A model generated the notes under the pieces. That model saw nothing but the letters and a program-made list of their open reading frames with translations, did not search any database and was not told the DNA's origin. The translations under genes were made by a program, and so were the position numbers. From an uncultured Gemmatimonadales bacterium (lineage in GTDB: Bacteria > Pseudomonadota > Gammaproteobacteria > Pseudomonadales > IMCC2047), in assembly GCA_964195105.1 (NCBI GenBank), contig CAXMOT010000106.1, positions 1-58,042 of the forward strand: a stretch of 58,042 nucleotides of DNA, in the 5' to 3' direction. How positions within the stretch are numbered: position 1 is the first letter of the stretch; the number at the start of each line of letters is the position of its first letter. Below are positions 1 to 58,042 of this stretch, one piece after another.

Positions 1-1450
1 CTATGACCTTCTGCCCGGAAATCAGTGCTGGCGGTGCTGCACGTAACTTATCACCCAGTGAGGCTCTATCGCTCGTGGTGATGCAACGTTGCCCGGTTAC
101 GAAATAGCCATGTTGGCGGTAGAGCCGCTCAAGTTCGGTGAGAACGGTTTTGCCCTGCGCCGCAAGCTGCGCCGTCATTTGCGCGAAGGCCAGTAATGCC
201 GACAAGCCGTCCTTGTCGCGCACCAGCGTGCCGATCGCATAGCCGATGGCCTCTTCATAGGCGAACAGGAATTCATGGTCGCTATCCTCGAGTTGCAACG
301 CGATATTCGCCAGCCACTTGCACCCGCTCAGGGTTTCGTAATAGTGCGCACCGTTTGATTCGGCGATCGACTTCAACATGCGTGAAGAGACTATGGTGGT
401 GCCAATTAGCGGAGTTTTGCCGGGTGATCCACTCGCCAGGTTTAACAGGTAATGTGCGAGCAACACACCGACCTGGTCGCCGCTAAGCATCTGGTAGCCG
501 CCTTCGTCATTTCGCGCCGCAACCGCCAGGCGATCGGCGTCAGGGTCCGTGGCGCAGGCGAGGGTGGTCTGGTGTTCCCCGGCTAACGCTATCACCGCCT
601 TCATTGCTACGGGATCTTCCGGGTTCGGAACGTCGACAGTAGGGAAGCTACCATCCGGCTCGCGTTGTGCCGCGACCGTATACACTTCGTCAAATCCGGC
701 GCCACTGAGCAATGATTCCGCCATCTCGGCCCCCACGCCATGCAACGGCGAGTAGGCGATACTAACGGTGCTGGTATCGTCCGGTTGCTTGAATAACGGT
801 GAGGCTAATACGGCGTTGCGGTAGGCCGCGTAAAATTCTGCTCCCAGTAGCTGGATCCTGCCACAGTCGCGGGCTGCAGAAAACGCCATCCAGGGTATGT
901 CAGTGATTGCTGCCTGTTCGATGGCTGCGGCGATTTCAGTGTCGAGCGGCGCAACGATTTGGGCCCCATCGTCCCAGAAAACCTTGTAGCCGTTATAAGC
1001 TGGTGGATTGTGACTGGCGGTAACCGTCACGCCTCCGGCTGCGCCAAGCTTCGTTATGCCGTAACCGCAAATAGGGGTCGCCGCAACGTCTTTGGTCAAA
1101 TACACCCGGATACCGAGGCCGGCAAATACGCAGGCGGCGTCTTCGGCAAACTGGCGGGAATCAGTACGGCCGTCAAAGGCAATCACAACTCCGCGCGAGG
1201 CCGCATTGGCGACCTTTTCCAGCAGGCAGGCGCCCAGTCCGGCAGACGTTTCCCGAATGACCAGGCGATTCATTCGGGCCGGTCCGGTACCTACTTCGCC
1301 GCGCAGGCCGGCGGTGCCGAATTTCAACCGGCTGCTAAAGCGGCGTGCCAGTTCGTCCTGGTTATCGGCATCGATCAGCGCTTCCAGTTCTGCGCGGGTG
1401 CGCGGGTCCGGGTCGCGCTGGAACCAATCTTGTAAAACCGCCTCTCTCAT
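1..1450 (-). CDS. alpha-D-phosphohexomutase family protein (phosphomannomutase/phosphoglucomutase-like); C-terminal end runs off the window
   Basis: Absent from the ORF track because it is open to the window edge. My reverse-strand translation from the ATG (complement of 1448-1450) reads MREAVLQDWFQRDPDP...FGTAGLRGEVG...VTVTASHNPPAYNGYKV...ACATDPDADRLAV. That includes the TASHNP phosphoserine loop and the DxDxDR metal loop. Confidence 0.85.
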   Translation of the reverse strand, partial: MREAVLQDWFQRDPDPRTRAELEALIDADNQDELARRFSSRLKFGTAGLRGEVGTGPARMNRLVIRETSAGLGACLLEKVANAASRGVVIAFDGRTDSRQFAEDAACVFAGLGIRVYLTKDVAATPICGYGITKLGAAGGVTVTASHNPPAYNGYKVFWDDGAQIVAPLDTEIAAAIEQAAITDIPWMAFSAARDCGRIQLLGAEFYAAYRNAVLASPLFKQPDDTSTVSIAYSPLHGVGAEMAESLLSGAGFDEVYTVAAQREPDGSFPTVDVPNPEDPVAMKAVIALAGEHQTTLACATDPDADRLAVAARNDEGGYQMLSGDQVGVLLAHYLLNLASGSPGKTPLIGTTIVSSRMLKSIAESNGAHYYETLSGCKWLANIALQLEDSDHEFLFAYEEAIGYAIGTLVRDKDGLSALLAFAQMTAQLAAQGKTVLTELERLYRQHGYFVTGQRCITTSDRASLGDKLRAAPPALISGQKVI

Positions 1451-1950
1451 TCGGATTCCTGAATAAGCTGCTGTTAATGATTGTGGGTAGAAGTCGTCAC
1501 TTGTTTTTTGATTACCGCTGCTTTTGTGTGCTGCCGCAAACGCTGAGCCGGGTCTGGCCGGGTACAAGTTTAAGGATAGCATGTTACCGCAAAATCAATG
1601 AAAATCTTCCTGGTGAGTTGTTTCCCGGAACGACACAGTGCACGGTAACGGCCGCGGCGGGCGCAATGCTAAGTTCCTGTTGAGCATCCTTAATTACCTG
1701 AAGGGCGAGTGGCGCATTTACGGACTTGTCGTGTACATGCCATTCTTTTAAGGGAGGTTTACACCCGGGTTGGGCCACAATATTTGACACTCCCGCAGCA
1801 ACGCCGAAATTGTCCTGGTAAGGACGGATATAGTTCTAGCTCTTGATGTTTTAACTGAGTACGATTAGCGCCACACTTGGCTAACTTTTTCGCTATGACG
1901 CAATGTTTATGTGCAAGCTAATCAAATAACACTCGCATAGTTAATCTACG

Positions 1951-2490
1951 TTGATTGCTAACAAAACTTCGAAAACTATGAATCTTGAATCTGACGGATT
2001 ATTGCAGCGGCTCTATGACTGTTATAAAGAGGAATTGATTCGTTATGCAATCACCCGTGTGGGCCTGCCAATACATGAAGCCGAGGACGTCGTCCAGAAT
2101 GCTTTCCTCCGATTATCCAAATCAGATGTTCAGTCGATCGCTAACCACCGGGCTTATTTGTACAAGACAACCTTTAACCTGGCGGTTGATTTAAAAAGAC
2201 GTGCCAATGTGAGGGGCGAGCACGCCAATGAATCGGATATCGATGCGTCGGTATATCTTAATGAGTTGGGTCCCGAGACAGTTGCCGGTGATCAGGAAAC
2301 CCTGGGGATAATCTTAGATGCGCTGCGGTTGATGCCGGCCAGGCGCAGGCTGTTGTTGATAATGCATCGCTTCGATGGGTTGTCCTATGCCGAAATTGCC
2401 CGGCACGTGGATTTGTCTGAGACCGTTGTCCGTAAACATATATCGAAAGCATTGGCGGATTGCCAAAGAGCGCTAAAAGAAACTGAATAG
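1951..2490 (+). CDS. ECF (FecI-like) RNA polymerase sigma factor
   Basis: 179-aa ORF with a sigma region-2-like N-terminal half (DVVQNAFLRL...YLYKTTFNLAVDLKRR) and a region-4 HTH (LIMHRFDGLSYAEIARHVDLSETVVRKHISKAL). It is co-oriented with a FecR-type gene. The ORF starts at TTG 1951; ATG 1978 is an alternative start. Confidence 0.9.
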   Translation: MIANKTSKTMNLESDGLLQRLYDCYKEELIRYAITRVGLPIHEAEDVVQNAFLRLSKSDVQSIANHRAYLYKTTFNLAVDLKRRANVRGEHANESDIDASVYLNELGPETVAGDQETLGIILDALRLMPARRRLLLIMHRFDGLSYAEIARHVDLSETVVRKHISKALADCQRALKETE

Positions 2491-2806
2491 GCGGTCGTTT
2501 CGATTGATTCCGAAAATTACCAATCACTGACGTTACACCGTTCTCCCGGGTTGATGGGCCTTCTTCTTCTCCCTCTCCATAATCACCTTACGCACTCGAT
2601 CAAATATCCTGTCTTTATCCTCAATAGGGGGGGGCGGATTAGCAGCAGGTGTGCGTCTTATCGTTAATATGTATTTGGGTAAAGAGTGGTCCTATGCTCA
2701 CATGTAACAAACTGTCTGGTGTGATATTCAGGGTGATATCCCGTGTGAACAAGTCGACTGTGCGCCTCACGAGTCATTTCCCCAGGGAAATTTCAAGCAC
2801 TAATGC

Positions 2807-2878
2807 AAAAGGTTGTGGCGTTTATTTATTCCGTGTTGCCCACGGGATACCTCACCCCCTGACGCCACAACCTTTTTT
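2807..2878. repeat. long inverted repeat / hairpin (14-bp perfect arms, 42-nt loop) flanked by A and T runs
   Basis: AAAAGGTTGTGGCG (2807-2820) is the exact reverse complement of CGCCACAACCTTTT (2863-2876), and T's follow. It sits in the insert between the intact sigma gene and the sigma-4 remnant and could act as a terminator in either direction. Confidence 0.5.
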
Positions 2879-3103
2879 ATTGCTGCATGGACTTGTGCGA
2901 TGAAAACTATTGAGAGCATTTGTGATAATTGCTTATGGAAGCCGGACTGCGGTTATTACGCTCGTCGTGAACTGTGCACGGATAGACTCAGTATAGTTCG
3001 CGACAAATCCCCGAGGGGAGGGCCAAGCACATTAAGGCCCATTGCTTTTCAACCCGTCAAAGACCCGCAACGGTCATAGCTACGGTGCGTCACAATTTTC
3101 AAT

Positions 3104-3424
3104 ATGGCGGTCGATTTGAATAAAAGTGAACATGCAAGATCCGGGCAGGGTACGGAAACTGCTGCTGGTGAATCACGAAATGTTGAGGGGCGAGGTCCGG
3201 AGCCGATTGTTGGACTTCACGAGGGTATGGCAGTGATAGCAGATGCGCTTCGGTTGACGCCGTGTAAATGCAGGGAACTGCTGATAATGCATCGCTTTGA
3301 TAATCTGTCATATGCTGAAATCGCCCGCAGCCTGGATTTGTCGGAGAGCGTTGTCCGAAAACACATTTCAAAAGCATTGGCGGACTGCCAAAAGGCGCTT
3401 GCCGGAACCAATCAGTCGGTATGA
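3104..3424 (+). pseudogene. 5'-truncated duplicate of the ECF sigma gene (region 4 only)
   Basis: The 106-aa ORF aligns to residues ~77-179 of the 1951-2490 product. DALRLTPCKCRELLIMHRFDNLSYAEIARSLDLSESVVRKHISKALADCQKAL versus DALRLMPARRRLLLIMHRFDGLSYAEIARHVDLSETVVRKHISKALADCQRAL gives 43/53 identical by hand count. DNA similarity is visible from about 3085 onward. No region-2 equivalent lies upstream. Confidence 0.65.
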
Positions 3425-3621
3425 GCGGGATAGATACGCCGTAAACCGGCTCGAAGGAAAAACAGCGGGGAAGGTTCAGGCAATCAAGGGCTGGAGCTTT
3501 CTGCAAACAGGTACATCGAGATCATTTTAATAATACTGGATCGCAACGGCCGAAACGCTATGGCGTCTGTGATACGCTGGCAAGAAGCCGGTCGATCCAA
3601 TACAATGCGCGCGATCAGCAA

Positions 3622-4707
3622 GTGGCAACTATTATGAGTACACCAAACAGCAAGAGTACAGGGCAAATCGATCAGCAGGCGGCTGATTGGTTCACGCTGC
3701 TGCGCTCTAGCGAAAAGACCGTTGATACCGAGATGCAGTTCAGCGAATGGCTGGGCGAAACTGCGGAGCACGGCCACGCCTATCGGCGAATCGAGAAGCT
3801 TTGGGAAACGCTGGGTGAGTTGGCAGCAACGCCTGAGCTCGAAGCGCTGCGGCAGACCGCTGAAGTTGACGATTCGAATATCCGGCCTGAACAACAAACA
3901 CATGTTTCCGGAGGCTGGCTGCAAGGCTTTTTTACATCTCTGTTTGGACATAAAGTCGGCTTCGCAGCGCTGGCGAGCCTGGTCATCGTGACCGCTGTAT
4001 TTATGTTTCCCCGCACAGCGGATGAAATTGTCGTGGCATCCCATCAGTCGCTCACCGGGCAAATACTAACGGTCGAGTTGGATGGCGGGAAAACCCTGGT
4101 TACCCTGGCTCCCGAAACACAGATCAAGGCCTGGACGACGCCGACGGAGCGACACGTGGAATTGCTGAATGGTGAGGCATTTTTTGATGTCGCTGGAGAT
4201 CGCCAACGGCCCTTTTTTGTGCTCGCCGATGACACCCTGATAAAGGTTGTCGGTACCCGGTTCGATGTGCGCAAGGGAACTGGCCTGGTAAGCGTAGCGG
4301 TTCTGGAAGGCGTCGTGAATGTGACTGAAGCGGAGCGGGCGGGTGTTAGCGGGCCTGCGCGAGCAAGCGTAGTGCTTGGCAAGGGCCAACAGGTGGTTAA
4401 GCCTGGAAACAAAGCGTTTGAGCCTGTTACAACGATTTCTGCCGCAGAACTCGGGGCGTGGCGCGGCGGGCGCCTGGTATACCGGGATACCGCGTTGCTG
4501 GACCTGATATCCGATGCTAACCGCTATTTTGATGGAACGATTTCATTAGCGGAAGATGATCTTGCCGACCTCAGGGTGACAGCGACGATCCGTACCGATC
4601 AAGTGGCGCATTTGCCGAAGATGCTGGCCCAATCGCTACCGATCACGGTGCAGGCGCTCGCTGAAAACCAGTTTGTGATATCGCGCTCCAGACCTGAAGC
4701 AGATTAG
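3622..4707 (+). CDS. FecR-family anti-sigma factor / transmembrane sensor
   Basis: The N-terminal anti-sigma segment (DQQAADWFTLL...FSEWL...AYRRIEKLW), a central TM segment and a FecR domain (GEAFFDVAGDRQRPFFVLADDTLIKVVGTRFDV) are all present. The ORF starts at GTG 3622; ATG 3634 is an alternative start. Confidence 0.9.
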   Translation: MATIMSTPNSKSTGQIDQQAADWFTLLRSSEKTVDTEMQFSEWLGETAEHGHAYRRIEKLWETLGELAATPELEALRQTAEVDDSNIRPEQQTHVSGGWLQGFFTSLFGHKVGFAALASLVIVTAVFMFPRTADEIVVASHQSLTGQILTVELDGGKTLVTLAPETQIKAWTTPTERHVELLNGEAFFDVAGDRQRPFFVLADDTLIKVVGTRFDVRKGTGLVSVAVLEGVVNVTEAERAGVSGPARASVVLGKGQQVVKPGNKAFEPVTTISAAELGAWRGGRLVYRDTALLDLISDANRYFDGTISLAEDDLADLRVTATIRTDQVAHLPKMLAQSLPITVQALAENQFVISRSRPEAD

Positions 4708-5230
4708 CTCCGCGGCCCTTTGGGGCCGTGGATCGTCGATATCAATCGGGACTATTTCCATCTGCGGGGGCGGATCTGCCCGTCGAACACGTCTATATAG
4801 ATGTACCGCTTTGGTGGTGCGATTATCCTCCCTCAGGATCCGTCAGCGTTATGCTGGCGGTCTTTTTTTTGCATGATGGTCGGTTGTGCGCGCTCGTAAA
4901 AAAGGTGAGAATGTGCCACCAAGGCGTGGTGGTAGCAACAATAATAAAAACCGGGTCGATCCCGAGAATTTACCGCTGATGAACGGTCGGCCATTCCGAG
5001 CGTTGTTAAGCGGGTATCGCTAATTAGAAAAAACAGGATCAATGTTGGCGGAAACGCTGTTTCGACCATCCCGGTTGCGACAGGATTATTTCGGTAACGC
5101 GACGTCGAACAGGTCGGCGTTGTCCTTAATATAATATCGGAAATTTGAAATGCCACTTACCAACTCCGCTAAATTATACGTGGCCTCGGATACACACGAT
5201 TTTAATCTCGACACTAAAGGGGAAGAATGA

Positions 5231-6712
5231 ATGAGTTCAATTGAGAACGCAGACGCAAAACAAAAACAGAGGACGATACTCGGGATTACCGCGGTAGCCG
5301 CGTTGGGCGGTTTACTGTTTGGTTATGACACGGGCGTCATCGGCGGTAGCCAGCTTTACTTCACCAAGTATTTCCAGCTGTCGTCCGGAGAGCAGGGCTG
5401 GGCAGTGAGTAGCGCTCTCTACGGGTGTTTGTTTGGTGCGTTGGCGAGTGGTTACCTGACCAAGGCGATTAGCCGGAAATATACGCTAATTATTGCCGCG
5501 TTCCTGTTCGCTGTATCAGCCTGGGGTTCGGGCATTGCGGATTCACTGACCGAACTGGTCACTTATCGCATCATTGGTGGACTCGGTGTGGGAATGGCGT
5601 CGATGGCCGCCCCCATGTATATCGCGGAAATCGCTCCCCCGAAGGAAAGGGGAAAGATGGTGTCCTATTACCAACTCGCGGTGGTCATTGGCTTCTTCGT
5701 GGTGTTTTTGGCAACCTATGTTATTGGTGGCGGGGATACCGGAGAACTGTCGGCGGCAGAACTTGAGCAGATCCACCACCATAATGTTACGGACGGATGG
5801 CGCGTGATGTTCTGGTCGGAGTTAGTGCCTGCCGTTTCATTTTTCTTCCTTCTGTTCCTGGTACCCCACAGCCCCCGTTGGTTGATGCTCAAGTCCCGAC
5901 ATGAGGATGCCAAAAAGGTACTGGCAAGAATCACTGATAGCGCAGAAGAGGCAGCGCGGGAATTTGAGGAGATAAAACTTTCGCTTTCCGACACCAAAAA
6001 ACATCACAGCGTGAAGCTGTTTTCCAAAGTCATGCTGCTGGTACTGTTCATCGGCGTGATGTTGTCAATATTCCAGCAGATCACCGGTATCAATGCGATT
6101 CTCTATTATGGTGCCGAGATTTTTGCCAACGCACTCGGATATGGTCCTGAAGACGCGCTGAAGCAACAGCTTTGGTTGGGCGCCGTTAATCTCGTGTTTA
6201 CCTTTATTGCGATTCACAAGGTCGACAGCTGGGGCAGGAAACCGCTGTTCATTATTGGTACCATCGGGATGTTTATTGGTCTCATGGTGCTGGGCTTGAC
6301 AATCTATACGGATCATAAGGGCGTGCTTTCGCTGTTGGCAATCCTGGTGTTTATCGGCTCGTTTGCGATGTCTATGGGGCCTGTCGTGTGGGTGATGTTA
6401 TCGGAGATTTTCCCGAACAGAATCCGTAGTGTCGCGATGTCTATCGCGGTCGCAGCACAATGGCTGTTCAATGGCATTGTGGCCAACAGTTTTCCATTGG
6501 TAAATAACAGCGCGCTTAACAATGAAAGCTTTAACGGTGCGTTACCCTACTTCATCTTTGCTTTCTTTTGTGTGGTTACCATGGTGTTCGTCTGGAAGCT
6601 GGTTCCGGAAACCAAGGGCAGGACCCTGGAAGAAATGGAAGCGCTCTGGGATGACACCATCACAGCGTATGACGAATTGCCCGAAGCCGAGTCGAGCGAG
6701 CCCCGGGCGTAG
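5231..6712 (+). CDS. MFS sugar porter family transporter (sugar or polyol:H+ symporter)
   Basis: 493 aa with sugar-porter signatures LLFGYDTGVIGG, PHSPRWL and PETKGRTLEEME, and a 12-TM-like hydrophobic pattern. Confidence 0.88.
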   Translation: MSSIENADAKQKQRTILGITAVAALGGLLFGYDTGVIGGSQLYFTKYFQLSSGEQGWAVSSALYGCLFGALASGYLTKAISRKYTLIIAAFLFAVSAWGSGIADSLTELVTYRIIGGLGVGMASMAAPMYIAEIAPPKERGKMVSYYQLAVVIGFFVVFLATYVIGGGDTGELSAAELEQIHHHNVTDGWRVMFWSELVPAVSFFFLLFLVPHSPRWLMLKSRHEDAKKVLARITDSAEEAAREFEEIKLSLSDTKKHHSVKLFSKVMLLVLFIGVMLSIFQQITGINAILYYGAEIFANALGYGPEDALKQQLWLGAVNLVFTFIAIHKVDSWGRKPLFIIGTIGMFIGLMVLGLTIYTDHKGVLSLLAILVFIGSFAMSMGPVVWVMLSEIFPNRIRSVAMSIAVAAQWLFNGIVANSFPLVNNSALNNESFNGALPYFIFAFFCVVTMVFVWKLVPETKGRTLEEMEALWDDTITAYDELPEAESSEPRA

Positions 6713-6763
6713 GTCAGAAGGAGCTGAAATGAGGCCTGGCGGCAGTCATTATTCGATTGCAGC

Positions 6764-7813
6764 GTGCCCATCAGTGCTGATCGCGATTCTGTGATCAGCA
6801 CTGCGGTAATCGGCTGCGGTTTTTCCGCCAGGACATTTCATATTCCGTTCATCCAGGCATCGCCGGCGCTGCAACTTGTGGCGCTGAGCACTCGCCAGGG
6901 TGAGCAGGCGAGGCTGGATTTCCCGGATGTTGCCGTTTACCCAGGCGCGTCAGAATTGCTAAGTGATTCTGACGCGCAGCTGGTAATCATCACCGCACCG
7001 AACGACGTTCACTATGAGCTGGCTTTGCACGCATTGCAGCAGGGTCGGCATGTTGTCGTGGACAAGCCGTTTGTAACGAGCGTAGCAGGGGGCGAAGAGC
7101 TCATCGCCGTGGCAAAAGATAAAGGCCCGGTCCTGTCGGCCTACCATAATCGCCGCTGGGACGGCGATTTCCTGACGGTAAAACAACTTATTGAACGCGG
7201 GGAAGTGGGCGAAGTGCATTATTTCGAATCCCACTTTGACCGGTTTCGTCCCCAGGTAAGGCAACGCTGGCGGGAGCAACCCGGGCAGGGAGCCGGCATA
7301 TGGTTCGACCTGGGCCCGCATCTGCTTGACCAGGCCGTCTGCCTGTTCGGTATGCCCGAAGCGCTTACGGGCCGCTGCGGGACTTTACGAGAGAATTCCT
7401 GCGTAACCGACTACTTCCATGTCCAGTTGCATTACCCCAGGTGTGAAGTCGTGCTACATGGCAGTCCTTTTTCTGCGGGCCCCAACGCGAGGTTCCAACT
7501 CCAGGGCAGCCGCGGAAGTTATGTCAAGCAGGGGCTGGACCCGCAGGAAGATCGCCTGAAGGCGGGCGTAACTCCGGATTCCGCGGACTGGGCTGCAGAA
7601 GCACCCGCAGACGTTGGACGACTCTATACCGAACACGGTGATGAAGATTATCCGACGAAAACCGGGGGCTATCAGCATTATTACAAGGAACTGGCGGACG
7701 CCATTGTTTGCGGTGGGGAGCCTCCGGTCACTGCGGAGGATGCCTTGAATGTGATCCGTTTAGTCCTGCTCGCGCAACGCAGCAGTGAGCTTGGTAGAAC
7801 GCTTACCCTTTAG
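6764..7813 (+). CDS. ydgJ: Gfo/Idh/MocA family oxidoreductase, YdgJ-like
   Basis: N-terminal Rossmann segment (VIGCGFSARTFHIPFI) and a long stretch matching my recollection of E. coli YdgJ (HNRRWDGDFLTVKQLI...GEVHYFESHFDRFRPQVRQRWREQPG...GIWFDLGPHLLDQA). Confidence 0.8.
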   Translation: MPISADRDSVISTAVIGCGFSARTFHIPFIQASPALQLVALSTRQGEQARLDFPDVAVYPGASELLSDSDAQLVIITAPNDVHYELALHALQQGRHVVVDKPFVTSVAGGEELIAVAKDKGPVLSAYHNRRWDGDFLTVKQLIERGEVGEVHYFESHFDRFRPQVRQRWREQPGQGAGIWFDLGPHLLDQAVCLFGMPEALTGRCGTLRENSCVTDYFHVQLHYPRCEVVLHGSPFSAGPNARFQLQGSRGSYVKQGLDPQEDRLKAGVTPDSADWAAEAPADVGRLYTEHGDEDYPTKTGGYQHYYKELADAIVCGGEPPVTAEDALNVIRLVLLAQRSSELGRTLTL

Positions 7814-8024
7814 AGTATCCTTGGGATTCGGGCTGGAACAAGCATTATCAAGGGGAATATCCGTTCCCGCCATATCCGGGGTTATAAGTTGGAACCTGCA
7901 TGGGTTAGAATAGGCGCGACCCACGGTCCTTCTGCCATTCACTTGCGCACTTTGGTTATCATTCAAAACGAACTTGTTGTTTATCTCTGCTAACTGTCAT
8001 GCAACAGCCAGATTGCCCCGCCCA

Positions 8025-10796
8025 ATGATATCAACGATTAAAACCAGGTGTTTCATCGCCTGGCTCGTGATTTTCCTGAACCTGTCGCAGGTAATGGCAG
8101 ATGAACGGCCGCGCGAGTTTGATATCCCGTCCCAGGCGCTTGACGTTGCCTTGTTGATATTTTCGATCCAGGCTGACCTGGATGTCGTTGGCATGACTAC
8201 GGCTCTGCGTCCGCTTGTATCACCCGAACTGCACGGCTCCTATACCAACATCCAGGCCCTCGAAATATTGCTCGCAGACAGCGGGCTTGAATATCGCTTT
8301 TCCGGGCCGCAGCAAATCGCTATTTTTGTACCCGAAGTCGTCACCCCGGAGATTGTCGAACAGCCGGAATCGATTCCGTTTCTGGAAGAGGTAATTGTGC
8401 GTGCGACTCGACGTCCAACCAACCTGCAGGATACCCCTATCTCGGTTACCGCGTTCAGCCAGGCTCAGTTGGATCGGAATCTGGTGAAAGATTTACGAGA
8501 TATCACGGATATGGTACCGAGCCTGGAATTGACTAATAGCGGGTCCCAGTCGGCAGTACTAGTGCAGTTGCGGGGTGTCGGCTCGACTAATATTACCGAG
8601 ATTGCCGATGGGCCGGTGGCAATACACGTCGATGGCGTATATTCGCCAAGATCACAGGGCGCGGCAGCATTACTCTATGATGTCGAACATGTGGAGGTAT
8701 TACGAGGACCGCAAGGCACCTTATTCGGGCGTAATTCTTCGGCGGGAAGCATTAACATATACAACAATATGCCGCAGCTTGACGCCTTCTCAGCAGCGTT
8801 AAACGCCAATCTCGGCGACTTCGATCACAGGTCAATTCGAGGCTCAGTAAATCTCCCATTCGACGACCAGTTTGCCCTTCGCATAGCCGGCGCGCTTGAC
8901 AGGCATGATGGTTATACCGAGCTATTGGATAACTATGTGGGGCTGGGGCCGCAATACCCGGCTATTGGTGATCAACTAACGGATTATCAACAGGCCCTGG
9001 ACGTTAACAATCAGGGTCCGGAGGCAAACGACCAGACGGGTGTTCGTGTGACCGCATTATGGCAACCCTTTGACCAGCTGCGGATTCACACGACAGCAGA
9101 GCGATATATCGACAAAAGCACCAGCGTGGTAGAGCTCGATCCGACGCTCGTGGAGCGTGGGCAACGAGCGACGGTTTTGGATAGCCCGGTGTTTATGGAT
9201 TTAACCAATGATGTGCTGAGAACGCAGGTTGATTATCTGGCCACTAACGGAGTTGGGTTTCGTTATCTGCTTGGCGTATCTGAAATGAGTCGCAGCCAAT
9301 CCTTTGATGCTGACTTTGGTCGGGATGGCAGCTTTGAACAACAGCGCACCCATAGCTCGGAATTCGATTTTTATTCCCATGAAATCCAGCTCCGCAGCAG
9401 GGATAATGCGCGCTTGACCTGGATCGTAGGCGGTTATGCTTCCCGGGAAAGAAACCGGATTGTATTCGCGGTCGACCAACAGAATACCGGTGGAAACCGA
9501 TCGCCGGAAGGCGCGACGAGTTTTATCAGCGACGATCCGGGAGCGGCGGTTTCGTTTGCAGTACAACCCGATCGCCGGGTGGATTCGCTCGGCATTTTTG
9601 CGCAGTCGATATACGCGATAAACGACCGCAGCCGCGCGACACTGGGTATAAGGTATACCGAGGATACTAAATCTGATCGAGGCGGCCGGGCATTAAATTG
9701 CAGGGTTACGTCCGTTCTTGGGCCCTATCTCGAACCGGGTTCGATTGGTCCGGGAGCCCCGGATCCAGACCAGGTTTTTGCCGACGCAGGCGCTAGCGCC
9801 GCGATTGCAGCGGGATTGCCCTATGATGGTGGTACCAATGAGGGGATTGGAGACCAACCGTGCTGGGCACGTCAGGTGAATGATTTTAAGAAGACCTGGG
9901 ACAACACCAGCGGCCTGATTCGTTATGACATGGACCTGGGCAAGGATGCAATGTTTTATGCGTCACTGGCTACGGGTTTTAAGTCAGGTCATATACAAGA
10001 TGCGGGCAACTCAGCAGACCCGGAGACTGTTATTAACTACGAACTGGGCCTTAAGTCGCAATTGTTTGAAAATACTATGCGTTTTAATTTGGCGGCGTAT
10101 CACGCGGACTATGATGACTTGCAGTTTTCCCAAGAGGATAGATTCGACACTGACGGCGACGGGATAGGGGACCAGGGCGGTAGTACTGTGGTACGCAACG
10201 CCAGCAAAGCGACAATCAGGGGGCTGGAACTGGAGCTTGAATGGGCCATGACCGAGCGTGACCGGTTGCAGGTAGTGGGAACACTAATGGCAGCGGAATT
10301 TGATGATTTCGAAATACCTGATACGGTTTTCGGGGACTTGTTTAATCCCTTTGTTTCGCCCGAGTCTTCATCGAACCTGGACCCTGTGGATTTGTCAGGT
10401 AATGCTCCGCCCAGAACACCTGATTGGAAGTTTACATTTTCCTATGAACATGATTTTGTGTTTTCTTCGCTAACGCTAACGCCACGAGCGCGAGTCACCT
10501 TCTCCGACGAGTACTTTCTGGATATTTATAACCGTACCGATCTGGAAGCTGACGTCTTTGCTGACATTCCTAATGGTGGGCAGGACCTGGCTCTGCAGGA
10601 TTCCTACCATACCCTGGACCTGAGTCTGCGGCTCACACCACGATCCAGGCGCTGGCTATTGGAGGGTTATATCAGCAACGCCACGGATGAAACGGTTAAG
10701 GAATCTTCGGGCAACTTTGTTACCGAGAATGGTTTCGTGGCGGTTTATTCCCCACCTCGGCGGATGGGATTGAAACTCAGCTACCGTACGCCCTAG
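8025..10796 (+). CDS. TonB-dependent receptor with N-terminal STN signalling domain (TonB-dependent transducer)
   Basis: Signal peptide from ATG 8025 (MISTIKTRCFIAWLVIFLNLSQVMA). STN-type extension (FDIPSQALDVALLIFSIQADLDVVG...LEILLADSGLEYRF), plug motifs (EEVIVRATRR...DTPISVT...VEVLRGPQGTLFGRNSSAGSINI) and a long barrel follow. The track ORF begins at an upstream TTG (7974). The C-terminus ends ...LKLSYRTP, and its stop codon lies inside a MITE end. Confidence 0.9.
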   Translation: MISTIKTRCFIAWLVIFLNLSQVMADERPREFDIPSQALDVALLIFSIQADLDVVGMTTALRPLVSPELHGSYTNIQALEILLADSGLEYRFSGPQQIAIFVPEVVTPEIVEQPESIPFLEEVIVRATRRPTNLQDTPISVTAFSQAQLDRNLVKDLRDITDMVPSLELTNSGSQSAVLVQLRGVGSTNITEIADGPVAIHVDGVYSPRSQGAAALLYDVEHVEVLRGPQGTLFGRNSSAGSINIYNNMPQLDAFSAALNANLGDFDHRSIRGSVNLPFDDQFALRIAGALDRHDGYTELLDNYVGLGPQYPAIGDQLTDYQQALDVNNQGPEANDQTGVRVTALWQPFDQLRIHTTAERYIDKSTSVVELDPTLVERGQRATVLDSPVFMDLTNDVLRTQVDYLATNGVGFRYLLGVSEMSRSQSFDADFGRDGSFEQQRTHSSEFDFYSHEIQLRSRDNARLTWIVGGYASRERNRIVFAVDQQNTGGNRSPEGATSFISDDPGAAVSFAVQPDRRVDSLGIFAQSIYAINDRSRATLGIRYTEDTKSDRGGRALNCRVTSVLGPYLEPGSIGPGAPDPDQVFADAGASAAIAAGLPYDGGTNEGIGDQPCWARQVNDFKKTWDNTSGLIRYDMDLGKDAMFYASLATGFKSGHIQDAGNSADPETVINYELGLKSQLFENTMRFNLAAYHADYDDLQFSQEDRFDTDGDGIGDQGGSTVVRNASKATIRGLELELEWAMTERDRLQVVGTLMAAEFDDFEIPDTVFGDLFNPFVSPESSSNLDPVDLSGNAPPRTPDWKFTFSYEHDFVFSSLTLTPRARVTFSDEYFLDIYNRTDLEADVFADIPNGGQDLALQDSYHTLDLSLRLTPRSRRWLLEGYISNATDETVKESSGNFVTENGFVAVYSPPRRMGLKLSYRTP

Positions 10797-10971
10797 GAGC
10801 CTGTCGGGATTAGGTGATCGTAACGAGGGGAAGTCCGATTTGAGGCAGATTATTCGATTATTGAGGCGAATAGCCTGCTATTTAACGAGAATAATCGAAA
10901 AATCTGACCCCCCTCTATCACGAGAGCGGCTTTTCTGCAGTAGATTAACCCTAAATCCGACAGGCTCCCAG
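10793..10971. mobile_element. MITE-like 179-bp palindromic repeat, copy 1
   Basis: About 87% identical by eye to the reverse complement of 50261-50439. Terminal inverted repeats are CTAGGAGCCTGTCGG... at the left and ...CCGACAGGCTCCCAG at the right. The two halves are imperfectly self-complementary along the whole length. No ORF. Confidence 0.8.
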
Positions 10972-11213
10972 ATCAGGGCAAGGGCCTCATTCCGTGTTAC
11001 GCCAGATATAATCGTGGCAAAACAAAGCAAAGCTATCAGCCGAAGACCGGGCTCACTAATTGCCGATTTCGCAAGCAATTGCCGACTAGCACTGCTCGCT
11101 AGCAACGGGTAACCGATAGCGCACAATCTTGTCGTATAATTCCCGCGTTTGTGACTTGTATATAGCGCGATGATAACAGACAATACCGGCCTGTTTTATA
11201 CCGCCCGAGTTAT

Positions 11214-11325
11214 GGTGACTCTCGCCGGTCCCCTCGCAATGATTCGTTGTGAACTCCGCCAGGCCTGGAAGGGAGCAACGGTAACAATTGAATTGTGTGC
11301 CGGGGTGTGGCTGGTGGGAGTTGCC
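11214..11325 (+). ncRNA. ffs: signal recognition particle RNA (4.5S RNA)
   Basis: CCGCCAGGCCTGGAAGGGAGCAACGGTAA...GTGTGCCGGGGTGTGGCTGGTGGGAG matches the E. coli 4.5S domain IV pattern (CCAGGUCAGGUCCGGAAGGAAGCAGCC...GUGUGCCGGGAUGUAGCUGGCAGGG). The 5' GGTGACTCTC pairs with the 3' GGGAGTTGCC. The position directly upstream of dnaX is the common arrangement. Confidence 0.85.
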
Positions 11326-11442
11326 TCCATTCGACAGCGGAAATTTCGCTGGTTAACTTCCGCCGTAACGGCTAGCATATCAGCCTGTCTTTTAGCCGAT
11401 CTGTTATACAAAACTTAGCCTTTATAAACGTAGCTCTTATAG

Positions 11443-13401
11443 ATGCAGTATCAAGTACTCGCCCGTAAGTGGCGTCCCCGCAATTTTGAACAGCTTGTTG
11501 GCCAGGAACACGTGCTCAAGGCACTGGTGAATGGACTCAACCAGGATCGTTTGCATCATGCATACCTGTTCACCGGCACGCGTGGCGTCGGCAAGACAAC
11601 CATTGCCCGGATTCTTGCCAAGTGCCTGAATTGCGAGGAGGGCGTGAGTTCTGTGCCCTGCGACGTGTGTCCATCCTGTACGGAAATAAACGAGGGGCGC
11701 TGTGTCGACCTGATCGAAGTTGATGCGGCGTCACGTACCAAGGTGGAAGATACCCGCGAACTGCTCGATAATGTGCAGTATGCGCCGACCCGTTGTCGCT
11801 ACAAGATCTACCTGATCGATGAAGTACACATGTTATCGAATCACAGCTTCAATGCGTTGCTGAAGACGCTTGAAGAGCCGCCACCGCACATCAAGTTCCT
11901 GTTAGCGACCACCGATCCGCAGAAATTGCCCGTTACTATTTTATCGCGGTGCCTGCAGTTCAACCTCAAAAACCTTCCGCCCGATCTCATCGTGGAGCAC
12001 CTGCGCCATGTGCTTGGCGAAGAAAGCGTGCCCTTTGATGACGCAGCCTTATGGCAGTTGGGGCGGGCAGCCGACGGCAGCATGCGGGATGCCTTGAGCC
12101 TTGCCGACCAGGGCATTGCCTACGGCCAAAATGAACTGCGTGCCGATGATGTTAGCAGTATGCTGGGAACCATTGATCGGGCCAGGATCTATCGGGTGCT
12201 GGACGCGCTGTGCACCGCAAATGCGGAACAGGTCCTGAATGAGGTCGAGGCGCTGTCGGAGTTTTCACCCGACTATCCGGCGTTGCTGGACGAGTTGATC
12301 TCCGTGTTACATCGCGTCTGTGTAGTGCAGGCTGTACCGGGTTCGCTTGATAATAATATCGATGCCAGCGAGCGCATCCAGGATTTCGCGGCGCGGCTAT
12401 CCGCCGAGGATCTGCAACTCTACTACCAGATCGCATTGATCGGGCGTCGAGACCTGCCATTGAATCCCGATCCCCGCGCGGGCCTGGAGATGGTGTTGCT
12501 GCGGATGCTGGCCTTCCAGCCGACCATCGGTGCGCCGGCGCTGCCTAAAAAAAAACAGCGTTTAACGCCGACGCCTAGCGCGCAACCCGATGCTGCAGCA
12601 TCTGGGGCTAAACCCGAAGTGCCGGCCGAGACCACAGCCGAAGCACCCGAGACGGTAGCGTCCACGCCACAAATCAGACCGGTCACACTCGAACCAGCCC
12701 CGGAGCCCGCCGAACGGGCACAACTGACGGTAGCCCAAAGGGTAGAGGTGGCGCCGGAGCCGACATCACCCGCGCCCGGAATGAACCCAAAACCGAACCC
12801 GGCCCCCGACGCGAGAACCCAGGCTCGGGCAAAGCTCGGCCTGGTGGTCGATAACCAGCCCAGGCGACGTCCGCCAGAACCTGCGCGGGAAAGTTCGTTT
12901 CAACCCCGGACGGAAGCCGAGGTGGCTCCCGGATCCATAGCCGAACCCGATGTCGCGACGCCGGAGCCGGTCGATCCGCCTAAAGTCACGGGCGCGCTTG
13001 CGGATATCAAGTGTAACCAGGATTGGATTGGGCTTGTGCAGGCGCTGGCGGTGCGGGGCATGACCAGGAATATCCTGGGTGAATGTGTGTTCTACTCCTG
13101 TGCCGATGGCTGCTTGAACCTGCTGATCGAACCGCAGTATATTGAACTGTTAACCCGAACCCATGAGGACCGGATTAACCACGCGCTGCTGGAGTATTTC
13201 GGTCGAGCAGTGAGGTTTGCGGTGAAGGCCGGGGAGCATGGGGTAGAGACCCCTGCAGCCTGGGGTAAGCGCATCCGCGAAGAACAGATCGCCGGGGCCC
13301 GCAAGGCATTGGAGAATGATCCGGTGGTGCAGCAGTTAATGACTCGGTTCGGGGCCAGGCTGGATGATGAGTCCATCGTTGCAATCAAGGATGAAGAATA
13401 G
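11443..13401 (+). CDS. dnaX: DNA polymerase III subunits gamma and tau
   Basis: MQYQVLARKWRPRNFEQLVGQEHV..., Walker A GTRGVGKTT, a Zn module CxxC...CxxC, a Pro/Ala/Glu-rich linker and a tau C-terminal domain. Confidence 0.97.
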   Translation: MQYQVLARKWRPRNFEQLVGQEHVLKALVNGLNQDRLHHAYLFTGTRGVGKTTIARILAKCLNCEEGVSSVPCDVCPSCTEINEGRCVDLIEVDAASRTKVEDTRELLDNVQYAPTRCRYKIYLIDEVHMLSNHSFNALLKTLEEPPPHIKFLLATTDPQKLPVTILSRCLQFNLKNLPPDLIVEHLRHVLGEESVPFDDAALWQLGRAADGSMRDALSLADQGIAYGQNELRADDVSSMLGTIDRARIYRVLDALCTANAEQVLNEVEALSEFSPDYPALLDELISVLHRVCVVQAVPGSLDNNIDASERIQDFAARLSAEDLQLYYQIALIGRRDLPLNPDPRAGLEMVLLRMLAFQPTIGAPALPKKKQRLTPTPSAQPDAAASGAKPEVPAETTAEAPETVASTPQIRPVTLEPAPEPAERAQLTVAQRVEVAPEPTSPAPGMNPKPNPAPDARTQARAKLGLVVDNQPRRRPPEPARESSFQPRTEAEVAPGSIAEPDVATPEPVDPPKVTGALADIKCNQDWIGLVQALAVRGMTRNILGECVFYSCADGCLNLLIEPQYIELLTRTHEDRINHALLEYFGRAVRFAVKAGEHGVETPAAWGKRIREEQIAGARKALENDPVVQQLMTRFGARLDDESIVAIKDEE

Positions 13402-13460
13402 AATTAAAGCATTATCAAATAGATATGAGCTATATCTAAACTGAATTCGAGGTTATTATC

Positions 13461-13784
13461 ATGAAAGGTGATTTGGGTAATTTAATGAAGCAGGCCCAGC
13501 AGATGCAGGAGCAAATGCAAAAAGCCCAGGAACAACTGGCCAATGCCGAAGTGATCGGGGAATCCGGTGCGGGGCTGGTCAAGATTACGATGACCGGGCG
13601 CCATGATGTGCGTCGCGTCGAGATTGATTCCGACCTGCTCGGCGAGGACAAAGAGATGCTGGAAGACCTGCTGGCCGCCGCAGTTAATGATGCGGTGCGC
13701 AAGGTCGAGGCCAGCAGCCAGGAACAAATGGCTAACATGACATCCGGTATGGGTTTGCCCGCCGGTTTCAAGATGCCGTTTTAG
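13461..13784 (+). CDS. ybaB: YbaB/EbfC family nucleoid-associated protein
   Basis: 107 aa reading [26 protein letters not shown]...[19 protein letters not shown], with conserved dnaX-ybaB-recR synteny. Confidence 0.95.
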
Positions 13785-13789
13785 CCCGA

Positions 13790-14392
13790 GTGTCGTTTAG
13801 TCCGCTTATAGACCAGTTAATAGAGGCGTTACGCTGCCTCCCGGGGGTGGGTCCCAAATCCGCCCAGCGGATGGCCTTCCAACTCCTGGAGAGAAACAGG
13901 GATGGTGCGCTAACCCTGGCGCATATGCTCGAGACCGCCATGGAACATGTGCAGCGCTGCAATACCTGCCGTATTCTGTGTGAAGTCGATGAGTGCACAA
14001 TCTGTGCAAATCCGGGCCGTGATCGCTCCAAGATCTGTGTCGTTGAGTCGCCCGCCGATGTGTTGGCGCTGGAGCAGACCGCGTTATTCCGGGGCATTTA
14101 TTTTGTGCTGTCCGGGCACCTGTCGCCGATCGACGGCATTGGCCCCGGTGACATTGGCATCGACAGCCTGGTGGAGCGCGTTGCAAAGGAAGGCATTAGT
14201 GAGGTTATTATGGCGACCAACCCGACGGTTGAAGGCGAGGCGACGGCGCACTATATCGCCGATCAGATCAAAAACGATGCGGTCGTTGTTACTCGCATTG
14301 CCCACGGCGTGCCGTTGGGTGGTGAACTGGAGTATGTCGACGGTGGAACACTGGCTCATGCCCTTGAGGGGCGACGATCACTTGGTGGATAA
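13790..14392 (+). CDS. recR: recombination protein RecR
   Basis: [25 protein letters not shown] (HhH), a C4 zinc finger (CNTC...C..C) and a Toprim segment. Confidence 0.96.
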
Positions 14393-14402
14393 GTAGAATA
14401 TT

Positions 14403-15548
14403 TTGACAGAAAGTTACGCTATACCCGCCTATACGGTTGTCGAAGAAGATGAATTGCTGGAACTGCTGGTAACCCAGTGGCAAGACCTGCGTGTTATTGC
14501 CCTCGATACCGAGTTTATCCGCACCAATACCTTCTATCCGCGTGCCGGGCTTATTCAGGTCGCGACCGAGGATGCGCGCTTCCTGATCGATCCGCTGGCC
14601 ATTCGTGATGTCGAGCCGCTCAAGGCGCTGCTGCAGAACCCGCAGATTATCAAGGTACTGCACTCCTGTTCAGAAGACCTGGAGATGTTCGACAGCTACC
14701 TGGGCATATTGCCGGAGCCGATTTTCGACACCCAACTCGCCGGAGCCTTCCTGAACCGGGGCTTGTCGGTGAGTTACAAGAATACCGTGCTGGAGATGTT
14801 CGGCGAGGACCTGCCCAAGGGTGAACAACGCTCCGATTGGTTGCAGCGCCCGTTAACCAATAACCAACTCGACTACGCCGTGCTGGACGTTGAATTTCTG
14901 CTCGATATCTATGTAGAGCAGCGCACCGCACTGGAGGAATCCGGCAAGCTGGGCTGGCTTGAAGAGGAATGTAAGCGGTTGCTGGCGAAGCAGCGCGCCG
15001 GCGTGGTGCCCAGCGAGGCCTATGCCCGCGTCAAGTCCGCGTGGCGTCTTAAACCGCAGCAACTCAGCGTGTTACAACGCCTGGCGCAATGGCGTGAACA
15101 GGAGGCGAAGCACAGCGATATGCCGCGAGGATTTCTGTTGCGGGATCCCGCGTTGATGCAGATATCACAGCAGCAGCCGGATTCGATTGCGGACCTGAAA
15201 CTGGTGGAGGGCATTCACCCCAGGATTATTCGCAAATACGGCGACCGGATTTTGAGCCTGGTCGAGCAGGACAATGCTGAAGAACTGTTCAGCGAGCTGC
15301 GTGGTCCCTTATCGCGTTCCCTGGGTGAGCATGTGAAAACCATCAAGAGCTGGATTAACGCACAGGCTGCGAAGATGGATATTTCCCCGGAACTGATGAT
15401 AAATCGCAAGGGTATTGAGACGCTGGTGTATAGCCTGGTTGAATCCGATGAGTTTGAGTTGCCGGCGGACATGAGCCTGTGGAAGCAACAGGCGTTTGGC
15501 AACGAGTTACTCGAACTACTCAACGGCATAAAGGAGCGATTGGTGTAG
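14403..15548 (+). CDS. rnd: ribonuclease D
   Basis: DEDDy 3'-5' exonuclease motifs (IALDTEF...LHSCSEDLE...YAVLDVEFL) followed by an HRDC-like region. TTG start. Confidence 0.9.
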   Translation: MTESYAIPAYTVVEEDELLELLVTQWQDLRVIALDTEFIRTNTFYPRAGLIQVATEDARFLIDPLAIRDVEPLKALLQNPQIIKVLHSCSEDLEMFDSYLGILPEPIFDTQLAGAFLNRGLSVSYKNTVLEMFGEDLPKGEQRSDWLQRPLTNNQLDYAVLDVEFLLDIYVEQRTALEESGKLGWLEEECKRLLAKQRAGVVPSEAYARVKSAWRLKPQQLSVLQRLAQWREQEAKHSDMPRGFLLRDPALMQISQQQPDSIADLKLVEGIHPRIIRKYGDRILSLVEQDNAEELFSELRGPLSRSLGEHVKTIKSWINAQAAKMDISPELMINRKGIETLVYSLVESDEFELPADMSLWKQQAFGNELLELLNGIKERLV

Positions 15549-15803
15549 TATCCTGTATAAAATGCGCATATCAGCAGGTCGTCAAGCGGTTAGCTGGTAG
15601 GCGCGCTTGCGCAGGAATAGTCAACTCTTTCAAGCCGGCGCAACACCGCAGATGACCGCTTGCCGGCCTGCCCGAAGGGAGTCTCTTAAATTTGCCATGG
15701 CGGTGTTGCAGCCCTTGCCAAGGGAGCGACCATTGCCTGCGGACTGCGTCTTGCCATGACAAATTTATGAGACTCTGAAATGCGTATTTTATACAGGACA
15801 CTA
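15549..15803. repeat. structured intergenic element, copy A (candidate ncRNA or structured mobile element)
   Basis: Fills the whole rnd-ycgL spacer. A 24-bp closing helix pairs 15551-15574 with 15775-15798. An inner 22-bp helix pairs 15679-15700 with 15754-15775 and encloses a core (15711-15760) that is 39/47 identical to 39926-39976. Other helices covary with copy B. Confidence 0.8.
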
Positions 15804-15808
15804 CACTC

Positions 15809-16111
15809 ATGATTTGCGACATCTATAAAAGCCCGCGCAAGGAGCAGATGTACCTCTATGTCGAGACAGTCCGCGCACTGGCCGATGTGCCTGAGGCACT
15901 GCTTGAATCCTTTGGCGAACCGGAGTTTGTCATGAGGCTGATGCTCAAGCCGGGAACCAAACTTGCCCGGGTTGAGCGCGACGAGGTTGAGCGCCTGATA
16001 CTCGAGCAGGGCTACTTCCTGCAGATGCCCCCGGCCAGCAACGCTTTCGTGGCGCGTCATGGTCAGGAGAATAATAACCAGATCTATAGTGACCGGGTCA
16101 ATAATGACTAA
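15809..16111 (+). CDS. ycgL: YcgL domain-containing protein
   Basis: MICDIYKSPRKEQMYLYVE...FLQMPP is the typical YcgL (DUF709) pattern. It lies next to rnd and ycgN, as in other gammaproteobacteria. Confidence 0.85.
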   Translation: MICDIYKSPRKEQMYLYVETVRALADVPEALLESFGEPEFVMRLMLKPGTKLARVERDEVERLILEQGYFLQMPPASNAFVARHGQENNNQIYSDRVNND

Positions 16112-16117
16112 CCAGCG

Positions 16118-16564
16118 ATGAGCGAGCAGCCGTTTTGGAAAGTTAAAGCACTCGATGAGCTCAGCACCGAGCAATGGGAAGCCTTGTGCGACGGTTGTGG
16201 TCGTTGCTGCCTGGAAAAACTGGAAGACGAGGATACGGGTGAGATTCATTATACCAACCTGTCCTGTCGGTTGCTGGACACCGAGCAGTGTCGCTGCTCG
16301 GATTACCCTAATCGCACTGCAGTGGTAGACACGTGCATGCAGTTAACCGCCGCTAACGTGGCTGACTGCAACTGGTTGCCCGACTCCTGTGCGTATCGAT
16401 TGTTGGCGGCGGGCAAGGACCTGCACTGGTGGCACCCGCTGGTAAGCGGTACGCGGACCAGTGTCCATGAGGCTGGAATTTCGGTGCGCGGCAAATGCAT
16501 GTCCGAAGAGTATTTTAATCCCGAGCAATTCGAAGACCATGTGATTCGCTGGGTGGAGAGCTAG
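16118..16564 (+). CDS. ycgN: YcgN family cysteine-cluster protein (UPF0260)
   Basis: FWKVKALDELSTEQWEALCDGCGRCCLEKLEDEDTGEIHYTNLSCRLLD...CRCSDYPNR. Confidence 0.88.
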   Translation: MSEQPFWKVKALDELSTEQWEALCDGCGRCCLEKLEDEDTGEIHYTNLSCRLLDTEQCRCSDYPNRTAVVDTCMQLTAANVADCNWLPDSCAYRLLAAGKDLHWWHPLVSGTRTSVHEAGISVRGKCMSEEYFNPEQFEDHVIRWVES

Positions 16565-16603
16565 GGCACCTCTGAATAACGACTCCCTGGCAGGTTGTAC
16601 ACC

Positions 16604-17527
16604 ATGAAAACAGCATTCATTACCCATCAGAATTGCCTGCTGCATGATATGGGGAGTTATCACCCCGAAAGCCCCATTCGGCTGAGCGCAATTCAAGAGC
16701 ATCTCGAAGCAACCGGCCTGCTGGCGCTGCTATGTGTACTGGAGGCTGAACCTGTCTCCCGCGAGGCGCTGGAGCGCGTCCATTCCATAGCGCATGTAAC
16801 CCGGATCATGGCCGCGAGTCCGGCAGAGGGATTGCTGCAGATTGATCCCGACACCGCCATGTGCTCGCACAGTCTACGCGCGGCACAGCTGGCCGCCGGC
16901 GCGCTGGTACAGGCCGTCGATGGAATCTGCGCCGGGCAATACCAACGCGCATTTTGCGCAGTGCGGCCGCCGGGACATCATGCGGAACACGATACGAGTA
17001 TGGGTTTCTGCCTGTTCAATAATATCGCCGTGGGTGTCAGGCATGCGATGGCAGCACACGGCATCGAGCGCGCCGCGGTAGTGGATTTTGATGTGCACCA
17101 TGGCAATGGCACGGTCGATATCTTCAAGGACGATCCCTCCGTGCTAGTCTGCTCCAGTTTCCAGCATCCTTTCTATCCGGGCCGCTATGCGGATATTGAC
17201 AGACCCAATATCGTCAATACTCCGCTGCCGGCCGGCACCAATGGAAGCGACTTCAGGAACGCCGTTGAACGGGCATGGACAGACGCCCTCGACGCGCACA
17301 AACCGCAAATGGTGTTCGTGTCGGCGGGCTTTGATGCTCATCGGGACGATCCTCTGGCGCAACTGAACCTCGTTGAAGAAGACTATGCCTGGGTTACCGA
17401 ACTCTGCTGCGCGGCTGCCGATCGCCACGCGCAGGGCAGGATCGTCTCGACGCTGGAAGGCGGCTATGACCCGCAGGCGCTGGCGCGCAGTGTGCATGCC
17501 CATGTCAGTGTGCTGACGAACACATGA
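16604..17527 (+). CDS. histone deacetylase family protein (deacetylase/amidohydrolase)
   Basis: HPESPIRL..., RPPGHHAE, DFDVHHGNGT and EGGY motifs. The ATG at 16604 is preferred over the track TTG at 16595. Confidence 0.9.
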   Translation: MKTAFITHQNCLLHDMGSYHPESPIRLSAIQEHLEATGLLALLCVLEAEPVSREALERVHSIAHVTRIMAASPAEGLLQIDPDTAMCSHSLRAAQLAAGALVQAVDGICAGQYQRAFCAVRPPGHHAEHDTSMGFCLFNNIAVGVRHAMAAHGIERAAVVDFDVHHGNGTVDIFKDDPSVLVCSSFQHPFYPGRYADIDRPNIVNTPLPAGTNGSDFRNAVERAWTDALDAHKPQMVFVSAGFDAHRDDPLAQLNLVEEDYAWVTELCCAAADRHAQGRIVSTLEGGYDPQALARSVHAHVSVLTNT

Positions 17528-17738
17528 CGGCCAGGCGATGAGGGAAGTCAATCACACACGCTTCCTGTCCGATTACCAGGACCTGAAAGCAGCGGCGAGC
17601 GACTGCTAATTACTTGATTGCGGTCCGCAGGGTGCGGGGTAGGCGGTAGTTATTGTGGGTCTTTCGGGCTTGTTGTTTTATAGTTGATGTGTTGGCGTTA
17701 CACGCTAATGCCGCAACGGTAATATATGAAGGTCATCT

Positions 17739-18248
17739 ATGAGAAAAACGCCCGCATCGATCGCGATTGCATGCCTCGCCATAGGCTCCCTGTGTTTAGC
17801 GGGCCAGCCTGACAACGACCGAACACAGCAGATTATCAGCGCCTGTAGCCAAACCGCTAGCAGCTATGCCTATGTGCGCGATCGGCTTATGTATAAGGCC
17901 TATGGCAACCTGTTCACCGACGACGCAGTGTTTGCTATAGGGCCAAATGAGGTGGTCGGTCGTGCAGCTATCGTCGCGGCTTTAAAGTCGCGTGGCGCGG
18001 GCAAAACGAACCGGCATTTCATTATTCCCGTGCACATGGAGGTTATCGATCATGAGCGCGCAAAGGCTATCAGCTACGTGGCGCTGTACTCGGCAACAGG
18101 AGCGCTGGCGGCGGGTAAACCCCTGCAGATAGACGGCCCTGCTGTTGTTGGGGAGTACCATGACGAGTTTCGGATGAGCGACGCCGGCTGCAAGTTTTCA
18201 GCCCGGCGGGTGAAGCTGGTCTTTACCACTACAAAGCCAATTAAATAA
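17739..18248 (+). CDS. secreted SnoaL-like/NTF2-like domain protein
   Basis: Signal peptide (MRKTPASIAIACLAIGSLCLAG) and an NTF2-like pattern of about 140 aa. The assignment is tentative. Confidence 0.5.
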   Translation: MRKTPASIAIACLAIGSLCLAGQPDNDRTQQIISACSQTASSYAYVRDRLMYKAYGNLFTDDAVFAIGPNEVVGRAAIVAALKSRGAGKTNRHFIIPVHMEVIDHERAKAISYVALYSATGALAAGKPLQIDGPAVVGEYHDEFRMSDAGCKFSARRVKLVFTTTKPIK

Positions 18249-18274
18249 CATGCCACCAATTACCCTGGATACCT

Positions 18275-18952
18275 ATGTCTGACTTCCCGTTTTATGATGC
18301 GCTCGCGCTCGCGTTCCTGTTGTCCGCCTGGATTGCCTATGGGCGGTTTTCGCTGCACTGGGCAAAGGACCATGAGCGGCTGCAGAATGCCTTTAACTCT
18401 GAGATAGCCGCCTGGTCGGCCGTATTACCCCACCGCGATTTACGCATGGTGGACACCAATGTAATAGCCAACCTCGAGCGCACGGCGACTTTTCTCGCCT
18501 CGAGCAGCCTGTTGATTATCGCGGGCCTGCTTACCGTGGCGGGGGCGGGCAATGATGTGACGCAGTTCCTGACCTACTTCACTGCGACCGGTGGATTGGC
18601 AGAGCATACTCGGGAGCTCAAGATCCTCGTCCTGGTAGGCATTTATGCCTATGTCTTCTTTACCTATACCTGGTGCATGCGCCAATACGGCCTGGCGTCT
18701 ATTCTAATCGCCAACGCGCCGTTGCCGGAGCTGGCTGGCACTGATGTGGCGAAGGCACATTCGGACAAGTTTGCCCGGGTGGTCGGGCGCGCTATTTATA
18801 CCTTTAATGTGGGCCTGCGCGGCTATTACTTCAGCATCGCCTGTCTTGCCTGGTGCGTTAATCCGTGGGCGTGCATGATCGCAACCAGCTGGATTGTGCT
18901 GGTGTTGTATCGCCGCGAGTTTAAATCGGAAACCTTGCAGGCGCTTTCCTGA
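18275..18952 (+). CDS. DUF599 family membrane protein
   Basis: FYDALALAFLLSAWIAYGRF...MVDTNVIANLERTATFLASSSLLIIAG is the typical DUF599 layout. Confidence 0.75.
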   Translation: MSDFPFYDALALAFLLSAWIAYGRFSLHWAKDHERLQNAFNSEIAAWSAVLPHRDLRMVDTNVIANLERTATFLASSSLLIIAGLLTVAGAGNDVTQFLTYFTATGGLAEHTRELKILVLVGIYAYVFFTYTWCMRQYGLASILIANAPLPELAGTDVAKAHSDKFARVVGRAIYTFNVGLRGYYFSIACLAWCVNPWACMIATSWIVLVLYRREFKSETLQALS

Positions 18953-19232
18953 TAGGCGGGCTGGTCAGGGTGGGGAAGCTGCCCGTACGCGCCCAATAGC
19001 GCGTAAAAAGTGTCGGGTTTCTTTACAACTTTCTAATTCGCCGTTTAGACTATATTTGTAACCGATTGAATTATAGGAATATAGTAAAGATGGCCTTCTA
19101 ATTGCTTTGTTAAGGGAGATGACCGACAGGCTCTGTCAGCTTCAGGTCATCCCGAACCTGCATAACCCGATTATTATGCGGTGGGAGGAAGCAGTACGTG
19201 ATTTCCAGATATAACAATAATAAAAAAATTAT

Positions 19233-19258
19233 GGCCCCCGTTTGGGGGCTTTTTTTTT
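19233..19258 (+). terminator. Rho-independent terminator with no coding gene immediately upstream
   Basis: GGCCCCC-GTTT-GGGGGCT hairpin followed by a run of nine T's. It lies 280 nt downstream of the DUF599 stop. Confidence 0.8.
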
Positions 19259-19305
19259 AGCCTGCAGAAATGCGCGAAAACTAGTGGCTTGTCACGGCCT
19301 CCTTA

Positions 19306-19334
19306 CTTGAAAATTCCCAGTCCAACCCCATTTA
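19306..19334 (+). promoter_or_regulatory. sigma-32 (heat-shock) promoter of htpG
   Basis: CTTGAAA (19306-19312), a 13-nt spacer, then CCCCATTTA (19326-19334). This matches the sigma-32 consensus CTTGAAA-N13-17-CCCCATnT and lies about 45 nt upstream of the htpG ATG. Confidence 0.85.
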
Positions 19335-19378
19335 TATCGCAGACCCTATTCCAAGCAATAAACCAGGAGCACTAATTA

Positions 19379-21316
19379 ATGACGGTCGATACCACCAAAG
19401 AAACCCTGGGCTTCCAGACGGAAGTCAAGCAACTGCTGCAGCTGATGATTAACTCCCTGTACAGTAACAAGGAAATCTTCCTTCGCGAACTGATTTCAAA
19501 TGCATCAGATGCGGCCGACAAACTGCGCTATGAAGCGCTGTCCAATAACGATCTGTATGAAGACGACGCTACCTTGGGTATTCGCATCGACTTCGATTCC
19601 GAGAAGAACACCATCGCGATTACCGATAACGGTATTGGAATGACCCGTGAAGACGTCATCGATCATTTGGGTACTATAGCCAAGTCGGGCACAGCTGAAT
19701 TCCTGTCAAATCTGACCGGCGACCAGTCGAAAGACTCGCAATTGATCGGCCAGTTCGGCGTTGGCTTCTATTCATCGTTTATCGTCGCTGATGAAGTGAC
19801 GGTAGAAACCCGTCGCGCCGGTTCGCAGGCTGCCGATGGCGTGCGTTGGCAGTCAAAAGGGGAAGGGGACTTCTCAGTTGAAGCGATCGACCGCCCGCAG
19901 CGTGGTACCACTATTACCCTGCACCTGAAGAAGGATGAGGAAGAGTTTGCCGACAACATGCGGTTGCGCAACCTGGTAACCAAGTATTCCGATCACATCT
20001 CTCTGCCGGTGGAAATGCTGAAGCAGGAATTCCCCGAATATGACGACGAAGGCAAAGTGAAAGAGAAGTCGGCGGATGCGGACGTAACTCCGGAGTATGA
20101 AGCCGTCAATGCTGCCACCGCCCTATGGACGCGCCCTCGCAACGAACTTAACGCGGAGGAATACCAGGAATTCTACAAACATATTTCCCACGATTTCGAT
20201 GATGCCCTGACCTGGAGCCATAACAAAGTAGAAGGCAAGCTGGAGTACGCCAGCCTGTTATACGTGCCGAAACGCCCGCCCTTTGATATGTGGAACCGCG
20301 AAGCCGCACGCGGCCTGAAGCTTTACATCCAGCGTGTCTTCATTATGGACGATGCCGAGCAGTTCCTGCCGACCTACCTGCGCTTTGTAAAGGGTGTGGT
20401 GGACTCCAATGACCTGTCCCTGAATATCTCCCGGGAAATTCTGCAGAAGGAGCCGGCTATCGACAAGATGCGCGGCGCCCTGACCAAGCGGGTACTCGAC
20501 ATGCTGGGCAAGATGGCCAAGAACAAGGAGTCGGACGACTATGCGACGTTCTGGAAAGCCTTTGGCCAGGTGTTGAAGGAAGGGCCGGCGGAGGATTTTT
20601 CCAATAAGGAACAGATCGCCAAGTTGCTGCGTTTCGCTACCACGCTTGATGACAAGGAAGAGCAGATTCATTCGCTGGACGGTTACATCGAGCGCATGCA
20701 GGAAGGCCAGGCGAAGATCTTCTATGTTGCGGCTGACTCGTTCAACACCGCAAAGAACAGCCCACACATCGAGGTGTTCCGCAAGAAAGGTATCGAAGTC
20801 CTGTTGTTGTCCGAGCGTATCGATGAATGGCTGATGAGCCACTTGAATGAGTATGACGGTAAACAGTTTCAGGACATTGCCAAGGGCGAACTGGACCTGG
20901 GTAGCGTCGACAATGAAGAGGAAAAGGAAAAGCAGGCCGAAACCAGCGAAAAGTTCAAACCGTTGGTTGAGCGCATTACTGCCGTGTTGGACGAGCGAGT
21001 AGAAGAAGTACGAATTACCCATCGCCTGACCGACTCGCCCGCCTGTCTGGTCGTCGGGGAGAACGATATGGGAGCGCAGATGCGCCGCATTATGGAATCC
21101 GCGGGACAACCCATGCCGCCGACCAAGCCGACTCTCGAACTTAATCCGGAGCACCCGCTGGTGGAGAAAATGGATAAGGAGCCGGATGAGGATCGGTTCG
21201 CGGATCTGGCGAACATCGTTTTCGACCAGGCGCAATTGGCGGAAGGTGGTCAATTGGATAATCCTGCGGAGTATGTGCACCGGCTTAACAAGTTATTGCT
21301 TGAATTAAGCCAGTAA
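19379..21316 (+). CDS. htpG: molecular chaperone HtpG (Hsp90)
   Basis: [38 protein letters not shown]..., 645 aa. Confidence 0.98.
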
Positions 21317-21358
21317 GGGTCATCGCGCCGCTCGGCGCCACCCTGTCATAATCAAGTT

Positions 21359-21387
21359 AAGGCGGCCTGTTAAGGTCGCCTTTTTTT
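21359..21387 (+). terminator. Rho-independent terminator of htpG
   Basis: AAGGCGGCC-TGTTAA-GGTCGCCTT hairpin followed by T7. Confidence 0.8.
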
Positions 21388-21547
21388 GTGTCGGAAAACA
21401 GCGAGTTAAGCAAAGTCCTTAATAGTAAACCTATCAATTTTTATAGCTTTTAGAGATATAAGCGATTTTAAAATCAGTATTCCTTCTAAAAAATGGTAAG
21501 CATTTGGGCTTGAAAATACCCCACATTTTGATACGATGATGCGTCTG

Positions 21548-21565
21548 AACACTACATATAGTGTT
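21548..21565. promoter_or_regulatory. NrdR-box-like palindrome upstream of nrdJa
   Basis: AACACTACATATAGTGTT is a near-perfect palindrome matching the NrdR box pattern acaCwAtATaTwGtgt. It lies about 120 nt upstream of the nrdJa start. A second box at helical spacing is at best weak. Confidence 0.6.
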
Positions 21566-21685
21566 TTCGGCCAATAAAAGTTTTGAACAAGTTGTGCACA
21601 GGTTTTCCTGCGACCTATCAACAGCTTGTCCACATGTTTCCAGTAAACGTTAAAAAAATTAATCAAAGTCAATTGGGGCCTGTAT

Positions 21686-23839
21686 ATGAGTGCGTACCTT
21701 AAATCCGTTCCTAATGCCGCTGATGTAGAGATACCTCTGCAAAGCGCATCGCTGGATATCTGGGATAAGAAATACCGTTTAAAAGCCAAGAATGGCGAGC
21801 CAGTAGACGCGGATATCAATGCCACGTATGAACGTGTCGCGCGCGCACTGGCCGATGTCGAGACCAGCGATGAGTTAAAGGAACAATGGTACAAGGAGTT
21901 CTTGTGGGCACTGCGTAAAGGCGTTATTCCTGCCGGCCGTATCACCTCCAATGCCGGAGCAAGGGAACATAAACCGGCGACATCCACGATCAACTGCACA
22001 GTGTCCGGCCCGATCGAAGATTCGATGTCGGATATCCTGAACAAGGTTGTCGAAGCCGGCCTGACCCTGAAAGCCGGGTGTGGTATCGGTTATGAGTTCT
22101 CCACTTTGCGTCCCCGAGGAGCCTACGTGACAGGCGCCGGAGCCTACACATCGGGGGCGCTTTCTTTTATGGATATCTACGACAAGATGTGCTTTACGGT
22201 GTCTTCCGCCGGTGGACGCCGCGGCGCACAGATGGCGACTTTTGACATCGGCCACCCCGACGTACTGGACTTTATTCGCGCCAAGCGTGAGGACGGCCGC
22301 CTGCGCCAGTTTAACCTGTCGCTGTTGATTACCGACGATTTCATTGCAGCAGTAAAGAACAATACCGACTGGCACCTGTCGTTCCCGCTGAAGGCCAAGG
22401 AGGTCGAAGAGAGTGATATTGACCTGCAGGACAGCAGCACCGTGATCTGGCGTGAATCGCCCGTAAATAAAGACTATGTCACGAATGATGAAGGCCTGGT
22501 TGCTTGCCGCATCTACAAAACGGTGAAGGCTGAGCGCATCTGGAATGCGATCATGTCGTCTACCTACGACTTCGCAGAACCCGGGTTTATCCTGATCGAC
22601 AAGGTCAACGAGATGAACAACAACTGGTTCTGTGAAAATATCCGCGCTACCAACCCCTGCGGCGAACAACCATTGCCGCCTTATGGCAGTTGCCTGCTGG
22701 GTTCGGTTAACCTGACGCGCTTCGTCACCAAACCGTTCACAGAAGAGGCAGAGTTCGACTGGAGCGAGTTCAAGAAGGCCGTTGCGACCTTTACGCGCAT
22801 GCTGGATAACGTGGTGGAGATCAATGGCTTGCCATTGGATAAACAGCGCCACGAAATCGAATACAAGCGCCGTCACGGTATGGGCTATCTTGGCCTGGGC
22901 TCCACTATAACCATGCTCGGGATGAAGTATGGTTGCGCAGAGTCCCTGGAGTTTACCGAGGAAGTCACCAAGCAGATGGCGCTGGTGGGATGGCAGACCG
23001 GCCTGGATCTCAGTCATGAGAAAGGTCCCGCACCGATCATGCAGGACTGCTTTGAAGTGACCGAGGAGATGCTCAAGAAGCGTCCGGAAATGCGCGAAGA
23101 TGGTTACAGTATTGGCGATATGGTGCCGGGCAAGGTACTGCATGCAAAATACAGCCGTTATATGCAGCGCATAGCCGAGGCAGCACCGGAACTGGTTGAA
23201 CAACTGGCCGAGCATGGCGCGCGTTTCACCCACCATAGCTCGATAGCGCCGACCGGAACCATTTCCCTGTCGCTGGCTAATAACGCCAGCAACGGCATCG
23301 AGCCCAGTTTTGCCCACCATTACTCGCGCAATGTGATTCGCGAAGGTCGCAAAACCAAGGAAAAGATTGATGTATTCTCCTTCGAGTTACTGGCGTATCG
23401 GGAATTGATCAACGCCAACGCAATGCCTTACTCGGATAATGCAGATGAACAACTGCCTGAATACTTCATTACGGCGGATGATATTTCGCCCAGGCAGCAC
23501 GTTGATATCCAGGCGGCATCGCAGAAATGGATCGATTCATCGATTTCCAAAACCGCCAACGTACCGACTGATTTCCCCTATGAGGAATTCAAGGATATAT
23601 ACATGTATGCCTACGAGAAGGGCCTGAAGGGTTGTACTACCTTCCGGTTTAATCCCGAAGCGTTCCAGGGCGTACTGGTGAAGGAAAAGGATCTCGAGAG
23701 TACGACCTATAAATTTACCCTTGATGACGGTTCCAAAGTTGAGTTCAAAGGCAATGATGAGATTGAATATGACGGCGAAACACATACCGCAGCCAATCTT
23801 TTTGATGCCTTGAAAGAAGGGTATTACGGTAAGTTTTAG
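21686..23839 (+). CDS. nrdJ: class II (adenosylcobalamin-dependent) ribonucleotide reductase, large N-terminal part
   Basis: 717 aa with NPCGEQPLPPYGSCLLGSVNL (active-site Cys loop) and HSSIAPTGTISL. It ends before the usual C-terminal module, which is encoded by the next ORF (split nrdJa/nrdJb, as in Pseudomonas aeruginosa). Confidence 0.92.
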   Translation: MSAYLKSVPNAADVEIPLQSASLDIWDKKYRLKAKNGEPVDADINATYERVARALADVETSDELKEQWYKEFLWALRKGVIPAGRITSNAGAREHKPATSTINCTVSGPIEDSMSDILNKVVEAGLTLKAGCGIGYEFSTLRPRGAYVTGAGAYTSGALSFMDIYDKMCFTVSSAGGRRGAQMATFDIGHPDVLDFIRAKREDGRLRQFNLSLLITDDFIAAVKNNTDWHLSFPLKAKEVEESDIDLQDSSTVIWRESPVNKDYVTNDEGLVACRIYKTVKAERIWNAIMSSTYDFAEPGFILIDKVNEMNNNWFCENIRATNPCGEQPLPPYGSCLLGSVNLTRFVTKPFTEEAEFDWSEFKKAVATFTRMLDNVVEINGLPLDKQRHEIEYKRRHGMGYLGLGSTITMLGMKYGCAESLEFTEEVTKQMALVGWQTGLDLSHEKGPAPIMQDCFEVTEEMLKKRPEMREDGYSIGDMVPGKVLHAKYSRYMQRIAEAAPELVEQLAEHGARFTHHSSIAPTGTISLSLANNASNGIEPSFAHHYSRNVIREGRKTKEKIDVFSFELLAYRELINANAMPYSDNADEQLPEYFITADDISPRQHVDIQAASQKWIDSSISKTANVPTDFPYEEFKDIYMYAYEKGLKGCTTFRFNPEAFQGVLVKEKDLESTTYKFTLDDGSKVEFKGNDEIEYDGETHTAANLFDALKEGYYGKF

Positions 23840-24050
23840 GGTTTGGCCGACAATCTGGCCGCGCAGGCGGCAACCTTTGTCACGGGACCAGCGATTTTAA
23901 ATTAACAAATACTGCAAACCAGCAAATTCAGACGCTTCCGGGGAGAAACGTAGTTGGGAAGCGCCGTAAGCGGACAAGGTTCCGTTTACGGCACTGACCC
24001 TGAAACGCAAACCCGGAATGCAGTTGGGCAGTAAGAGCACGAGGAGCCAA

Positions 24051-24803
24051 ATGATGGCGTTTAAAATAGAAAAAAAGATAGTCGATTACAAAGTAGTCAC
24101 CGAAGAAGAAAAGCAACGCGTTGAAGAAGCGGAAGCCGAGGCCCAGGCCAAGGCCACTGCGGCTGCGGAAGAGGAGCGGCAGAGCAATATTATCCAGATG
24201 CATGAAAGTGTTGAGCGTCCGGAAATGCTGATCGGTTCGACCTACAAGATCAAGACGCCGGATACCGAGCATGCGATGTATATCACCATTAACGATATCT
24301 TCCTGAACCAGGGTACTGAGCACGAACAGCGTCGACCCTTTGAGATATTTATCAACTCCAAGAACATGGAGCATTTCCAGTGGATCCTCGCGCTGACCCG
24401 TATTACTTCAGCGGTATTCAGGAAAGGCGGTGACGTCACCTTCCTGATAGACGAAATGCGCGCCATCTTCGATCCAAAGGGCGGCTACTGGAAGAAAGGT
24501 GGGCGCTTCGTTCCATCATTGGTTGCGGAAATCGGTGATGTGATATCAGACCACCTGACCCGCATCGGCATGATCAAGAGCGAAGGGATGACCGATACCC
24601 AAAAGCAAATTCTCGCCGAGAAACGCGCGCAGTTTGAAGAAAAAGCGGAAGCCCAGGCTAGCATCAAAGCGGAAGAAGAAGCAGACAGCGAAGGCCAGTT
24701 CCCGGCCGGCTCAAGCCTGTGCAAGAAGTGCAGCACCAAAGCCGTGATCTTGATGGATGGCTGCATGACCTGTCTGAGTTGCGGCGATTCCAAGTGTGGT
24801 TAG
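24051..24803 (+). CDS. nrdJ: class II ribonucleotide reductase, C-terminal part (NrdJb-like)
   Basis: TYKIKTPDTEHAMYITINDIF...RPFEIFINSKNMEHFQWILALTRITSAVFRKGG, with a C-terminal Cys cluster CKKCS...CMTCLSCGDSKCG. ATG 24051 is preceded by GAGGAG. The track ORF starts at 24018. Confidence 0.85.
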   Translation: MMAFKIEKKIVDYKVVTEEEKQRVEEAEAEAQAKATAAAEEERQSNIIQMHESVERPEMLIGSTYKIKTPDTEHAMYITINDIFLNQGTEHEQRRPFEIFINSKNMEHFQWILALTRITSAVFRKGGDVTFLIDEMRAIFDPKGGYWKKGGRFVPSLVAEIGDVISDHLTRIGMIKSEGMTDTQKQILAEKRAQFEEKAEAQASIKAEEEADSEGQFPAGSSLCKKCSTKAVILMDGCMTCLSCGDSKCG

Positions 24804-24904
24804 AACGCTTGATTGTTTGGCTATTAAATAAATAGAAACAAATAGTTAAGCGAGATTGTTCCACCATTTACAGAGCGTTAGGATTTGGTGATACAAGGGA
24901 GAAG

Positions 24905-24939
24905 GGGGGATGTGAGGTAAAACTCAGATTCCCCTTTTT
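24905..24939 (+). terminator. Rho-independent terminator downstream of nrdJb
   Basis: GGGGGATGTGAG-GTAAAA-CTCAGATTCCCC (12-bp stem with one mismatch and one G-U pair) followed by TTTTT. Confidence 0.7.
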
Positions 24940-24947
24940 CATGCCAG

Positions 24948-25016
24948 AACGATCGGGGACAGACCACGTTTTAAAAGAAACGATCGAAAAACGATCGGTA
25001 ACAGGCCACATTTTAA
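24948..25016 (+). promoter_or_regulatory. pair of 27-bp direct repeats (candidate regulator binding sites)
   Basis: AACGATCGGGGACAGACCACGTTTTAA (24948-24974) and AACGATCGGTAACAGGCCACATTTTAA (24990-25016) are 23/27 identical with starts 42 bp apart. A third ACGATCG lies between them. Confidence 0.5.
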
Positions 25017-25032
25017 TACCAAGACCCAAATC

Positions 25033-25061
25033 TTTGGCTAGGGAAAACGAAAACGTATAAT
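25033..25061 (+). promoter_or_regulatory. candidate sigma-70 promoter for the downstream MFS gene
   Basis: TTTGGC-N17-TATAAT, with the TATAAT at 25056-25061, immediately downstream of the direct repeats. Confidence 0.4.
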
Positions 25062-25189
25062 CCCTCCGTTGCCATTTTTTGACGACAACTTTGGCAGCAT
25101 TCACGAAAGGCAAATTGTGCTTTACGCCATTTGCTTTCCGGCAAACAAAGTGCAAACCTACGCAGACACTTCAGACCAGAGGAAGCTCT

Positions 25190-26341
25190 GTGCCAATAGC
25201 AGTCTACGTCCTTTTTCTCGCTGCATTTTGTATCGGAACGACCGAGTTCGTCATCGCGGGTCTACTGCCGGAAATTTCCGCCGACCTGTCGGTATCAATT
25301 CCCGTCGCCGGATATCTTATTTCAGTTTACGCAATTGGTGTTGCCATTGGCGGGCCGATTATCACACTGGCGATTGCTAAATTCGCGAGAAAGCGCAATT
25401 TGCTGCTACTGATGGGAATTTTTATTGCTGGTCACGTGGTCTGCGCGCTTGCCCCTGGCTACGGCATGCTAATGGTGGGTCGACTTGTAGTCTCTCTTAG
25501 CCACGGGTCATTCTATGGGATTGCCTTAATCGTTGCCGCTTCACTCGTTCCGGTTAACAAAAGTGGCACGGCCATCGCATGGATCTTTGCCGGCATCAGC
25601 GTTGCCAATATACTAGGGGTACCGTTCGGAACCGCCATCGGGAACTGGTTTGGCTGGCGAGCAACTTTCTGGGTTGTTGGCGGTGCTGCAATAATCGCAG
25701 CTGCAGGCATTATGGCAACCATCCCCTCGGACAGCAATGCGGAAGGCGAGCGCCAACCACTCAGTGCCCAATTCTCGGCGTTGGCCAATCAAAAGGTCCT
25801 GATGACCTATTTAACCTTTGCAACAATGCTGGTGGGCTTTTGGTCTTTCTACACGTTCATAGCGCCCTATTTGGCAGAGGTCGCCGCCATCAGTCAGCAG
25901 GCGTTGCCGGTCATGCTGTTTTTGTTTGGCGCGGGGGCGACCACCGGATCAATGATCGGTGGGCGGCTGGCGGATTGGAACTTGTCGGCCACGTTGGCGA
26001 TTAGCCTACCGTTGCAGGCTCTGACCTATGTGGTTGTCGCATTATCCAGTACAAATCTTTATGTGTTGAGCGTTGTTCTATTCCTTTTCGGCATCTCTGC
26101 ATTCCTGCCCTCGTCCGCGATAGTGAACCGGATTCTGGCTGGTGCCGCCAAGGCGCCCGAACTTGCGTCTACACTTGTATCGTCCGCCGCCAACGCTGGT
26201 ATAGCTATCGGTGCATTGGTGGGAGCACTGGCTATTTCGAACGGCTTTGCCTATGGGCAGTTGCCTTGGGTGGGGATGTTCTTTGCGGCTTTGACCAGCG
26301 GGATAATTTTGATCAGCTTGAAGATTGAGAAGGCAGGCTGA
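25190..26341 (+). CDS. MFS transporter (DHA1-type efflux family)
   Basis: VPIAVYVLFLAAFCIGTTEFVIAGLLPEISADLSVSIPVAGYLISVYAIGVAIGGP with a 12-TM pattern. GTG 25190 follows AGAGGAAG. The track ORF begins at 25079, which adds an implausible non-membrane leader. Confidence 0.85.
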   Translation: MPIAVYVLFLAAFCIGTTEFVIAGLLPEISADLSVSIPVAGYLISVYAIGVAIGGPIITLAIAKFARKRNLLLLMGIFIAGHVVCALAPGYGMLMVGRLVVSLSHGSFYGIALIVAASLVPVNKSGTAIAWIFAGISVANILGVPFGTAIGNWFGWRATFWVVGGAAIIAAAGIMATIPSDSNAEGERQPLSAQFSALANQKVLMTYLTFATMLVGFWSFYTFIAPYLAEVAAISQQALPVMLFLFGAGATTGSMIGGRLADWNLSATLAISLPLQALTYVVVALSSTNLYVLSVVLFLFGISAFLPSSAIVNRILAGAAKAPELASTLVSSAANAGIAIGALVGALAISNGFAYGQLPWVGMFFAALTSGIILISLKIEKAG

Positions 26342-26631
26342 CACTTTAAAGGGATCAGAGTCCATTAATAGACAATCTTTACCTGTGGCACGGTCTCAGG
26401 CCGCTCCGTCCAGCTGCCGAGAAGCGCAGCGAATCCGGAGCAAATGCTTTTGGGTAGCCGGTCGCTACAAGCAGGCGAAACAAAAGTGCCTCGCTCAGCG
26501 AGAGCGAAATAATAACATTAGGGTCGAAGTCGAATTTTAAAAAGTATTAGGAAAAACAGGATTTTAACACCAATACGATATCGAAAAGATTTCAACTTAA
26601 GCAGTCGAAGCCCTTACCGCTAATTGGTTTC

Positions 26632-26655
26632 GTCTGCCCTCAGTAGAGGGCAGAC
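26632..26655 (+). other. perfect 10-bp stem hairpin in a 445-bp intergenic region
   Basis: GTCTGCCCTC-AGTA-GAGGGCAGAC. A T5 run begins 9 nt downstream, so this is at most a weak terminator. Confidence 0.4.
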
Positions 26656-26695
26656 ATATTAGCTTTTTCAATGTTCCAAGTTTCGCTCGCACCTA

Positions 26696-26725
26696 GTACT
26701 CTAACTATCTGATAAGTTAGAGTAC
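26696..26725. promoter_or_regulatory. 11-bp-arm inverted repeat upstream of the S1-domain gene (operator or leader hairpin candidate)
   Basis: GTACTCTAACT-N8-AGTTAGAGTAC, 62 nt upstream of ATG 26787. Confidence 0.35.
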
Positions 26726-26786
26726 GGCTAGTTACCACGCCTACAATTGGCAACCCTGCATTCACACACGCACAAGATAGCCCAAT

Positions 26787-27623
26787 ATGACAAAAATAGG
26801 TCGCATTAACCGTTTAAAGGTTCTTCGAGAAGTTGATTTTGGTCTATTCCTCGATGGAGAAAATCTGGATAGCATTTTGCTGCCGCGTCGTTATGTGCCG
26901 GACGATACCAAGGTGGGTGATTGGCTTGATGTATTCATTTATCTGGACTCTGAAGATCGACTCATAGCCACCACTCAGAAAGCCAAGGTAATGGTCGGCC
27001 AATGTGCGTATCTTAAAGTGGTATCAACAACGGATATCGGTGCGTTTGTCGACTGGGGGCTTCCGAAGGATCTGCTGGTGCCCTTTTCGGGGCAAACCAA
27101 GCCGATGGAAGTAGGGCATTCCTATACGGTGTATGTCTATGTTGATGAGCATACTGATCGTATCGTCGCGTCCTGCAAACTCAGTAAGTTTTTAAGTGAA
27201 GAGGGCGATGAATTGTTGCAGAAACAGGCGGTAGATTTGCTTATTTGTCAGCGTACGGACCTTGGCTACATGGCGGTGATTGATAATACGCACCTTGGTC
27301 TGTTGTTTGATCATGAGATACTGCAACCGGTTAAATTTGGACAACGCCTCAAGGGCTATATCAAGGAAATACGCAGCGACAAAAAAATTGGCCTTTGCCT
27401 GCAATTTCAGGGGCAAGAGGCGCGTGATGAGCTTTCGCAACAAATTCTGGATGATTTGAAAAAACGGGGCGGGACGTCATTGCTGACCGATAAAAGCTCA
27501 CCGGATGATATTTTTGAACAGTTCAATGTCAGCAAAGGCAACTACAAACGCGCCTTGGGTTCCCTTTATAAAGAGCGCTTAATATCAATCGAGCGTGACA
27601 AAATTACGCTCTTGGAACAATAG
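26787..27623 (+). CDS. S1 RNA-binding domain protein, CvfB/YitL family
   Basis: MTKIGRINRLKVLREVDFGLFLDGENLDSILLPRRYVP...GAFVDWGLPKDLLVPFS, with a C-terminal winged-helix-like tail. Confidence 0.8.
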   Translation: MTKIGRINRLKVLREVDFGLFLDGENLDSILLPRRYVPDDTKVGDWLDVFIYLDSEDRLIATTQKAKVMVGQCAYLKVVSTTDIGAFVDWGLPKDLLVPFSGQTKPMEVGHSYTVYVYVDEHTDRIVASCKLSKFLSEEGDELLQKQAVDLLICQRTDLGYMAVIDNTHLGLLFDHEILQPVKFGQRLKGYIKEIRSDKKIGLCLQFQGQEARDELSQQILDDLKKRGGTSLLTDKSSPDDIFEQFNVSKGNYKRALGSLYKERLISIERDKITLLEQ

Positions 27624-27761
27624 GGGAAAGACCACATTTCCACGCTAAATCATAATCGGGGTCAGTGTAAACTTTCTGACCACTATGGTCAGACACATTT
27701 AAACAGTGCAGCTTCGCTATCGCTCGTTTTATCCAACTGAGTTAGCCGCGGAGGAGTCGTA

Positions 27762-28400
27762 TTGCATCATGTCATGTTCGATGTCGACGGAACGCTAGTT
27801 GAGTCTTTCAGGTTTGATGAAGAGTGTTACATTGATGCTGTATCGCAGGTGCTCGGTCACAACATCGGCAGTGATTGGACGAAGTATCCCCACATTACAG
27901 ATGCAGGAATCCTGGAGCAGCACCTGCAGAATTATGGAATTACCCATGATCGCGAGACGATACACGCACAGGTCAAATCTGTATTCATAGCCAATATAAC
28001 GGAATACCTTTCTTCCTCCCCTGCGCAAGAAGTCCCTGGGGCAGCGAAGTTCATCGCTTTTCTACGAAAACAGAGAAATATTAGCCTTTCGATTGCAACC
28101 GGTGGTTGGGGCGAAACCGCACGATTGAAACTCATTTCAGCGGGTGTGGATATTACCGGTATCCCGATGGCCTCTTCAAACGACCACCATTCGCGTACTG
28201 AAATTATGCAATTGGCGCTTCGTAAAGCGGCTGTCGCTCCAGGACATAAGCTGACTTACTTCGGTGACGCAGAATGGGACAAGGAGGCGTGCGAAGAATT
28301 GCAGTTCAACTTTGTATTGGTAGGAAATAGAATCGAACATAGTCAAGCTGTCGGTGATTTTGAAGCTGCAGCGCTAGCATGTAAATTCATTGGTTTATAA
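27762..28400 (+). CDS. HAD family hydrolase
   Basis: Motif I FDVDGTLVES, then later SIATGG and GDAEWD motifs. Confidence 0.8.
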   Translation: MHHVMFDVDGTLVESFRFDEECYIDAVSQVLGHNIGSDWTKYPHITDAGILEQHLQNYGITHDRETIHAQVKSVFIANITEYLSSSPAQEVPGAAKFIAFLRKQRNISLSIATGGWGETARLKLISAGVDITGIPMASSNDHHSRTEIMQLALRKAAVAPGHKLTYFGDAEWDKEACEELQFNFVLVGNRIEHSQAVGDFEAAALACKFIGL

Positions 28401-28441
28401 CAGCCAGAATAAGGGGGAGGAGGGATTAAGTGTACTTTTTC

Positions 28442-28786
28442 TTATTCGGGTAGCAGGACTGCATTCATCTCAGCGGTGGTTTTATTTATTTCAATCTGCA
28501 CTTCACAGTACTCATTGTTCTCGCCAATGGGAGTTGGGTCGTCTGCGCAGTTACAGCCGGCAATAATCCCTGAATAAAAAACACCTACTTTTGCACGTAT
28601 CAAGTTTGTTTGCTCAGACACACTAATGATCATCACGCTAAGGTTGTTATCCAGCGCATAGCTACTCGTTGAAAGTCCCTGCTGCAAGGGAAGGTCTTTA
28701 GCACCTAATTTTTCGATTTCCTTCTTGAGAATGCCCTCAAAATCGCTGGCTCCCCAGCTACTTAATGCTTTACTAAGTCGAACCAT
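28442..28786 (-). CDS. hypothetical protein
   Basis: Clean 114-118-aa ORF in the low-GC islet (MVRLSKALSSWGASDFEGILKKEIEKLG...GCNCADDPTP...). I do not recognise a family with confidence. Confidence 0.55.
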   Translation of the reverse strand: MVRLSKALSSWGASDFEGILKKEIEKLGAKDLPLQQGLSTSSYALDNNLSVMIISVSEQTNLIRAKVGVFYSGIIAGCNCADDPTPIGENNEYCEVQIEINKTTAEMNAVLLPE

Positions 28787-28954
28787 TGGGAATTCCATTA
28801 GTTAGTAACAAATGCCATTGTAGAACAATAGGAGTAAATAAGAGATCGCCGCGCTTCGCTCGCGATAACAAAGTTAGATTCAAAATTCCCGCCCATTGCC
28901 ATCCCCCCACCAAAATGGCACTCTCCAATCACACCACATCCAAAAGGTAGTGCC

Positions 28955-29572
28955 ATGAAATTCATCGGCAGATATATGCTAACAGGGCTGGTAACAGTCC
29001 TCCCCGTAGTCTTGACGCTCTATCTGCTTTATTGGATCGCCACATCCGCCGAAACGGCACTGGGCGGCCTCATCCGCCTGATTCTCCCCGACGTGCTCTA
29101 CTGGCCCGGAATGGGACTGATTGCCGGTGTGGGTGTGATCTTCCTCATAGGTCTGCTGATGCACGCATACCTCGTGCAGCGGCTTTTCTCCATCGCCGAA
29201 CAGGTGCTGTATAAAATGCCGCTGGTACGGTCAATTTACGGTGCAATAAGCGACTTCTTTAATTACTTCTCGCCACGAAAACAGCGGGAGTTTGAGCAGG
29301 TTGTTGCGGTAACCATGGGCGAAACTGACATGGAAACGATCGGCTTTGTGACCCAGGCTGATCCCGATCAGTTGCCGGTGGGCATACAACAGGAAGGCGA
29401 AGAGCAGCGGGTATTGGTGTACCTGCCGATGAGTTATATGATCGGTGGCTACGCGGTGCTGGTGCCCCGCAGTCGCGTACGTCCATTGAGCATGAGTATG
29501 GAAGAGGCGATGCGCTTTACCCTGACCGCCGGCGTCACCGGGTCGGGAGCCGGGTCCCGGTCGCGCGGTTAA
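28955..29572 (+). CDS. DUF502 domain-containing membrane protein
   Basis: LTGLVTVLPVVLTLYLLYWI...PLVRSIYGAISDF... is the typical DUF502 pattern. Confidence 0.8.
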   Translation: MKFIGRYMLTGLVTVLPVVLTLYLLYWIATSAETALGGLIRLILPDVLYWPGMGLIAGVGVIFLIGLLMHAYLVQRLFSIAEQVLYKMPLVRSIYGAISDFFNYFSPRKQREFEQVVAVTMGETDMETIGFVTQADPDQLPVGIQQEGEEQRVLVYLPMSYMIGGYAVLVPRSRVRPLSMSMEEAMRFTLTAGVTGSGAGSRSRG

Positions 29573-29602
29573 TGTTACATATCCTGCTACGCTCAACCAC
29601 GC

Positions 29603-30886
29603 ATGGTTACTGATCTCCATAACTCCAGCCGGGGGCTTCACTGGCTAGGCCTGTTCTGCCTGGTGTTTGCCGGCGAAATGATCTTCGGATTGCCATTTAA
29701 TGTAGCGCGATTCTTTCGCCCGACCCTGCTTGACGTGTTCGGCCTGTCCAATGCCGATCTTGGGGATATCTTTGCGGTGTATGGGGTGATGGCAATGCTG
29801 GCGTATTTTCCCGGTGGCGCAATTGCTGATCGTTTCTCAGCACGCCAACTGATGACCGTATCACTGTTGGCCACCGCCCTAGGCGGCCTGTATATGGCCC
29901 AGGTTCCGGGTCGCACTGGGCTTATGGTGTTATTCGGCTATTGGGGCGTTACGTCGATCCTGCTGTTTTGGGCGGCTCTGATAAAAGCAACCCGGGAGTG
30001 GGGCGGCGACCTGGAACAGGGTCGTGCTTTTGGCATACTCGATGGCGGTCGCGGTTTGATAGCCGCCGCAGTCGCAACGCTGGCGGTAATGCTATTGAGC
30101 GCCGCACTCCCCACAGACCCCGCCAGCGTTTCCGGGCCGGAAAGAAAAGCAGCCCTGCAGTCGGTGATTTACTTTTATACCAGCGTTACCCTCGCTGCTG
30201 CCATCCTGACCTGGTGGACTATTCCTGATGGTAAGCCAAATACTGACGGTCGCGCAGCAGCGACCGTGGTGCATGTGTTGGAGGTGCTGCGAAAGCCGCA
30301 GGTCTGGTGCCAGGCAGGGATCGTGATCTGTGCCTACTGTGGCTACAAGGGGCTCGATAACTATGGCCTGTATGCGGTTGAAGTTCTGGGTAAGAACGAG
30401 GTTGAGGCTGCCGGATTTACAGCTACTGCTGCCTATATCCGTCCTCTGGCGGCTGTTGGCGCGGGTTTTCTGGCGGATCGGTTTAGCGCCAGCAGGATCG
30501 TCGGCACAGGATTTGGACTGTTGATTCCGGCCTATGCGGTATTGGCGTTTACGTCGCCAGAAAACCTGGGATTGAACCTGCTGTACGCCAACCTGGTGGT
30601 TACGTTTTTCGCTGTGTTTGCGCTCCGCGCGGTGTACTTCGCGCTGCTGGAAGAGACCCGGATAGGCAAGGATGTTACCGGCACGGCGGTGGGGCTGATC
30701 TCGGTGGTGGGGTTTACCCCGGATATTTTCTTCGCACCGGTCGCGGGCAGGTTGTTGGATAGCACGCCGGGTGTCGTAGGTCACCAGCATTATTTCATGC
30801 TGCTCGCAGGGTTTGCCGCCTTCGGGTTGATAATTACGCTAATCCTCACCTTAAGCGTTCGGGCCAGGCGCAGGGCGAGCCTTTAA
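29603..30886 (+). CDS. MFS transporter
   Basis: 427 aa with a 12-TM hydrophobic pattern. Substrate unknown. Confidence 0.75.
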   Translation: MVTDLHNSSRGLHWLGLFCLVFAGEMIFGLPFNVARFFRPTLLDVFGLSNADLGDIFAVYGVMAMLAYFPGGAIADRFSARQLMTVSLLATALGGLYMAQVPGRTGLMVLFGYWGVTSILLFWAALIKATREWGGDLEQGRAFGILDGGRGLIAAAVATLAVMLLSAALPTDPASVSGPERKAALQSVIYFYTSVTLAAAILTWWTIPDGKPNTDGRAAATVVHVLEVLRKPQVWCQAGIVICAYCGYKGLDNYGLYAVEVLGKNEVEAAGFTATAAYIRPLAAVGAGFLADRFSASRIVGTGFGLLIPAYAVLAFTSPENLGLNLLYANLVVTFFAVFALRAVYFALLEETRIGKDVTGTAVGLISVVGFTPDIFFAPVAGRLLDSTPGVVGHQHYFMLLAGFAAFGLIITLILTLSVRARRRASL

Positions 30887-30902
30887 CGCTGTGCCACTTT
30901 GA

Positions 30903-32054
30903 TCAGGGCCGACCGGCCAGCATCGAGCGGTTGAGGTCTTTTACCGAATGGCAGCCCATCAGCATCATATTCCTTACCATTTCATCGTGGAGTTGCGTCA
31001 TGGCGCGATCGACACCCGCCTGTCCAGCGCCGGCTAACGGATACAGATACATACGCCCGCCCGAACACGCGGTAGCGCCCATCGCGAGGGCCTTGAGTAC
31101 GTGGGTGCCCCGGCGGATTCCGCCATCCAGGATGATTTCAATCTGCCCGCCAACCGCATCGGAAATAGCCGCGAGTTGATCGAACGGGGATCGAGAACCG
31201 TCCAGTTGGCGTCCGCCGTGGTTGGAGATCATGATGGCGCTGGCACCGATTTCGACGGCTTTTTTTGCATCCGCGACCGACATGACACCCTTGAGGGCAA
31301 ACGGGCCGTTCCATTCTTCCACGAGCCGGGCGGCGTCATCCCAGCTAATGCAGGGTTCCAACTGGCTATTGAGGTAGTCGCCGACAGATGAGGCGATGTC
31401 GCTGCCCTGGGCTATATAACGCGATACGTTGGGCAGGTCGAACTTTTCCCTGAGCAGGTAGTTGAAGGTCCACTCCGGGTGCAGGGCAAAACTAAGCAGG
31501 CTCTTCGGCGTGAGCCTCGGCGGCGTGGTCATGCCCGTCAGGTAATCGCGTTCGCGGTTGCCGGCGACGATGGTATCGACCGTGAGGGCCAGGGCGTTGA
31601 AATTTGCGGCCTTGCAGCGTGCGATCAAGTCAGTATTGAGCGCGCGATCCTTGTGGATATAGATCTGGAATAATTTCGGACCTGCCGTGAATGTGCCCAT
31701 CTCTTCAATGCCGCGCGTCCCAATGGTCGAGATGCCGTAGAGCGTGCCGAACTTCTCTGCTACTCGGGCGATGGCGCGCTCGCCATCATGGTGAAACAAC
31801 CGCTGCATCGCCGTGGGCGAGAAAAACAATGGCATCTTCAAGTCTTGCCCCAGTACCCGGGTGCCAAGGTCAACTGCATCTATACCGGTTAGCACATTGG
31901 GTACCAGATCCATGGTTTCGAACGCATCGGTGTTGCGGCGTAACGTCACCTCGTCGTCGGCGCCGCCGTCAATATAGTGGAAGATGGGGCCGGGTAACCG
32001 TTGCTTGGCAAGCTTGCGATAGTCTGCGGTGTTATAACAGCGGGATAATTTCAT
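30903..32054 (-). CDS. FMN-dependent alpha-hydroxy-acid dehydrogenase/oxidase (L-lactate dehydrogenase-like)
   Basis: YRKLAKQRLPGPIFHYIDGGADDEVTLRRN...SNHGGRQLDG...DGGIRRGTHVLKALAMGA. Confidence 0.9.
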   Translation of the reverse strand: MKLSRCYNTADYRKLAKQRLPGPIFHYIDGGADDEVTLRRNTDAFETMDLVPNVLTGIDAVDLGTRVLGQDLKMPLFFSPTAMQRLFHHDGERAIARVAEKFGTLYGISTIGTRGIEEMGTFTAGPKLFQIYIHKDRALNTDLIARCKAANFNALALTVDTIVAGNRERDYLTGMTTPPRLTPKSLLSFALHPEWTFNYLLREKFDLPNVSRYIAQGSDIASSVGDYLNSQLEPCISWDDAARLVEEWNGPFALKGVMSVADAKKAVEIGASAIMISNHGGRQLDGSRSPFDQLAAISDAVGGQIEIILDGGIRRGTHVLKALAMGATACSGGRMYLYPLAGAGQAGVDRAMTQLHDEMVRNMMLMGCHSVKDLNRSMLAGRP

Positions 32055-32325
32055 CTTGGGGCTTTTGGTTTCTGGTGTTGGCTTATTGTAATAGACAGTT
32101 GTGATGGACTCTTTTGGTAGAAAAGGGGCGGCGAATCGATCGGGTTATTCTATACAGAAGTTGAACCGGGTAGCCAGCGTTAGATAACAACTACTTTATA
32201 TGCAGGTTGCTGCGGCTTGCAGATAGGAGGAGAATAATGCTCGGCGAGGGATTCCGTCTCGCCGATTCCAGTTGTTCCGCTTAACACGATTGAGTATCCG
32301 GCCTCCGGATACAAGGAGAATCACC

Positions 32326-33021
32326 ATGTTCATGCAAACATTTCTCAGTTTCGCTCTTATCCTTTTTTCAGCCACCAGCCTCAATGTCGCCGCACAGGTT
32401 GAAGGCGTGTACGGAATGGTCGTTAAAGACCCGACTGCCTTGGTCACCGCAATGGATACCTGGAACGGGTCCAAGGACAGCGATGGCGGCCAAACGGTCA
32501 CTCTCTATGAAAACGTATTTAACGGCGCGGATCCTTCCACGCACTTTATTGTTGCCGACTACCCGGATTACGGTGCCTTCGAGAAGCAATGGAATCGCAT
32601 GAGATCATCTGAAGATTTCGCACAATTGATGCAGACGATCAGTTCAGTCGCAACGCCCAGTTGGGAAAGCCTGTCCGTTCACCTTGCAACCTATGGTGAG
32701 GGGTGGAACGAGCATAACTATGTGGCGGCCATCTCATTACAGGTAAAGAACCCAGGTGCTTATGCCGAGGCATTCGATGAGTTGATGACCTCGAAGACAG
32801 GCAAAAGCGTTAAAGGGGTGAGCAAGCTGATTCAAGTCAGGGCAGGTGAGGGTGTTAGCCATGTCGTGGTGATTACCGGCGATACCTTTACCGAAATTAA
32901 TGAGGGGCTCGATGCCACTTTTGCCAGCAAGGAATTTGCCGAGTTCGCGGCGAAAGTCCGGGACAATCGCACAGTGCTTGGCACTTCCTTCTACAAGGTG
33001 GTGAAACGCTGGAAACATTAA
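32326..33021 (+). CDS. secreted hypothetical protein
   Basis: AAGGAGA followed by ATG 32326. Signal peptide MFMQTFLSFALILFSATSLNVAAQ. The mature part looks like two similar halves of about 100 aa. No family recognised. Confidence 0.6.
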   Translation: MFMQTFLSFALILFSATSLNVAAQVEGVYGMVVKDPTALVTAMDTWNGSKDSDGGQTVTLYENVFNGADPSTHFIVADYPDYGAFEKQWNRMRSSEDFAQLMQTISSVATPSWESLSVHLATYGEGWNEHNYVAAISLQVKNPGAYAEAFDELMTSKTGKSVKGVSKLIQVRAGEGVSHVVVITGDTFTEINEGLDATFASKEFAEFAAKVRDNRTVLGTSFYKVVKRWKH

Positions 33022-33050
33022 CAGCTGAAAGTTTTCGAACCCGGAACCAA

Positions 33051-33593
33051 CTACCGGCTCATTGTGATCCTGTCAAAGGCCCTGGCCTGGATTAAGTCGA
33101 TACGGAGTTTGCTTTCATTATCCACCGATACCTGCGCGGCTTCGCAGTAGCGCAGGATATTGTTGGTGCCTGCCTGCTGTGCCATAGCAGCCGTGAGCAT
33201 TGCGGCCGGGTATTGATTGGCGATACGTTCCAGACCCATTTCCTGGGCCTTTTCCGCGTCCAGCTCGCAGGCCTTAATGTCTTCGCGCAGGGTATGCCAT
33301 TGTTCTGTGGAGAGGCTTTCAAATTCACCAGGTGCCTGTTTCATCCAGCTGCGTGCGCTGCGCAAGGGTTTTACCACCGCATCGCGCCAGCTAGTTGAAA
33401 AACGCAGTGCCTCGGTGAGGCAGTTATCATGGAAATCACCACGAGCCCCTCCATACCAAAGGCTAAACAGCAGCATATTCACATCGACGCCGCGCTCGTT
33501 TTGCAGCCACAGGCACGCTTCAGGCACGCCGTCGAGGCGATAGGTGGCTATCGAGAAGTCCCAGAATACCGGTTCTATGTGGAGGTCGGTCAC
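33051..33593 (-). CDS. TIGR02444/DUF2390 family protein
   Basis: FWDFSIATYRLDGVPEACLWLQNERGVDVNMLLFSLWYG matches my recollection of the family N-terminus. Confidence 0.65.
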   Translation of the reverse strand: MTDLHIEPVFWDFSIATYRLDGVPEACLWLQNERGVDVNMLLFSLWYGGARGDFHDNCLTEALRFSTSWRDAVVKPLRSARSWMKQAPGEFESLSTEQWHTLREDIKACELDAEKAQEMGLERIANQYPAAMLTAAMAQQAGTNNILRYCEAAQVSVDNESKLRIDLIQARAFDRITMSR

Positions 33594-33614
33594 TGTCAGC
33601 GAGGATCCGGCCGC

Positions 33615-34190
33615 CTAAGCGCCTTGCCAACGATTGACCAGCCCGGCATCGATATCGAACAGGTCAAGGACGCGGCCGACGGAGTAGTTAATGATGTCGT
33701 CCACCGATGTGGGTTTGGCGTAGAAGGCAGGCATCGGTGGTGCAATGTGGATTCCCATCTGCGCGGCTTCAAGTAGCAGTTTGCAGTGGCCCACATGCAG
33801 GGGTGTTTCGCGGGGCATCAGTACCAGTTTGCGGCCTTCCTTGAGCACGACATCGGCGGCCCGGGTTAACAGGTTGTCGGCATAGGAATGCACCACGGCA
33901 GACAGGGTTTTGATGGAGCAAGGGGCTATGATCATGCCTGCAGTCCTGAACGAGCCACTGGCGATGCTGGCAGCGACATTATTGCTGGAATGCACCACGT
34001 CGGCCAACGCCTCGACGTCCTTCAACTGGTATTCGGTTTCAATCTTGACGTTGAGTTTGGCGGTGTTCGACATCACCAGGTGGGTTTCGATGTCCGCAGC
34101 CTCGCGCAACACTTCGAGTAACCGAATGCCATAAATAACACCACTGGCGCCGGATATGCCCACGATCAGCTTCAATGCCTGTCTCCTCAA
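33615..34190 (-). CDS. ubiX: flavin prenyltransferase UbiX
   Basis: LIVGISGASGVIYGIRLLEVL...MIIAPCSIKTLSAV...RKLVLMPRETPL. Confidence 0.93.
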   Translation of the reverse strand: MRRQALKLIVGISGASGVIYGIRLLEVLREAADIETHLVMSNTAKLNVKIETEYQLKDVEALADVVHSSNNVAASIASGSFRTAGMIIAPCSIKTLSAVVHSYADNLLTRAADVVLKEGRKLVLMPRETPLHVGHCKLLLEAAQMGIHIAPPMPAFYAKPTSVDDIINYSVGRVLDLFDIDAGLVNRWQGA

Positions 34191-34314
34191 TTGCTAAAGT
34201 CGGGTTGCAGTATATTCGCAACGCCCCCTGAAACCAATGCCACCATCGTTTAGTGATGGCACTACCCCGGGCTGTCAGCGGCGCGCTGTTATACGGCGAA
34301 TGCCAAAGCGGCCG

Positions 34315-35232
34315 TTATGGGGACTTCAGGCGGGCGGCATTGTCTCGAAAATAGCCGGCGAGTTCGCTCGCTGCCGGTCCCGTTAACTCGCGTTTGGGAA
34401 AAACCATTACCAGATCCACTGAGCGAGTGCCCAAATCCTGCACTGGCAGCGGTTTCAGCTGGCCTAAGTCGATATAACCCGCGACCTTGTCGAGGGGAAT
34501 CCAGGCGAATCCCAAACCCTGCAGCAACAGTTCTATCGAATTACTGAAATGACTTACAGTCCAGCGTCGCTCCGCTTCCAGCCAGCCAGCGCTCAAGCGT
34601 CGGTAGGCTCCGGAATCCCGTACCACAATCTGGCGCTGCGCGCGCAGGTCCTGCTCGCTGAGTTCCCTGCCTAGCTGATGGAGAGGGTGGTTAACATGAG
34701 CCACGGGGATAAAGGGGATTCGCGATAAATACTCGCTTCTGTACCCCGGGGGAGGAACACCGCATAACGCCAAGTCTGCCTTACCCTGGACAATCATATC
34801 CTGGGTACCTGATAGCGCGCTTTCGACAATATCAACGCGAATATCAGGATGCGCCGCTTCGAAGGCGCGCAGGCTGCTGACCCATAACGATGTAGGCGTA
34901 ATAACGTCGGCGGCCAGGGTGATTTCGGCTTCCCAGCCACGCGCCAGGTTATCGGCGGTGTTTTCGAGTGTGTTGGCGTCGTTGAGCAGGCTTCGAGCGC
35001 GCCGCAGCAACGCCTCGCCGGCGTCGGTCAAAACGGCACGCCGCCCTTTGATCTCAAATACCCTGAGCCCAATTTGTGACTGCAGGCGCTGCATGGCATA
35101 GCTGACCGTGGACTGACTCTTCAGGAGCTTGTCGGCTGCGGCCGAATAGCCACCGCAGTCAACGACGCTGGTAAAGATACGCCACTGTTCAAGGGTAACC
35201 CTTGATTCTTTATCCGGTTCAGGAGATGTCAT
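34315..35232 (-). CDS. LysR family transcriptional regulator
   Basis: HTH LEQWRIFTSVVDCGGYSAAADKLLKSQSTVSYAMQRLQSQIG plus a LysR substrate-binding domain. The ATG at 35232 is preferred to the track start at 35286. Confidence 0.9.
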   Translation of the reverse strand: MTSPEPDKESRVTLEQWRIFTSVVDCGGYSAAADKLLKSQSTVSYAMQRLQSQIGLRVFEIKGRRAVLTDAGEALLRRARSLLNDANTLENTADNLARGWEAEITLAADVITPTSLWVSSLRAFEAAHPDIRVDIVESALSGTQDMIVQGKADLALCGVPPPGYRSEYLSRIPFIPVAHVNHPLHQLGRELSEQDLRAQRQIVVRDSGAYRRLSAGWLEAERRWTVSHFSNSIELLLQGLGFAWIPLDKVAGYIDLGQLKPLPVQDLGTRSVDLVMVFPKRELTGPAASELAGYFRDNAARLKSP

Positions 35233-35339
35233 GTGTTTTGTCCCGAAAAAGTCCGCACGAAGTCGTACTGGTCCGTTGGAGCGCAAGCGAATGTGATTGT
35301 TTTCTTCGCTTATCTATCCCCAAAGATGACACGCTATGT

Positions 35340-35354
35340 ATCGATAAACTCGAT
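35340..35354. promoter_or_regulatory. LysR-type T-N11-A box in the lysR/azoR divergent region
   Basis: ATCGATAAACTCGAT (palindromic ATCGA-N5-TCGAT) lies between the divergent LysR and azoR genes. Confidence 0.5.
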
Positions 35355-35490
35355 CATATACATCTAGTATAGGGGGTTTAACATCGATAGCATAGATATA
35401 TACTGGTCCCAGTTGCGGAACACCGAAAATTAATGCTCCGCGAAAACTTATTAACCAGCTCAAGCGAACATTTAAAAAGGATCATAGAAC

Positions 35491-36090
35491 ATGACGCAAG
35501 TACTTCACCTCAGCAGCAGTATTTTTGGCGAAAACAGCAAATCTAACCGATTGGCCGCCACATTTGTAGATCGACTCCAGGCTCAGGGCGCAGGGGTCAA
35601 CGTTACCCGCCGTGACCTTGCGGCCGATGCTGTACCGCATTTATCCGCGGTGGCTTTCCAGGCATTCTCCACGCCAGCCGAGGACCGTACACCCGAACAG
35701 CAGCAACTGACGGCGCTCTCGGACGCATTGGTCGAAGAACTCCAGCGCAGCGATACTATCGTGCTGGGCTTGCCCATGTATAACTTCGGCATTCCTTCCA
35801 GCCTGAAGGCGTGGATTGATCATGTCGCCCGTGCGGGACTGACCTTCCAATATACAGCGAACGGACCGCAAGGCCTGTTGACCGGTAAGAAGCTCTATGT
35901 TTTTGCTACCCGTGGCGGCCAATACCTGGGTACGTCCCTTGATACCCAGAGCCAGTACATACGTGACTTTTTTGCCTTCCTGGGCGTGCAGGACGTCGAA
36001 TTTATTTATGCCGAAAACCTGGCTCGGCCGGGGCTGCAGGAAGAAAGCCTCGAAGCCGCCAATGCCGACATTGCTGCGTTGGCGATCTAG
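35491..36090 (+). CDS. azoR: FMN-dependent NADH-azoreductase
   Basis: MTQVLHLSSSIFGENSKSNRLA...LGLPMYNFGIPSSLKAWIDHV. Confidence 0.9.
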   Translation: MTQVLHLSSSIFGENSKSNRLAATFVDRLQAQGAGVNVTRRDLAADAVPHLSAVAFQAFSTPAEDRTPEQQQLTALSDALVEELQRSDTIVLGLPMYNFGIPSSLKAWIDHVARAGLTFQYTANGPQGLLTGKKLYVFATRGGQYLGTSLDTQSQYIRDFFAFLGVQDVEFIYAENLARPGLQEESLEAANADIAALAI

Positions 36091-36327
36091 CTGCCGTGTG
36101 CTCGCGGCTAAAAAGCGAGATCGGGAGGCCAGGCTGGAAGCGAATGCGGAGTCAGGGTCAGAGCCAGGACCTGGCGCGGAGGACGACCGCGACGAACAGT
36201 CATAAATCTCAATTTTGTTTGGCTATCAGTGGGGGTGTTCCGGATGACTATACCAGCAATTATTCCCAATAATTAAAACACCCCATGCCGTCCCTGGCGT
36301 GAGGAGGGGGATGCGGGATTAATCCCG

Positions 36328-38226
36328 CTATGGGTCAGTTGATAGGGGCTCGTTGATAATGGCCATGATTCGATTCGTTGTCAGTGTGGCGCTGGCATCG
36401 TCGAACTGGCCCTTGCCGGTGATCACTTTCATGCTGGTGACACCATCGAGTTCGTCGGCGAGTTCGGCTTCAAACAACGGAAAGTTGTTAAACACCTGCA
36501 CGGCTCCTCGCTGGGCAATGACGAATAACCCGGAGTCGGGGCTGCGTGGCGCATAGGTCGGGTCGATGCCGGCATCCAGCAGGTCTGTTTTCACACCCAG
36601 GCGAATAACATGGTGGAATTGGCCAAGCTCGGAGTTCGCCAGGTTAATCACCAGGCCTTCGGCTGAAGAGGTCAGGAACGGGGCGGTGGTGCCGCCTTCG
36701 AGCCAGCTGATCTTCATCTTCGCCAGCACGTCGGCAACGATAGCGACGCTGCGGGCGGTAAAGTCCGGCGGCGCTTCACCAAATCGATTCACGAAGCCAC
36801 GCACCTTGATCGGGGCGTTCTCATTAAAGCGGGCGGCATCGAGGCTCAGGGTATCCACTTCATACAGGGTGGGGTTCGCATCCTCGCTGCTACCGGTACC
36901 GGAGAAATCGAACAGTGATACCCGGCGGCGATCGATGGTCTGCAAATCGATCACGAGGGGCAGGGCACTGACAACTTCACCGGAAAGATTGGTGTAGCGC
37001 ATCTGCACGCGACCTGAACTGGCATCAAGAACCATGCCCGCGGGATCGGTAACGGTGTATTCACCCATTACTACCACGCGTTGGCCCACAGAGATGTCAT
37101 CCTTGTCCAGCGCTTCATCAGCGGCACCCTGCTTTTTCACCAGCGTATCCGGGCCGACAATTACTGTAATGGTATCGCGGAATGACGGACGTAGATCCCG
37201 TCGCCCAACCGTCGCGCCCAGCAGAGTCAGTGTATCGCCAGAGCGGGCAATAATATTACCACGAGCAAAGTCCCGGTCAGACCAGGGTACGCTGGTTCCC
37301 GCAACAACAAATGCAGCTTCAAAACGACCAGCGTCGCGGTTGAAGGAGCCCTGGGCAATGACGGGTTCGTGATTGACGAGTTCCGCTAATGCGAGTAACC
37401 CTTCGCCACCGACGTATGAGGCTTCATTGATTTCATAACTGGTCTCTTCCAGTACAAACACACGGATGGTGCCGAAATCACCCGTATCGCGATGGAACGG
37501 ACGCACATTGACGCCAAAGGCGTTTTCATCGGGTACCACAACATCAAGTAAACCACGGACACGGTGCTCTTTGGGGTCTTCCAACAGAGTATCTGCGATG
37601 AACACCGGGTCGACTGTGACCTCAGTTGCAGCAAGGTCGATATCATGCGAGGCGGCCAGGTCGAAATCGAGCGTCACATGGGCAGGAACGCCGCGGGCGA
37701 TCCTGAAATTATCCGAATCGACCAGGTGCACGTCTACTACCAACTGGTCTATGGGCACGCCATCAGCATCAACGGCAACAGTATTAACGCCCGCTCCCGA
37801 CGCATCTTCCACCATGATGTTTGCGTTAGTGTAGTCAAGCGTCATACTGACGCTGGCGTAGACGCCGGCAGGTATTGTCGCAGCGGTAAAGAACTCGGTG
37901 AGTTCAGTATACTGCGCGAAGTCAACCTCGGTAGCCAAAGGCACCGTTTCGACTTCGGTACCGTTACGGTGGGTGAGGACGATCGACTCAACGCTAACCG
38001 TATAGGTGAGGAAGTCTCCCTCAGCATCGGTCAAACCAATGATTACCTCCCCGGTTTCGGGGGCGCTACTTCCGCCATCGGAGCCAGCGCCACCATCGAT
38101 ACCACCGGACCCGCCACCTCCGCAGGCCTGGATCAGGGCGAAGCTAAATGTGAAAAGGAAAAATATGGCGAGCTTGGGCAGGCCGCGCCAAAGGTTTGAT
38201 ATAATCATTAATGGAAAATTCAGCAT
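36328..38226 (-). CDS. large lipoprotein, DUF4382-like N-terminal domain
   Basis: Lipobox LIQAC followed by a Gly/Ser linker, then IIGLTDAEGDFLTYTVSVESIVL..., which resembles DUF4382. 632 aa. Confidence 0.6.
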   Translation of the reverse strand: MLNFPLMIISNLWRGLPKLAIFFLFTFSFALIQACGGGGSGGIDGGAGSDGGSSAPETGEVIIGLTDAEGDFLTYTVSVESIVLTHRNGTEVETVPLATEVDFAQYTELTEFFTAATIPAGVYASVSMTLDYTNANIMVEDASGAGVNTVAVDADGVPIDQLVVDVHLVDSDNFRIARGVPAHVTLDFDLAASHDIDLAATEVTVDPVFIADTLLEDPKEHRVRGLLDVVVPDENAFGVNVRPFHRDTGDFGTIRVFVLEETSYEINEASYVGGEGLLALAELVNHEPVIAQGSFNRDAGRFEAAFVVAGTSVPWSDRDFARGNIIARSGDTLTLLGATVGRRDLRPSFRDTITVIVGPDTLVKKQGAADEALDKDDISVGQRVVVMGEYTVTDPAGMVLDASSGRVQMRYTNLSGEVVSALPLVIDLQTIDRRRVSLFDFSGTGSSEDANPTLYEVDTLSLDAARFNENAPIKVRGFVNRFGEAPPDFTARSVAIVADVLAKMKISWLEGGTTAPFLTSSAEGLVINLANSELGQFHHVIRLGVKTDLLDAGIDPTYAPRSPDSGLFVIAQRGAVQVFNNFPLFEAELADELDGVTSMKVITGKGQFDDASATLTTNRIMAIINEPLSTDP

Positions 38227-38366
38227 GTGTTACCTCCAGGTATTATTAACCGAATATAAACTCTGTAGTCCCAATCAACGCCGGGGTGCGGATTCGGTTG
38301 ACAGGTTAGGGTAATTTTTAGAATAAAAGAGCACAGGACTAATTGTCCCAATCGAAAGGCGACAGA

Positions 38367-39110
38367 ATGGAATGGACCACGATTAGTTTTTTAGCCTGCA
38401 CGCTATTGATCAGCGTTGGTGCGCTGATGCAGGCGGTAACCGGCCTCGGTGCGGGGCTGGTCGTGGTTCCGCTACTCGCACTGGTAAGCATTAACCTGGT
38501 GCCAGGCCCGGTTATTTTTGCCAGTCTTGTACTTTCGAGTTTGATGGCGTTGCGGGGCAGGGCAAATATCAATTTTACCAATACAGGTACGCTTGTTGCC
38601 GGTTTGGTAGCGGGTACCGTGGTCGCGGCCAGTTACGTCGCCAGGCTACCCATGACAAGTCTCGGTATGGTATTTGGTTTGCTGGTGTTATTGGCGGTGT
38701 GGATTAGCGCTGTCGCACCCACCCTGGAATTAGATCGACGCGGTTTGCTCGGAGCCGGGGCTTTATCTGGTTTTATGGGCGCATCTGCAGGGATAGGCGC
38801 GCCAGTGCTGGCGCTTCTATACCAGCGAAAAAAGGGACCTGAGTTTCGCGCCACTCTCGCGTTTCTTTATTTTATTTCGTCAATTGTGATGCTCTCTTGC
38901 CTGCATTTGGCCGGTCGATTTGGCAGCCCGGAAGTGATGGCAGGCCTGTTACTGATGCCGGGTTACATGCTGGGCTATGTGTTAGCTCCACGTCTAGTAA
39001 TGCACTTTGACAAGGGTTACACAAGGCTGGGCGTACTGATTATCTCCACACTCAGCGGGCTCGCATTAATCAGCCAAAGCGTGCTGAAACTCATCACCTC
39101 GGTCCCCTAA
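38367..39110 (+). CDS. TSUP (TauE/SafE) family anion exporter
   Basis: GALMQAVTGLGAGLVVVPLLAL... in two repeated halves, about 8 TM segments. Confidence 0.8.
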   Translation: MEWTTISFLACTLLISVGALMQAVTGLGAGLVVVPLLALVSINLVPGPVIFASLVLSSLMALRGRANINFTNTGTLVAGLVAGTVVAASYVARLPMTSLGMVFGLLVLLAVWISAVAPTLELDRRGLLGAGALSGFMGASAGIGAPVLALLYQRKKGPEFRATLAFLYFISSIVMLSCLHLAGRFGSPEVMAGLLLMPGYMLGYVLAPRLVMHFDKGYTRLGVLIISTLSGLALISQSVLKLITSVP

Positions 39111-39271
39111 AATAACCTTGGCGGCTGACCGGTGTTTGGCGTATCTTTATGCTCTGGTTAAGGGGTTGCTCCTGCAACCTGCACAGCTAATTACGGTTCG
39201 CGCAAGCAGTTCGGCTTCCGGACCAAATTAGTCGGGAATCAACCCGGCGAACATTCAATGTGGAGATTAAC

Positions 39272-39751
39272 ATGGCTATACAAGTAGGGGATTCGATTCC
39301 TGCCGTAACACTCAATATCATGACACAAGAGGGGCCTGCGCCCATTACTACTGACGAGATTTTCAGTGGCAAGAAGGTTGTCCTGATTGCCGTACCGGGA
39401 GCCTTTACACCAGGCTGTTCACAGGCACACTTACCGGGTTATGTGGTCAACGCCGATGCCATCAAGGCAAAGGGCGTAGATACGATAGCGTGTGTGTCGG
39501 TTAATGATGCATTCGTAATGGGTGCATGGGGAACGGCTCAGAATGCTGAAGAGATATTGATGCTGGCCGACGGGAATTGCGAATTCACCAAGGCCGTTGA
39601 TCTTGTGCTGGATGCGTCAGGGTTTGGAATGGGTATGCGTTCGCAGCGTTACTCTATGATCGTTGAAAATGGACAAGTGACGGTTCTAAACGTAGAGCCC
39701 GATGCCGGGGTTGATGTTTCCACTGCGGAAAACATAATGGAAGCGTTATAA
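39272..39751 (+). CDS. peroxiredoxin (Prx5-type)
   Basis: VVLIAVPGAFTPGCSQAHLPGYV. GGAG precedes ATG 39272. Confidence 0.92.
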   Translation: MAIQVGDSIPAVTLNIMTQEGPAPITTDEIFSGKKVVLIAVPGAFTPGCSQAHLPGYVVNADAIKAKGVDTIACVSVNDAFVMGAWGTAQNAEEILMLADGNCEFTKAVDLVLDASGFGMGMRSQRYSMIVENGQVTVLNVEPDAGVDVSTAENIMEAL

Positions 39752-39755
39752 GGAT

Positions 39756-40024
39756 CTGGTACTCCGTCCCCTTGATACTTGCGGATACAGCGCTGCTGTG
39801 GTGTTTCGAAACAAGGCACAGCGTGCAGGGAATGGTTACCCCCTTCCCAAACGCTGTAACGCAGTGGCGGGACACCACAGCAGCGCCCTGTGGGTTGGCG
39901 TGTCAGCGTCCATGGACAGCGTTGCGTCTCTTGCCAAGGGAACGGCCATTGGCGGCGAACCGCGCCTTGCCATGAACGCTGATGCACCAACTGAATTCGT
40001 AATTATCAAGGGGACGGAGTACTA
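39756..40024. repeat. structured intergenic element, copy B (candidate ncRNA or structured mobile element)
   Basis: A 22-bp closing helix pairs 39756-39777 with 40003-40024 (one G-T pair). Helices 39791-39804/39872-39885, 39850-39857/39916-39923 and 39903-39915/39970-39982 sit in the same topology as in copy A. The core 39926-39976 is shared with copy A. Confidence 0.8.
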
Positions 40025-40025
40025 G

Positions 40026-40059
40026 TATTGAGGTCGAAGGGATCCCTTCGACCTCAATA
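40026..40059. terminator. perfect 34-bp palindrome between convergent genes (terminator-like hairpin)
   Basis: TATTGAGGTCGAAGGGA|TCCCTTCGACCTCAATA, 6 nt past the stop of the minus-strand RRM gene. There is no clear U-tract on either strand. Confidence 0.5.
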
Positions 40060-40065
40060 AGTTTA

Positions 40066-40338
40066 CTACCTGCGTCCGCCCTTTCCACCACGCTTGGGAC
40101 GTGGCTTCTCTTCCTGAACTTTCAGTGATTGGCCTTTGTACTCAGACCCATCAAGTCCTGCCATCGCGGCACGAGCTTCATGACCTTCCATGTCTACGGT
40201 TGCAAAACCGCGGCAGTTGCCACTAAATACATCCATCGCGATTTTTACACCGCGTACCGTGCCAAACTGCGAAAACAACTCCTGCACATCCGCTTCTCTC
40301 GTTTCCGGTGCCAGGTTTCTTACAAACATGCTCTTCAT
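40066..40338 (-). CDS. RRM-type RNA-binding protein
   Basis: RNP2 MFVRNL and RNP1 RGFATVDM, with a Gly/Arg tail. Confidence 0.88.
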   Translation of the reverse strand: MKSMFVRNLAPETREADVQELFSQFGTVRGVKIAMDVFSGNCRGFATVDMEGHEARAAMAGLDGSEYKGQSLKVQEEKPRPKRGGKGGRR

Positions 40339-40523
40339 GGTGTTCTCCAAATATCAGCGGAGTTATTAGCAATAGTCAAACCCCCTGCCTGAACAATCCA
40401 GGCGGGGTACACAACGTCCGGCATACCGAACCCTATGAGAGCTTAGCCGCGATTTCTCGCGACGATCGCAAATGACGCTAGTGAGTATGTCTGCGGCCCA
40501 TTGAGCCGCAAACCAATGCCAAC

Positions 40524-40730
40524 CTAAACTATTTCGACGTTCGTAGCTTGAGGGCCTTTCTGGCCGTCTTGAACATCAAAAGCGACTTTTTGGCCTTCGG
40601 CCAGTGATTTAAAGCCGGTGCCAGTAATTGCGGAATAATGTACAAATACATCCTTGCCGTCTTCGCGTTCCAGGAAGCCAAATCCTTTTGTTTCATTAAA
40701 CCATTTTACTTGGCCAGTATGTGAGGGCAT
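40524..40730 (-). CDS. cold-shock protein (CspA family)
   Basis: [30 protein letters not shown]. Confidence 0.95.
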
Positions 40731-41001
40731 ATCTATCTCCAAAATTTTCTTAAATTACAAACTTAAATTGCCTTAACGGCAGGTACTGTGAGATCCAGGA
40801 ATTACTTACGATTAAACAAGCGATGGGAGGGTAGTACCAGGCCTTACAATTGTAAAAAACATAAATAGTCGCTGTATTCCGAGCAGCGAGGGAATTATAT
40901 GCCTTTTAGGATTCTTGTAAAGAGTGGCCACGAATTTGTTTGGGTTTGCAGATCAATCCCTCGTACTTTCGGTAGATCCCTGCAGTGGCCCAGTCCCAGG
41001 C

Positions 41002-41328
41002 CTAAAGTTCCAGGTCTTGCTGCCTGAACAGCTCAGATTCCTGTTGCAGGATTCTCGATTCAATCGCTTCCGTGAAATCCATGTCCAATGCGGCACAAAT
41101 ACGCATCAAAGCCAGGGCTGCCTGCGCGACCTGCTGCTTGACATCCGGATGCACGCTACTGTTAAACAGCAGCGTCGCCTGGGGTGATAAGTCACCAATT
41201 TGATTGTTCAATAGCGCCACATCGGCGACCAGTTCCGAACTCAGCGAATCCAGTATCTGCTTCTTGCGCTGCGCCAGGTCATAAATGATCGGCTGGTGGT
41301 GGAGATGGTGTTCTGTTACATCTGTCAT
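41002..41328 (-). CDS. hypothetical protein (weak MazG-like helical resemblance)
   Basis: 108-aa ORF. The C-terminal ALALMRICAALDMDFTEAIESRI recalls MazG-type pyrophosphohydrolases, but the acidic EExxE motif is not evident. Confidence 0.45.
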   Translation of the reverse strand: MTDVTEHHLHHQPIIYDLAQRKKQILDSLSSELVADVALLNNQIGDLSPQATLLFNSSVHPDVKQQVAQAALALMRICAALDMDFTEAIESRILQQESELFRQQDLEL

Positions 41329-41503
41329 AAAAATGGAAATCCTTTTCGTGGCAACCGGGTCGGATGGGCTGTTGATAGTCCCGGCTGGTTACAGATTCGG
41401 GTCGGCCCTTGCTGAGGCGGTCGCGCAGTATACCAACCCCGACAGTGAAAGCATCCCGCTGATTGGAATTCAGGCGAATCTTTGGTGCTGCCCGGTCTTC
41501 GCT

Positions 41504-41953
41504 TCAGCCTTCATATAGCGCGGCAAACCTGGGCGCCGAAAATCCGTTCATCCGCTTGTTGCCGACCAGAATAACTGGCACACCTTTACCGCCCAATTTG
41601 TCATAGGCTCGACGGGCTGCGGCGGATGCTTCGATATCATGCTCCTTGTAGGCGATGTTATTTGCGGCAAAATAGTCCCGGGCTTTGCGGCAATAGCCGC
41701 ACCAACTGGTACTGTACATGACCACCCTTTGTTGAATTGCCGCGGGGCCAGCGTAGTCGCTTACTTCCACGCGTTGAAAAGAATTGATCGGGCGGAGCCT
41801 GACCTGCTCGAGGGTGGGGGTTTCTTCAGCTGCAGGCGGTTGATCACCAAAATGAACCTTGCCTGTTGCGTCCGTCCATTTATAAATGTCGGCGGATAAA
41901 TGTGCTGCCAGGGCGAGCAGAGCCAAGCATAACAAAGGAGCGGTGAAACGCAT
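41504..41953 (-). CDS. DUF4124 plus glutaredoxin domain protein
   Basis: Signal peptide, then DIYKWTDATGKVHFGDQPP (DUF4124), then VVMYSTSWCGYCRKARDYF (CxxC glutaredoxin fold). Confidence 0.85.
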   Translation of the reverse strand: MRFTAPLLCLALLALAAHLSADIYKWTDATGKVHFGDQPPAAEETPTLEQVRLRPINSFQRVEVSDYAGPAAIQQRVVMYSTSWCGYCRKARDYFAANNIAYKEHDIEASAAARRAYDKLGGKGVPVILVGNKRMNGFSAPRFAALYEG

Positions 41954-42097
41954 CGCAGGTTCCTTGTAAAATTTCTTTACACAGTCGTTTAACTATAGCG
42001 TAATGGGCACGCCTTAATCAGGTATTACAGTAGTGATTATAGTTATGAACCCGACCACCATCATAGCAATCATAATAAAAGCCGGGGGCGAACCACA

Positions 42098-42856
42098 GTG
42101 ACACGTATCCATAGCCTTTACCTGCTTGGCGGGGTCACGCTCGCCGCGCTCGTAGCCGCGTTGTTTGCGGCGCCGATTCCACAGGATCCCGCCTACCACC
42201 TGTTTACCGATGAAAGCGCGCCTTTCGGCATTCCCAATTTTGCCAACGTCGTCTCCAATGCGCCGTTTTTGGTTGTTGCCGTTCTCGGATTCCATGCCTT
42301 ATCCAGGGAGCCCCTGACGGGCACTCATCCCGCTTTGAAGACACTGTACAGGGTGTTTTTTGTGGGTGTATTCTTAACCGCGTTCGGATCAGGCTGGTAT
42401 CACCTGAACCCCAATAATGAAACGTTGGTATGGGATCGATTGCCGATGACGATTTCATTTATGGCGCTGTTCTGCGTGATTATCGGTGAACATATCAGTG
42501 CGATGCTGGCACGGCGCTGCTTCCCGTTCCTGCTTCTGGCCGGGTTGTTGTCAGTCGGTTATTGGCACCTGACCGAAACGGCCGGCAACGGTGACCTGAG
42601 GCCCTATGCGTTGGTGCAGTTCCTGCCGATGCTATTGGTGCCGATCATCCTGCTGCTGTTCCCGGCGGCACTCAAGCCGGTTAGCTATTACTGGGGCGTT
42701 ATCCTGTTCTATGTGCTGTCGAAAGGGGTGGAACTGCTGGACAGCGAAATATACGCCGTGACCGGGTTCCTAAGCGGGCATTCACTCAAGCATGTGCTGG
42801 CTGCTGTGGCGGCCTTTATGTTCTATCTGGCACTGCGCCGGCGTACAATGATTTGA
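42098..42856 (+). CDS. ceramidase-like (alkaline phytoceramidase family) membrane protein
   Basis: 7-TM pattern with FANVVSNAPF, GSGWYHLNP, WDRLPMT and GHSLKHVLAA motifs, which recall the bacterial ceramidase-like family. Confidence 0.6.
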   Translation: MTRIHSLYLLGGVTLAALVAALFAAPIPQDPAYHLFTDESAPFGIPNFANVVSNAPFLVVAVLGFHALSREPLTGTHPALKTLYRVFFVGVFLTAFGSGWYHLNPNNETLVWDRLPMTISFMALFCVIIGEHISAMLARRCFPFLLLAGLLSVGYWHLTETAGNGDLRPYALVQFLPMLLVPIILLLFPAALKPVSYYWGVILFYVLSKGVELLDSEIYAVTGFLSGHSLKHVLAAVAAFMFYLALRRRTMI

Positions 42857-43071
42857 CAGGAGCAGGCAGGAGCGTTTTAAACAGACGGAGCGCTGCTTTT
42901 GGCAAGGTGCCGGCCGGCATTTACAGGGATTACGATGCATTTTGCGAATGCCGCAGCTGCCAGAAGGTCTATTGGCAGGACAGTCATTATGACCGGATGA
43001 TCGATTCTATATGCTCATTCCAGGCCGGCGGCGGACGAACCAATGTTACTACCGGATTTGCGCATGGATAG
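42853..43071 (+). pseudogene. C-terminal remnant of a Mut7-C RNase domain gene
   Basis: VPAGIYRDYDAFCECRSCQKVYWQDSHYDRM matches the C-terminal zinc-ribbon tail of Mut7-C (F..C..C...YW.GSH...M). The PIN-like N-terminal body is absent, and the ORF overlaps both neighbouring genes. Confidence 0.5.
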
Positions 43072-43804
43072 CACGATTCAAACCATCCCGTTGACCAGCT
43101 TAGCAGTGGCGTTTATTCCGGCCCTGGTGGCCGTCGCGATAATGTTCAAGTGGTCCCTAAATGCCAGCAACGGCCTCTATGCCATGGCGCGGATGCTGGC
43201 CCAGTTGCTGATCATCGGCTATTTCCTCACCTCTATCTTTGAGTCGGACAGCGCCAGCATTGTGGTCGCGATTCTTGTCGTGATGGTGGCAGCGTCCAGC
43301 TGGATTGCGTTGGGGGCCGTGTGTGATAAGCGCCGCAGGCTCTATGGCGCCGCAAGTTGCTCGATCCTCATCGGCGGCGGCATAACGTTGCTGCTGGTCA
43401 CCCAGGCGGTACTGGGACTGGATCCGTGGTACTGGCCACCGTATATGGTGCCATTGGCGGGGATGATCTTTGCCAGCTCGATGAACAGCGTAAGCCTCGC
43501 CGCCGAGCGCATGAATGCAGAGTTGGGGCGCGGTGTCGACTATACCTCCGCGCGTAATATTGCGTTTCAGGCATCCCTGATACCCGTTATTAATTCCCTG
43601 TTTGCGGTGGGGCTGGTGTCACTGCCGGGTATGATGACAGGGCAGATACTTTCCGGTATTTCACCATTGATCGCAGCGCGCTACCAGATTATGGTGATGT
43701 GCATGATTTTTGGATCGTCGGGCATGTCGGCGGCGTTATTCCTGGTCATGGCCAAGCAGCGATTTACCGAGGCCGATACGGCCCGTCAATCCATTCAACG
43801 ATAA
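43064..43804 (+). CDS. FetB/YbbM-like (UPF0014) ABC-type permease
   Basis: LAQLLIIGYFLTSIF... and an overall 7-TM layout like E. coli FetB. No adjacent FetA-type ATPase gene. Confidence 0.7.
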   Translation: MDSTIQTIPLTSLAVAFIPALVAVAIMFKWSLNASNGLYAMARMLAQLLIIGYFLTSIFESDSASIVVAILVVMVAASSWIALGAVCDKRRRLYGAASCSILIGGGITLLLVTQAVLGLDPWYWPPYMVPLAGMIFASSMNSVSLAAERMNAELGRGVDYTSARNIAFQASLIPVINSLFAVGLVSLPGMMTGQILSGISPLIAARYQIMVMCMIFGSSGMSAALFLVMAKQRFTEADTARQSIQR

Positions 43805-43823
43805 AGCATAGGGAGAGAAGCAC

Positions 43824-44483
43824 ATGGCAACAGTACTAATCACGGGTGCGAGTCGGGGTATTGGCCTTGAATTGTGCCGCCAGTTGCACGCGCGGGGTGA
43901 CGAAGCGATCGCAGCATGCCGGCAGGCGACGCCTGAACTTACCGAACTCGGTGTCCGGGTGATCGACAATGTTGACGTCAGTTCTGATGCCGCCGTCGCG
44001 CAACTGGTAGCTTTATTGGAGGGGCAAAAGTTGGACTGGTTGATCAACAATGCCGGGATCCTGACCTTTGAATCGCTGCTCGATCTCGATTTCGATCGTA
44101 TCCGCAGGCAGTTCGAGGTGAATACCCTCGGCCCGCTGCGGGTTACCAGGGCATTGCTCGACAATTTGCCGCCAGGCTCGAAGGTGGGCATCGTCTCGAG
44201 CAGGGTAGGGTCGTTGGCAGATAACGGTTCGGGGGGCCTTTACGGCTATCGGATTTCGAAAACCGCGGTAAACATGGCCGGCGTCAACCTGAGCATTGAT
44301 CTTAAGGATCATGGCATACCCGTGGCCCTGTTGCACCCGGGTATGGTTGCGACCGAAATGACGGGCAAGCAGGGTATTGAAATCCCGGATGCCGCGCGGG
44401 GCCTGCTGGCGAGAATGGACGAGTTAACCCTCGCAAATACCGGCAAGTTCTGGCATGCCGAGGGCTACGAGTTACCCTGGTAA
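43824..44483 (+). CDS. SDR family oxidoreductase
   Basis: VLITGASRGIGLEL, NNAG and YRISKTAVN motifs. Confidence 0.9.
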   Translation: MATVLITGASRGIGLELCRQLHARGDEAIAACRQATPELTELGVRVIDNVDVSSDAAVAQLVALLEGQKLDWLINNAGILTFESLLDLDFDRIRRQFEVNTLGPLRVTRALLDNLPPGSKVGIVSSRVGSLADNGSGGLYGYRISKTAVNMAGVNLSIDLKDHGIPVALLHPGMVATEMTGKQGIEIPDAARGLLARMDELTLANTGKFWHAEGYELPW

Positions 44484-44629
44484 AAATGACTACCGCACAG
44501 GCCCCTTCGGGCCTATAATAGCGCAGGCATAAAGTTAAGTTATTTTTTATGAAAAGTTAGCAAAGCACTGAAATATATACTATTTATTGTGCTTTTTAAT
44601 GACAAACAGTAAATCAGGGAGGTCAACAG

Positions 44630-44974
44630 ATGGCTTACGATGAAGGTGTAGCACAGCGCGTGCGTGAAGTGTTAGTGGATTGCGACGGCATTGCCGACGA
44701 CGGCATTGCTGAGAAAAGTATGTTCGGGGGCATTGCCTTCATGATCGGGGGCAATATGTGTTGCGGTATCGTCGATGATAATTTGATGGCGCGGATAGGT
44801 CCCGCCGAATACAAGAATGCCCTGGCGATGCCATTTGTCCGGCAAATGGATTTTACCGGCAAAGCCATGAAGGGATTTGTTTACGTCGCGCCTGCCGGCT
44901 TTGATTCCGATGACGACCTCAAAGGCTGGGTTGATATGTCCCTGGCGTTTACCGAAACTCTGCCTGCCAAATAA
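44630..44974 (+). CDS. TfoX N-terminal domain-only protein
   Basis: EKSMFGGIAFMIGGNMCCGI...MKGFVYV is the typical TfoX_N pattern. At 114 aa it lacks a TfoX C-terminal domain. Confidence 0.8.
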   Translation: MAYDEGVAQRVREVLVDCDGIADDGIAEKSMFGGIAFMIGGNMCCGIVDDNLMARIGPAEYKNALAMPFVRQMDFTGKAMKGFVYVAPAGFDSDDDLKGWVDMSLAFTETLPAK

Positions 44975-45042
44975 AACCCGGCAACAAACCCTTTGCCTCA
45001 ATCCGCCGATAGCGTCGGGGCTATATACAATATCCAGAGCAT

Positions 45043-45088
45043 AAAAAAAACGGCACTGCACTCGGGGGGTTGAGTAAACAGCGCCGTT
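45043..45088 (-). terminator. Rho-independent terminator on the minus strand with no CDS upstream of it
   Basis: On the minus strand, AACGGCGCTG...CAGTGCCGTT forms a 10-bp stem (one G-U pair) followed by T8. Confidence 0.75.
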
Positions 45089-45246
45089 AAAGGGATGATG
45101 AAATACTATTACGCGTCGAACGCCTGGCTGGATCACTGCCGAGCAAATAATTGTTATGTTGGCTGCAGTAGTTTGGTTGCCGGGCAATTATTAGGTATAT
45201 TCACGAGTGCCCAAACCACCCTCTACGCCACGAGGAACCCTGACTA

Positions 45247-45948
45247 ATGACCAAGCCCGTAGAGCTTTCTTACTTTTCAGATTTATTGTGCGTGTGGGCC
45301 TATGTGTCGCAAATCAGGCTCGACGAGCTGCGACAGAATATGCGCAGCCAGGTCAGGGTGAGTTACCACTTTGTCACGCTGTTTGGCGCCACTGAGCAAC
45401 GCATTGGCGAGGGCTGGAAAGACCGTGGCGGTTTTGACGCGTTTAGCGATCACGTGCTAGAGGTTTGTGCAGGCTTCCCCCATGTCGAAATTAATCCGCA
45501 AGTCTGGAAATCATGCATCCCGAAAACCTCAGCCATCGGCCACCTTTACCTCAAGGCCGCACAGAATCTCGAGGCAGCCGGGGAACTGTCTCCAGAGCCG
45601 GTCATTGAGTTTGCCGGGCACACTATCGTCGAAGAACTGGCATGGCGGTTGCGTTGTGCGTTTTTCCGTGACGCGATTGATATTGGCCGCCTGACCAACC
45701 TCTACCCGATTGGCCAAGCGCTGGGCATTCCACAAGCGGCCATGGCGGAGCAATTTGATAGCGGAGCGGCCTTTGCGGCGCTTGAAGTGGATGCCGGGCT
45801 AAAAGAACTGCACAAACTCGAAGGCAGTCCAACCTATCTCCTGAACAACGGCCGACAGAAGCTGTACGGGAATGTCGGTTATCGCATCATCGAAGCCAAT
45901 ATAGCGGAGTTGTTGGAACGACCGGAGGATCAAGCCAGCTGGTGTTAA
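45247..45948 (+). CDS. DsbA-family (thioredoxin-fold) protein
   Basis: ELSYFSDLLCVWAY... and ...GSPTYLLNNG resemble DsbA/FrnE-like proteins. Only one Cys sits at the usual CxxC position. Confidence 0.65.
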   Translation: MTKPVELSYFSDLLCVWAYVSQIRLDELRQNMRSQVRVSYHFVTLFGATEQRIGEGWKDRGGFDAFSDHVLEVCAGFPHVEINPQVWKSCIPKTSAIGHLYLKAAQNLEAAGELSPEPVIEFAGHTIVEELAWRLRCAFFRDAIDIGRLTNLYPIGQALGIPQAAMAEQFDSGAAFAALEVDAGLKELHKLEGSPTYLLNNGRQKLYGNVGYRIIEANIAELLERPEDQASWC

Positions 45949-46085
45949 TCCTGGTGGCTCTGTTTAGCGGCGCGGACCACGCGAATCAACAAGGGGAACC
46001 GTGTCACCGACCCGTGCTTGCATAGTTCTGCCGACAGGTGTAATTTTAAAACCATACGTTTAGAAAATCCGGTAGGTGCGACGCA

Positions 46086-47477
46086 ATGTTCACCAGATTT
46101 ATTACTAGACTGTGTGTGTTTGTTTCCTTCCTTTTTGTGTCGGTATGGATCAATGCTGCCGACCTGCAAATCAGTAATGTCCAGGTAATAACCATTAGCG
46201 GTGCGATCGGCCCCGCCACCAGCGACTATTTCCAGCGAGCAGTAAAGCAGGCCGGTGCGCCGGAAGTCGATCTTATCGTGCTGCAGATGGATACCCCGGG
46301 CGGTCTCGACAAATCAATGCGCACCATGATCCAGGCGATACTTGGCGCCCCGGTTCCGGTGGTCGTTTATGTCTTCCCGCAGGGCGCTAGAGCCGCTAGT
46401 GCAGGCACTTATCTGCTCTATGCTTCCCATGTTGCGGCGATGGCGCCGGCTACCAACCTCGGTGCGGCCACACCGGTTCAAATAGGCGCGCCCGGTCTGC
46501 CGGGTATGGACAAGCCCCCGCAAAAAGACGACCCCGACGAGCAACAGGACACGCAGCCAGATACGCAGCCCAACGATGGCAAAACATCGATGGAGCGCAA
46601 AATCATTAATGATGCGGTGGCCTATATTCGTGGCCTGGCCGAAGAACGTGGCCGCAATCAGGAATGGGCTGAACTGGCGGTGAGGACGGCGGCCAGCCTG
46701 CCTGCCAATGAGGCACTGGAGAAAAACGTTATCGACCTGGTGGCCGTCGATTTTGATGACCTGTTCCGGCAACTCGAGGGGCGCAGCGTTAGACTGCAGA
46801 ATAAAGACTATACCCTGGTCATCGGGACGATTGTGCTGGATTACCTCGAGCCCGATTGGCGCAACCAGTTCCTGACCGTCATAACGGACCCCAATGTCGC
46901 CTACATCCTGATGCTGATCGGTATTTATGGCCTGGTACTGGAATTCTATAACCCGGGCATGGGCGTTGCAGGTGTGGTCGGGGCCATCTGCCTGTTTCTG
47001 GCGCTGTACGCATTTCAGGTTTTACCCGTCAGCTACACCGGGATAGCGCTTATTTTGCTCGGGATCGGTTTGATGGTGGCCGAAGCGTTTGCCCCCAGCT
47101 TCGGTATTCTCGGCATTGGCGGCGTAGTGGCGTTTGTGTTTGGTTCGGTGGTGCTGATGGATACCGAACTACCCGGATACCGGATTGCGATGCCCCTGAT
47201 AGCGGGCTTGGCGGCGCTCTCTGTGCTGATCCTGATAGTCGTTGCCAGGCTGATCCTGCGCTCGAGACAGACCAAAACGGTCAGCGGCTATGATGCGATG
47301 ATCGGCGAACAGGTCAGTGTCCTGGCGTTCGCGGATGGGCGAGGCAAAGTGATGTTACACGGCGAATTATGGAACGCCCGTTCTGAACAACCCATGAAAG
47401 AGGGCGATGAGGCGACCATCACGGGAATAGATGGACTGGAGCTGGAAGTAGAAGTGGAAGACAAACTGAAGGAGTAG
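46086..47477 (+). CDS. NfeD family membrane-bound serine protease
   Basis: ClpP-like N-terminal domain (VLQMDTPGG...ARAASAGTYLL), a TM block and a C-terminal OB (NfeD) domain. It is followed by an SPFH gene. Confidence 0.88.
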   Translation: MFTRFITRLCVFVSFLFVSVWINAADLQISNVQVITISGAIGPATSDYFQRAVKQAGAPEVDLIVLQMDTPGGLDKSMRTMIQAILGAPVPVVVYVFPQGARAASAGTYLLYASHVAAMAPATNLGAATPVQIGAPGLPGMDKPPQKDDPDEQQDTQPDTQPNDGKTSMERKIINDAVAYIRGLAEERGRNQEWAELAVRTAASLPANEALEKNVIDLVAVDFDDLFRQLEGRSVRLQNKDYTLVIGTIVLDYLEPDWRNQFLTVITDPNVAYILMLIGIYGLVLEFYNPGMGVAGVVGAICLFLALYAFQVLPVSYTGIALILLGIGLMVAEAFAPSFGILGIGGVVAFVFGSVVLMDTELPGYRIAMPLIAGLAALSVLILIVVARLILRSRQTKTVSGYDAMIGEQVSVLAFADGRGKVMLHGELWNARSEQPMKEGDEATITGIDGLELEVEVEDKLKE

Positions 47478-47480
47478 GGT

Positions 47481-48230
47481 ATGAATTACTTTTTGCTGGT
47501 ACTGATACTGGGTGGTGCTCTCATCATCATCAACACCTTTCGCATCATGCGCGAATACGAGCGTGCGGTGGTGTTTTTGCTAGGTCGATTCTACAAGATC
47601 AAGGGGCCCGGTTTGATCATCATCATCCCGGTCGTGCAACAGATGGTGAGGGTTGACCTGCGCACGGTGGTGATGGATGTGCCCACCCAGGATGTAATCT
47701 CCAGGGATAATGTCTCGGTGAAGGTGAATGCGGTGATTTACTATCGAGTTATTGACGCGCAGAAAGCGATCATCAACGTCGAGAACTTTGAAGATGCAAC
47801 CAGCCAACTCGCCCAGACTACTCTCAGGTCGGTGCTCGGCCAGCATGAGTTGGATGAGATGCTGGCCTCACGAGAGCAACTCAATGAGGATATCCAGTCC
47901 ATCCTCGATCAGCAAACCGATATCTGGGGAATCAAGGTTTCCAACGTCGAGATCAAGCACGTGGACCTGGATGAAAGCATGATCCGCGCCATCGCCAAAC
48001 AGGCCGAGGCGGAACGCGAACGACGCGCCAAGGTGATTCATGCCAGTGGCGAACTGGAGGCCTCTGCGCACTTGTTGGAGGCCGCGCAAACCCTGGCGGT
48101 GCAAGAGGAAGCGATGCAGCTGCGCTATTTGCAAACCCTCACCGAAATTGCCGGGGACAGGAGCAACACCATCGTGTTTCCCGTCCCCATCGAACTGTTC
48201 AAGAAGATCCTCGATAAGCGCGATGATTAG
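47481..48230 (+). CDS. SPFH/band-7 (stomatin-like) protein
   Basis: EYERAVVFLLGRF...GPGLIIIIP...TQDVISRDNVSVKVNAVIYYRV. Classic NfeD-SPFH operon partner. Confidence 0.93.
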   Translation: MNYFLLVLILGGALIIINTFRIMREYERAVVFLLGRFYKIKGPGLIIIIPVVQQMVRVDLRTVVMDVPTQDVISRDNVSVKVNAVIYYRVIDAQKAIINVENFEDATSQLAQTTLRSVLGQHELDEMLASREQLNEDIQSILDQQTDIWGIKVSNVEIKHVDLDESMIRAIAKQAEAERERRAKVIHASGELEASAHLLEAAQTLAVQEEAMQLRYLQTLTEIAGDRSNTIVFPVPIELFKKILDKRDD

Positions 48231-48368
48231 CGTTCTAACCAGTTACTGTCGGCGCGCCTTGCCGGCTGGCATCCGGGTTCTGATAGTGCAATAATGCGCT
48301 CGAAAAATCAGCACTCTGTGGCGACACATGTCAATTATTAACCATATAAAACAATAAGATAAATAGTA

Positions 48369-48824
48369 ATGCTAAAAATAATATTAACCATAGTCCTGCT
48401 GGTTATCCTGGCAGTCGCCTCGTTGTTTTTCTATAAGGCGCAGAAATCAAAGTCCGGCACAGCGCCCGGACTTGCATCCAACCAGCTGGCGCAATGCCCC
48501 ACCAGCCCGAACTGCAGCTGCAGTGAGTACAGCGAGGATTCATCTCATTATGCCGAGCCCATCAACTTTTCGGGTAAACCTGCCGAGGACAGCTTTGCAG
48601 CGGTGAAGACAGCAATCGAATCGCTTGGCGGCAAGGTTGTCGTGGCAGAAAGCCATTACCTGGCAGCGTCCTTTGAATCCGGTTTTTTCGGGTTTGTGGA
48701 TGACTTCGAAGCGCGACTGGATGAACAGGCGCAGTTGATTCATGTGCGCTCCGCATCACGGGTTGGTCATAGCGACCTGGGAGCCAACCTGAAACGTGTG
48801 AATGCGGTTAAGAACGCGCTCTAG
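48369..48824 (+). CDS. DUF1499 domain-containing protein
   Basis: N-terminal TM segment, then CPTSPNCSCSEY...FVDDFEARL...IHVRSASRVGHSDLGANLKRV. Confidence 0.8.
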   Translation: MLKIILTIVLLVILAVASLFFYKAQKSKSGTAPGLASNQLAQCPTSPNCSCSEYSEDSSHYAEPINFSGKPAEDSFAAVKTAIESLGGKVVVAESHYLAASFESGFFGFVDDFEARLDEQAQLIHVRSASRVGHSDLGANLKRVNAVKNAL

Positions 48825-50233
48825 CCTGAGCGCGGTTCGCTCTTGCCGCGAGCGAGTGAACATGCCGCACCGATAACTGAAAACAGCAGCGAGCAGACCA
48901 ACGAGACCTTAATTACCGAGAGCAAGGCCGGGTATTGCTCTACCCCGATCTGCTCGGCGCCAATATACAACGCCATCAACAGCAGCAATACCGCAGTGCC
49001 CAGCATATTGCCGAGAACGCGCGACAAACTCACCAATGACGATGCGATGCCGAGGCGCTCTTCGGCCACGGCGCCCATTGCCGCGGTATTGTTGGGTGTC
49101 GAAAACAGGCCGTGACCGATGCCGAGTACCACCAGGGCTATACCCACCATAAATATAGGCGTGTCAAAGGATAACCACTGCAAGAAGCCGAAGCCGATAG
49201 TGACCAGCATACATCCGATGGAGGCTATGACCCGGGGCTGGTAGAGATCAGATAAGCGGCCCGCAATCGGGGCGACTATTGCCATAGTGAGTGCTTGGAG
49301 CAGCATCAGCTTGCCCGCATCAATCGCCGACATTCCGCGTACAAACTGCAAGTAAAGGCTCAACAGGAAAATCAGCGGGTAATTGGCGCCGTACATCAGG
49401 ATGCTGGCTAGCAAGGAACGTGAGAACACCTTATTGCCCACGACGGCAGACAACCGCACCAGCGGGTACTCTGTGACTTCCTGTTGCTTGATGAACAATC
49501 CCAGGAACACAAACGACACCACTAAGGTCACGATTGCACCGGGCGAGGGTAGGCCGGAGATACCCAGGAACAGGGTGATCGACCAGACTGCGAAGAGCAG
49601 GGTGCCAACCCAGTCGACTTTGTGGTTCGTGGCGCCACGCCATTCGCCCTTGAGTTTGACCATCATTACCACAATGCCCAGTAGCGACAATGGCACTGGA
49701 AAGAAAAACACGCTGCGCCAGCCGAAGGTTTCGGTTAACAAACCACCGATAGCCGGGCCGGCTGTCAGGCCGAGGTATACCGCTGCCAGGGTAACTCCCA
49801 TAGCGCCGCCGCGTTGCCCACTTTCAAACACCGATGTGACGATGGCCAGCGTGCAGCCAAAAATCATCGATGCGGCAATGCCCTGAAATACCCGGGCGAC
49901 CAATAGCGATTCAATGTTGGGAGCGAGGCCGGAGAGGACAGAAAAGATCGCAAACAATATGCTGCCGGCGAGGTACATGCGCTTGCGACCCCAGATGTCG
50001 GCCAGTCGTCCCACCGGCAGCAAGCTGATGACGTTGCTCAATAGAAACGCGGTAGGCACCCAGCTCACCAGAATCGCGTCCGCCTGCAGATCGTTCGCCA
50101 GCGCAGGCGTCGCGATGTGCACGGACGACAAGGATAACGGCGTCAGGAATGAACCGATACAGACCACCAACAGTGCTGCCCATCGTGCGGCGCTGCTGTT
50201 GCGATAGTATTCCCGGGTTTGTTCCTGGTTCAA
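48821..50233 (-). CDS. MFS transporter, DHA2 (14-TM, EmrB-like) family
   Basis: 470 aa with about 14 hydrophobic segments and GRLADIWGRKRMYL (motif A). TTG start. Confidence 0.85.
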   Translation of the reverse strand: MNQEQTREYYRNSSAARWAALLVVCIGSFLTPLSLSSVHIATPALANDLQADAILVSWVPTAFLLSNVISLLPVGRLADIWGRKRMYLAGSILFAIFSVLSGLAPNIESLLVARVFQGIAASMIFGCTLAIVTSVFESGQRGGAMGVTLAAVYLGLTAGPAIGGLLTETFGWRSVFFFPVPLSLLGIVVMMVKLKGEWRGATNHKVDWVGTLLFAVWSITLFLGISGLPSPGAIVTLVVSFVFLGLFIKQQEVTEYPLVRLSAVVGNKVFSRSLLASILMYGANYPLIFLLSLYLQFVRGMSAIDAGKLMLLQALTMAIVAPIAGRLSDLYQPRVIASIGCMLVTIGFGFLQWLSFDTPIFMVGIALVVLGIGHGLFSTPNNTAAMGAVAEERLGIASSLVSLSRVLGNMLGTAVLLLLMALYIGAEQIGVEQYPALLSVIKVSLVCSLLFSVIGAACSLARGKSEPRSG

Positions 50234-50260
50234 GGGCTGGGCCTGTTGGTAATTTAGGGG

Positions 50261-50439
50261 CTAGGAGACTGTCGGACTTAGGGTTAATCTACTGCGGAAA
50301 AGCCGCTCACGTAATAGAGGGGGTCAGATTTACCGATTATTCTCGTTAAATAGCGGGCTATTCGCCTCAAATAATCGAAAAATCCGCTTCAAATCGATCT
50401 TTCCCTCGCTACGATCACCTAAGTCCGACAGCCTCCCAG
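50261..50439. mobile_element. MITE-like 179-bp palindromic repeat, copy 2 (inverted relative to copy 1)
   Basis: Reverse complement aligns end to end with 10793-10971. It lies 28 nt upstream of the DHA2 MFS start codon and 62 nt downstream of the CoA-transferase stop. Confidence 0.8.
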
Positions 50440-50501
50440 GACCTAGTGTAAAGCCAATCACTCCTGGGAGATAGGCAGAATCGCCGGCCTTGGCGGGCGA
50501 T

Positions 50502-52457
50502 TCAATCGAAGCTATTCAAATGCTTGCGCGCTTCCTGCTCGGTCTCAAAAATGTGCGGTGCAAGGTGGCGTGCTTCGAGGGCGTCCTCCAGTTTCAATCG
50601 CATGAATGAGCTGGTGGTGTAGCGGGTTACGTCGTGGTAGTGGTTGTTCACGATCGTTTCCACCATTTCTATGTAGGCATCCAGCACAGCCGGGGCAATT
50701 TCAAAATTATCGTAGTTCACCACCGCATTGACCTTGTTGCCGATAGGCCCCAGGCGGGCTTCCAGCGCCAGGCGAATTTCTTCAACATCCTCAACCGTAT
50801 TCACCGAGTAACCCTCCAGGTTGAGGAAAAACTGGTTGGTCTCGGGGTTGTGACTGAGACGCTTGTCCAGCGGCAGGTAGAGTAGCTCGTCCTTAACCTG
50901 CATCGGCTGGTCGAGGAAAATACGTTCATCCATCAGAGTCGGCGGGGTATTGATTATGGGCTCGAACTGCATCAGGGCCAGGATATCGATTTCAAGGTCA
51001 ACACCCTGCGCGATTTCGAGCAGCTCCAGGCCGGCGTCAGTTAGCTGGAACACACAGCGCTCGGTGACATAAAGTATTTTCTGGGCGCTCTTGGCAGCGT
51101 AGGATCCCGAGAACGTGCGCTGTTCGACTGCCCGCACGAACTTGCTCACGGGGCCATTTTTATTGATCTGCAGTCGACCGTTACTGACCTGGATATCACT
51201 GCCGGCGGTAAAGGTGCCCATAAACACCACGCGCCTGGCGTTCTGGCTGATATTGATGAAGCCACCCGACCCGGCAAGCTTGTCGCCAAACCTGGAGACG
51301 TTGACGTTGCCCTGGGCATCAACCTGCGCCATGCCCAAAAATGCGATATCGAGCCCGCCGCCGTCATAGAAATCAAACTGGGAAGGTTGGCTGATCACTG
51401 CCTGGCTGTTGATGCCGGCGCCAAAACTCAGGCCACTGGCCGGTAAGCCGCCGATGACCCCTGCTTCAGCGGTGAGGGTAAGGTACTCGAGGATCCGTTC
51501 TTCATTGGCAACGTTGGCAAGGCCTTCGGGCATGCCGATGCCCAGGTTGACGACGCTATTGGCGTGGAGTTCGAGTGCGCCGCGCCGCGCTATGACCTTG
51601 CGCTCGTCCAGCACAAGCGGGGCTACCGAATGCATCGGCACTCGCAGTTCGCCGCTGTAGGCCGGATTATACCGCTCGGAAAAGGTCTGCCAGTGGTGTT
51701 CCGGATCAGCGACGACGACACAGTCGACCATCACACCCGGCACCACGACGTCTTTCGCGTTCAGCGTGCCGGATTGTGCGACGCGCTCGACCTGCACAAT
51801 CACGATCCCGCCGCTGTTATGCACCGCAGTCGCGATGGCAAGACTATCCAGGAACAGGGCTTCGCGTTCAAAGGTGACGTTGCCATTGGCATCTGCCGTC
51901 GTACCGCGCAGCAGCGCCACATTGATCGGGAATGCCTTGTAGAACAGGTAATCGTTGCCGTCTATCGGCATTAATGCCACAAGGTCCTCATGGGTCTTGG
52001 CGTTTATCTTGCCACCGTCAAAGCGGGGGTCGACAAAGGTCCCGAGTCCAACCCGGGTTAGCGTACCCGGCTTACCGGCTGCGATATCGCGATACAGGTG
52101 TGATATGCAACCCTGGGGCAGGTTGTAGGCTTCGATATGATTGCCGAGGGCGAGTTGTTGCAGGCGCGGCGCCAGTCCCCAATGGCCGCCGACAACCCGT
52201 TTTAGCATACCGGCGTGGCCGAAATGATCGACGCCCTTGCCACGACCATCGCCTTGCCCGGCCGCATAGACGAGCGTCAGGTCACGGGGTTTAGCGGTAT
52301 CCAGGAAGCGCGTTTCCAGCGCAATCGCTAAACCCTCAGCGAAGCCAATGCCAACAAAACCGCCGGTGGCGATGGTGTCGCCCGACCGAATCAGCTTAAC
52401 CGCTTCGGCGGCGGTTACGACCTTGTTGCGAGTGGGAGATGCAGAGTGCCTATCCAT
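50502..52457 (-). CDS. acyl-CoA:acetate/3-ketoacid CoA-transferase family protein (YdiF/Pct-like) with a C-terminal extension
   Basis: [31 protein letters not shown]... and a fused alpha/beta CoA-transferase body, plus about 120 extra C-terminal residues. Confidence 0.8.
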
Positions 52458-52589
52458 TTCACTTCTCCATTACACATCTATTTGGAACATCCAGATTGCA
52501 CAGAAGCCTGCGCCTGGCCGGCTAGCCTGTTGAGTCTGGTGATTACGTTCTAACAGCAATGACCAGGACAGCATAACTTGGCCGGTGCA

Positions 52590-54137
52590 TCAGGGCTGTG
52601 CAGCAACCACCCGGGTGCGATAGCTGGCTGCGGCTTCCTTACTGTCGAAAGGCCCCAGCTTCGTCTTGATGCTCACCTGCTTTCCGGCTTCGAGGGACCC
52701 CGGCGCGCCGAGGGTTTGAGTGGCGCGAACCACATTGCCGGCGGTCAGTTCGACAAGCTCAACCTTTACGTTGTTAACGGTGATGCCGGCATTATTCTTG
52801 ACTGCGACCTGCAGGTAGCCGTCATTGCCGACATAGGCCTGGCTGGCGATATATTTGTGCGGCGCCGTACCCAGCTCCATCACTGCGACCTTTGCCTGCG
52901 CTGCTTCAGCAACTTTACCGCCACCCTGCATTGCCTGCTGGTAGTACTGCAACGCGTCCTGCTTGTTGTCGGCCTGCGCCGCCAGCTCACCCAGCAGGAA
53001 ACTACCCGTCTGGGTAGGTAATAAGGCCTGACTGCGCTCAAGATCCGCTTTCGCATCCAGTTTGCTGCCTTGCTCATAGCGCAGCATGCCGCGTGCGAGA
53101 TAATGGCTGAACAGCTCGGGATTCTTGGTAATTGCGGTGGAATAGGCCTTGTCGGCGTTTGCATAGTTCTCGAGCAATTTCCATGCGTGCCCACGCAACT
53201 CCCACGAGTAACCTTCGGCTGGCTGCAGTTTAACCGCCACATCGAGTGCCGCGAGGGCGGTTTTCGGATCCTTGCCATTGATAGCCTTCATCGCTGCTTC
53301 CTGTGCCTCATAGGCTGGCATATCGCGTTTTATTTGGGCGATCTTGCGCTGGTAAACATCGCGATTAACAGTGCCGCGGGGCAGGGTTTTAGCCTTTTCG
53401 CGGTTCGCATTTACCCGTTCCTGTGATGGCGGGTGACTGGCAAACAGGCCGCTGATGAAGTCAGTCTGGCGATTTTCATTGAGCTTTACGAAAGTCTGCT
53501 GGAGTTTGACGGCGCCCTGCGGGTCATACCCGGCCCGTACCATATAGTCCATGCCATAGGCATCCGATTCCAGTTCCGCAGAGCGCCCATAACGAGCCGT
53601 CCAGGCGGCGGAACCCACTTGTATACCCATGTTGGCGATCGCGCCGTACTCACTCTGGCTGGCGACAGCTCCCAGGATCTGTCCGCCTGCGCTGAGCAGG
53701 GTGCCGCGGGTCATCTGCTGGGCGCTATGGCGCGCCGCCGCATGGACGATTTCGTGGCCAAGCACGGCCGCTAATTCTGACTCGTCCTGCAGGTGTATCA
53801 ACAAACCCCGGTTTACGGCGATCTTGCCACCGGGCAATGCCCAGGCATTGGGGACCGAGTTATTCAGCACCACGAATTCATACGGCAGCTTCGGACGATC
53901 GCTGACGGCCGCGAGCTTGTTACCCACCTGCGCAACATAAAACTGCAAATCCGGATCGATATAGTAGCGGCCGCCCTGGGCCTGCTGGGAAGGCTGGTAG
54001 TTTTGCTGACCTATCGCAACTTCCTGGCTTGCCGAGACGAGGGAGAACTCTTTCTCACCGGTGACGGGATTGACGCTGCAGCTCGCGACAAACAGGCAAA
54101 CAATAACGAAGCATGTGATTCGGGCTTTGATGTGCAC
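52590..54137 (-). CDS. M48 family metalloprotease with TPR region (BepA/YfgC-like lipoprotein)
   Basis: Lipobox VASCS, HEIVHAAARH (HExxH), TPR-like repeats and an extra C-terminal beta-rich domain. Confidence 0.85.
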   Translation of the reverse strand: MHIKARITCFVIVCLFVASCSVNPVTGEKEFSLVSASQEVAIGQQNYQPSQQAQGGRYYIDPDLQFYVAQVGNKLAAVSDRPKLPYEFVVLNNSVPNAWALPGGKIAVNRGLLIHLQDESELAAVLGHEIVHAAARHSAQQMTRGTLLSAGGQILGAVASQSEYGAIANMGIQVGSAAWTARYGRSAELESDAYGMDYMVRAGYDPQGAVKLQQTFVKLNENRQTDFISGLFASHPPSQERVNANREKAKTLPRGTVNRDVYQRKIAQIKRDMPAYEAQEAAMKAINGKDPKTALAALDVAVKLQPAEGYSWELRGHAWKLLENYANADKAYSTAITKNPELFSHYLARGMLRYEQGSKLDAKADLERSQALLPTQTGSFLLGELAAQADNKQDALQYYQQAMQGGGKVAEAAQAKVAVMELGTAPHKYIASQAYVGNDGYLQVAVKNNAGITVNNVKVELVELTAGNVVRATQTLGAPGSLEAGKQVSIKTKLGPFDSKEAAASYRTRVVAAQP

Positions 54138-54329
54138 GCTATTGTGCTCCTTGAGGTGGTTAGTCGCGGTTAGGATAACGGATTGCCGTTAGGACGAATC
54201 ATCGAAATCGATTGAGATAACGCCGTTATCATAGCGGCTTGCCGCGCGAATTTAAATCTGATTTACGCTGGCATTTAGCGTTACGTCGCCAATATTAGAG
54301 CGGTGAGGTAAGCAAGGGCCAGGGCGCCT

Positions 54330-56150
54330 CTAATTCTCGAAAACCGGTTCAGGTGTTTCGCCGGGCACATCGTGTTGCTCCTGTTGCTGGAGCCGCCACA
54401 TCTGCGCATACAGACCGCCAGCGCTTAACAACTGCTGGTGCGATCCTTGCTCTTCAATACGACCGTGGTTGAGAACCAGAATATTGTCCGCATCGATAAT
54501 TGTGGAAAGCCGGTGTGCGATGACCAGCGTGGTGTGGTTTTGCGCCGCTTCGTCCAGGGCCTCAAGTATCGCTTTTTCGCTACTGGAGTCGAGCGATGAG
54601 GTCGCTTCATCGAAGATCATAATGCACGGATTCTTGAGCAGCGTGCGGGCAATCGCTATGCGCTGTTTCTCGCCACCCGAGAGTTTCAGGCCGCGTTCGC
54701 CAACCTTGGTAGCATAGCCTTGCGGAAGCCGCTCAATAAACTGCTCAAGGTGTGCCATGCGGGTGGCGCGCTGGATCTCAGATTCGCTTGAACCGGGATT
54801 GCCGTATGCAATGTTGTAATGAATGGTCTCATTAAACAGCACCGTATCCTGCGGTACCACGCCGATGGCCCGGCGCAGGCTCTCCTGGGTTACCGTACGG
54901 ATATCCTGGCCACTCACCCGGATGGCGCCGTCGGTTACATCGTAGAAGCGGAACAGCAGTCTTGCGATGGTCGATTTACCGGAGCCGCTAGGGCCCACAA
55001 TCGCAATTTTCTGCCCGGCAGGAATGGTGAAGCTCACATCGTGGAGAATTTCCCGATCAGGCTTATAGGAGAACTTTACATTTTCGAAACGCACTTCGCC
55101 GCCGTCAGGTTCCAGCTCGGAGGCGTCTTCGCTATCCACGACTTTGGTTTCGGTCCCGAGCAGGCGAAACATCTGCTCGATATTGGCCAGTGCGTTCTTG
55201 ATCTCGCGGTACACGAAGCCCAGGAAGTTCAGCGGTATGAACAACTGGATCATGAAAGCATTAACCAGCACCAGGTCGCCCAGGGTCATGGTTCCGGCAA
55301 CTACGTCCCTGGCCGCCATTACCATGATGATGGTGATCGCTGTCGAAATAATCAGTGCCTGTCCGGAATTAAGGGCAATCAGGGAGGTTCGGTTCTTCAT
55401 CCGCGCTTCTTCCCAGAGTGCCAGGCGTTCGTCGTACTGGTCCGATTCGTATTGCTCGTTGCCAAAATACTTGACCGTCTCGAAATTCAGCAAGCTGTCG
55501 ATCGCCCGGGTATTGGACTGGCTATCTTTTTCATTCGCCTCCCGCACAAACCGCGTACGCCATTCGGTAACCAATATCGAAAAGCCGATGTAGGCAGAGA
55601 CCGCCATAAAGGTGATAAACGCATACCAGGGGCTGTAGTTCACAAGCAGGATGCCAATGATCAGCGCGAGTTCGATCAGGGTGGGGAGAATATTAAACAG
55701 CATAAAGCGCAACAGGAAACTGATGCCGTTGGTACCGCGCTCGATATCCCGGGACAGGCCGCCGGTGCGTCGCGACAGGTGAAAATCCAGCTCCAGTTGG
55801 TGTAAATGGTTGAACACCTTGAGCCCGATCCGGCGCATGGCGCGCTCGGACACTCGATTAAACACCGCATCGCGTAACTCGCCAAAGAACGAGCTGCCAA
55901 ATCGCAACGCGCCGTAGGCGAGTAGAAGTGCCAGGGGGACCGATACCAATTGCACGGCATCTCCATCGAGATCATCGACGACATACTTGAGGATCAGGGG
56001 GATCGCAACGTTAGCCAGTTTTGCCAGCAGCATAAATGCGAGCGCACCAAACACACGGGCAGGGAATTCCAGTAAATAGGGTGACAGGCTCTTGATGGCC
56101 TGCCAGTCGCCCGACCACTTCGCCTCGGGGATGTTGTTTGCGCCTCTCAT
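54330..56150 (-). CDS. ABCB-type (ATM1/HMT1-like) ABC transporter, fused permease and ATPase
   Basis: 6-TM N-terminal half, Walker A GPSGSGKST, signature LSGGEKQR, Walker B IMIFDEATS. Confidence 0.92.
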   Translation of the reverse strand: MRGANNIPEAKWSGDWQAIKSLSPYLLEFPARVFGALAFMLLAKLANVAIPLILKYVVDDLDGDAVQLVSVPLALLLAYGALRFGSSFFGELRDAVFNRVSERAMRRIGLKVFNHLHQLELDFHLSRRTGGLSRDIERGTNGISFLLRFMLFNILPTLIELALIIGILLVNYSPWYAFITFMAVSAYIGFSILVTEWRTRFVREANEKDSQSNTRAIDSLLNFETVKYFGNEQYESDQYDERLALWEEARMKNRTSLIALNSGQALIISTAITIIMVMAARDVVAGTMTLGDLVLVNAFMIQLFIPLNFLGFVYREIKNALANIEQMFRLLGTETKVVDSEDASELEPDGGEVRFENVKFSYKPDREILHDVSFTIPAGQKIAIVGPSGSGKSTIARLLFRFYDVTDGAIRVSGQDIRTVTQESLRRAIGVVPQDTVLFNETIHYNIAYGNPGSSESEIQRATRMAHLEQFIERLPQGYATKVGERGLKLSGGEKQRIAIARTLLKNPCIMIFDEATSSLDSSSEKAILEALDEAAQNHTTLVIAHRLSTIIDADNILVLNHGRIEEQGSHQQLLSAGGLYAQMWRLQQQEQHDVPGETPEPVFEN

Positions 56151-56515
56151 TACTACCTTATCGGAGTACTACTTTGTAGCAATACTCATAAATGAATTTA
56201 GTCGCGACAGTATAGGGGAGCAGCGGCATCCAATGACAGCACGAATGCCAGCATTTGATTACCTTCCCGGTGGCCTTTGTGCTCTATTGGCAGGCACACC
56301 CGTGGGGCATAATCAGAGCTTACCAAACTGTCGGATTCTTTTACAAATTCCGGCTTCAATTGGGTTTACGCAGGCGCTGGTTATCGTAACTAATTGAATT
56401 CTATCCGGCTTTAAAAACTGGGGTAGAAATTGCATCGTATTTTGTGAAGCCTATAAAAGGGGGCTGGCCTGGCAACTTAAGACATCCATTTCGAGTCAAC
56501 CACAGGGGCACAGCT

Positions 56516-56980
56516 ATGAAGCAGCTTTTACGATCCGGACTTGGCGACCGGCCCGCGATGCATGGCCACACTCGACGTGGCACCGGTCGCTGGGTTAATA
56601 CACGTCACTGGGGATTTGATGCCCGCCGTGATGGCCAGCACGTGAACTCCTACGTAGATCGCTATGAAGCGCGCCTGCTGGCGCCAACGATCTTGATCTT
56701 GATGTGTTCCGTGCTCGATGCATTCCTGACCCTGGAACTGATTCGTGGCGGTGCCATAGAGCTAAACTATCTTATGGCGAACCTGATGCAGAAGGACCTG
56801 GCGCTATTTATCCATAGCAAAATTTCACTCACCAGTTTGTCCATTATTTTCCTGGTGGTGCATAAGAATTTTCGTGTTATCCGGGGCGTGACTGTCGCTC
56901 ACGTTTTGTACCTCATCTCGGCGGTTTATTTGGCGCTGATTGGCTATGAGGCAATGTTACTCGGACTACTAGTACTCTAA
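56516..56980 (+). CDS. DUF5658 family membrane protein
   Basis: Arg-rich N-terminus, then SVLDAFLTLELIRGGAIELNYLMANLM and further TM segments. ATG 56516 is preferred to the track GTG at 56444. Confidence 0.65.
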   Translation: MKQLLRSGLGDRPAMHGHTRRGTGRWVNTRHWGFDARRDGQHVNSYVDRYEARLLAPTILILMCSVLDAFLTLELIRGGAIELNYLMANLMQKDLALFIHSKISLTSLSIIFLVVHKNFRVIRGVTVAHVLYLISAVYLALIGYEAMLLGLLVL

Positions 56981-57959
56981 CCGACCCAGTAAGATCTGCA
57001 ATTGGGCTTCACCAGACGGGCTTGGGTGGCAACGAATACTCGGCGGTCCTGGCTCCTATCAAAGCGGTGTCACTAACTAACGCAGGTCGCCCAACTCAGC
57101 GATGACCCTCCCGCACTATCGGGAATTTCTCCTTTTGCTGGAAAGCGCCCTTCATACAAAGACTTTTTGACCCAGGTCAACAATCGGCTTTTCCGCTTGG
57201 GTAAAGTGGTCTTCCTGTCGTGCAGGGCAACCGGATTGACCAGGAGCGGCGGCTTACGTAGCATTGCGTATTGTTAGAGCACGTTGCTCTGCATATTATG
57301 GTTGGTTACCTCGAGTGATGAAGTACATCCCGAAATGATGAGCATTAAGAGTAGATATATGAGTCAGGAAAGCCAATCGTTACAAAAACTTCGGCGCACC
57401 CAAAGCAACTCCACAATATTAAAGGAACTGCCTGATTTCCCGCAAGGTTATGCGGTGATATCGCGACAGCAAGATAGCGCGCTGAAAATTTGCATCATGA
57501 CGACGCCACCTGAACAACGACACAGCGCCTGAAAAAGGAACACTCAAGGGACGAGCGCCAGCGAGGACAAAATAAGGATCAGCCCGTCGATCTTTCGAGG
57601 GTTGGTGATGGGGTTTTTGTTGCCCATAAAGTTCGCTTTTCAAGTTTGTCACGCACCGATTATCCCTTCGTATCTACACTTGATTATCCAGCCTTTTATT
57701 TAACCCGCATGCCCCTGGTAACCAAGTTCGGCTATTGCCGCCATTAGCCCAACAGGGTGTCCATCCTTACTGCATTCGGGGCAATTAATCGCGCTCGAGA
57801 TAGGTCTGCCGCGCCCTTAGCTAGTGCTATTACGTATTTCCAATATCAGTCTGCGTCATTAATATAGTGCGTTACCAATTAAAATAAACTCTGCTGGTTT
57901 GATGACCTTTTAAATACTCGGAGAGTGCCGGGTTTCATGTTAAATAAGGAGCGTTAACC

Positions 57960-58042
57960 ATGAAGGTTAATATTGGATCATTTGATCGTTGGGTGAGAAT
58001 CATCTGTGGCACGATCATATTGTCATTTCTTTTCGTAGGCCC
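57960..58042 (+). CDS. DUF2892 (YgaP-like membrane domain) protein, N-terminal fragment at the window edge
   Basis: AAGGAG followed by ATG 57960. MKVNIGSFDRWVRIICGTIILSFLFVG matches the N.G..DR..R...G pattern of DUF2892. Confidence 0.6.
   Translation, partial: MKVNIGSFDRWVRIICGTIILSFLFVG

Follow-up and report, generated by a model that had tools for sequence, protein, structure and literature searches.

The stretch of DNA analysed here (58,042 nt, referred to below as the window) contains two copies of a strongly palindromic element, one (copy A) in the spacer between rnd and ycgL and the other (copy B) in the spacer that follows prx. When the whole window was searched for inverted repeats, these two loci were returned as its two longest: in copy A the repeat is 32 nt long (15543-15574 / 15775-15806) and 91% complementary, in copy B it is 35 nt long (39756-39790 / 39991-40025), and the gap between the repeat arms is exactly 200 nt in both. 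The core sequence that the copies have in common, CTTGCCAAGGGANNNNCCATTG, is present in the window only in these two places. The layout is that of a terminal inverted repeat (TIR) of 31 bp, a hairpin module, or arm, of 97, a linker of 7-9, a second, inverted arm of 97 and a second TIR of 31, i.e. 263-265 bp altogether, with the following parts (bit scores are those of R1, a covariance model of one arm with 97 positions):

15543-15806, no strand: copy A, whole element, 264 bp, termini GTGTAG...CTACAC
15543-15574, no strand: copy A, left TIR, the 5' strand of helix P1
15575-15670, minus strand: copy A, left arm, the 97-nt hairpin module inverted and degenerate (39 bits, E 2e-07)
15671-15678, no strand: copy A, linker CCCGAAGG, belonging to a mini-hairpin CCC-GAA-GGG
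15679-15775, plus strand: copy A, right arm (99.3 bits, covariation)
15775-15806, no strand: copy A, right TIR, the 3' strand of P1
39759-40022, no strand: copy B, whole element, 264 bp, termini GTACTCC...GGAGTAC
39759-39789, no strand: copy B, left TIR
39790-39886, minus strand: copy B, left arm, again the 97-nt module in inverted form (73.5 bits, E 6.5e-16)
39887-39893, no strand: copy B, linker CCTGTGG
39894-39991, plus strand: copy B, right arm with loop CTTGCCAAGGGAACGGCCATTGGCGGCG (82.1 bits)
39992-40022, no strand: copy B, right TIR

A first-pass annotation of this DNA had placed the elements at 15549-15803 and 39756-40024, limits that had to be corrected to those given above. For copy A a TA-flanked boundary at 15548-15801 was also considered and dropped, since 15543-15806 gives the canonical length and matches the relatives that end in GTGTAG, termini that copy A has in common with loci L052 and L072. 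With these limits copy A is flanked by the dinucleotides TG (15541-15542) and TC (15807-15808), which we read as degenerate TA, and copy B by C-TG (39756-39758) and TA-G (40023-40025).

Reading the sequence directly, we found all pairings that had been described for copy A at their coordinates. P1 (15551-15574 / 15775-15798) consists of 22 Watson-Crick pairs, one G-T and one A-A, and the inverted-repeat search extends it to 32 nt; P2 (15583-15590 / 15655-15662) is perfect, with 8 of 8 base pairs; and P3 (15679-15700 / 15754-15775) has 20 Watson-Crick pairs among 22, the remainder being one T-T and one C-A. P3 belongs to the right arm, in which a 22-bp outer stem leads to an internal loop (GCGTTGC / GCGTCTTG); beyond this come an inner stem of 6 bp and a 28-nt apical loop, CTTGCCAAGGGAGCGACCATTGCCTGCG. 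Copy B has the same architecture, as had been claimed. Two further features exist in the sequence and have to be understood differently. The stretch 15700-15709 is indeed an exact complement of 15640-15649, which had been taken for a pseudoknot, but it is no independent tertiary contact: the left arm repeats the right arm in inverted orientation, and what pairs here is simply these two arms. The triloop hairpin CCCTT-GCC-AAGGG, likewise, is real in copy A but confined to it, and is not conserved in relatives.

The structure as a whole is far more stable than expected from composition. Compared with dinucleotide-shuffled controls, copy A folds at -123.7 kcal/mol (z -8.7) on the plus strand and -121.7 (z -9.8) on the minus strand, and copy B at -164.7 kcal/mol (z -13.2) and -146.6 (z -10.0), respectively. 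An RNAalifold consensus of 22 diverse family members predicts 94 pairs, 82 of them with compensatory changes, so that the compensation first seen between the two window copies extends to additional ones. For the arm alone, 75% of cells are paired, compared with 36-43% in controls in which the partners were slid by 1-3 columns; its covariation score is 0.625 versus at most 0.22 for slid partners, and none of 500 shuffles reaches the observed score. Together with the fold z-scores, this covariation bears out the view of a conserved, covarying and strongly structured non-coding element.

What is conserved is distributed very unevenly over the element. Covariation is free in the stems of the arms, whereas next to no change is seen in the internal loop or in the 28-nt apical loop, and arms that lay outside the selection made by our search pattern still keep GCGTT, CTTG, AAGGG, CCATT, C(T)GCG and GCCTTG. 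In the subfamilies with TA-GGG... and TTAACC... termini a small hairpin replaces the apex of one arm, and GCGTT(G/A)C and GCCTTG are kept. Model R1, which matches the right arms of both window copies on the plus strand, matches the left arms on the opposite strand, and across 99 loci the arms always form adjacent (-)(+) pairs, none of them with a gene in between.

Scanning one representative genome per species for the core yielded at least 120 matches, of which at least about 90 are true relatives. Among the matches listed, the relatives belong to Gamma- and Betaproteobacteria, with hosts that include Pseudomonas, Aquipseudomonas, Stutzerimonas, Aeromonas, Nitrosomonas, Rhodocyclaceae, Thiobacillus and Methylophilaceae, as well as Thiotrichaceae, Chromatiaceae, Sedimenticola, Thiodiazotropha and others. 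Single metagenome-assembled genomes (MAGs) can carry many copies (at least 10 loci in one from Thiotrichaceae, at least 7 in Nitrosomonas, at least 7 in Chromatiales and at least 6 in another MAG), and many copies are found at true contig ends, as is usual for a repeat that is dispersed. Members of the Pseudomonas/Aeromonas subfamily occupy unrelated, non-orthologous sites. Element length is 263-271 bp across members, being kept within +/-3 bp. Open reading frames that start in the loop have 8-63 codons with no conserved frame among members, in agreement with the absence of a conserved ORF noted earlier, and a coding element can be discarded on the same ground.

Nor does the family correspond to a catalogued RNA. 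Rfam scans of the window at gathering and at permissive thresholds were empty at both copies, and so were scans of 17 family loci at the gathering threshold, in line with the initial statement that no known RNA family is recognisable here; the sole Rfam match in the window is a small SRP RNA (RF00169, 11223-11319, 70 bits). The module had no match in 5,426 E. coli genomes or in phages, and a plasmid collection gave five matches to the family, none of them covered by an annotated feature. We found no description of it in the literature, including a 2024 review of prokaryotic MITEs and the paper on MITEs of Thiomargarita. The 264-bp family is thus a previously undescribed one: a MITE with a deeply conserved, covarying, strand-selected two-hairpin interior.

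That the element is mobile can be seen at its ends. When copies from within one MAG are aligned, similarity stops sharply at CTAG|TACTCC...GGAGTA|CTAG. Among the 105 core matches listed, 75 have detectable TIRs, mostly with TA flanks; by hand tabulation about 40 of 62 insertions have a TA at either end, usually as C-TA...TA-G, and in a table of flanks anchored on the arms c-TA-[G...C]-TA-g is the commonest pattern. Neighbouring tandem copies have the TA between them in common (L043, L048). The termini themselves fall into at least three unrelated types: TA-GT(A/G)..., to which both window copies belong; TA-G(G/A)G(T/C)CTGT..., found in Pseudomonas, Aeromonas and Rhodocyclales; and TA-TTAACCCGGC.... 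The first-pass annotation had argued that terminal arms unique to each copy exclude an ordinary MITE. This does not hold, since TIRs are common to the copies of a subfamily, and the subfamily of each window copy has its TIRs elsewhere too, in multiple copies and in a C-TA...TA-G context.

Empty sites were found for both window copies. The window stems from a Halieaceae-like gammaproteobacterium, its best matches with a name being Congregibacter and Halioglobus. The first-pass annotation had proposed that rnd-ycgL spacers be compared among relatives; two relatives, with YcgL identities of 95% and 81%, do not have the element, and their rnd stop overlaps the start of ycgL (ATGA), which speaks for mobility. 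The stop codon of rnd (TAG, 15546-15548) lies inside copy A and stems from its first bases. As read from the sequence (15546-15548 and 15809), the insertion of copy A changed the C-terminus of RNase D, and rnd and ycgL, translationally coupled in the empty arrangement, now lie 264 nt of strongly folding sequence apart. For copy B, two contigs with a 99% identical peroxiredoxin do not have the 264 bp in the prx-to-terminator spacer, with flanks 96-98% identical. There the empty allele reads TAAGGAT-TTAAA-TATTGAGG, compared with TAAGGAT-C-TG-[264 bp]-TA-G-TATTGAGG in the window.

The exact insertion chemistry is less clear than the fact of insertion. Simple duplication of a TA predicts CTAG at the empty site of copy B, where TTAAA is found (L128 1766-1770, corresponding to 39755-39758 / 40023-40025 in the window), and in copy A taking out one TA would remove the rnd stop codon. 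As TA is self-complementary, the TA at the element ends could belong to the repeat and need not be a duplication. Immediately beyond copy B there is a perfect palindrome of 17+17 nt (40026-40059, TATTGAGGTCGAAGGGA/TCCCTTCGACCTCAATA) in the space that separates prx from a convergent gene for an RRM protein. It is probably a bidirectional terminator; since it is also present in the relatives that do not have the element, it is pre-existing and outside the element, and copy B sits between prx and this hairpin. A 55-nt insert at the copy B site of another locus (L130) is unrelated to the element.

Taken together, it appears probable (we would put it at about 0.8) that both loci are insertions of a TA-flanked MITE that carries a conserved hairpin module and is mobilised in trans by an IS630-like enzyme. 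Several traits of a MITE are observed in this family: a length below about 600 bp, the absence of coding capacity, TIRs, multiple dispersed copies and presence/absence polymorphism. In such a scheme a DDE transposase of the IS630/Tc1-mariner type would move the element in trans by binding its TIRs, inserting it at the TA of CTAG and duplicating that TA; an IS5/IS427-type enzyme would be an alternative mover. IS630 itself is said, after work by Tenzen et al. in 1990, to insert at CTAG with duplication of TA. The C-TA...TA-G pattern of the family flanks fits the IS630 target, but the sites reconstructed in the window (TG/TC and TTAAA) do not fit it cleanly.

A cognate transposase having these TIRs was not found in about 1.5 Mb of DNA at family loci; clustering of the flanking ORFs gave no recurrent neighbouring ORF or protein, and a regular-expression search for the IS630-type motif SPDLNPIE found it neither in any family-locus DNA nor in the window. 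When the Nitrosomonas-type TIR was used against metagenomes, the 120 loci obtained contained no transposase, only two-arm elements, shortened derivatives, micro-palindromes, a 794-bp variant and truncated copies. Several candidate parents or partners were rejected: a GTACTCC...GGAGTAC pair 1.2 kb apart at L073 is a chance match around host genes, a TIR-only match in Aeromonas caviae, next to kbl, is no more than a short remnant, and an IS5-family transposase abutting the right arm in a Ca. Thiodiazotropha MAG (L109 7660-7755, L116 1-175) belongs to a separate IS with its own ends.

The window also contains a second MITE-like family of about 180 bp, at 10793-10971 and 50255-50445 in opposite orientations, with 22-28-nt terminal repeats (TAGGAGCCTGTCGGGATTAGG), C-TA...CA-G flanks and no 97-nt arms; it had no match in the plasmid collection. 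Its terminal repeat TAGGAGCCTGTCGGG matches that of a member of the arm-bearing family, L039 (GGAGCCTGTCGGGCTTA). An armless family with a terminal repeat of this type implies that the arms are probably not required for mobilisation, and the comparison of these sequences suggests that terminal repeats alone determine it, the arms being cargo.

Which strand of the arms is kept folded can be approached through their mismatches. In the outer helix P1 these are balanced (G:T 29 versus A:C 27), as expected of a plain inverted repeat. In the arms, read in the CTTGCCAAGGGA orientation, A:C oppositions outnumber G:T by 94 to 47 (p 9e-5), and still by 31 to 14 after dereplication to <50% stem identity, and among 83 arms the reverse strand is the more stable one in 67 under RNA parameters and in 66 under DNA parameters. 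A C-A opposition that had been noticed in both window copies turned out to be widespread, being present at stem position 16 or 17 in more than half of the arms. Since every element carries one arm per orientation, a strand-specific mutation bias cannot give this asymmetry, which indicates that selection keeps each arm able to fold as a single strand, read 5'->3' inward from the nearer end. With one arm folding per orientation, a good hairpin is present once on each strand of the element. The linker, in many members, has the form C-GNA-G when one strand is read and C(UNCG)G when the other is. As G-T wobbles are tolerated in DNA as well as in RNA, and as the linker has a motif on both strands, the folded strand may be of either chemistry; we lean slightly towards single-stranded DNA (e.g. 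the lagging-strand template) rather than RNA (read-through transcripts).

Proposals about what the arms do go beyond the alignments and are conjectural. The two arms may be conserved cargo or a sub-terminal module, and what reads their 28-nt loop may be a conserved component of the host and not the TIR-binding part of the transposase. A host factor is the more likely reader because the loop is invariant while the TIRs have diverged into at least three unrelated types. The loop might then act in cis on the propagation or persistence of the element itself, and the dyad design would provide one working hairpin whichever strand becomes single-stranded or is transcribed. We lean towards a cis-acting role on single-stranded DNA as first choice, with a role at the RNA level next. 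More speculatively, and we regard this as rather unlikely, the 97-nt hairpin may be a functional module of single-stranded DNA or RNA, one per strand, whose invariant 28-nt loop and internal loop bring in conserved host machinery (candidates would be factors of priming or replication restart, nucleases or ribosome-associated factors) and thereby account for the success of the MITE. If so, a structured-nucleic-acid "passenger" would be common to transposon lineages with unrelated TIRs; alternatively, the hairpin would serve a step in an undescribed TA-targeting transposition pathway.

For an element with massive covariation and invariant loops, one should also consider that it, or its 97-nt hairpin, works as RNA, the MITE being merely its vehicle: as a cis-acting mRNA element (in processing, stability or insulation from read-through) or as a trans-acting or antisense RNA. 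A wobble of the G-U type is favoured on one strand per arm and recurs at a fixed stem position, which would suit RNA, but DNA hairpins, too, tolerate G-T better than any other mismatch. Similarly, the C(UNCG)G form of the linker in many members recalls RNA, but its complement, C-GNA-G, is a DNA mini-hairpin motif. With copy A within the rnd-ycgL unit and copy B between prx and the terminator, both are probably transcribed by read-through, and effects at the RNA level are possible; however, neither copy contains a sigma-70-like promoter or an intrinsic terminator, and the orientation of family members relative to neighbouring genes is random (29:33 upstream and 27:35 downstream, by crude gene calls). 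The whole-element fold energies of copy A are similar on the two strands, and its absence from very close relatives shows that the element has no essential role in the host. We therefore consider an RNA function of this kind unlikely. Of the original proposal of a novel structured RNA the structure is real; what carries it is a mobile DNA element, and nothing shows a discrete RNA gene.

A further alternative, much less probable still, is an element like a REPIN or PATE, moved as single-stranded DNA by an HUH enzyme (RAYT or of the IS200/IS605 TnpA type) that recognises the hairpins. Two inverted hairpin modules, a strand-specific folding signature and the lack of a neighbouring transposase (REPINs, too, have none beside them and depend on a single-copy RAYT) are all features that one would expect of such an element. 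In contrast, 31-bp TIRs with TA flanks in a CTAG context are a hallmark of DDE enzymes (IS630-like), identical TIRs enclose unrelated inner content, loops of 28 nt are unlike those of REP hairpins, and one module extends across many genera whereas each REP family is confined to a lineage. A chance palindrome, a decaying gene fragment or a locus-specific regulatory spacer, which the presence of only two copies in the window and the degeneracy of copy A (left arm 39 bits) might suggest, can practically be dismissed in view of at least about 90 relatives in many taxa, a length constant to within +/-3 bp, covariation that beats controls, the empty sites and the lack of a conserved reading frame. 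Among specific candidates, a retron msr-msd was rejected because the neighbours are rnd/ycgL and prx/RRM genes with no recurrent adjacent ORF, and because the element is multi-copy and TA-flanked; sigma-54 and sigma-70 promoters, IHF sites, attC and the hammerhead were a poor fit by eye.

The closest known systems to a mobilised, TA-flanked MITE of this kind are the MITEs mobilised by IS630/Tc1-mariner enzymes (IS630 itself as regards the target rule, the Stowaway elements of plants as regards the form). Like these, the family described here is non-coding and about 260 bp long, with TIRs, TA on both sides, a preference for CTAG, a high copy number in some genomes, presence/absence polymorphism and a whole element that can fold back. 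Unlike them, its interior consists of two inverted 97-nt hairpins with loops near-invariant across orders, its arms are under strand-specific selection on folding, its TIRs are of at least three unrelated types, and no partner transposase was found at the family loci searched. Correia elements of Neisseria are also bacterial MITEs with TA flanks, TIRs and long hairpins, intergenic and co-transcribed with their neighbours, and we know of no parent transposase for them. They differ from the present family in size (100-155 bp), layout and restriction to one genus, in having a functional promoter and IHF sites, and in having no covarying two-arm module, and there is no sequence similarity between the two.

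Other comparisons concern the hairpins more than the ends. REP/REPIN sequences with their RAYT resemble the family in being inverted hairpin doublets that act as single-stranded DNA and whose enzyme is encoded elsewhere, but they have no long TIRs or TA flanks, their loops are short, and they are lineage-specific. REP hairpins carry a conserved 5' GTAG, and REPs flank the RAYT gene that mobilises them. ERIC/IRU and other enterobacterial intergenic repeats likewise form imperfect palindromes, lie in intergenic DNA that is transcribed and have a predicted RNA structure; their length and architecture differ, and the module is without a match in the E. coli genomes mentioned above. The ssiA/ssiB sites of the IncQ oriV and the n'-sites of ColE1 place one hairpin on each strand, in inverted orientation, where they are read by conserved replication proteins of the host or plasmid. 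They are not known to resemble the arms in sequence and may offer a mechanistic analogy only, as they lie in replication origins and not in a transposon.

The cataloguing of bacterial MITEs is poor, and what lies inside them is usually taken as neutral filler. Here a two-hairpin interior is precisely sized and has near-invariant loops while stems and TIRs turn over, in a family that ranges over Pseudomonas, Aeromonas, Nitrosomonas, Thiotrichales, Chromatiales, Halieaceae and many sediment metagenomes, a pattern implying that, within a selfish element, a folded single strand is under selection. It provides a concrete object, a 97-nt hairpin with a defined strand, for asking which host factor binds and whether structure aids the spread or persistence of a non-autonomous element. 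In practice, the family breaks assemblies at contig ends, alters genes (as with the rnd stop codon and the separation of rnd and ycgL), and is worth masking in intergenic screens for new RNA families.

Some members depart from the standard layout. For one TIR type, the copies in metagenomes mostly enclose 268-271 bp, and there are also derivatives of 61-172 bp and one non-coding variant of 794 bp. At several unrelated metagenome sites (L139, L146, L172, L201, L204, L227 and L231) we observed micro-palindromes of about 34 bp, TA-GTACTCCGTCAAC-GTGATA-TTGACGGAGTAC-TA-G, which consist of the outermost 12-13 nt of both TIRs and are either derivatives that arose by deletion or, possibly, minimal mobile units. 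In one variant (L021 1-260) both arm modules are in direct, i.e. the same, orientation, and in another (L082 2877-3139) both TIRs and the right arm are kept and the left half is unrelated sequence. The TA-GGG... subfamily (L033, L035, L045, L066, L076 and L100) often has CA on the left and TG on the right instead of TA; very-short-patch repair, by converting CTAGG to CCAGG, would give such flanks. The Thiodiazotropha IS5-family element mentioned above (transposase N-terminus MKQATFASLNYSAKKKQTRRERFLQEMEQAVPW, own end GGAAGCTCTGAACG) is inserted exactly at the linker, at CTAG/TTAG, in two different copies of the family (L109 and L116), so that the linker may be a hot spot for IS5, or the composite may itself have moved.

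Follow-up and report, generated by a model that had tools for sequence, protein, structure and literature searches.

A strongly folded two-armed repeat downstream of a peroxiredoxin gene is most probably a non-autonomous transposon of the IS5 type

Directly downstream of a peroxiredoxin gene in the window (the whole stretch of 58,042 nt of DNA that was analysed) lies an extensively paired sequence, here called copy B, of which a second version, copy A, is present in the same window. The initial annotation had offered three roles for it: a structured RNA derived from a 3' untranslated region, an element that inserts at gene ends, or a structure formed by single-stranded DNA. The question raised by the locus is which of these it is. 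Its parts are the following, in window coordinates.

39272-39751, plus strand: prx, peroxiredoxin gene of the Prx5/AhpC-TSA type, stop codon TAA at 39749-39751 (from the list of open reading frames)
39756-39790, plus strand: 5' arm of P1 (left terminal inverted repeat together with the CTG beside it)
39757-39758, no strand: 5' junction dinucleotide TG, corresponding in degenerate form to the TA found beside most family members; empty allele at this site, GGATTTAAATATTG
39759-40022, plus strand: the mobile element proper, copy B, 264 nt, GTACTCC...GGAGTAC, with a two-armed ('dimer') architecture
39791-39885, plus strand: hairpin of the left arm, with P2 (14 perfect bp) as its foot and, at the apex, the core's reverse complement in degenerate form
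39886-39894, plus strand: mini-hairpin CCC-TGT-GGG, on which the dyad of the element is centred
39895-39990, plus strand: right arm hairpin (P3), helices 7-10, with the conserved core at its apex
39930-39975, plus strand: conserved core CTTGCCAAGGGAACGGCCATTGGCGGCGAACCGCGCCTTGCCATGA, near-invariant in 44 diverse members
39991-40025, plus strand: 3' arm of P1, the right terminal inverted repeat, then TA (40023-40024) and G
40026-40059, no strand: perfect 34-bp palindrome, pre-existing, between the convergent prx and RRM genes and outside the element
40066-40338, minus strand: gene for an RRM-domain RNA-binding protein, convergent with prx (from the list of open reading frames)
15543-15806, plus strand: copy A, of another subfamily, ends GTGTAGT...ACTACAC, in the rnd/ycgL stop/start overlap

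The identical 159-aa Prx protein encoded on related contigs matched the Pfam AhpC-TSA/Redoxin families, and Pfam RRM_1 was matched by proteins identical to the RRM protein of the window. Copy B sits in the 3' untranslated region of prx, whose stop codon lies 5 nt before P1. The rnd (RNase D) stop codon overlaps with copy A, and 3 nt separate the end of that copy from the ycgL ATG, confirming that both copies stand at the stop codon of a plus-strand gene.

P1 proved to be a real helix, but its 3' arm had been placed one base off: in the original register (39756-39777 with 40003-40024) only 7 Watson-Crick pairs are formed, whereas with the arm at 40004-40025 there are 21 Watson-Crick pairs and one G-T over 22 bp. 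The helix extends to 35-nt arms in copy B (39756-39790 and 39991-40025, 86%) and has 32-nt arms in copy A (91%). P2 and P3 of copy B were paired as described (14 of 14 and 12 of 13 positions, respectively, the latter with one C-A), and the architecture is indeed the same in both copies, with exactly 200 nt between the P1 arms in each. The shared core occurs exactly twice in the window, at 15714 and 39930, against 0.02 occurrences expected by chance. The palindrome at 40026-40059 is perfect, as had been noted, and its sequence is unique in the window; it contains no T-run and was not called as an intrinsic terminator. When folded as RNA, copy B reached -165.3 kcal/mol on the plus strand (z = -11.5) and -146.6 kcal/mol on the minus strand (z = -10.6), and copy A gave z = -10.4 on either strand.

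The prx/RRM intergenic region of relatives showed that copy B is an insertion. Four contigs encoding an identical RRM protein (L163-L165, from relatives 85-95% identical, and L166, 99.85% identical on the RRM side) carry the prx stop, then GGATTTAAATATTGAGG and then the unchanged palindrome; their spacer is 49 nt long, none of the four has the P1 arms, and TTAAA stands where the filled site holds 270 nt. As these empty sites lack the P1 arms and keep the palindrome, P1 is the terminal inverted repeat of the element and the palindrome is native. The junction of copy B reads GGAT-TTAAA-TATTG when empty and GGAT-CTG[...]TAG-TATTG when filled, with no clean TA duplication despite the near-identity of L166. 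Empty junctions were also found for copy A, in L174 and L175, where the rnd stop and ycgL start of the relatives overlap (..TTATGA..).

Two further differences were seen at this locus. In contig L158 (MAG GCA_964196395.1), 99.9% identical to the window, copy B is present without its entire left arm (the equivalent of window 39791-39880); the deletion is precise and bounded by direct repeats of ACAGC at the P2 foot, and it is either a real slipped-strand event that turned a two-armed form into a one-armed one or an assembly collapse. At window 40060-40070, compared with L163-L166, the insertion has put CTAGTAC in place of an A/T-rich stretch (ATTTAAAT) 3' of the palindrome (RRM-gene strand), a change that may alter 3'-end formation of the RRM transcript.

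The family to which the two copies belong is large. The core pattern matched 38 metagenome contigs, and a slightly looser version matched at least 119 genome contigs, of which a family HMM confirmed at least 83 and rejected 36 as chance. Among viral contigs, four pattern matches contained no family member. Copy B itself matched the family HMM at 1.7e-66, and its boundaries were set from the family alignment and the outer stem. Among the matches listed, the hosts were mostly Gammaproteobacteria (Sedimenticola, Chromatiales, Thiotrichales, Pseudomonas/Stutzerimonas, Azotobacter and Halomonas), together with some Betaproteobacteria (Nitrotoga, Rhodocyclales) and one Sphingomonadales MAG. At least 12 copies each were counted in a Chromatiales MAG and in Sedimenticola hydrogenitrophicus, one MAG carried five copies at different loci with a median identity of 99.6%, and some genomes held copies that were 99-100% identical. 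Many contigs break off within the element, the behaviour to be expected for a repeat. One metagenome contig (L031) contains a 127-nt perfect inverted repeat centred on one element, a likely artefact of the assembly folding back at the palindrome.

Most members have a length of 266-270 nt, within a range of 262-276 nt, and 44 diverse ones aligned nearly without gaps. They fall into about ten subfamilies with unrelated P1 sequences, copy B belonging to subfamily b and copy A to subfamily h, but across subfamilies they share the apical core of the right arm, its degenerate reverse complement in the left arm and the central CCCnnn(n)GGG (kept in 44 of 44 members). Owing to this two-fold symmetry, the family HMM matches both strands. 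In S. hydrogenitrophicus a one-armed form of 161 nt was found, which is one long hairpin with the core at its tip. The P1 arms, initially regarded as unique, turned out to be subfamily-specific terminal inverted repeats; such arms recur in other genomes with unrelated flanks, as CTAGTACTCC... does in L008 and L037.

No protein is likely to be encoded by the element, as no frame was consistently open or conserved across the 44 members. A minus-strand product (..NGRSLGK..) was considered, since two variable core positions are third codon positions, and was ruled out because all six frames are open to a similar degree and none has a conserved start or stop. An association with one gene family (CheB/ABC/Flg clusters) was likewise discarded, as it reflected generic domains or orthologous sites and no fixed partnership. 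Literature searches by core and terminal-repeat strings returned unrelated primer matches only, and with no Rfam model, RefSeq plasmid annotation or sequence-based literature match, the family appears to be undescribed.

In Pseudomonas, the element splits coupled gene pairs, namely wspE/wspF (L062, L015, L024, L067) and flgH/flgI (L023, L100, L138); the same junction is occupied in several species, and the upstream stop codon consists of the junction TA plus the first G of the element. A further copy lies on a plasmid of P. aeruginosa PA83 (L172, 4001-4269). The wspE/wspF, flgH/flgI and PA83 copies are all unannotated in RefSeq.

The ends of the members point to the way in which they move. The 5' end reads NTA|G in 29 of 44 members, with a pyrimidine as outer base in 19 of these, and the 3' end reads C|TAN in 31 of 44, with a purine as outer base in 29, giving YTA|G...C|TAR for the family; the first base of the repeat is G in 43 of 44. 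CTAG was present at 12 of the 44 5' ends and at 18 of the 44 3' ends. A TA duplication was seen directly at the wspE/wspF junction of P. delhiensis (L062), which reads GGAGGTGCG-TA-[GGGTCGG...CCGACCC]-TA-AGATG, against GGAGGTGCA-TA-GTGCGG at the empty counterpart in P. nitroreducens (L190). For the one-armed form, the suhB/secF spacer of S. hydrogenitrophicus (L085) showed a 3-bp TAA duplication, CCGC-TAA-[el]-TAA-AGTTT, where relatives (L182/L186) have a single triplet, GCGC-TCA-AGTTT; all six monomers with TWA on both sides had it in direct orientation (TAA/TAA or TTA/TTA), never inverted. Thus, the two-armed form duplicates 2 bp and the one-armed form 3 bp. It is the rule for IS5 elements in ISfinder that T(N)A is targeted in a YTAR context and 2-4 bp are duplicated.

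AAGGAG or GGAG was found 6-12 nt before the 3' end of the element in members of subfamilies a and b (3' ends of L028, L001, L097 and L008; window 40014-40019 in copy B). Pairing within P1 sequesters this motif, which faces the stop codon of the junction, and one may speculate from this arrangement that a ribosome terminating at the 5' end of the element could unmask a Shine-Dalgarno-like motif for the downstream gene.

An autonomous relative was found for one subfamily. The outer 18-19 nt of subfamily d (TAGGGTCTGTTGACGTTT) are identical to the ends of an IS5-family insertion sequence on plasmid pAcX50d of Azotobacter chroococcum, which is bounded by TA|GGGTCTGTTGACGTTT...AAACGTCAACAGCCCC|TA and whose transposase matched Pfam DDE_Tnp_1 and DUF4096 and NCBIfam IS5_3 (260 bits). 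A 317-nt MITE of Catenovulum has the same 20-nt ends and an unrelated interior, indicating that the ends are a transposase module. No autonomous IS with the GTACTCC... ends of subfamily b or with those of subfamily h was found, including among the loci compared; the terminal repeats of subfamilies a and c gave, against plasmids, a solo repeat-like stretch in Microbulbifer without a partner and otherwise chance matches. An all-against-all comparison of the open reading frames of the element loci, in which a transposase beside the elements was sought, yielded only housekeeping orthologues. On pAcX50d itself (L194, 2632-3956 and 4694-5018), an IS4-family IS is inserted in the IS5-family one, and a second IS4 copy abuts its right end.

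Taken together, copy B is most probably a non-autonomous DNA transposon (a MITE) of the IS5 or Tourist-Harbinger type, with the P1 arms as its terminal inverted repeats. The element, of 264-270 nt, carries no transposase gene, terminal inverted repeats are present in every member, and the family is multicopy and polymorphic, with 2-3-bp duplications at T(N)A/YTAR and ends that start with G; the duplication is found for the family, the junction of copy B being degenerate (TG...TA), and an autonomous IS with the same ends is seen for subfamily d only, over 18-19 nt. Of the three roles first suggested, insertion at gene ends is thus the one borne out, by the empty sites, the multicopy family and the T(N)A duplications. 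Copy B would be moved in trans by an IS5-family DDE transposase, which would cut T(N)A in a YTAR context and duplicate TA, or TNA for the one-armed form, as judged from subfamilies other than that of copy B. Insertion into the TA of a stop codon would recreate TAG, with the element supplying the G, as is seen directly at wspE/wspF; the stop is recreated because the terminal repeats begin with G, which would let insertions at gene ends and at stop/start junctions of operons survive, and such survival could explain why both copies in the window abut a stop codon. Copy B itself was inserted between the prx stop codon and the native palindrome. As the palindrome is reached only by reading through the element, copy B is probably transcribed as part of the prx 3' untranslated region, where it is predicted to fold into a very stable three-way junction.

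Not every property is what such an element would show. Unusually for a MITE, conservation is higher in the internal core than at the termini, and the narrow length range (262-276 nt) and the compensatory changes in 66 of 82 pairs exceed the constraint expected from neutral MITE decay; in addition, the copy B junction is unclean, subfamily b yielded no autonomous IS, and the core shows an orientation bias of 14:2. The conservation of the core over the ends, the bias, the duplication sizes and the junction leave room for an effect at the RNA level, or of tolerance, at operon junctions.

These properties are the strength of the main rival, which we consider distinctly unlikely: that the family is a functional structured RNA domain acting in cis in the transcript, with mobility only as its means of spread. 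Such a domain could stabilise or insulate the 3' end, or it could loop out as a spacer so that the stop and start codons of coupled genes stay adjacent, with the core as a protein- or RNA-binding module. Covariation is indeed very strong. In the consensus of 44 sequences, which has the 82 pairs mentioned above, 90.2% of all cells were paired, against 63% in shuffled alignments and about 38% with the partners slid, and 1037 cells with double changes were counted against 364 in shuffles. Covariation was seen in 30 of the 31 pairs of P1 and in helices 2-5 of the left arm, and a covarying helix of 5-7 bp (alignment columns 185-190/217-221) closes the core around an invariant 30-nt loop. In a set of 71 independent sites, the core strand of elements between co-directional genes was the mRNA strand by 14:2 (p = 0.004); a replication-coupled strand bias was rejected, since the GC skew of the flanks was 39:28 and not significant. 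An RNA domain would also fit the retention of copies at wspE/wspF, flgH/flgI and other tight junctions in several Pseudomonas species and, in some subfamilies, the GGAG motif opposite the junction TAG. Against it, the element also lies between convergent and divergent genes, its insertion is polymorphic in the population, and no Rfam match was obtained: a scan of the whole window at the gathering score, as had been proposed, gave none at this locus, and permissive searches of Rfam 15 with copy B (E <= 10) and two other members (E <= 1) gave only chance miRNA-type matches.

The two strands also folded equally well. The consensus energy was -94.0 kcal/mol on the plus strand and -97.0 kcal/mol on the minus strand, the mean minimum free energies were -168.6 and -166.0 kcal/mol, respectively, and the plus strand was the more stable in 24 of 44 members. 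The excess of G-T pairs that had been taken to favour a plus-strand RNA holds for copy B but not for the family, in which the pairs common to the structures of both strands include 86 G-U and 72 A-C; the raw count of 254 G-T to 83 A-C in the plus-strand structure is an ascertainment effect, as the minus-strand prediction gives 200 to 94. A 3'-UTR-derived structured RNA is therefore not supported, the unit being an insertion that folds equally well on both strands. Within subfamilies, stems vary less than loops and compensatory double changes are common. Orthologous Pseudomonas copies differ mainly by single changes that break pairs, and their core changes as fast as the background. The equal folding of both strands and the decay of orthologous copies argue for selection during propagation and against an RNA gene in place; the numbers are small, but this fits selection acting while the element spreads rather than on an RNA function where it resides. 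It seems to be during propagation, and not in residence, that the twin hairpins and the apical core are maintained; they are probably cis-features needed for, or tolerated in, its mobilisation as a fold-back structure.

The pairing of the pseudoknot that had been described for copy B (39850-39857 with 39916-39923) is present in 8 of 8 positions, but a true pseudoknot was rejected: in the register of the family (symmetric AACRC/GYGTT motifs) the long-range pairing is 84.5% in the alignment against 81% in shuffles, so that it is mostly conserved sequence with modest covariation, and the left strand given for copy B lies 8 nt upstream of that register, in a left-arm helix of the consensus. The apparent pseudoknot reflects the two-fold symmetry of the element, since the left-arm apex repeats the right-arm core as a degenerate reverse complement.

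A second rival, and a highly improbable one, is a fold-back element of single-stranded DNA in which a structure-specific enzyme recognises the core hairpin and not the ends; an HUH/RAYT-type or IS200/IS605-type transposase or an integron-like recombinase would be candidates. It would account for the conserved core hairpin next to terminal arms that are free in sequence and yet paired, for the strand-symmetric structure (copy B folded as DNA at -83.5 kcal/mol, z = -9.6) and for the proliferation of a one-armed form with a single core hairpin. It is contradicted by the direct target duplications of 2-3 bp, which HUH single-strand transposons and REPINs are not known to make, by the base before TAG (C in 12, T in 7, A in 5 and G in 5), which leaves no conserved GTAG tag, by the lack of attC R''/R' core sites on direct reading of the sequence and alignment, by the absence of a replication-strand bias and by the identity of the ends of one subfamily to those of an IS5-family DDE element. 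Finally, that P1 is a prx terminator hairpin split by a shorter inserted repeat, as the long perfect palindromes at gene ends of this genome (40026-40059) might suggest, is refuted to near certainty by empty sites that hold only TTAAA, with no trace of P1 arms, and by the recurrence of P1-type arms beside unrelated flanks.

A further, rather unlikely possibility is that the 45-nt core and its closing helix are a functional module that was captured repeatedly by different IS5-type terminal repeats and has spread through Alpha-, Beta- and Gammaproteobacteria. Such a module might serve for binding, or might act as a small structured motif of RNA or single-stranded DNA. Selection for one orientation at operon junctions would then follow from the folded element preserving or tuning the expression of flanking genes, and the family would be a mobile, structurally constrained regulatory cassette rather than junk DNA.

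Among the closest known systems are IS5-family MITEs such as MITEPsy1 of Pseudomonas syringae, a Tourist-like element of the PIF/Harbinger-IS5 superfamily and putatively IS5-derived. It, too, lacks a transposase gene, ends in inverted repeats and inserts at CTAG/YTAA-type sites, where short duplications of T(N)A are reported (PMC3189936). In contrast to MITEPsy1, which has 100 nt and a simple interior, the present family has about 268 nt, two internal hairpins and a core that is more conserved than the ends and common to subfamilies with unrelated terminal repeats. The bcr1 repeat of the Bacillus cereus group is also small and mobile, has direct repeats on either side and shows compensatory base-pair changes by which a cruciform-like fold is preserved (PMC3184786), but it is a Firmicutes element of about 155 bp with 5-bp duplications and no sequence relation to this family. 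ERIC (RU-1) and Correia/NEMIS elements resemble it as palindromic intergenic repeats, often at the 3' ends of genes, that are co-transcribed as long hairpins, and ERIC can change the stability of the upstream mRNA (PMC3184786); ERIC and bcr1 provide cases comparable to effects at operon junctions in reviews of MITEs (PMC3184786; PMC10969869). Both ERIC and Correia/NEMIS, however, are single long hairpins of 100-160 bp from enterobacteria and vibrios or from Neisseria, without sequence similarity to this family, which folds as a three-way junction and occurs in Gamma- and Betaproteobacteria and in some Alphaproteobacteria. Correia elements are TA-flanked.

The TA/CTAG pattern of the two-armed form is also compatible with MITEs derived from IS630/Tc1-mariner, as IS630 duplicates 2 bp, TA, within CTAG (PMC2577343). 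The one-armed form, unlike IS630, duplicates 3 bp, and no IS630-family partner was found, the only matching autonomous element found being of the IS5 family. With REP and REPIN sequences the family shares short, multicopy, palindromic hairpin repeats in Pseudomonas and its relatives. In REPINs a GTAG/CGTC tag is conserved, mobility depends on a RAYT and target duplications are not known to be made, whereas here the base before TAG is variable and target duplications are present in the family. An integron attC site was rejected on account of the TAG...CTA ends, the length of about 268 nt and the housekeeping flanks; attC sites are defined by R''/R' (RYYYAAC...GTTRRRY), 57-141 nt and a cassette array next to intI.

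The family therefore belongs to the MITEs, of IS5/Tourist-like type, and does not represent a novel class of RNA. A pseudoknot-like pairing, covariation in every helix and a z score of -11 were all shown by a mobile repeat, so that, for a transposing unit that folds on both strands, covariation by itself can be misleading; since the signal of a complex structured RNA stems here from a mobile repeat, no RNA gene should be annotated. The family breaks metagenome assemblies and splits translationally coupled genes (wspE/wspF, flgH/flgI), and being polymorphic within populations it could serve as a strain marker. Its core and orientation bias make it a tractable case for asking what the spread of a MITE, or its tolerance in operons, needs beyond terminal inverted repeats.

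The window also contains a second, TA-flanked MITE-like repeat family, at 10793-10971 and 50255-50445, with two copies of about 180 nt in inverted orientation that are 81-94% identical and have terminal repeats of GGAGCCTGTCGG(G/A)(A/C)TTAGG. The first of these copies lies about 250 nt upstream of a gene for the bacterial small SRP RNA (11223-11319, plus strand; Rfam RF00169, 70.2 bits).
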